Shown here piece after piece: positions 1-28,102 of a DNA stretch of 28,102 nt (within the stretch, counting starts at the first letter, position 1; each line of letters starts with the position of its first letter). A program made the translations under genes and the position numbers. Source of the DNA: Clostridia bacterium (GTDB taxonomy: Bacteria; Bacillota; Clostridia; Christensenellales; Borkfalkiaceae); contig JAXFZW010000064.1 in NCBI GenBank assembly GCA_034184645.1, positions 1 through 28,102 of the forward strand. The letters are read 5' to 3'. The notes below the pieces were generated by a model. The model saw only the letters and a list, made by a program, of their open reading frames with translations. It was not told the origin of the DNA and did no database searches.

Positions 1-849
1 AAATTTAAAAACACCGCCAAAACATATTATTTTTCACCGCTTGAAGGGGAAGATTATCCTATCGGTTCGGGTGTAATTGTCGAAACCGCAAAGGGACTGG
101 AATTCGGGACGATAGTTTTTAACGTGAAGGAAATTCCCGACGAAAATATCGTGCATCCGCTTAAACCCATCGCAAGGAAGGCGAGCGAAAAAGACGTCGA
201 ATCGGTAAAAGCCAACGAAAAAAAGATTCCCGATACACTTAAAAAAGTCAGCGAAAAAATCGCTGCGAGGAATCTTGAAATGAAACTTGTCGGGTGCGAG
301 TATTCTTTCGACGGTAAAAAACTCGTTATTTTCTTTTCGGCGGAAGGAAGAGTCGATTTCCGAGAACTCGTAAAAGACCTTGCGGCGGAATTCCACGTAC
401 GAATTGAGTTAAGACAAATAGGCATAAGGGATGAAACTAAACTTTTGGGCGGTATCGCTCCGTGCGGAAGAACGTGCTGCTGCGCAGGGTGTATTCCCGA
501 CTTCTCAAAGGTGTCCATCAAAATGGCGAAAAACCAAGGTTTGCACCTTAACCCGACTAAGATAAGCGGACTTTGCGGAAGACTTATGTGCTGCTTATCG
601 TATGAGGACGAGTATTATGCGGAAGCGTGCAAAAAAGTTCCTAAGGTAGGCGGAAGGGTTAAAACGCCCGAGGGCGAAGCGGTTGTCGTTTCAAACGATA
701 TGCTTAAAATGATTACCAAAGTCAAGTTTGAAGACTCGGACGGAAGTATGTCTTATAAGGACTTCCCGACCGAAAGGCTTGAATTCCGCAGGGGCTGCCC
801 GCAACAGGAAAAGGACGAGGATTCCGAAACGGAAGAAATTTCCGATTAA
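1..849 (+). CDS. ricT: PSP1-domain / stage 0 sporulation regulatory iron-sulfur protein RicT (YaaT), 5'-truncated by the window edge
   Basis: Frame 1 is open from base 1 (KFKNTAKTYYFSP...GVIVETAKGLEFG), so the real start lies upstream of the window rather than at 124. It carries the PSP1 core FFSAEGRVDFRELVKDLA...RIELRQIGIRDE and the Cys clusters CGRTCCC and SGLCGRLMCCLSYE. Confidence 0.92.
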   Translation, partial: KFKNTAKTYYFSPLEGEDYPIGSGVIVETAKGLEFGTIVFNVKEIPDENIVHPLKPIARKASEKDVESVKANEKKIPDTLKKVSEKIAARNLEMKLVGCEYSFDGKKLVIFFSAEGRVDFRELVKDLAAEFHVRIELRQIGIRDETKLLGGIAPCGRTCCCAGCIPDFSKVSIKMAKNQGLHLNPTKISGLCGRLMCCLSYEDEYYAEACKKVPKVGGRVKTPEGEAVVVSNDMLKMITKVKFEDSDGSMSYKDFPTERLEFRRGCPQQEKDEDSETEEISD

Positions 850-852
850 CTG

Positions 853-881
853 TTTACAAAATAAATCGTTTGTGATAAAAT
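853..881 (+). promoter_or_regulatory. sigma-A-type promoter for the ferredoxin gene
   Basis: TTTACA (853-858), 17-nt spacer, TG-n extended -10 TAAAAT (876-881). Confidence 0.7.
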
Positions 882-912
882 AAAAATATCAATTTTTGTG
901 GAGGACAAAAAA

Positions 913-1083
913 ATGGCTTACAAAATCAGTGACGCTTGCATTATGTGTGGTTCTTGCGCAGATGGTTGCCCCGTTAGCGCAATCAGTCAAGGGGATACAC
1001 AGTACAATATCGATGCGGATACTTGCATCAGCTGCGGTGCTTGCGCTGCAGGATGCCCCGTTGAGGCTATCTCGGAAGAGTAA
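913..1083 (+). CDS. fdx: clostridial-type 2[4Fe-4S] ferredoxin (56 aa)
   Basis: MAYKISDACIMCGSCADGCP...TCISCGACAAGCP contains two CxxCxxCxxxCP motifs. SD GGAGGA at 900-905 supports ATG 913 rather than GTG 898. Confidence 0.96.
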   Translation: MAYKISDACIMCGSCADGCPVSAISQGDTQYNIDADTCISCGACAAGCPVEAISEE

Positions 1084-1100
1084 TCTTAAAAACAAAGTCA

Positions 1101-1130
1101 AAGGCGCGTTTTAACGCGCCTTGATTTTTT
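1101..1130 (+). terminator. intrinsic terminator after the ferredoxin gene
   Basis: Inverted repeat AAGGCGCGTT-tt-AACGCGCCTT followed by GATTTTTT. Confidence 0.8.
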
Positions 1131-1149
1131 ATACGGCAAATTTTTTACT

Positions 1150-1812
1150 ATGCAATCTGTTGAAGACTTAGGCGTTTTAAACTTAAAAATCTACCAGGAC
1201 GACGAACTTTACCGCTTTACTTCGGACTCCGTTCTTTTGACGCGCTTTGCTACCGTCAAAAAGGGGGACGTCGTTGCGGATTTTTGTTCGGGCAGCGGAA
1301 TAGTCGGTTTGCATCTTTACGGACTTTATCCCGATATTAAAAGCGTCACTCTTTTTGAAATGCAAACGCCGCTTGCGGACCTTTCAAAGAAGAGTGTGGA
1401 ACTCAACGGGCTTGAAGAAAAATTTTTTGTCGTAAACTCAAAGGTTCAGGATATAGGCAGCGAGTATAACGGAAAATTTTCACTTATCGTATGCAACCCG
1501 CCGTATATGGAGCAGCATAGGGGGTTTAACGAGCAAACGGGACATATTGCCGAGTGTAAAACCGAACTGACGCTTTCGTTAAAAGAACTTTTGTCGTCGG
1601 TAAAAAAGGCTCTTAAATTCGGCGGAAGATTTGCCATGGTAAACCGTGCGGACAGGCTTACCGACGTTATTTGCGAAATGCGAAACGTCGGCATCGAACC
1701 TAAAAGATTGCAGTTTTTTTGCGGCGGAAGTAAGCCGCCTTACCTTTTTGCCGTGGAAGGCGTAAACGGCGGTAAAAGCGGGATTAAAATCCTTAAAGAA
1801 AAGGAGAACTGA
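1150..1812 (+). CDS. yabB: SAM-dependent methyltransferase, tRNA1(Val) adenine(37)-N6 (YabB/TrmN6) family
   Basis: IYQDDELYRFTSDSVLL N-terminus, motif I DFCSGSG and motif IV CNPPY. It sits in the conserved position between ricT and rsmI. Confidence 0.85.
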   Translation: MQSVEDLGVLNLKIYQDDELYRFTSDSVLLTRFATVKKGDVVADFCSGSGIVGLHLYGLYPDIKSVTLFEMQTPLADLSKKSVELNGLEEKFFVVNSKVQDIGSEYNGKFSLIVCNPPYMEQHRGFNEQTGHIAECKTELTLSLKELLSSVKKALKFGGRFAMVNRADRLTDVICEMRNVGIEPKRLQFFCGGSKPPYLFAVEGVNGGKSGIKILKEKEN

Positions 1813-1813
1813 A

Positions 1814-2614
1814 ATGCTTTATTTCGTGGCTACGCCCATCGGGAACTTAAACGACGTTTCTTACCGTGCGGAAGAAACTCTTAAAAATGCGGACGTTATT
1901 TTTTGCGAAGACACAAGACACTCTCTCGTGCTTTTAAATAAACTCGGCGTAAAAAAACCGCTTTTTTCCTATCATAAGTTCAACGAAAAAGAAGTTGGCG
2001 AAAAGATAATAGAAAGGCTTAAAAAAGGCGAAAACGTAGCGGTTATTTCGGACGCCGGTATGCCCGTAATTTCCGACCCCGGAAGCGTGCTTACGGATAT
2101 GCTTATTGAAAACGGACTTGATTTTACGGTTGTTCCGGGCGCATGCGCTTGCGTGTCCGCTCTGGTACTTTCGGGGCTCGATTCTTCAAGATTTTGTTTT
2201 TTGGGGTTTATGCCCGAAAAGGCGGGAGAACGCAAGGAGTTTTTGGAAAAGTACAAAGATCTTGACTTGACCCTTATTTTTTATTCCGCTCCGCATGACG
2301 TCAAAAAGGACGTTGAAAGTATTTATTCGGTTTTCGGCGACAGGCGTGCGGTAGCCGTGCGGGAAATAACTAAAATTCACGAGTCCGCCGAAAGGTTTAA
2401 CTTAAAAGACGGTTATATAAGCGAGCCGCGCGGAGAATACGTTCTCGTGGTTGAGGGCGCAAGGGCAAGCGATAAGTTTGCCGACCTTACCGAAGAAGAA
2501 CACGTCAAGGCGTATATAGAACAGGGTATGGACAAAAAGGAAGCAATAAAAAAAGTTGCAAAAGAACGGGGAGTTCCTAAATCTTCGCTTTATAAATACA
2601 CGATAGGAAAGTAA
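1814..2614 (+). CDS. rsmI: 16S rRNA (cytidine(1402)-2'-O)-methyltransferase
   Basis: LYFVATPIGNLNDVS, CEDTRHS, SDAGMPVISDPG, VVPGACA, REITKIHE and RGEYVLVV motifs. SD AAGGAG at 1801-1806. Confidence 0.96.
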   Translation: MLYFVATPIGNLNDVSYRAEETLKNADVIFCEDTRHSLVLLNKLGVKKPLFSYHKFNEKEVGEKIIERLKKGENVAVISDAGMPVISDPGSVLTDMLIENGLDFTVVPGACACVSALVLSGLDSSRFCFLGFMPEKAGERKEFLEKYKDLDLTLIFYSAPHDVKKDVESIYSVFGDRRAVAVREITKIHESAERFNLKDGYISEPRGEYVLVVEGARASDKFADLTEEEHVKAYIEQGMDKKEAIKKVAKERGVPKSSLYKYTIGK

Positions 2615-2622
2615 AAATAAAT

Positions 2623-2662
2623 AAACCGCCCTTCCCGATTAAGGAAGGGCGGTTTGGTTTTT
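2623..2662. terminator. bidirectional intrinsic terminator between convergent rsmI and dut
   Basis: 13-bp perfect stem AAACCGCCCTTCC / GGAAGGGCGGTTT with a 7-nt loop, A-rich on the left and T-rich on the right. Confidence 0.88.
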
Positions 2663-2670
2663 AAATATTA

Positions 2671-3147
2671 TTATTTTTTATCCGTGCTGCCTATTCCGCC
2701 CGTGCGGTCTGCCGTGCAGTCGTCGTCGTAAGTTATACCGAAAGGTGTAAACACGCCTTGCGCAAAAGCCTTGCCTTTTTCAACCGTCAAAGGAAGGTTG
2801 CCGCAGTTTGTCAGTTTAATAAAGATATGTCCTTCGTTTTCCGCATTGTAGTAGTCGGAGTCAATAATTCCAACCGTATTGTTGAGCGTTAAACGGTATT
2901 TAAATCCCAGAGAAGACCGTGGAAAAATTTGAAGCACCCAGCCGTTTTCTATTTTTACCCTTATGCCCGTCGCAACCTTTATCGTTTCACCGGGGGCAAG
3001 GGTAAATTCTTCGGGTGCAAAAAAATCGTATCCCGCACTACCGGAAGTCGCTCTGCGCGGTAGAATAACGCTTTCATATGCGCTTTCCGTTCCGCTTTTT
3101 AAAAATTCGTTCTTACTTACTTTTTCAAACTTTGCGATTTTATTCAT
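2671..3147 (-). CDS. dut: trimeric dUTP diphosphatase
   Basis: dUTPase motifs SAGYDF, PRSSLG, GIIDSDY, AQGVF and RTGGIGST. Confidence 0.95.
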   Translation of the reverse strand: MNKIAKFEKVSKNEFLKSGTESAYESVILPRRATSGSAGYDFFAPEEFTLAPGETIKVATGIRVKIENGWVLQIFPRSSLGFKYRLTLNNTVGIIDSDYYNAENEGHIFIKLTNCGNLPLTVEKGKAFAQGVFTPFGITYDDDCTADRTGGIGSTDKK

Positions 3148-3153
3148 ACTCTT

Positions 3154-3182
3154 ATTTTACCATATAATTTTTTTTGCCGCAA
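3154..3182 (-). promoter_or_regulatory. sigma-A-type promoter of dut, probably giving a leaderless mRNA
   Basis: Minus strand: TTGCGG, 17 nt, TG-n TAAAAT. The ATG begins 7 nt after the -10 and there is no SD. Confidence 0.65.
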
Positions 3183-3191
3183 CATTTACTG

Positions 3192-4490
3192 CTAAACGAA
3201 AAGTAAAAGGGTAGCGGTCGCAACGGCAAGCGTAGGAATCGCCACCAAAACGCCGTACTTTATAAACTTCCCGAAAGGGAATTTGAATCCGTAGCCCGTT
3301 AAAATTTTATTCCACATAATTCCCGCAAGCGCGCCGACGGGGGTTATAAACGCACCTATATTCGAGCCGATAATCGCCCCGTACGTTGCGGGAAGTGAGT
3401 TTAGTCCGATTATGCGCTCGAAAAGAACGCTCATAGGTATATTGTTCAAAAGGTTGGCCGCTGCCGCCGAAAGGAAACCGAAACTTATTCCGTCAACTTT
3501 ATCGTTTGATAAAAGTGCGGACGAAAGTTTGGCGGTAAATCCGCAGTATTCGAGTGAAAGCGATAAAACGAACATTGAAATAATAAAGGGTATAAGTTCG
3601 TACGGTGCGCCCTTAAACACATTTAAAAGCCTGATAAGACTTTTTTCTTTTACAATTCCGTAAATAATAAAAATAAGCGTAAGGCTTGCGGCAGGAAATA
3701 CGCACGCCAAATACGTTTGAAGTCCTATAAAGTCGGCAATGGCAAGTAAAATAAGACATGCCGCAAGGTGGATTATGCCGACAACCGCCAAAAAACGGTT
3801 AAGTTTTACCGAAGAGTTGTTTTCGCCGACAAACTCATCTTTTTTTGCCGTCAGCGGTTTTTTGAAAATAAGTAAAAGTATGAAAAACGAAGTAAGTCCT
3901 GCGACAATGGTGGGAACTGCCATTACTTTAAAGTATGAAAAGAAATCTATTCCGGCAGAACCGGCGAGATAAACGTTTGTGGGGTTGCCGATAATGAGAG
4001 CCATACTCCACGTGTTTGCGGCAACGAATTCCCCGAAAAGGTAAGGAATGGGGGAAATTCCGGCTTTTCTACAAAATATACATACGGGCGGGGTAAAGGT
4101 TAAAATAACGACGTCGTTTGACGTAAAAATAGTTAATATCGCAACCGTTACGTAAAGTGAAACAAAAAGTCGTACGCCGTTTTTTGATTTTGAAAACACT
4201 TTTTCGGCGACGTAGTCGAAAAATCCTGCGTTTCCTAAAAACAACGATAAAAGAGATACCGAAAAGAAAAGAGCAAGCGTTTTAAGCGGGTTGACCGGCG
4301 TGTTTGCGGTAAGACCGTTTAACGCAAAGTCAAAGGGCATCGCCGAACAAAGTATAATAATTGCGCCGATAAACGGGAAAACCCAGTAAAGCCCGAAACG
4401 GACTTTACCTATTTTGACGTAAGGCTTAAATAATACGGAAAACAGCGTGCATAACGCCGATACCGTGAAAACGCTGACTGTAAATATCAT
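3192..4490 (-). CDS. ArsB/NhaD (ion transporter superfamily) permease, substrate unknown
   Basis: About 11-12 hydrophobic segments. Family motifs TIFTSNDVVILTFTP, AANTWSMALIIGNPTN, LLNNIPM and GSNIGAFITPVGALAGIMW. Confidence 0.85.
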   Translation of the reverse strand: MIFTVSVFTVSALCTLFSVLFKPYVKIGKVRFGLYWVFPFIGAIIILCSAMPFDFALNGLTANTPVNPLKTLALFFSVSLLSLFLGNAGFFDYVAEKVFSKSKNGVRLFVSLYVTVAILTIFTSNDVVILTFTPPVCIFCRKAGISPIPYLFGEFVAANTWSMALIIGNPTNVYLAGSAGIDFFSYFKVMAVPTIVAGLTSFFILLLIFKKPLTAKKDEFVGENNSSVKLNRFLAVVGIIHLAACLILLAIADFIGLQTYLACVFPAASLTLIFIIYGIVKEKSLIRLLNVFKGAPYELIPFIISMFVLSLSLEYCGFTAKLSSALLSNDKVDGISFGFLSAAAANLLNNIPMSVLFERIIGLNSLPATYGAIIGSNIGAFITPVGALAGIMWNKILTGYGFKFPFGKFIKYGVLVAIPTLAVATATLLLFV

Positions 4491-4527
4491 AAAAAACTTC
4501 CGACGATGATTATATCACCGTCGGAAG
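4491..4527 (-). terminator. intrinsic terminator after the SDR-ACT-yjjG operon
   Basis: Minus strand: CTTCCGACGGTGAT-ata-ATCATCGTCGGAAG-TTTTTT (14-bp stem with one G-U pair). Confidence 0.75.
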
Positions 4528-4537
4528 ATAATGACAA
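4509..4537 (-). promoter_or_regulatory. sigma-A-type promoter of the ArsB/NhaD permease, overlapping the terminator
   Basis: Minus strand: TTGTCA (4537-4532), 17 nt, TG-n TATAAT (4514-4509). Confidence 0.7.
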
Positions 4538-4556
4538 ATGAATTGTAAAGTTGTAA

Positions 4557-5237
4557 TTATAAAATATTTTTAAGTTCTTTAAGCGAACTTATTATAAAGT
4601 CAACAGGTAAATCGGTTTTTTCACCGTTTTTATTGAACCAACAAGTTTTTATCCCGAAGTCAACCCCGCCTTTCATGTCCGCCGAAAGCGAATCGCCTAC
4701 GAATAAAATTTCGTTTTTATTTTTTGTCGGAAGTTCTACTAGTATTCTTTCAAAAAAAGCCTTGTCGGGCTTACTTGCGCCGAGTTTTTCGGAAACGAAA
4801 AAGTTTTTGAAAAAATTACTCATGCCTGCGGTGTCAAGCCTGTTTTTTTGCTGTTCGTATGATGAATTGCTTGCCACGGCAAGGTAATAACCGTTTTTAA
4901 GATAACTAAGCACGTCGAGCGCACCGTCAACGGGGGCGGCGGCAACTCTCATATTCTCTCTGAAAAGTCTTTCGAATTCAGTCCCGTCAGCCACTACGTC
5001 AAGTGCGGAAAATATGGTCGGAAAACGTATTTCGTGCAGTCTTTTAACGGTAAGCACTCCGTCTTCTACCTGATGCCATAAAAAATCGTTTACCGTGTGA
5101 AACGCATTTATAAATCGCGGCTGGTATTTTAACCCCGTAGTTTTGCACGCATATAAAATTGATTGTTTTGCGCACTCGTTAAAATCCAAAAGCGTGTTGT
5201 CAATATCAAAAAGTATTACTTTAAACTGAGAATTCAT
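4557..5237 (-). CDS. yjjG: YjjG-family noncanonical pyrimidine nucleotidase (HAD superfamily)
   Basis: HAD motifs LFDIDNTLLDF, ASNS, SKPD and FVGDSLSADMKGG. Confidence 0.85.
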   Translation of the reverse strand: MNSQFKVILFDIDNTLLDFNECAKQSILYACKTTGLKYQPRFINAFHTVNDFLWHQVEDGVLTVKRLHEIRFPTIFSALDVVADGTEFERLFRENMRVAAAPVDGALDVLSYLKNGYYLAVASNSSYEQQKNRLDTAGMSNFFKNFFVSEKLGASKPDKAFFERILVELPTKNKNEILFVGDSLSADMKGGVDFGIKTCWFNKNGEKTDLPVDFIISSLKELKNIL

Positions 5238-5593
5238 AATATTTCGTAGCCGTTGCTATTAAGTGCGTTTTGTGCGGAGTCGTAAAACTCGGATTTGACG
5301 AGAATATAGTCGGTGTTGTAAGTCGATACCGCAAACACGGGAATATTCTTTTCCGCAAGGGCGGCGGTTATTTTTGAAAGTATGCCCACAAGTGAAAAAT
5401 CGAGAGTGCCTACGACCTTAAACGCTTTCCATCCGTCAGAACGTTCTACGTAATTAAGCGGGGCAAATTCGGTTTTGCAGACAAGCGAAAACTCCTCGTC
5501 GGTTTTGGCTGTAAAGTAAAAACCTTCTTTCGGCACATATTCGTTTTCAAGTTTCATTACAGAAAAAGCGCCGTCGATTTTTTTAATTTGCAT
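5234..5593 (-). CDS. ACT domain-containing protein (CASTOR/ACT_7-like)
   Basis: TDEEFSLVC...GWKAFKVVGTLDFSLVGILSKIT...NIPVFAVSTYNTDYILVK. It overlaps yjjG by 4 nt (ATGA). Confidence 0.88.
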   Translation of the reverse strand: MQIKKIDGAFSVMKLENEYVPKEGFYFTAKTDEEFSLVCKTEFAPLNYVERSDGWKAFKVVGTLDFSLVGILSKITAALAEKNIPVFAVSTYNTDYILVKSEFYDSAQNALNSNGYEIL

Positions 5594-6401
5594 TTTTATT
5601 TTTGTCCTTACTTTTAAGTATTTTGCGTATAGCGTAGTTTTGCGTTCTTTTGGGTAAAAAGTTAAGCAGCCTTAATAGCGGATTGCGATTAAGATTGTAA
5701 ACGTATTTAGGGCGCTTTGACTTTATCGCTTTAAACGCTTTTTCGGCGACCTTTTCGGGCGGAACGTTTTTTGCTTCCGTTTTATTTACGATGCGCTTAA
5801 ATTTTTCGGCGTTGTAAGAGTATAGTTTTGTGCGTGAGCAAAACTCGTCAAGTTCTTTTGTCGACGCACCCAAAAGTTTGGTTTTTACCGCTCCGGGACG
5901 AAGAACGCAAACTTTTATTCCCAAAAGTTGAAGTTCCATACGCAACGAATAGGCGTACTTTTCAAGTGCGGTTTTCGTTATGCCGTAAATTCCGGTAAAG
6001 GGAAGGGGGTCTAGCGGAGCAAGTTCGCTTGACGTTATTATTATTCTTCCGCCCTTTTCAAGTAAAGGAAGGAAAGTTTTGTTTATCCTGTACGCACCGA
6101 AAACGTTTACGTCAAAAATGCCCGTAAAACGCTCTTCGCTCATTTCAACAAGCGAGTCCATACGGTAAATGCCGGCAAAGTTGACTATTGCAAATATGGA
6201 TTTTGCCTGTTTTTTTACGGTTTCAAACGCACGCATTACGCTGCTTAGGTCGCAAACGTCAACGGCGACGGGAAAAACGTTTTCTTCCGCTTCAAAAACG
6301 ACTTTATCAAGCGCAAAAACGCGATAACCGTTTTTAGCCAATAATTTTACGGTGGCGTTTCCCATGCCGCCGTAAGCACCTGTGACAATAATATTTTTCA
6401 T
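5583..6401 (-). CDS. classical short-chain dehydrogenase/reductase
   Basis: TGAYGGMG Rossmann motif, NFAG, and the catalytic S...YGITK. ATG 6401 is preferred over GTG 6407 because of promoter geometry. Confidence 0.9.
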   Translation of the reverse strand: MKNIIVTGAYGGMGNATVKLLAKNGYRVFALDKVVFEAEENVFPVAVDVCDLSSVMRAFETVKKQAKSIFAIVNFAGIYRMDSLVEMSEERFTGIFDVNVFGAYRINKTFLPLLEKGGRIIITSSELAPLDPLPFTGIYGITKTALEKYAYSLRMELQLLGIKVCVLRPGAVKTKLLGASTKELDEFCSRTKLYSYNAEKFKRIVNKTEAKNVPPEKVAEKAFKAIKSKRPKYVYNLNRNPLLRLLNFLPKRTQNYAIRKILKSKDKNKNAN

Positions 6402-6407
6402 ACACAC

Positions 6408-6436
6408 AATTTACCATAAGCGGAACAAAAATGCAA
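6408..6436 (-). promoter_or_regulatory. sigma-A-type promoter of the SDR-ACT-yjjG operon, probably leaderless
   Basis: Minus strand: TTGCAT, 17 nt, TG-n TAAATT. The ATG begins 7 nt after the -10 and there is no SD. Confidence 0.62.
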
Positions 6437-6509
6437 CTTGTATTCAATAAAAAGGTTTGGCAGATGATCGTACTCGTCGTGTTTTTTAACCTGTCTTTTT
6501 TGTTTACAC

Positions 6510-6540
6510 AAAACCCCTACCGCCAAAAGGCGGTAGGGGG
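6510..6540 (-). terminator. intrinsic terminator downstream of tRNA-Arg
   Basis: Minus strand: CCCCTACCGCC-tttt-GGCGGTAGGGG-TTTT, an 11-bp perfect stem. Confidence 0.85.
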
Positions 6541-6547
6541 GTGACGC

Positions 6548-6624
6548 TGGCGCGCCCGACAGGAGTTGAACCTGCAACCTCCGGAATCGGAATCCGACGC
6601 TCTATCCGGTTGCGCTACGGGCAC
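6548..6624 (-). tRNA. tRNA-Arg (anticodon CCG), CCA encoded
   Basis: Minus strand reads GTGCCCGTAGCGCAACCGGATAGAGCG-TCGGA-TTCCGAT-TCCGG-AGGTTGCAGGTTCAACTCCTGTCGGGCGCG-CCA. This gives a full 77-nt cloverleaf with the TTC T-loop. Confidence 0.97.
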
Positions 6625-6642
6625 GTGTTAAAACAAAAATTA

Positions 6643-8169
6643 TTAAAGCAAGGTTCTGAAAAGCGCAAACACCGAAAGCACAAGCCTTACGAAAGGATTT
6701 TGCGAGGACGATTCAACCGTCATGCGCTTGCTTGCGGATAAAATCTCGTCAAAGTCTTTTTGTATTTCGTTTACGACGGGAGAATTTGCTATTATTGCGC
6801 CGCATTCAAAGTGGTGCGCTAAACTGCGGTAGTCAAGGTTTATCGTTCCGACAAACGCTGCGTCATTGTCGATAAGTATTTGTTTTGCATGCATAAAGCC
6901 GGGAGTGTATTCGTAAATTTCAACGCCGTTTTTAAGTAAGGTCATATACGACGACCTTGTCATCGAATGGACGAATTTTTTGTCGGGTATGCCGGGTGTA
7001 ATAACTTTTACGTCAACTCCGCGAAGACTTGCCGTTGAAATTGCGTTTAAAAACTCGTGGTCGATAATAAGGTAAGGGGTGGTTACGTACGCTTTGTGTT
7101 TAGCGGACGCAAGCAAACTTATTATCGCAGTTCTTCCTACCTGGTAGTCGTACGGGTAAAGCGGACCGCACCCGAAGGGAATAACGCAGCCGCTTTCGTT
7201 AAATACCGGATATTTTTTTGGAAAGTATGCCGAGTAATCTTCGGGCAAAACCTTTTGTTTGTAATCGTACATCGTCAAAAACAACGCCGTAAGCGTTGCA
7301 ACGGATTTTCCCGAAACCCTTACGCCCGTGTCTTTCCAATACCCGAAAGGCTGTTTTTCGTTTATATATTCGTCGGCAAGGTTTATGCCGCTCATGTATC
7401 CGATAACTCCGTCAATAACGGTTATTTTTCTGTGGTCACGGTTGTTGAAAACACCGGAAGGACGAAGGGTTATCGCATTGAATTTCCGGCTTTTTATTCC
7501 ATAGGAATTAAGCGTTTTGTAGTATCTGCCTTTAAGTTTGCCTGCGCAACCTATGTCGTCGTAAAGTACCCTTACTTCAACGCCTTGACTGACCTTTTCT
7601 TTAAGAACGTCGAGTATAGAATCCCACATTTTGCCTTCTTCTATTATGAAATATTCCATAAAGATAAACTTTTCCGCAGTTTTTATATCTGCGAGAAGGC
7701 TTTTAAAAAAGGTTTCGCCCGAAGGCAAAAATTCCGTGTGGTTTCCGCTTGATACGGACGAAGTCGTCTTTTTCCCCAGATAGGACGCAATACCGAAAAA
7801 TCTTCCGCATTCGTTTTTTACTTGTTCTTTTTCTCTTTCGGGCGTTTTAAGATATTCCGATAGTTTTTCGGTTAAATTGGCGATGGCGCGCTGTTCTTTT
7901 TTGTTGAAATGGGCGTTGCCCAAAAAGATGTATATTACCGTGCCGAGCATAGGGACTACGGTAAGCAAAATTATCCACGGAAGTTTAAGTTCCGCAGGTT
8001 GTTTTTTGTTTATGACGAAAATTGCGGTGAGCACGCCGGCGACAGAACCTATTATTTTAAGCCATAAAATAGTTTCCGAAAAAAATGCGGCGGAAAGTGC
8101 AATCAGCGCGACTTCTATTAAAACGATAAGCGCCGTAAGAACGGCCCTGCTGAAAAGTTTTTTTAACAT
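6643..8169 (-). CDS. cls: cardiolipin synthase (PLD superfamily)
   Basis: N-terminal TM helices with a PLDc_N-like WIILL..VPMLG segment. Two HKD motifs: RDHRKITVIDG and MHAKQILID. Confidence 0.93.
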   Translation of the reverse strand: MLKKLFSRAVLTALIVLIEVALIALSAAFFSETILWLKIIGSVAGVLTAIFVINKKQPAELKLPWIILLTVVPMLGTVIYIFLGNAHFNKKEQRAIANLTEKLSEYLKTPEREKEQVKNECGRFFGIASYLGKKTTSSVSSGNHTEFLPSGETFFKSLLADIKTAEKFIFMEYFIIEEGKMWDSILDVLKEKVSQGVEVRVLYDDIGCAGKLKGRYYKTLNSYGIKSRKFNAITLRPSGVFNNRDHRKITVIDGVIGYMSGINLADEYINEKQPFGYWKDTGVRVSGKSVATLTALFLTMYDYKQKVLPEDYSAYFPKKYPVFNESGCVIPFGCGPLYPYDYQVGRTAIISLLASAKHKAYVTTPYLIIDHEFLNAISTASLRGVDVKVITPGIPDKKFVHSMTRSSYMTLLKNGVEIYEYTPGFMHAKQILIDNDAAFVGTINLDYRSLAHHFECGAIIANSPVVNEIQKDFDEILSASKRMTVESSSQNPFVRLVLSVFALFRTLL

Positions 8170-8185
8170 TTAACTCTCCAAAGGG

Positions 8186-9016
8186 CTAATCGACGTTGTC
8201 CGTTTCGGGGATGGAGTCGAGTTCTTTTTCGTCGGCGTGTGAAGTTATTGCGTCTGGGCTGTTGGATTTGTGCGCCGAGCGGTATTTGAGCGGGGACATC
8301 CCGTAAGTTTTGTGAAACAGCGAAATAAGTCTTGAAGTAGAACCGAAGCCGCACGAGTAGGCGAGTTCGGTTATCGACTTATCCGTCTCCTGTAAAAGTT
8401 TTTTGACGTGAGTCAAACGCTTATTTAAGATATACCTTTTAGGCGACACACCCATCTTTTCCTTAAAAATGTGGCGGAAACGATGGTAGGAGTAGTTAGC
8501 CATCTGAGAAAGTTGTTCGATTGAAATTTCCGTAAGAAAATACTGATCGATATATTTTAAAACCTGATTAACGCAATCGTCTTTAACCGCATCCGGACTT
8601 GCGTGAAGAACAAGCCTTCCGATTTCGACCAAAATTTGGGCGATAAGCGTATTGCAGAAAAAGTCGTAGTAAACCTGTTTTTCGCGCATTTCCGAAACAA
8701 GGCTGTTTATGAGTTTTTGAACACGCTTGTTTTTATCGCGGTAAACTCCGCTTTTCAGCGGAAACTCTACGTTGTCGTACGAAAAGCCTATACAAATAAC
8801 GTCAGACCTTTCCTTGGTTAAATCGTTATGTTGAGAGCCCGGCTCGATAATTACCATATCGTTGGCGCGGTAAGGGTATCTCGTTCCGTTTATAAGCGTG
8901 ACGCCTTCGCCGCTGTTGTAGTAAACGAGCTCGAAACAGGTGTGTGAATGGAACGGCACTTTTTGGTTTTCGCCGTTCGTCTTTTTTAGCAAATATTCAT
9001 AAAGACAGTTAAACAT
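8186..9016 (-). CDS. AraC/XylS-family transcriptional regulator with N-terminal cupin sensor
   Basis: PFHSHTCFELVY cupin. C-terminal double HTH: YHRFRHIFKEKMGVSP...LAYSCGFGSTSRLISLFHKTYGMSPLKYR. Confidence 0.93.
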   Translation of the reverse strand: MFNCLYEYLLKKTNGENQKVPFHSHTCFELVYYNSGEGVTLINGTRYPYRANDMVIIEPGSQHNDLTKERSDVICIGFSYDNVEFPLKSGVYRDKNKRVQKLINSLVSEMREKQVYYDFFCNTLIAQILVEIGRLVLHASPDAVKDDCVNQVLKYIDQYFLTEISIEQLSQMANYSYHRFRHIFKEKMGVSPKRYILNKRLTHVKKLLQETDKSITELAYSCGFGSTSRLISLFHKTYGMSPLKYRSAHKSNSPDAITSHADEKELDSIPETDNVD

Positions 9017-9159
9017 AATCCCCCGATGATGTTTTGACTTGCGGTTTTTGGCTGAAAAATCGACAAAACAAACGCCTTTTTATTAAAATAATGCGGTAAA
9101 ACCGTAAAAAATATTCTTTTTTATATATTTATTTTACGCAAAAACCGTCATTATATAAA

Positions 9160-9188
9160 ATAATACTCTAACAGTAGCCAAATGTCAA
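9160..9188 (-). promoter_or_regulatory. sigma-A-type promoter of the araC-family gene
   Basis: Minus strand: TTGACA (9188-9183), 17 nt, TATTAT (9165-9160). Confidence 0.7.
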
Positions 9189-9329
9189 CACTTATTTTAA
9201 AGTTTGGAAATTTGGCTGATTTGCTAAAAAATCAAAAACGATTTTTAAGTTTTACGAAACTCGGTTAAATGAATAAAAAACCCCTTTTAACACCGACAAA
9301 TAAAACTATTTAGCCATTACGGTATATTT

Positions 9330-9358
9330 TTACCATATTATATATTGTATCATAAAAT
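9330..9358 (+). promoter_or_regulatory. candidate weak, possibly activator-dependent promoter of the ABC operon
   Basis: TTACCA, 17 nt, TAAAAT. The region is AT-rich and alternative -10 boxes exist. Confidence 0.35.
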
Positions 9359-9422
9359 TGTATAGAAATCTGCGGAGAACATCTTCCGCTTTTCGGATAT
9401 AGTGATAAAGGAGGATGAACTG

Positions 9423-11105
9423 ATGAAAAACTTTTTGGTAAAGTTTGCAACTAAAAGAGTTATTGCTATTTTAGTTACGGTCGTTTTAGTTATAACTTTG
9501 CTCGCGCTCAGCGGTTTTTCAAAGGGGAAAACGGTAGACGGCAGCAGCGTTTACAGTGAAGAAGGTAAAAAGGCGATGGAGGAAAAGGACGAAAGTCAGT
9601 ATTCTTCGGACTACGTAACGCTCCGTGTTGATCTTCACGGTTGGACGCCTACCACCACGACTTCGTCTTCTACGGGCGTATCGTCGTACAACTCGCCTAA
9701 GATAATTGCGAACCAATTTGAAGCCGAAATGCGTTCAAGGCTTGCCGAAGAAAGGGGTATGGACGAAAACGACGTCGGTTACCCTGTAAGGATAGAGTGG
9801 GTAAGGGATAAAAAAATAAGCGTCAGCAACGAACAGATGAGTGAGTACTTCCAGTTGCAGCTTACCCGTAAAACAACGCCGACCATTGCGTTTACCTGGG
9901 GTACTAACTTCCAGGACGCAGGCTGGTACGTTGACCTTACCGAATTCCTTAACGAAAAGAATACGTACGAAACGGACGCAACTTTAAAGAATAACGAACA
10001 TTGGAAAGATTCGTTTGAAGATTATTTATGGCAACTCGACAGTATCCGTCAGCTTGACGGTAAAATCGCAGCCGTTCCGATTACGCTTTTCGACGGCACG
10101 GCGTCTGCAATCGTATATAACAGCGACGCGATTTATAATAACAGTTCGATAAGAAGCTTGCTTGACGGCAACAGGTATCTAGGCGTATCAAAGCAACTTG
10201 ACTTTGCGGACTGGATGAAAATAGTCAATGCGGCGTCGGGAAATGCCGCAACCAAAATAATCGATACCGAAAACTACCCGTATGCTGCGGACTCCTGGTT
10301 GTTCCAGTTTGAATTAGGCCCTGCGTACATGAGTTATTTTGAAGATCATTTTTACGGCGGCAGGCATATAAGCGGTGAGGAACTTTTAAGGGCGATAATT
10401 AAGGACGAACTTAATCCGGTTAAGCAGGCTTACGTAAGGGAACTTTTAGGAAACGTCAAAGCGTATATGAGTTATCTTAACGATAGTTCGACTGAAACTA
10501 CGACTTGGGATAACGGTACGGCTTACGCAAAGGTTGTAGGTTCTTGGGCGTATACGAACGAAAAAACTTCTAACCCGATAGGCAGTAAGTTTAACTGGGA
10601 AATGGTTCCGAGTACGGTTATCGACGAAACGAGCGCTTATACGAGAGATTTCGTTTCATGGGAAAAGGGTATCGCTTCCGCACGGCCGGCAGCCGACCTT
10701 TACCTTAATATAATGAAAGCGGGCGTCACCAACGACGGAACGCTTACCGGGACTATAAACGAAACAAAACTTCGTTATGCGGTAGAATTCTTAAAATACC
10801 TTACGACAAAGGCTAACAACTCGACGATGATTACCGAAATGAACACGAGTTTAGGCGCAGTCAAGGGCGCTACGATGCCTTCCTGGATTAACACAAGTAA
10901 GTTTAAGGATTGCTACTTTGCCAAAACGACTACGGTCAGGGGTTGGCCTAACGGATTTACCACTTCCGCAAGAGGACAGATGTCCGCACTCATTTCCAAA
11001 TGGGTAAAAGGGCAGATAGGCGACAGCGACTTCTATTCGGGATGGGATCGCTGGCAAAAAATAGGCGCAAGGGCGATGGCAAAATCGCTGAACATTACGC
11101 TTTAA
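9423..11105 (+). CDS. CUT1-type ABC transporter extracellular solute-binding protein
   Basis: Heads an operon with two CUT1 permeases. It has an N-terminal hydrophobic anchor and SBP-like segments (GWYVDLTEFLNEKNTY, DGKIAAVP, VEFLKYLTT). SD GGAGG at 9410-9414 supports ATG 9423. Confidence 0.75.
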   Translation: MKNFLVKFATKRVIAILVTVVLVITLLALSGFSKGKTVDGSSVYSEEGKKAMEEKDESQYSSDYVTLRVDLHGWTPTTTTSSSTGVSSYNSPKIIANQFEAEMRSRLAEERGMDENDVGYPVRIEWVRDKKISVSNEQMSEYFQLQLTRKTTPTIAFTWGTNFQDAGWYVDLTEFLNEKNTYETDATLKNNEHWKDSFEDYLWQLDSIRQLDGKIAAVPITLFDGTASAIVYNSDAIYNNSSIRSLLDGNRYLGVSKQLDFADWMKIVNAASGNAATKIIDTENYPYAADSWLFQFELGPAYMSYFEDHFYGGRHISGEELLRAIIKDELNPVKQAYVRELLGNVKAYMSYLNDSSTETTTWDNGTAYAKVVGSWAYTNEKTSNPIGSKFNWEMVPSTVIDETSAYTRDFVSWEKGIASARPAADLYLNIMKAGVTNDGTLTGTINETKLRYAVEFLKYLTTKANNSTMITEMNTSLGAVKGATMPSWINTSKFKDCYFAKTTTVRGWPNGFTTSARGQMSALISKWVKGQIGDSDFYSGWDRWQKIGARAMAKSLNITL

Positions 11106-11176
11106 CGGTAATTAGCGAAATATGAGTTTTGCTCAAAGGCTAAACAATATATAATATATAAATCGGGAAAAGAAAG

Positions 11177-11638
11177 ATGGAAGAGAAAAAGAAAAAATCA
11201 ATTTTAACGCTGATTATCGTTGACGCGATTTTGTTGTTGCTCGTATTGATGTATATATTCGATATGATTCGTGCGTCAACGTTCAGCTTACAACTGGGAT
11301 ATTCGGAAGGAGATCATACTTTTACGGAATGGCTCGCCGACGGAAACCCGGGCGAAATTTACGTGCAACTTAAAGACGGTTCGGGAAAGCCTGTCGTAGG
11401 ACACTCGGTTTACGCACTCGTTGAAGCGGGCGACGGACAGTTTGAATCGAACAGGGCGATAACGGATGAAGAAGGTAAACTTACTTTTGTTTTCACCGTT
11501 CCTGAAAAGAAACAGGCTATTTGGGAGTATACCGCGCAAAAGTCAGAAATAAGAATTTACGACGAAGATAACTCGGTTTTCTTCCTTGTGCCGAAAACCA
11601 GACATCTTACGATAAGTTACAAGCCGATAGCGGACTAA
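11177..11638 (+). CDS. single-pass membrane protein with a bacterial Ig-like (Big_1-like) extracellular domain
   Basis: Basic N-terminus plus a TM helix. IYVQLKDGSGKPVVG...AITDEEGKLTFVFTVP resembles the Big_1 pattern (V.D..G.P...TD..G.A.F). Confidence 0.6.
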   Translation: MEEKKKKSILTLIIVDAILLLLVLMYIFDMIRASTFSLQLGYSEGDHTFTEWLADGNPGEIYVQLKDGSGKPVVGHSVYALVEAGDGQFESNRAITDEEGKLTFVFTVPEKKQAIWEYTAQKSEIRIYDEDNSVFFLVPKTRHLTISYKPIAD

Positions 11639-11654
11639 GGGAGAGGGGAATAGG

Positions 11655-12746
11655 ATGGATCAGGAAAGAAAAGATTTCGAGAACGTTTCCGTGACGGAAG
11701 GCGGACAAGAAATCGCAGCAAATGATTTTGATTCTCTTACGGCCGAACAACCTGCCGTAATTGAAAACGATTTTGGATATACGCCCAAACTTACGGCGGA
11801 ACAAATCGTAAAGTCGGGAAAAGTTAATATTTTCCGTGAAATGTGGAAGAACAAGTTAGCGTATTTGTTTTTGCTTCCGCTTATGATCGGCGTCGTAGTA
11901 TTTTGTTACTATCCGCCGCTTATGGCTATTTACAGGTCATTTACCGACTGGGGCATGAATCCTACCGATTCGACGATACATTGGGTAGGTTTCCAAAACT
12001 ACGCAACATTGTTTCAGGATCAAACCTTTTTAGGTTCTATCGGAAACATGTTCTATATGCAAATACCTAAACTTATTATAGGTATATTTGCACCGCTTAT
12101 TATGGCGGAATTACTTTACTGGGTAAAGAACAAAAGGCTTTCGAGTTTATACAGAATTTTGGTTCTTCTTCCCATAATCACCCCCGGTGTCGTAAACGTA
12201 CTTATCTGGACGTACGTTTTCCAGTCTAACGGTCTATTAAACGCGGTACTTTCTATTTTCTGTATCGAGTCTAACGTTTCCTGGCTGAACGAAGCGCCGC
12301 TGGCAATACCCGCGATAATCTTTATGGGTTTCCCGTGGATCGGCGGTACCAGCGTACTTATTTACGTGTCGGGACTTATGAATATTCCTAACGAAATTAT
12401 CGAGGCTGCGCGTCTTGACGGCGCAAAGACCATGAAGATAATTTGGAAACTTCACATTCCGTCCATTATGGGGCAAATACGATACTTCCTTGTATTCGGT
12501 ATTATAGGTGCTTTCCAGGATTACGGAATACAAGTCGTCTTCTCGAGCGGGTCGTCCGTTCAGGCGGATATACTTAACGAAGTTTTGATGGTTCCGGGTT
12601 TTTACATGTACCAAAAAGCGTTTACGCTTTCGCCGACGCAGCCGGCTTTCGCTTGCGCCATAGGTACCGTAATCTTTTTAACCGTTATCATAATAACGAT
12701 TATTACCTTCAAAGCGTTTAACGCGGCGAAGTTCAATCTGGACTAA
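11655..12746 (+). CDS. carbohydrate ABC transporter permease (MalF/UgpA-like)
   Basis: WVGFQNY, six TM segments and the EAA loop IPNEIIEAARLDGA. It has an acidic ~60-aa N-terminal extension. Confidence 0.93.
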   Translation: MDQERKDFENVSVTEGGQEIAANDFDSLTAEQPAVIENDFGYTPKLTAEQIVKSGKVNIFREMWKNKLAYLFLLPLMIGVVVFCYYPPLMAIYRSFTDWGMNPTDSTIHWVGFQNYATLFQDQTFLGSIGNMFYMQIPKLIIGIFAPLIMAELLYWVKNKRLSSLYRILVLLPIITPGVVNVLIWTYVFQSNGLLNAVLSIFCIESNVSWLNEAPLAIPAIIFMGFPWIGGTSVLIYVSGLMNIPNEIIEAARLDGAKTMKIIWKLHIPSIMGQIRYFLVFGIIGAFQDYGIQVVFSSGSSVQADILNEVLMVPGFYMYQKAFTLSPTQPAFACAIGTVIFLTVIIITIITFKAFNAAKFNLD

Positions 12747-12760
12747 CGGGGGAAAGAGAT

Positions 12761-13624
12761 ATGGCAAAAATGGTGAACGGCATAACTGCCGACAAAAAGA
12801 AATTCAGCGTAGGACAGCTTATATTAAACATTATTATAATCGCCTTGCTGGCAATAATGCTTTATCCGCTTTTAATGGCAATCTGGAACGCACTTAAAAT
12901 CGAACGTGTGTTTGAAGATACCAAGTGGTACCCCGTACTTCCGCTTGCGCTTACAAACCTTTGGGAAGTTTGGGACGTTTTGAAAGAGTATATTTTATAT
13001 ACCGTTTTGGTAGGACTTATCGGCGGCGGCGGACTCGTGTTTATCGCATCGCTTTCCGCATATACCTTCTCAAAAATGCGCTTCCCCGGAAGAAAGTTCC
13101 TTTACTCGATGGTAATCGGACTTATGATGATGCCGGGTATCATAACGCTTATACCGCAGGTTGAAATTTACACGTCATTCGGACTTACGGGCGGTAAAAC
13201 GGAAACGCTGATGGCACTTATACTTCCGCTTTGGACGTCAGGACCTATATTCGGCGTATTCTTACTGTCTTCGTTCTTTGCGGGCATACCAAACGATATA
13301 TTCGAGTCGGCGCGTATCGACGGTGCGAACGAATTTATCTGTTATTTAAGAATTGCGCTTCCGCTTTGTATGCCGATTATGGGTACGCTTGCGATAATGA
13401 CGCTCGTCAACATTTGGAACGATTATTTGTGGCCGATGACGGTTATGAAGGAAAAAGTAACCATAGCGGCGGCACTTATTAAAAAGTTTACTTCGCAGTA
13501 TTCTACAAACCAGACGTTGCAATTTGCAGGATACCTTGTTGCGTCGTCGCCGATCATACTTCTCTTTATAGTTGCTAACAAGTACTATATCGAAGGTCTT
13601 ATCGGAAGCTCGATTAAACTTTAA
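12761..13624 (+). CDS. carbohydrate ABC transporter permease (MalG/UgpE-like)
   Basis: AYTFSKMRFPGR, EAA loop IPNDIFESARIDGANE, and WNDYLWP. Confidence 0.94.
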   Translation: MAKMVNGITADKKKFSVGQLILNIIIIALLAIMLYPLLMAIWNALKIERVFEDTKWYPVLPLALTNLWEVWDVLKEYILYTVLVGLIGGGGLVFIASLSAYTFSKMRFPGRKFLYSMVIGLMMMPGIITLIPQVEIYTSFGLTGGKTETLMALILPLWTSGPIFGVFLLSSFFAGIPNDIFESARIDGANEFICYLRIALPLCMPIMGTLAIMTLVNIWNDYLWPMTVMKEKVTIAAALIKKFTSQYSTNQTLQFAGYLVASSPIILLFIVANKYYIEGLIGSSIKL

Positions 13625-13665
13625 TACACGTTTTGAAAGAAGGATTTTAATAAAAACAAAAAATT

Positions 13666-14586
13666 ATGGATTTAAGGAAAAGGAAAATCATTATCGATAC
13701 CGACGTAGGCGACGACTTTGACGACGCATTTGCCCTTGCGCTTGCGGCGAACTCTCCCGAATTCGATATTTTAGGGGTTGTAACCGTATTTAAGGACGTG
13801 ACTACACGTTGCAAGGAAGCCCGCGCTATTTTGGACGCCGCCGGAAGACCTGACATAAAAGTTTATAAAGGTAGTTCAATGCCGATCAAACAGACGGAAA
13901 TGTTAAAAAAACCGATTAAGTTTGACGATAAACTTTGGTCTTACGTTGACGATTGCGAAAAATACGCGGACGACTTTGAAAACGGCGAGCAGTTTTATAT
14001 TAAAACGCTTGAAAACGCAAAAGAGCCCGTTACGATAATCACTTTGGGTGCCATGACTAACGTCGGAAAGGTGCTTAAAGCCCGTCCTGATTTAGCCGAT
14101 AAAATAGACGAAATGGTGATTATGGGCGGTGCTTACGACTACAATTACTCGGAATACAATTTCCTTTGCGACCCCGAGGCCGCAGACATCGTTATGTCGG
14201 ACGCACGCATAAGAAAAACGCTCGTAGGGCTTGACGTTACGTTTGATTGTCATCTCGACGCGAAAGATCTTAAACGACTTAAAGAGTACGGTACTCCGCT
14301 TACCGACATGCTGACCAAAGTACTCAACGGCAAAAACGATATGATTTATCTTCACGATCCGCTTGCGGTTTACTGTGCGATAGATAAAAGCAAAGTTACC
14401 TTTAAGGAAGATTCCTTCAAGGTTGAAACCGAAGGCGAATACACAAGGGGTTATGCGGTAAGGCTTACCAACTGGAACTGGCAAATGCCGGTAAACACGA
14501 CGAATTCCGAATACGGTTGCGCCGTGGATGCGGAAGGCTTTATAAAGGAATACATTAAACGCGTATTTCCCGAAAAACAAAACTGA
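13666..14586 (+). CDS. inosine/uridine-preferring nucleoside hydrolase family protein
   Basis: Ca-binding DTDVGDDFDD, LGAMTN, IMGG, EYNFLCDPEAA, GLDVT and the catalytic LHDPLAV. Confidence 0.92.
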   Translation: MDLRKRKIIIDTDVGDDFDDAFALALAANSPEFDILGVVTVFKDVTTRCKEARAILDAAGRPDIKVYKGSSMPIKQTEMLKKPIKFDDKLWSYVDDCEKYADDFENGEQFYIKTLENAKEPVTIITLGAMTNVGKVLKARPDLADKIDEMVIMGGAYDYNYSEYNFLCDPEAADIVMSDARIRKTLVGLDVTFDCHLDAKDLKRLKEYGTPLTDMLTKVLNGKNDMIYLHDPLAVYCAIDKSKVTFKEDSFKVETEGEYTRGYAVRLTNWNWQMPVNTTNSEYGCAVDAEGFIKEYIKRVFPEKQN

Positions 14587-14609
14587 AACAGACTATCAGG
14601 GGGACGAAT

Positions 14610-16199
14610 ATGAAAACTCTGTTTAAGAAAATTTTACCGATATTTTTAGCGGCTGCGATGGGATTATCCGTTTTCGCTTTTACCGGTTGTACGAAGGTGC
14701 TTTACGGTAATATGCCGCAAGCAAGTACGGAAAGCGAAGACGATAAAGACGACGGAGTCAAGGACGAAAAGACGATTTCGACTCCTTCTACTTACGTCGA
14801 CCTTACGAACGATAATACTCAGTACGTTGTATTTATGCTTACCAACACGACGTATCAGCAGGACGAATCCTTCCTTTTTGAAATGCAAAGGTTACACGGT
14901 GAAAACGATCCCAAATCCGAGCGTATGTACGCTTTCGGAACGACAGGACCTTACATTCTTAATCACAGCATCGAAACCATGCGTGAAAACGTAAACACGG
15001 TGTTCCAGGCTGCGGAAAGGTATAATATTCCCGTTTACTTTCAAATGGACGACTGCAAACAGTTTTTTACTACCACCCCGAACAACATAAATAAGTACGG
15101 TGATGAAGAAAACTGCGTTCACGTAGGCAAAACGACGGGGGTTTCGTATAATCACTTCTACGAAGATCCCGATATGTGCGAATGGATTGCATTACCTTCG
15201 GGCAGCGAAACTTGGGGCGGTCAGTCGAACGGCGAACTTCCCAAGTGGATGATGGACTGGGGTTCACCTTATGCCAGAGTTTTAGGCGGTTTCCCGTGCT
15301 TTAACTCGGAAAGTTATTTAGAGTGGTATGACAATCAGATTAAGGAAGGTTTTATCAAACCGCTTCTTGAAAACCTTATCAGATTGCAAAAAGAAGGTAA
15401 AGATTACTTGTTCGCCGGCGTTTGTACGGGTTGGGAAACTATGCTTCCCGATTACAGCAGCGACGCAATCGTTTGTAAGGGCAGCGCGTACAGCGGTGTG
15501 AAATCGTGGGAAAGGACGCAGTACGGCATGCACGCCATCTACAATATTAAAGACGATTACGGCAACAGACTTTACGATACCGACGCTAAACTTGCGGCGG
15601 GCGCTCAGGCACACGGGCTTTCGCTTACGGCGTTCAAGCGTTATCTTTTATTCCAGGTAATTCACGATTATATCGAACATACCTGCAAACTTTTCTACGA
15701 TGCGGGCATCAGCAGATATAAAATTTACAGCCATACGATCGCTTACACTTCGGGTAACGGCGGTGACGAATTCGCTAACGGCAACGCAACTTACAACGCA
15801 AGCCTTTGCGATACGTTCGCACTTCCTTCGTGGGTTGCAATCAACGACTACTGCATCCCGGGTTGGTCTATCGCAAGCACTATTCCTTACGATACGAACG
15901 TAATACTTAAAAACGTAGCGAAATATGCACCCGGGCTTAATGCTTACGCAAGCGTTGAAGCGTATGCAAACGACGGCGGCGGAAACGAAGCGAATTGCAG
16001 GGCGTATATGGAAAGGTTGCTCGGCGGCAACTCCAAACTCCTTCCGATATTCGGTTATGAGCAGGATACCAAGGCGACTTCGACGCTCGGCTATTCAAGG
16101 GACGGGGATTATTTCTTCACGAAACTTATAAGGCAGTGGAGAGAAGGTACTTTCCTTTCGGGATATTCTTTCGCTAATAGACCTGCGCTTACTTACTGA
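14610..16199 (+). CDS. lipoprotein of an uncharacterised family, possibly a (beta/alpha)8 glycoside-hydrolase-like protein
   Basis: Lipobox FAFTG-C27 and an acidic linker. The alternating beta/alpha pattern includes IPVYFQMDD, FAGVCTGWET, YSHT and SVEAY. The CDS call is secure; the function is inferred. Confidence 0.55.
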   Translation: MKTLFKKILPIFLAAAMGLSVFAFTGCTKVLYGNMPQASTESEDDKDDGVKDEKTISTPSTYVDLTNDNTQYVVFMLTNTTYQQDESFLFEMQRLHGENDPKSERMYAFGTTGPYILNHSIETMRENVNTVFQAAERYNIPVYFQMDDCKQFFTTTPNNINKYGDEENCVHVGKTTGVSYNHFYEDPDMCEWIALPSGSETWGGQSNGELPKWMMDWGSPYARVLGGFPCFNSESYLEWYDNQIKEGFIKPLLENLIRLQKEGKDYLFAGVCTGWETMLPDYSSDAIVCKGSAYSGVKSWERTQYGMHAIYNIKDDYGNRLYDTDAKLAAGAQAHGLSLTAFKRYLLFQVIHDYIEHTCKLFYDAGISRYKIYSHTIAYTSGNGGDEFANGNATYNASLCDTFALPSWVAINDYCIPGWSIASTIPYDTNVILKNVAKYAPGLNAYASVEAYANDGGGNEANCRAYMERLLGGNSKLLPIFGYEQDTKATSTLGYSRDGDYFFTKLIRQWREGTFLSGYSFANRPALTY

Positions 16200-16228
16200 T
16201 AAACCTTACCGCATTGCGGCGGGGGGAT

Positions 16229-17617
16229 ATGATTTTGACAGCAAAAAGTTTTAATGATAATACGGAAAACATGCAATACGTCGTATTTATGCTGACTAAT
16301 ATCAGGTGTGACGACGTAGAGCATTTCCTTCCGGACATGAAAGCCCTTCACGGGGACAACGATCCGAAGTCAGGTCGTATGTACGCTTTCGGCGTAGTCG
16401 GACCGTTTATATTGAATCACACGGTTGCAAGGATAAACGAACAAGTCGACAAGTGGCTTGACCTTGCGGAAAAATACGACATACCGATATATTTCCAAAT
16501 GGACGACTGCAAACAGTATTTTACCTTTCACAGGCGTCCTACCGAATATTTTAAGGACGACAAAAATTGCGTTCACAAAAACTCGTGGGGAAAACGGTGC
16601 ACTCATTTTTACACCGATCCCGAAATGTGCGAGTGGATCGCTTTACCTAAAAAGGACGAAAAGTGGGGCGGTCAGCAATACGGTAAATTACCGAGATGGC
16701 TTTGCGATTGGGGCGACGTTAAAAACTTTGCCCACGTAAAAGGCGGCTTTCCCTGTTTTAACTCGGAAACATACCTTAAATGGTACGATAACCAAATAAA
16801 CGAAGGATTTATCAAGCCGCTTGCAAATCGCCTTAAAAAGTGGCAAAACGAAGGTAAGGATTACTTGTTTGCCGGCGTTTGTACGGGTTGGGAAACGATG
16901 ATTCCCGATTATCAGGACGACGCGGTAATAAGCAGCGGTTTAAGTCCGTTTTACGCAAAACTGTATCCGTGGGAAAAGACGCAGTACGGCATGCACGCCA
17001 TTTATAATCTGAAAGACGAAAGCGGCGAAAGACTTTACGATACTGACGAAAAATTATCCAAAGCGGCGGAAAAGGCGGGTCTTACACTTCCGATGTTCAA
17101 AAGGGAACTGCTTTACAAGGTGATTCACGGTTACATCGAGCATACCTGTAAACTTTTCCACGATGCGGGAATAAGCCGCATGAAAATTTTAAGCCACACG
17201 GTTTCGCGTGCGTCGCTTATGGATAAGGCGGATACCTTTGCGTCACCCGTTTGGGTAAACGTAAACGACTACTGCCTGCCGGCTTGGTCGATGGCTGTTT
17301 CCTGTCCGTACGACATGAAGGTTATAAGCAAAACGATTGCCGAAAAAGCGCCGGGGCTTAACGCTTACGCAAATGCGGAAGGTTATACGTCGAACGGCGG
17401 CGGAAACGAGCAAGCGTGCAAAAAGTATATTGAAGACTTTTTGGGCGGAAACGCAAGGCTTATTACCATATTCGGTTACGACTACGGCGCGGCAAAGTCG
17501 GACATTATGGGATATCCGCGAGATAAAGATTTTTACTTTACAAAACTGATTAAAGATTGGCGGACTAAAAAACTTCTTCCGGAATACGATTTTAACCGTC
17601 GTCCGGAAATGAAATAA
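16229..17617 (+). CDS. cytoplasmic paralog of the 14610-16199 protein (no signal peptide)
   Basis: Colinear with the upstream gene (QYVVFMLTN, HG.NDPKS.RMYAFG, DP.MCEWIALP, GGFPCFNSE.YL.WYDNQI.EGFIKPL, KDYLFAGVCTGWETM.PDY). SD GGGGG precedes ATG 16229. Confidence 0.6.
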   Translation: MILTAKSFNDNTENMQYVVFMLTNIRCDDVEHFLPDMKALHGDNDPKSGRMYAFGVVGPFILNHTVARINEQVDKWLDLAEKYDIPIYFQMDDCKQYFTFHRRPTEYFKDDKNCVHKNSWGKRCTHFYTDPEMCEWIALPKKDEKWGGQQYGKLPRWLCDWGDVKNFAHVKGGFPCFNSETYLKWYDNQINEGFIKPLANRLKKWQNEGKDYLFAGVCTGWETMIPDYQDDAVISSGLSPFYAKLYPWEKTQYGMHAIYNLKDESGERLYDTDEKLSKAAEKAGLTLPMFKRELLYKVIHGYIEHTCKLFHDAGISRMKILSHTVSRASLMDKADTFASPVWVNVNDYCLPAWSMAVSCPYDMKVISKTIAEKAPGLNAYANAEGYTSNGGGNEQACKKYIEDFLGGNARLITIFGYDYGAAKSDIMGYPRDKDFYFTKLIKDWRTKKLLPEYDFNRRPEMK

Positions 17618-17701
17618 ATTTTTTAATTATTCCGAATAGTATATGAAAGGGGGCGGCGTAAGCCGCAGATAAGGGACTCCAACAGGGAAAGGAGAAAAGA
17701 G

Positions 17702-20011
17702 ATGAGTAAAACGTTAAAAAAAGTATCGTTATTCGTTTTAGGAGCGCTTTTAGCGGTATCCTGCGTTGTGGCATGGGCGTTCACGACTAAAAAAGCGGAC
17801 GCGGCGGAAACGATTACAAGCGTAAACAAAACCGTTATCGCAACTACCGATACAAATGCAAATTGGTCGTTTACGGATAATTTTAATACGGGTACGCTTA
17901 CTCCCGTACAGGCAGGTGCAAACGGTGTGTCCTATTCGATGACGTTCAACAACGTCAGCATTTCGCACGAAGGAAACAAATACAGATATTTTAATATCTT
18001 CATTGGGCCTACTAACACCGGTGATGACGGCGCGGCGGTAACGTGGGACGGCGTTGTGACAAAAAGCGGTCAACTTGCAATAAGGTTTATGGTAAACTAC
18101 GACGACGATGCAAGTTGCAGAATTTATGCCGCACCGCTCGATTCGACTGCAAACGGTTTTTACACCGGATACGACTGGGCACCGGTCGGATCTTGTTCGG
18201 TAGGCGGAAGTTTCGACATTGCGCTTTCAATTCAAAAAAGCGGTTCATCCTTCGTTTTAATGGTAAACACCATAGATATGACGACGTATTTAACGGCTCG
18301 CGGCGGTGCGGCGTTTATGAACTCGGCATATAAGACCAACATAGCGTTTGCTTCAATGGGTACAACGCTTTTAGGTAGTCTTACCTTAAACGCTTATGCG
18401 GCGTATACCGAAGACGGAGGGGAAACACCCGTAGTAGAACCTTCGACAGGTAGTTCCGCATTAAATACGACTATTGCGACCGGAAATTCGTACAACTACG
18501 CATCTGCAACCGGCTCAATGTTGCAGGCGGGCGATTACGGTTTCAATTTCAGATTCGGCGCACGCATAAATGCTGCCGTAACGGGATACCCGGGTGTAGA
18601 AATTCTTTTCGGGCCGGAAGCGGATTTATCCAACATGACGGCGACGGGACACTTCAAACTCGGTATAATGTTCAATCAGGATAACCAAGGCTTGTTCGTT
18701 TCCTACTACAATAACGGCGGCAGCGAACTTATCGTAAACAGCCCCGTTGCAGGTACGCTTTCAACGAGTAATTATCTTTACGTGACGATAGGCGTCGAAT
18801 ATAATGCGACTTCAAATATTTGGGAATTAAAAATCAACGGTGCTGCGGTTGGCGGTACAACCTTTAACGCAAATACGGGCAGCGCATTTAAAAACGCAAG
18901 CCACCTGTTCAATATGAATGTTGCCAACTCCTCGAACGTAAACGCAGTTATAACGCTCGATCAGTTTAACGCAATAAGTTCCGGTACTTCGGGCGGCGGT
19001 GACGAACCTACTCCTACGCCCACACCCGAAGGTCTTCCCGCAAATGCAATCGGCGGAATAGTCGGACAAAGCAGTTGGAACTACAACACGAGCTTAGGCA
19101 GTTATATGCAGCTCGATCAGGACGGCATAGAATTCAGAATCGGCATACGCCTTAATCAAGCGATGACCGCCGGTCAATATCCCGGGTTTAATATGTTCTT
19201 CGGTGCGAACGGCAATCCGCAAGGCAGCCCGTCTTTCAGCATAAACTTTATGCTTAACGGCGACAATCAGTGTATGTACTTTATTCTTTCGTCGGCAAGC
19301 ACTCAACTTATAGGGGCGTCGGAAAGCACGAGAATAGGTTCGCTTTCGCAAGGCGCTTACGTTGACGTTAAAATCAGCGTTCAGCGTGACGAAAACGGTT
19401 GGCGTGTATTTGTAAACGACAAGCAGATGGGTTCGACTGAATTTGCAAACAACATCGGCGGAGCGTTCCTTAACTCGTCAAATCAAACAAATATGGTAAT
19501 TTACAGCGACAATGCGTTTGCGAACGTTGCGCTTTACTCCTTTAAGGGCTTAAAGCTTACGGCGTCTGCGGGAATGTATCTCGTCAAATTTATGGTTGGC
19601 GACATCGTATGGTCCACGGCGGAAGTTGCACCCAATTCAAAAGTAAGCAAGCCTGCCGACCCCACGCACGAAAGTGCAGTAGACCTTATTTTCGACGGCT
19701 GGTACTTTAACGGAACGGCTTGGAACTTTGCGACGTCGACGGTAAATTCAAACACCACGCTTAAAGCGAAGTTCAAAGTTGAAGAAATTCAGGAAGTCGA
19801 CCTTGACGACGGCGAAGGTCAGGGCGGAAACCAGGGCGAACAAGGCGGTCAAGGTGAGCAAGGCGGAAACCAGGGCGAACAGGGCGGCATACAAACCGAC
19901 GACGGCGGCAGCGGTTGCGGTGGCAGAATTTCTGCGGAAATCCCCGTCGTTGCAATGCTGATGACGGCGGTTGCAGGGGTAATAGTTTACCTTAAAAAAC
20001 GCCGCGCTTAA
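17702..20011 (+). CDS. secreted surface protein: three beta-rich repeat domains, InlB B-repeat (Listeria-Bacteroides repeat), Gly/Gln/Glu linker, and Gly-Cys/TM/basic C-terminal anchor
   Basis: Signal peptide ends KKADA. EPTPTPTPE linker. B-repeat YLVKF...PADPT...FDGWY...WNF...VNSNTTLKAKF at ~19577-19774. The tail is SGCGG-x6-hydrophobic helix-KKRRA. Confidence 0.8.
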   Translation: MSKTLKKVSLFVLGALLAVSCVVAWAFTTKKADAAETITSVNKTVIATTDTNANWSFTDNFNTGTLTPVQAGANGVSYSMTFNNVSISHEGNKYRYFNIFIGPTNTGDDGAAVTWDGVVTKSGQLAIRFMVNYDDDASCRIYAAPLDSTANGFYTGYDWAPVGSCSVGGSFDIALSIQKSGSSFVLMVNTIDMTTYLTARGGAAFMNSAYKTNIAFASMGTTLLGSLTLNAYAAYTEDGGETPVVEPSTGSSALNTTIATGNSYNYASATGSMLQAGDYGFNFRFGARINAAVTGYPGVEILFGPEADLSNMTATGHFKLGIMFNQDNQGLFVSYYNNGGSELIVNSPVAGTLSTSNYLYVTIGVEYNATSNIWELKINGAAVGGTTFNANTGSAFKNASHLFNMNVANSSNVNAVITLDQFNAISSGTSGGGDEPTPTPTPEGLPANAIGGIVGQSSWNYNTSLGSYMQLDQDGIEFRIGIRLNQAMTAGQYPGFNMFFGANGNPQGSPSFSINFMLNGDNQCMYFILSSASTQLIGASESTRIGSLSQGAYVDVKISVQRDENGWRVFVNDKQMGSTEFANNIGGAFLNSSNQTNMVIYSDNAFANVALYSFKGLKLTASAGMYLVKFMVGDIVWSTAEVAPNSKVSKPADPTHESAVDLIFDGWYFNGTAWNFATSTVNSNTTLKAKFKVEEIQEVDLDDGEGQGGNQGEQGGQGEQGGNQGEQGGIQTDDGGSGCGGRISAEIPVVAMLMTAVAGVIVYLKKRRA
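19823..19881 (+). repeat. coding direct repeat in the GGNQGEQ/GGQGEQ linker
   Basis: The exact 20-mer GGCGGAAACCAGGGCGAACA occurs at 19823-19842 and 19862-19881. Confidence 0.9.
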
Positions 20012-20047
20012 ATCAAGCGAAAAGCTTAAAAATAAAAATTAAACGTA

Positions 20048-20084
20048 CAACGGCGGAGCATTTTTTGCTCCGCCGTTGCTTTAT
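20048..20084 (+). terminator. intrinsic terminator closing the 9423-20011 operon
   Basis: 13-bp stem CAACGGCGGAGCA / TGCTCCGCCGTTG followed by CTTTAT (a short U-tract). Confidence 0.72.
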
Positions 20085-20185
20085 AATAAAGTATAAATTT
20101 TTGGTTAAATAATATCAAAAACACGTACAAACCGCGTATAAATTGCGCAAAATGGCTAAAACATTTAAAAAAATTAAAACAGGTA

Positions 20186-20214
20186 TTGATTTTGTCATAT
20201 TCTTATAGTAGAAT
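20186..20214 (+). promoter_or_regulatory. sigma-A-type promoter of the first large-protein + peptide unit
   Basis: TTGATT, 17 nt, TAGAAT, with an A/T-rich UP-like region upstream. Confidence 0.65.
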
Positions 20215-20392
20215 ATAAATAGACAACTTGGCAATTTGACTAGATACGGCGGGTAAGCTCAAAAGGGTTTAGCCGTTATTTATTCTCTAAAAAATTCGTC
20301 GGTCGTCATATTTTAATAATGAAAAGGCTACAACGGGTGTTGCTAGTTTTTTGCGCCTTTCTTAAAATATCCCAAGGGGGGAAAGGGATTTT

Positions 20393-23300
20393 ATGAGAAG
20401 TTTTTTTAAGGCTGTTTCACTTAAACGCAAAATTGCGGTAGGTTTGCTTGCCGCGCTGTTTTTAGGTTGTGCGGCGTTTATGGGTTTTTCCGCCCTTACG
20501 AGCAGAACGGAAACTGCTTCGGCTACTAATGTAAATACGCGAATAATTAATTCGGGTTCGTCTTCTGATACGACGTGGATTTATTCGGCAAATAACAGTA
20601 ACGCTTTTGCTCCGGCGTCGGCAAACGGTGCGGTGTTGAACCTTGTCGTTCACCCTAACGTTGCGGACGGGTCGGTATCATACAGGTCGTTTTACGTATC
20701 TTTTGCTCCCGACAGCTCTGCAAGTTCCGGTTTCGTTTGGGGCCAAAGTACGACTTACGGGCTTAATTCGGGCAGATTCATGATCGAGTTCATGGTAAAC
20801 GAGGACATCAACGGCATATATACGCAGTATCACGTTCCTAACGGTGCCGGCGGCTCGTATTCTACGGGGTACATGCAGCTTTCTCCGAACATTTGGAATG
20901 CAGGTGCGACTGTCTCTCAAATGCCGTATTTTACGTTAAACATCGTAATGGCACAATTTAGCGGCGTTTGGGACGTAGTTATAAACGACAGAACGGACTT
21001 ATCGCTTGTTACGCGTATTGCCGCTAACGGATGGGGCGCTAACGGTTTTTCGGCTTTTATCGGTCCGGACTACTTTACGGCGGGAAGATATAACTTTGCA
21101 GTCCGCAATAAGTCTGACCTTTCCGCGGTAATTAACAAAATAGACGTTTATTACGGCGGATGCAGGGCGATAGATTCGGCAGAAAACACTTATATTCAGG
21201 CGCGCGCAACCCGTTGGGTAACCCCATATGCTGCAAGCGCTAACGCATACGGTACGATTGAAGGATCACTTGTTCAACTTAACGATCACGGCGGATACGT
21301 CGATTTTGCGTTTTTATTTACGTCACGTCCTTATACGGGTGGGTACCCGATAATTTCAATAGCGTTTTCGCCTGACGGTACGTGCTATTTCAGCGATTCT
21401 GACGGTACGCTCGGCTCAAACGGTCGTTTTTACGTCAATGTAATGATAAACGGCGACAACGGAGGCATTTACGTTTCACCGCACTTTTACAAAGGAATGA
21501 GTGAAAGCAACAGTACATGGAAACTGCTCGGCACGCTCAACAACGGAGGTATTTTCGGTATAAGGTTCAAATTCGTTGCGGCGCAAGGCGGTTGGGGTTT
21601 CAAAATTTCCGACACGAGCGAGGCAACCACGTTTGATTTTACTTCAAATTTCCAACGATACGTAACGCAGTCCGCAGTAATGAGCGGCGGTTGCAGTATA
21701 AACGTCGGCGCTGCGGGATTTATGAACAACTGGTCTTCGAACTACGCAAGCGTTTACTGGATTACCAACCAAACGAGCGGAGCAAACCTTTACAACGGTT
21801 ACGACGTGAGAACTAACAGTTCCGCAATAATGGAAGTTCTTACCGGCTCGCCTGCGGAAAGGGTAAGCTACTACGACGATGCGAATTCGCACTCTGCGGG
21901 GTCGTACCTTAACTACACTTCGGGCTTTAAGGCTAATTTCAGCGTCGTTCTTACTTCCGCAATTACGTCAGACCAGGCTATTCAAATTTGTTTCGGGCCG
22001 GACAATACCGTAATGAACGCCGGGACGACTAGTCAATCGGGCATAGGTTACGCGCACTTTACGGTGGTTATGACTTTACACAGCAACGGTAACCTGTACG
22101 CCACGGTTTACTATAAACTGTCAAGCAATACGTGGACGGAACTTGCGGGCACGGAATACGGTAAAATCAAACCGATTTCATTAACCAGCGGTTCAACTAT
22201 CAATTTTACAATTGCCGTGCGCAAGTTAAACTCCGTTGCATATAACGGCAACTCGTCGACTTACGGACTTTTTGTTGACGACGTGCTTATTGACGCAACT
22301 AACTTCAATTCGTTGTTTAACAGCAGGTCACCTAAATTCGTTACGGGAACTAATAAAAATATAGCGATTACGGCAGATGTAACCAACAGTTTTTCAAATT
22401 TCCCCGGAAACGTTTATTTGTTAAGCGTGGCTGCGGATACTTCGGCTAAAACGTTTACTTCGGTAAATACGGCGACGATTTGCGACGTTTCAACGTCGAG
22501 CACTTATAACACGGCGGCGGATACGGTTTCGGCTACCGGTGGAATTTATTACTACGGTGCAACAAGCACGACTCAAAGCGCATACATAACGTTTGAATTT
22601 ACCGCAAAATACACTACATCCGCGGGAATCGTCGCAGTACTTAACGCAACGTCCGCGTCGCCTACGACCGGTGCGGGTATCATTATAAACAGCAGCAGCG
22701 GTATAAACATTATAGTCGGAAATAACAGCAGCAACTATACAGTCACAAGGAAAAATCCGTTAGCAAACAACACAACTTACACGTTCCGACTTACGGTTGC
22801 AAAGTCGAGTTCGCTCGTTTACGTCGGCGTTTGTATAGTAAACGGCTCAACGGTTACGTACAGTATGGAAGCAGTGGGAGAAGCGGCGATAAATACGTCT
22901 TCGTACACAATTTATCTCGGTGGCGCAAGCGGTTCGGTATCGTTTAATACTATAACTAACCACCGCGCGGCGTTCGATAACAACGGAACGGTGACGAGTC
23001 TTCGCTTTACGACAACTGCCGTAACCGCTCCGTCAATAACGGGTGTAGCGACTTACTACACCGGCTACTGGTACAAAGGCGGCACGTTTAATTCGACAAA
23101 CAAACGTACACCTGGCGCATCAACCGGAGATACTTCTTCGGCGGTTTACGTCAGAAAAGATATGATGAGCAATACCACGCAGATATCGGCACAGCTTAAC
23201 GCCGTAAGTTCGGGCGCACTCGTGGCGAAGTCGGGACTTTGGAGAGATTCGGTGTCCGGAAGTATGTCTACTACAAAGGGTTACCTTGCGTTTATGCACA

Positions 23301-23749
23301 ACATGAGTAAAACCTTATACAACTCGCTTGAAAGTGCGGTAAGTTCGGGTAAAATTACAGGATTTAAAATACACGTTTTATTCGGAAACAGCAGCGGTAC
23401 AAACGTAACTCCGACTGCGACATCGGGTAACCCCGGGTCAATAAATTGCAAGCTAAAAGCAACTTGCGTTGATACGGAAGAAAAGACGAAACTTATTTAC
23501 GGTGCGGATTCAAACAACTATTCGTTCGTTGGGTACATAGGAATAGGTGTCGCGAATAAGTCCGTAATTTTCCAAAGCGTTTTGTGTGTGGAAATAATTC
23601 AGCTTGACGGAACGCATACTTACGTATTATCGAATTATAGTTCAAGCACGGGTCAACAATCGCTTAAAGGCGCTGCGACTACCGCATTAACAACTTATTC
23701 AGGGACGCTTACCGCAGCACAGAAAGCCGCGATAGCGAATTATAAATAA
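20393..23749 (+). CDS. 1118-aa secreted protein with repeated beta-rich domains and a conserved C-terminal domain; function unknown
   Basis: Signal peptide ends TETASA. The protein is S/T/N/G-rich, has no C-terminal TM or LPXTG, and is colinear with 24368-27619. Confidence 0.85.
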   Translation: MRSFFKAVSLKRKIAVGLLAALFLGCAAFMGFSALTSRTETASATNVNTRIINSGSSSDTTWIYSANNSNAFAPASANGAVLNLVVHPNVADGSVSYRSFYVSFAPDSSASSGFVWGQSTTYGLNSGRFMIEFMVNEDINGIYTQYHVPNGAGGSYSTGYMQLSPNIWNAGATVSQMPYFTLNIVMAQFSGVWDVVINDRTDLSLVTRIAANGWGANGFSAFIGPDYFTAGRYNFAVRNKSDLSAVINKIDVYYGGCRAIDSAENTYIQARATRWVTPYAASANAYGTIEGSLVQLNDHGGYVDFAFLFTSRPYTGGYPIISIAFSPDGTCYFSDSDGTLGSNGRFYVNVMINGDNGGIYVSPHFYKGMSESNSTWKLLGTLNNGGIFGIRFKFVAAQGGWGFKISDTSEATTFDFTSNFQRYVTQSAVMSGGCSINVGAAGFMNNWSSNYASVYWITNQTSGANLYNGYDVRTNSSAIMEVLTGSPAERVSYYDDANSHSAGSYLNYTSGFKANFSVVLTSAITSDQAIQICFGPDNTVMNAGTTSQSGIGYAHFTVVMTLHSNGNLYATVYYKLSSNTWTELAGTEYGKIKPISLTSGSTINFTIAVRKLNSVAYNGNSSTYGLFVDDVLIDATNFNSLFNSRSPKFVTGTNKNIAITADVTNSFSNFPGNVYLLSVAADTSAKTFTSVNTATICDVSTSSTYNTAADTVSATGGIYYYGATSTTQSAYITFEFTAKYTTSAGIVAVLNATSASPTTGAGIIINSSSGINIIVGNNSSNYTVTRKNPLANNTTYTFRLTVAKSSSLVYVGVCIVNGSTVTYSMEAVGEAAINTSSYTIYLGGASGSVSFNTITNHRAAFDNNGTVTSLRFTTTAVTAPSITGVATYYTGYWYKGGTFNSTNKRTPGASTGDTSSAVYVRKDMMSNTTQISAQLNAVSSGALVAKSGLWRDSVSGSMSTTKGYLAFMHNMSKTLYNSLESAVSSGKITGFKIHVLFGNSSGTNVTPTATSGNPGSINCKLKATCVDTEEKTKLIYGADSNNYSFVGYIGIGVANKSVIFQSVLCVEIIQLDGTHTYVLSNYSSSTGQQSLKGAATTALTTYSGTLTAAQKAAIANYK

Positions 23750-23786
23750 GAAAAGACGAACAATACTTTTAAGGAGAGAAGGCGAA

Positions 23787-23942
23787 ATGCAAAAGTTCAA
23801 GTATGAAAAGCCTTTAATAGAAATATATTTAAGACCGGAAGGCGAAGAAGACGTTTTGGACTTCATCGGAACCAGCCCGAACGCAGGCGGAGGCAGCGGT
23901 AACAGCGGCGGCGCGGGTAGCGGCGGCGACTTCAACAATTAG
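23787..23942 (+). CDS. 51-aa YEKP/Gly-rich peptide MQKFKYEKPLIEIYLRPEGEEDVLDFIGTSPNAGGGSGNSGGAGSGGDFNN (not in the ORF track)
   Basis: SD AAGGAG at 23771-23776, ATG 23787 and TAG 23940-23942. It has the same architecture and position as the 27633-27803 peptide. Confidence 0.85.
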   Translation: MQKFKYEKPLIEIYLRPEGEEDVLDFIGTSPNAGGGSGNSGGAGSGGDFNN

Positions 23943-24052
23943 TAGGTTTTGCAGTTTAATTGCGCCGATAAAGTGCTTAAATAAGCTGAAAGTGTACCCT
24001 TTGGCAAGCTTAAAAGTATATTTTCGGAATATATGATAAGGTAATAAAACTT

Positions 24053-24084
24053 AAACCCTTGCGATAGCAGGGGTTTTGTTTTTT
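24053..24084 (+). terminator. intrinsic terminator closing the first protein + peptide unit
   Basis: AAACCCTTGC-gata-GCAGGGGTTT followed by TGTTTTTT. Confidence 0.82.
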
Positions 24085-24195
24085 AGTAACTTTGCTTAAC
24101 GTAAAAGTATTTTAGTCCGTACATTTAAAAACGGCTTTTCATACGGGGCAAAATGTACCTAAATGGCTGAAATTAATTTTTTCTTAAATTTTATA

Positions 24196-24224
24196 TTGAA
24201 CGGCTTTACTCTTTATAGTATAAT
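24196..24224 (+). promoter_or_regulatory. sigma-A-type promoter of the second large-protein + peptide unit
   Basis: TTGAAC, 17 nt, TATAAT. The context TTATAGTA(T/G)AATA is shared with the 20186 promoter. Confidence 0.72.
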
Positions 24225-24367
24225 AATCATAGGGACAATATCGAATAAATTTCTAGCGTTTTTGCCGTATCGCATGTCGAAACAAAAAAAGGTTTCGGCT
24301 GGGTTATGGTTTTAAATGCTATAAATTGATTGCATCTTGGGAAAATCTTTATTGATAGGGGGATGTT

Positions 24368-27300
24368 ATGAAAGCCTTAAATAAAAGATTATCTACATTC
24401 AGAAAGGTAGCGGTTACCTGTCTTTTCGCATTGCTTTTGCTTTGCGGGGCAATGTTTGCTCTTGCTCAATCGAACAAAAAGGCTGACGCAACCGAGTGGG
24501 GGACTTTTGCGATTTCCCCGGACGGTGCTCAGGCGTGGAGCTGGTGGGACAATAACGGCGGTAATTATATACCTGCGAGCACGTACGGGACAATGTTCAA
24601 CATCGAAATCGCTCAGGCTTCGATTTTGAACGAGCACAGATTTATGGATATGTCGGTTTCGCCGACAAACTCAATGCTTTGGCTCGGTGCGGGCGACGTT
24701 TTCGCTAACGAACCGCAGGGCAGCGGAAGATTTTTACTCCGCTTTATGTTCAATATGGACAATAAGGGTATTTACGTCTTTATTTACTTGCCGAACGGCG
24801 GTACGGGCGTAAATTACCTTATGAACGTGGCAAACGGCATTTGGCCGGACGCAGGCTACGGTAGTCCGTTTAACTTAAGCCTTCGCATTATTCAGGTAAA
24901 CGGTGTTTGGGACTTATACATAAACGACCACAGCGTAAACGGTGAATTGGGCAACGCATTTTCGACTTACGTCGGCGGTGCGGCGGTTGCGGCGAACAAC
25001 GGTGTGAATTATACCGTATCGAATCCGCAGTCGGCTACAACGAAACAATACTACGTTGCAACCGGTACGTCGCGCGCAATTACCGATGAAGAAATAGTTG
25101 ACTTGCAGTCTCGCTTTAAAATGATGTCCGCTTACGCTGCGGGTATTACGTCTTACTACGGCGCAGCCGGGGAACTTAAAACTTTCTCTGCGTTCGGCGG
25201 ATACTTCGATTTGAATCTTGACGTAAGAAATCGCCCGTGGACGGGTTATTGGTCGCAATTCCAGGTAGGTTTTTCACACGACGCTACTGTGCCGTTTGAT
25301 TATAACGATACGAATATCGACGGTTCGAGATTCTACTTCAACTTTATGATAAATCCGAACGGCGTTTTGTATGTTGCTCCTCACTTTGAATATTCTACGG
25401 GCGACGTCAACGATTGGGCGGAAGTTACGTCGTACGACGCCGCGCCTATTCGTTTGCGCTTTGCGTTTATGGCGAGAAGCGGCGGCTGGGGATTATATAT
25501 CATAGCGAACGATTCTATCGTGCTTGACTATACCACTCAGTTTATTGCCAAAGTCAATCAAAACACCTTTATGGCTGATATAGGAACTTCCGCTCCTAAA
25601 ATAAATATCGGTACCAGGGGCAACCAGAATATGGGCTTCTGCAACTACGCCGACATTTACTTCGTAAACGGTGCGGAATTCAACGGTTACGAAACGAGGG
25701 TAAATCAATCTGCGCTTATGGAAGTGGTTATCGCTTCGCCGGCAACCAAAACTTCGTATTACGACGACGCGAAGCCGATTGCTCAGGGAAAATCGTTTAT
25801 CGATATTCCCGCAAATACCGCTTTTGACGTAAGCTTTAACGTTGAACTCGCTGCGGCGCTTACTTCCGAACAGAAATTCTACGTTTCTTTCGGACCCGAC
25901 GCCGTAGTTATGGACAACAATGCGTCGAGAACAGATACGGGTGCAAATCACTTTATGGTTGCCGTTTCGGTTAATACCGACGGTATAATGCGTGCGCAGA
26001 TTTTATATAACGATCTTAACGGCAATGCGGTTAAACCGCTTAACGACATTTCGCTCGGTAATGCCGGCGCCTTTGCAAACCTTGCCGGCGCTCAATTCGG
26101 TGTAACCATCGGGTTCCACAAAGTTAATACGGCAACGTCCGCCGATAACTACTGGGGCATTTACTTAAACGGTCAGTTGCTTGACGTAATTAACTTCGCT
26201 TACATTATCCACAGGGCCGGTACGGGCTTTATGGAAGGGGCAAACAAAAACATTGCGATTTTAGTTGATTCGTCAAACGGTTTCGGAACTTTCCCCGGTA
26301 ATATCTATCTTACAGGTATTTTCACCGTAGCTCAAACCGCTACCGCTACCGGAACGGTCGTTTCGGTTGCCGACCTTAAAACGGTTGCGGGTACGGACGT
26401 TTTTGCGGACAGCGTTTCGCTTAACAAAAATACGGCGTACTACTACAATGCTACTTCCGCAACTGAAAGCAACGACGTTATTTTCAAAACTACGATTAAC
26501 TATGTTAAAAACGATAATTACGAATATACGATAATGCTCCGTACGGTTACCGATCAGGAAAACGGCGTTCCGACTTTTGTAATCAGAAACAACGTTTTGT
26601 ACCTCGGCTCGATTAATTCTAACGGTTCGCAAAGCACTTTCATTATGAGAAGCGCACCGCTTACCGGCGGAGTGAATTACGAAATTGACTTTGCTGCACT
26701 TACCGTTTCAAACGATACTTCTAAGACCTTGCTTTCCGCAAGAATTATCGAAGTTAATTCGGGTACGGTAAGGGCTGCCGCCGAATGTGTGTACGAACTA
26801 AGTAAAAGTGCCGACTACGGCGTGGTATTAGGCGCAGGCGGAACTACCGCGGTAACCTTCAATTCGCTTTCGCACAGAGTTAAATTTACGGATAAAACGG
26901 GTGCGACTGAAATTTCTTCCGCAAGATACCTTGACGGTGAAACGGGTGCCGCTGCTCCTGCAAGTACGCTTGCTCCGTCAGTTACGAACTATACTTTCCG
27001 AGGATGGGAGGATGACAGCCACGTCGCCTACGTTGCGGGTAGTCCCGTAAAAGCGACTAAAACTTACAAGGCGGCTTACAATTTTACGGCGACAAGTCTT
27101 ATTACGGCGGAAATAAATACCAAACAAGTTAAATATGCTCCGACTTCGCAGATTTGGCTCAGAAACGGTCAGGTCGGCGCGGCGATTATGTTTATTAACA
27201 ACCTTTCAAACTCTTTCTACGAGTATCTTGACGGTCAGGTTGCGAACGGAAATATCACTTCTTATAAAGTAGGTACGCTTATTACAAACAAAACGCTTAC

Positions 27301-27619
27301 CGAATTAACTATGGTGGTAGGCGCAAGCGGCGTCGCTAAATACGAATCCACGGGTTATTTCTTAAACGACTCGGCAAAAGACGCAAAAGTAAGATATATC
27401 GCAAGCGGAATTTACAATATTCCTTCCGCTAATTACGGAACGACGCTTACTTCACGCGTTTACGTTGAAATTACACAAACCAACGGCGAAGTCGTTTATG
27501 CGTACGGTACGTTTAATCGCGGTAGTTTAAGCAATGCGGCAAAAATTGCGATTGAACAGGACGCTGTTTACTATACCCCGGCGCAACGCACGGCGATAAG
27601 TGCTTTTATCGTGGGTTAA
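24368..27619 (+). CDS. 1083-aa secreted protein, paralog of 20393-23749, with a B-repeat-like segment before the conserved C-terminal domain
   Basis: Signal peptide ends KKADA. Blocks shared with the paralog include SGRF..FM.N.D..GIY, GVWD..IND, NGY..R.N.SA.MEV...SPA...SYYDDA, NKNIAI and FPGN.YL. Confidence 0.85.
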   Translation: MKALNKRLSTFRKVAVTCLFALLLLCGAMFALAQSNKKADATEWGTFAISPDGAQAWSWWDNNGGNYIPASTYGTMFNIEIAQASILNEHRFMDMSVSPTNSMLWLGAGDVFANEPQGSGRFLLRFMFNMDNKGIYVFIYLPNGGTGVNYLMNVANGIWPDAGYGSPFNLSLRIIQVNGVWDLYINDHSVNGELGNAFSTYVGGAAVAANNGVNYTVSNPQSATTKQYYVATGTSRAITDEEIVDLQSRFKMMSAYAAGITSYYGAAGELKTFSAFGGYFDLNLDVRNRPWTGYWSQFQVGFSHDATVPFDYNDTNIDGSRFYFNFMINPNGVLYVAPHFEYSTGDVNDWAEVTSYDAAPIRLRFAFMARSGGWGLYIIANDSIVLDYTTQFIAKVNQNTFMADIGTSAPKINIGTRGNQNMGFCNYADIYFVNGAEFNGYETRVNQSALMEVVIASPATKTSYYDDAKPIAQGKSFIDIPANTAFDVSFNVELAAALTSEQKFYVSFGPDAVVMDNNASRTDTGANHFMVAVSVNTDGIMRAQILYNDLNGNAVKPLNDISLGNAGAFANLAGAQFGVTIGFHKVNTATSADNYWGIYLNGQLLDVINFAYIIHRAGTGFMEGANKNIAILVDSSNGFGTFPGNIYLTGIFTVAQTATATGTVVSVADLKTVAGTDVFADSVSLNKNTAYYYNATSATESNDVIFKTTINYVKNDNYEYTIMLRTVTDQENGVPTFVIRNNVLYLGSINSNGSQSTFIMRSAPLTGGVNYEIDFAALTVSNDTSKTLLSARIIEVNSGTVRAAAECVYELSKSADYGVVLGAGGTTAVTFNSLSHRVKFTDKTGATEISSARYLDGETGAAAPASTLAPSVTNYTFRGWEDDSHVAYVAGSPVKATKTYKAAYNFTATSLITAEINTKQVKYAPTSQIWLRNGQVGAAIMFINNLSNSFYEYLDGQVANGNITSYKVGTLITNKTLTELTMVVGASGVAKYESTGYFLNDSAKDAKVRYIASGIYNIPSANYGTTLTSRVYVEITQTNGEVVYAYGTFNRGSLSNAAKIAIEQDAVYYTPAQRTAISAFIVG

Positions 27620-27632
27620 GGAGGGAATTAAA

Positions 27633-27803
27633 ATGAAAAACGTTCTTAATGATAAGAAAATCAAAAATTACGAAAAACCCTCTGCTGAAATGTTTTATTT
27701 TGCCAACAAACCGCTAAACGTTTTATTCGTTTCTCAAGGAGACGGTCAAGGAACGGTTGACGGCGGCGGTTGGGGAGATATGAACGACAACAACAACGGA
27801 TAA
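27633..27803 (+). CDS. 56-aa YEKP/Gly-rich peptide MKNVLNDKKIKNYEKPSAEMFYFANKPLNVLFVSQGDGQGTVDGGGWGDMNDNNNG
   Basis: SD AAGGAGGG overlaps the upstream stop codon, and ATG is at 27633. Confidence 0.85.
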   Translation: MKNVLNDKKIKNYEKPSAEMFYFANKPLNVLFVSQGDGQGTVDGGGWGDMNDNNNG

Positions 27804-27871
27804 TTTGCCAACAAAACAAATCAGTATGGCGCATTAAATTTTGACAATACAATGATAAGGGAATCACAATT

Positions 27872-28102
27872 ATGAAAAAGACAATTAAATTGTATTTAAC
27901 AGCCTTTTTAACCGCTCTTTTACTTGCTATGGCTACGCTTTTCGGTTTAACGGCATTTAAGGTTCAGGCGAACGCAGAAGAAGGCACGGCTACGACTACG
28001 TACTCGTGTAGTTCTACCGCTTTCCAAAGACTTGTTGCCGTTGAAGGAACTGCGCCGAACAGGAAAATAACGGTTGAAGTTGCCATTTACTGCTTGCTTC
28101 CG
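27872..28102 (+). CDS. secreted protein, 3'-truncated by the window edge
   Basis: MKKTIKLYLTAFLTALLLAMATLFGLTAFKVQANA-EEGTATTTYSC... is a Sec signal with an ANA site. The frame is open to the end of the window. Confidence 0.8.
   Translation, partial: MKKTIKLYLTAFLTALLLAMATLFGLTAFKVQANAEEGTATTTYSCSSTAFQRLVAVEGTAPNRKITVEVAIYCLLP

Follow-up and report, generated by a model that had tools for sequence, protein, structure and literature searches.

Two small genes behind paralogous secreted-protein genes of a Clostridia bacterium probably encode LPP-type RiPP precursors

What are the products of two tiny genes that each stand directly behind a gene for a large secreted protein? The question is raised by the window analyzed here, a 28,102-nt stretch of DNA from a Clostridia bacterium (contig JAXFZW010000064.1). 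P0003 (20393-23749, on the forward strand, +) encodes a secreted protein of 1118 aa and P0004 (24368-27619, +) a secreted paralogue of 1083 aa. The two are 30% identical across their full length, each with a signal-anchor-like N-terminus, and the last ~200 aa of P0003 are a divergent version of the P0004 C-terminal domain. The stop codon of P0003 is followed after 37 nt by pep1 (23787-23942, 51 aa), and that of P0004 after 13 nt by pep2 (27633-27803, 56 aa). A Shine-Dalgarno sequence, AAGGAGAG, can be read directly ahead of pep1 (23771-23778, +), and another, AAGGAGGG, lies ahead of the pep2 ATG at 27633. There are promoter-like sites upstream of both large genes, that 5' of P0004 comprising TTGAAC, 17 nt and TATAAT (24196-24224, +), and downstream of pep1 come a terminator-like hairpin (24053-24076, +), which has a T run, and a 425-nt gap. 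A third member of the protein family, P0005 (17702-20011), has a TM helix and KKRRA at its C-terminal end, and there is no peptide gene behind it. None of the three large proteins is matched in Pfam or NCBIfam. Beyond pep2, after 68 nt, begins the next secreted-protein gene, with a signal peptide; its 5' part (27872-28102, +) is interrupted by the end of the contig and the remainder lies on contig C87 of the same genome. A first-pass annotation had drawn attention to the two protein-peptide units, to the promoter and terminator of the first and to the anchored, peptide-less third protein, and all these elements are present.

Pep1 and pep2 are genuine conserved coding genes, not chance ORFs. 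Their metagenome homologues have 70-78% protein identity, the DNA differences between them fall mainly at third codon positions, and conservation drops sharply directly past the stop codon. The ORF list contains a longer GTG frame for pep2, from 27600, but the family alignment favors the ATG at 27633. Metatranscriptome contigs span pep1, P0004 and pep2, from an RNA library that may contain DNA. The two peptides share the layout that the annotation had described. Each starts with a basic segment, continues with YEKP, hydrophobic residues and (D/N)-(V/F)-h-x-x-S, and closes with a Gly-rich tail whose last residue is D or N; neither Cys nor a hydrophobic signal is present.

These peptides are not private to the locus, and belong to a large family that has no name. 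In public sequence data 7,977 cluster representatives pass E ≤ 0.001, and almost all of them are 35-60 aa long. Pfam and NCBIfam give no match to the peptides beyond a weak, sub-threshold thiopeptide-leader signal in 5 of 44 family members. The genome of the window (G000, 78% complete) belongs to a Christensenellaceae-like genus, of which we surveyed 120 genomes. Copies of the family are present in 97 of the 120, with a maximum of 14 per genome, and the genus as a whole has hundreds of precursors. Exact YxxP occurs in 70 genus peptides, with Tyr in all 70. The motif D-V-h-x-x-S contains an invariant Ser, and every family tail has an aromatic residue. An HMM for which only unrelated library members were used matched pep2 with E 3.7e-5 and pep1 with E 0.081, and among the genome's 3,082 small ORFs these two were the sole matches to this independent model.

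The family profile also retrieved relatives with informative surroundings. P0023 (loci L163-L166) and P0168 (L170-L172) lie inside clusters together with an ScmC kinase, PqqD, an ABC exporter, a ~145-aa SpI-like peptidase and NTP_transf_5. This is the setting of the linear polyphosphorylated peptides (LPPs) of Bacillota, exemplified by lppA-K-B-S-D-N of Paenibacillus alginolyticus, whose precursor LppA has the sequence YxxPxVLxHQxIxFETxxS with a phosphorylated Ser at core position 3 (Popov et al., Nat Commun 2026, PMC13381572). We consider it likely that pep1 and pep2 are LPP-type RiPP precursors, matured by dispersed enzymes, with the mature peptide acting on the adjacent surface protein. Like LppA they are small, and combine a YxxP leader conserved at the N-terminus with a C-terminus that is hypervariable. 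The conserved Ser lies three residues past the putative cleavage motif and 18-19 residues past the Tyr (LppA has 18, and 67 of 89 genus peptides have 19). The longer spacings of 24 in pep1 and 21 in pep2 speak against the assignment, as does the weak match of pep1 to the independent HMM. The putative cleavage motif itself differs, being D-V-h here and F-E-T in LppA. The first-pass annotation had recognized the YxxP-hydrophobic motif as an RRE-binding leader and had offered a leader-core precursor as one of its options, and both ideas are supported. Its candidate undescribed system does not stand as such, as the peptide class and its kinase, RRE and SpI-like peptidase were reported in 2026 and have homologues in this genome; moreover, homologues of the peptides occur within RiPP clusters (L163, L170) and, in one case (L079), beside a radical SAM gene, a finding that the annotation had itself named as counting against its idea.

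By analogy with LppA, which is cleaved between F-E-T and A-Q-S (PMC13381572), the predicted leader of pep1 comprises residues 1-27 (23787-23867, +), with Y6-E-K-P, L-I-E-I-Y-L, a five-residue insertion and D25-F-I. Its predicted core is residues 28-51 and the stop codon (23868-23942, +), beginning G-T-S, where Ser30 is the family-invariant Ser. In pep2 the predicted leader is residues 1-31 (27633-27725, +), with Y13-E-K-P, S-A-E-M-F-Y-F and N29-V-L, and the predicted core residues 32-56 and the stop codon (27726-27803, +), beginning F-V-S34 and continuing into a Gly/Asp/Asn/Trp tail.

Where are the enzymes? No PqqD or SpI-type peptidase match was found in the window, in agreement with the earlier reading; both are encoded on other contigs. 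A discrete RRE is encoded at C78:4610-4876 of G000, with a PF05402 match of 64 bits and 31% identity to a cluster RRE (E 3e-18). Adjoining it is the gene for a kinase-like protein of 237 aa with the P-loop GTGKST, which is 38-45% identical to the ScmC-family kinases of lpp-type clusters (E 1e-53 and 6e-51). A PDB search with its sequence found no match, and Pfam only weak PEPCK and P-loop matches; on the cluster comparison it would qualify as an HprK-like kinase (LppK). The SpI-like peptidase (C27:5167-5673, 168 aa, motif GNSMWPT) has 35% identity to a cluster peptidase (E 1.6e-20). RRE and peptidase genes each occur in 119 of the 120 genus genomes, and the kinase gene lies beside the RRE gene in every genome examined. 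Two NTP_transf_5 genes lie in polysaccharide loci of G000, and such genes too have their counterpart in the LPP system. A dedicated LppD-type (MsbA-like) exporter, as LPPs have, was not identified in G000, where only generic ABC exporters with 25-33% identity were found, the best hit being 25% identical.

The organization is nevertheless different from that of the LPPs, which have been reported solely as patchy accessory clusters in Bacilli (PMC13381572). Here the enzymes are spread over at least four contigs rather than held in one cluster, and the RRE and peptidase are near-universal single-copy genes of the Clostridia genus, which has small genomes and lives in the gut. The two enzymes that were counted, RRE and peptidase, are present also in the 23 genus genomes in which no peptide was detected, and so may serve another substrate.

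We can now propose how maturation might proceed. The YEKP and hydrophobic leader would be bound as an added β-strand by the stand-alone PqqD/RRE protein of C78, and the neighboring HprK/ScmC-like kinase may then phosphorylate the invariant Ser (Ser30 of pep1 and Ser34 of pep2, core residue 3). The soluble SpI-like peptidase of C27 would cut off the leader, at a predicted site three residues before that Ser. This would free an acidic, Gly/Asp/Asn-rich core of ~24 residues, always with an aromatic residue, that is probably exported. The enzyme genes are dispersed single-copy core genes of the genus, and the precursor genes have multiplied. One enzyme set with many dispersed precursors that share a leader and vary in their cores recalls the prochlorosin-type RiPPs, although the chemistry and enzymes differ and prochlorosin precursors are not bound to particular neighbor genes.

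Other RiPP classes have related leaders and RREs, and must be weighed. If these were lasso precursors, the leader would be recognized by B1 and the core cyclized from residue 1 to an Asp or Glu at 7-9. There are resemblances. In a PDB profile search with the peptides the sole match, an insignificant one, was the TfuA leader (MEKKKYTAPQL), with which the profile aligns; the best PDB matches of the C78 RRE are the lasso RREs of the B1 proteins TbiB1 and TfuB1, with a match to NCBIfam lasso_PqqD_Bac under its cut-off; and cutting pep2 before G36 would put an Asp at position 8. There is a parallel too with the phosphorylated lasso peptides of the paeninodin type (PadeA/PadeK, B1/B2/C), in which a [Y/W]xxP leader is bound by a discrete RRE and an HprK-like kinase phosphorylates a precursor Ser, as would be the case here. 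Yet in the 78%-complete genome the B2 peptidase (PF13471) had no match and Asn_synthase (PF00733) gave only marginal PP-loop matches in frames of 345-363 aa, and a lasso identity was dropped on the failure to find these two genes. Furthermore, pep1 lacks an acidic residue at a fitting position, the Ser that is conserved and D-V-h-x-x-S fit LPP and not the lasso Thr at -2, and the motif opens with Tyr and not Trp. Lasso peptides are very improbable products, and we would expect a linear one.

It is equally hard to credit that the peptides are substrates of a radical SAM/SPASM enzyme that might, for example, form aromatic cross-links at Trp/Phe-x-Asp/Asn motifs in the tails. Every tail does have an aromatic residue, contig C91 of G000 encodes a radical SAM/SPASM enzyme whose N-terminal region is PqqD-like, and the relative at L079, which shares the leader and has Cys in its core, adjoins a radical SAM gene. 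But the C91 enzyme is found in 4 of the 120 genus genomes against 97 for the peptides, and this identity was dropped on that co-occurrence. Pairing of a kinase-like protein with a PqqD-like chaperone is also a feature of SynChlorMet (ScmC HprK-like, ScmD PqqD-like, ScmE/F radical SAM; TIGR04248-04251), and the C78 kinase and RRE have weak NCBIfam matches to that cassette, all with scores far under the family cut-offs; its ScmE/F radical SAM partners are not adjacent here.

The placement of the precursor genes beside genes for surface proteins hints at the purpose of the peptides. With up to 14 precursors per genome, almost every one lies against a secreted-protein gene, a link that is absent from the LPP report (PMC13381572) and is unpublished for LPP-type peptides. 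The gene downstream of the peptide gene has a signal-peptide-like start in 77 of 80 cases, compared with 23% of G000 genes. No more than 35 nt separate the two genes in 66 of the 80, and in 21 the stop codon of the first overlaps the start codon of the second. The window contains the less usual arrangement, with the peptide gene directly behind the secreted-protein gene; pep2 also precedes one, an order found again at L005, L006 and L008. The first-pass annotation had cast the peptides as dedicated partners of the proteins encoded before them. The tie to adjacent surface proteins stands, being evident in these counts, in a shared domain and in co-folding that passed its controls, but across the family the constant neighbor is downstream of the peptide and not upstream.

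Such tight spacing would also be expected of regulatory uORFs, where translation of the small ORF controls the following secreted-protein gene and the peptide itself has no role. We regard this as decidedly improbable. What is conserved is the amino-acid sequence and not just the frame, and this sequence, with its invariant Ser, matches a leader of the RRE-binding type; some family members lie inside RiPP clusters; pep1 has its terminator and long gap behind it; and for several members the 600 nt downstream contain no gene.

What do the neighboring proteins have in common? A BLAST search of the proteins beside other peptides found no homologue of P0003 or P0004. The link therefore does not extend to the whole protein family, and only a single domain is shared. 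Residues ~940-1062 of P0004 (27185-27553, +) form an unnamed β-sandwich, c1 (E 1e-7 to 3e-9), that is also the N-terminus of many proteins encoded directly past a peptide gene in related genomes. The match in P0004 is hidden by the default HMMER filters, and appeared with --max or with the isolated C-terminus; P0003 reaches at best E 0.89 with the c1 HMM. A fold search of the PDB with a c1 model gave nothing convincing (best E 0.009, TM below 0.31). Five further 'trailing' peptides sit behind proteins with a C-terminal c1, and c1 adjoins the peptide gene in both arrangements. Exceptions are many, and one genome (G123) has five c1 genes and four peptides of which none are adjacent.

Co-folding of pep2 with the RRE and the P0004 C-terminal domain gave a score of 0.73, part of which may reflect RRE-leader complexes that have already been solved and are familiar to the predictor. 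The best control, with the P0004 domain replaced, gave 0.49, and two unrelated partners 0.00; of 78 solved complexes 51 attain the mark set for co-folds, and of 108 mismatched pairs 2 do so. Confident contacts connect pep2 residues 9-25 (leader) and 39-53 (tail), the RRE and the P0004 domain, with the tail placed on the neighbor's C-terminal domain, a contact that the annotation had proposed to check. There was no confident contact with the peptidase, an uninformative result as that chain was folded lacking its N-terminal 11 residues.

The same co-fold, together with the short distances of 37 and 13 nt, the terminator that closes unit 1 and the trailing peptides behind c1 proteins, could be taken to mean that the full-length peptide escapes RiPP processing altogether and serves the anchor-less protein encoded upstream as donor strand, chaperone or anchor adaptor. 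This, the main idea of the first-pass annotation, seems improbable to us. Lacking a signal peptide, an unprocessed product has no way of leaving the cell with a Sec substrate. What is conserved is a leader of the RRE type, and homologues of the peptides occur in complete lpp clusters; the RRE and peptidase are core genes of the genus, with a cluster-type kinase encoded beside the RRE; and it is the downstream gene that is the constant neighbor.

We therefore return to LPP-type precursors. Precursor genes placed against secreted-protein genes, usually directly before and translationally coupled to them and sometimes directly behind as in the window, suggest that each mature peptide acts on its neighbor outside the cell. 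It would do so on the protein of the adjacent gene, often by a putative interaction with the c1 β-sandwich. A more specific version, which we think unlikely, is that the matured phosphopeptides are extracellular adaptors, each for its own neighbor, with the acidic, aromatic core docking on c1 and the phospho-Ser providing a link to a wall or capsular polymer. The polyphosphorylated Ser would possibly be extended by the NTP_transf_5 enzymes of the polysaccharide loci.

The assignment places thousands of unannotated small genes of gut metagenomes in this one peptide class. Adjacency gives a concrete lead to function, in the form of phosphopeptide binding to, or tethering of, a domain of the neighboring protein. 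If the link to surface proteins holds, it would place a RiPP pathway in the biology of the cell surface rather than in antagonism. Were the adaptor role true, a RiPP pathway would provide genus-wide anchoring or display of surface proteins that have no LPXTG, TM anchor or S-layer-homology domain, and this would be the first function for the LPPs.

Within the window lie two paralogous genes encoding secreted proteins of ~1,100 aa, P0003 (20393-23749) and P0004 (24368-27619), which share 30% identity across their whole length and gave no match in Pfam or NCBIfam searches. Each is followed by a small ORF with a strong Shine-Dalgarno sequence ahead of it. The first of these, pep1, has 51 codons (23787-23942) and starts 37 nt past P0003; pep2 has 56 codons, with its ATG at 27633, 13 nt past P0004. 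Promoter-like sites lie ahead of both P0003 and P0004, and a terminator-like hairpin (24053-24076) lies 3' of pep1. A further gene with a signal peptide at its start (27872-28102) begins 68 nt past pep2 and runs off the end of the contig. The window, which is contig C64, belongs to a metagenome-assembled genome, G000 (1.28 Mb, 78% complete), and the truncated gene resumes on its contig C87 (1-2595, an open frame of 865 aa), so that C87 is probably next after C64 in the genome.

Word-based searches find called proteins 70-78% identical to pep1 and pep2 on short metagenome contigs, likewise directly 3' of the end of a large ORF. In the DNA alignments with these homologues the differences are mostly synonymous and in the third position, the Shine-Dalgarno sequence does not vary, and just beyond the stop codon similarity is lost. 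The alignments indicate that pep1 and pep2 are genuine genes. One sheep-gut metatranscriptome assembly contains contigs of a strain 95-99% identical to the window. These cover pep1 over 23752-23935 and most of P0004, and a single 891-nt contig runs from the end of P0004 through pep2 into the start of the gene that follows. Because DNA carry-over is possible, this is weak support for the expression of pep1, P0004 and pep2. Unlike P0004 and both peptides, most of P0003 (20450-23617) is uncovered, which could reflect strain differences or unequal expression of the two units.

The peptides belong to a large family. A five-sequence profile gave weak matches in open frames of 40-60 aa in related genomes, all of the form M-K-K-x-Y-E-x-P-x-h-x-h ... 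D-V-h-x-x-S-G and then a variable tail. In the genus to which G000 belongs, a 14-member profile matched in 97 of 120 genomes, with up to 14 matches per genome; beyond the genus matches are sparse, yet they occur in several families of the order. Genome G054 carries four nearly identical 38-aa copies (MKELFTAPELEVITFETEDVITTSLTNGGTGSGSKVVW) on four contigs (L076, L086, L088 and L089), mostly 14 nt past a large ORF. Searching 1.84 billion cluster representatives with a 44-member profile returned 7,977 proteins with E ≤ 0.001. Almost all of them are 35-60 aa long, with the very regular consensus MKKxYExPEhEIhEFExEDVIxTSG and an acidic tail rich in Gly and aromatics. Ten family clusters were checked for names; nine have none and one is a 'hypothetical protein'. 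With an HMM built from 150 library sequences alone, pep2 (E 3.7e-5) and pep1 (E 0.081) were the sole matches among 3,082 small ORFs of G000, so that pep2 is a clear member and pep1 a divergent one. In pep1 a five-residue insertion separates the YxxP block from the Ser block. The observation in the first-pass annotation of a small ORF behind each large secreted protein is confirmed.

Popov et al. (Nat Commun 2026, PMC13381572) have described linear polyphosphorylated peptides (LPPs), a RiPP class. Their precursors (LppA) are 35-200 aa long, with a conserved N-terminal YxxPxVLxHQxIxFETxxS and variable C-termini. The YxxP leader is bound by a discrete RRE, LppB; an HprK-like kinase, LppK, adds several phosphates onto core Ser3; and LppS, a soluble peptidase of the SpI-like type, cleaves after T-1. 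The remaining cluster genes encode an ABC exporter, LppD, and an NTP transferase, LppN. LPPs have no known function (PMC13381572). The family of pep1 and pep2 is laid out alike. An invariant Ser lies 19 residues past the Tyr in 67 of 89 unique genus peptides, compared with 18 in LppA, and is preceded by D (79/89), V (74/89), a hydrophobic residue and two variable positions. D-V-h then aligns with F-E-T of LppA, and the Ser is the predicted third core residue. Two family members recovered by profile search lie within complete LPP-type clusters: P0023 with PqqD, NTP_transf_5, ScmC (PF27840), a 144-aa SpI-like protein and an ABC exporter, and P0168 with ScmC, PqqD, ABC, two peptides, a 146-aa SpI-like protein and NTP_transf_5. 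Judged by sequence, pep1 and pep2 are leader-core precursors of the LPP class, with an RRE-binding leader.

Enzymes assigned by homology to the LPP type are present in G000 but dispersed. Contig C78 encodes an 88-aa PqqD protein (64 bits), 31% identical to the RRE of an LPP-type cluster, whose best PDB sequence matches are the lasso RREs TbiB1 and TfuB1. Directly upstream is the gene for a 237-aa P-loop protein with 38-45% identity to cluster ScmC kinases (E 1e-53 and 6e-51). C27 encodes a soluble SpI-like peptidase of 168 aa that carries the motif GNSMWPT and shares 35% identity with the cluster peptidase (E 1.6e-20). The RRE and the peptidase each occur in 119 of 120 genus genomes, nearly always in single copy, and the neighbours of the kinase-RRE pair, DUF1846 and groES/groEL, are constant in the genomes examined. 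NTP_transf_5 (LppN-like) genes (C102:6816-7946 and C114:504-1655) lie in polysaccharide-biosynthesis loci, echoing the capsule-locus setting reported for LPP clusters; these loci also contain an epimerase, a dehydratase and a glycosyltransferase. A search of G000 for a dedicated LPP-type exporter found generic ABC exporters only.

Contig C91 (857-3165) encodes a radical SAM/SPASM enzyme whose N-terminal region is PqqD-like. It is found in only 4 of 120 genus genomes and is therefore ruled out as the maturase of the peptides; no precursor for it was identified. Ahead of its gene lie a 300-aa protein without family match and an XRE-type regulator. Neither a lasso B2 peptidase nor a true cyclase was found in G000 (78% complete). 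At locus L079 (G413:C1, ~173.9 kb) the leader type recurs in a 52-aa peptide whose core contains Cys, with a radical SAM gene 152 nt downstream. More than one kind of RiPP chemistry in the order seems to draw on this leader architecture.

The genomic setting was compared using ~90 further loci and the 89 unique genus peptides. A same-strand gene starts within 600 nt downstream in 80 of the 89, and 77 of these 80 genes have a signal-peptide-like start, compared with 23% of G000 genes, by one crude rule applied alike to both. No more than 35 nt separate peptide and downstream gene in 66 of the 80, and stop and start codons overlap in 21. The window's arrangement, with an upstream gene ending within 20 nt, is seen for 15 genus peptides only, five of them without a downstream gene inside 600 nt. 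Thus the constant neighbour family-wide is the downstream gene. With a terminator behind it, pep1 is a clear 'trailing' case, and pep2 sits between two secreted-protein genes. On metagenome contigs (L167-L169) the family peptide P0165 lies 18 nt behind a 988-aa Big_2 protein, with lpp genes absent within 8 kb; an orphan precursor behind a surface protein therefore occurs outside the genus too.

An unnamed beta-sandwich domain, which we call c1, lies directly past the signal peptide in 48 of 91 downstream proteins. The c1 HMM hits P0004 at its C-terminus, over residues 942-1065 (E 1e-7 in a search of the whole genome with filters off, 3e-9 when the C-terminus is searched alone). Four more proteins, each with a peptide behind, are likewise hit at the C-terminus. 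The P0003 C-terminus is a divergent copy of that of P0004. Five well-assembled genomes contain 34 c1 domains. For ~14 of these a peptide gene lies on the matching side, at most ~250 nt from the end of the gene that encodes the domain, and for ~7 more it lies at the opposite end of the same gene. Conversely, 22-23 of 35 peptides flank a c1 gene. One of the five genomes, G123, has no c1-peptide pairing at all, so the association is strong, not exclusive. The sole other c1 gene detected in G000 (C96:8208-9718) has an internal domain and no adjacent peptide gene; a second frame seems to take over near 9356-9425, owing to a frameshift or to an assembly error. Modelled with AlphaFold2, the P0004 domain forms a beta-sandwich that has helices at its C-terminus (mean pLDDT 66). 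A fold search against the PDB gave nothing convincing, and the model resembles an unnamed domain of multidomain secreted proteins in the AlphaFold DB (TM 0.5-0.57).

We co-folded four chains: the RRE, the peptidase without its first 11 residues, P0004 residues 890-1083, and pep2 as partner. This set scored 0.73 (0.72-0.77 over three runs), against 0.00 for two unrelated partners and 0.49 with the P0004 domain replaced. It reached the tool's mark, as did 51 of 78 solved complexes in calibration, along with 2 of 108 mismatched pairs. Confident contacts, given per chain and not as residue pairs, fall in two stretches of pep2, the YEKP leader (residues 9-25) and the Gly/Trp tail (39-53), in three stretches of the RRE (29-42, 58-64 and 72-83), and in P0004 residues 930-1022; there are none with the truncated peptidase. 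The natural reading of the model is that the leader would lie on the RRE and the tail on the P0004 domain, which fits the halving of confident contacts once that domain is replaced. The score expresses the confidence of a model rather than a measured interaction, and part of it may stem from memorised structures, since RRE-leader complexes have been solved.

The first-pass annotation had suggested an undescribed peptide-partnered system. That interpretation holds in part: the peptides are leader-core precursors whose leader binds an RRE, one of the options it offered, and the tie to surface proteins is real, but the class and its enzymes are those of the LPP system published in 2026. Beyond that description (PMC13381572), the machinery in this Clostridia lineage is dispersed and forms a genus-wide core, the precursor genes are multiplied, and the precursors are systematically coupled both to genes for secreted proteins and to a single unnamed domain. 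More speculatively, the predicted phosphopeptides might serve as adaptors for the surface proteins encoded beside them, tethering or regulating these proteins.
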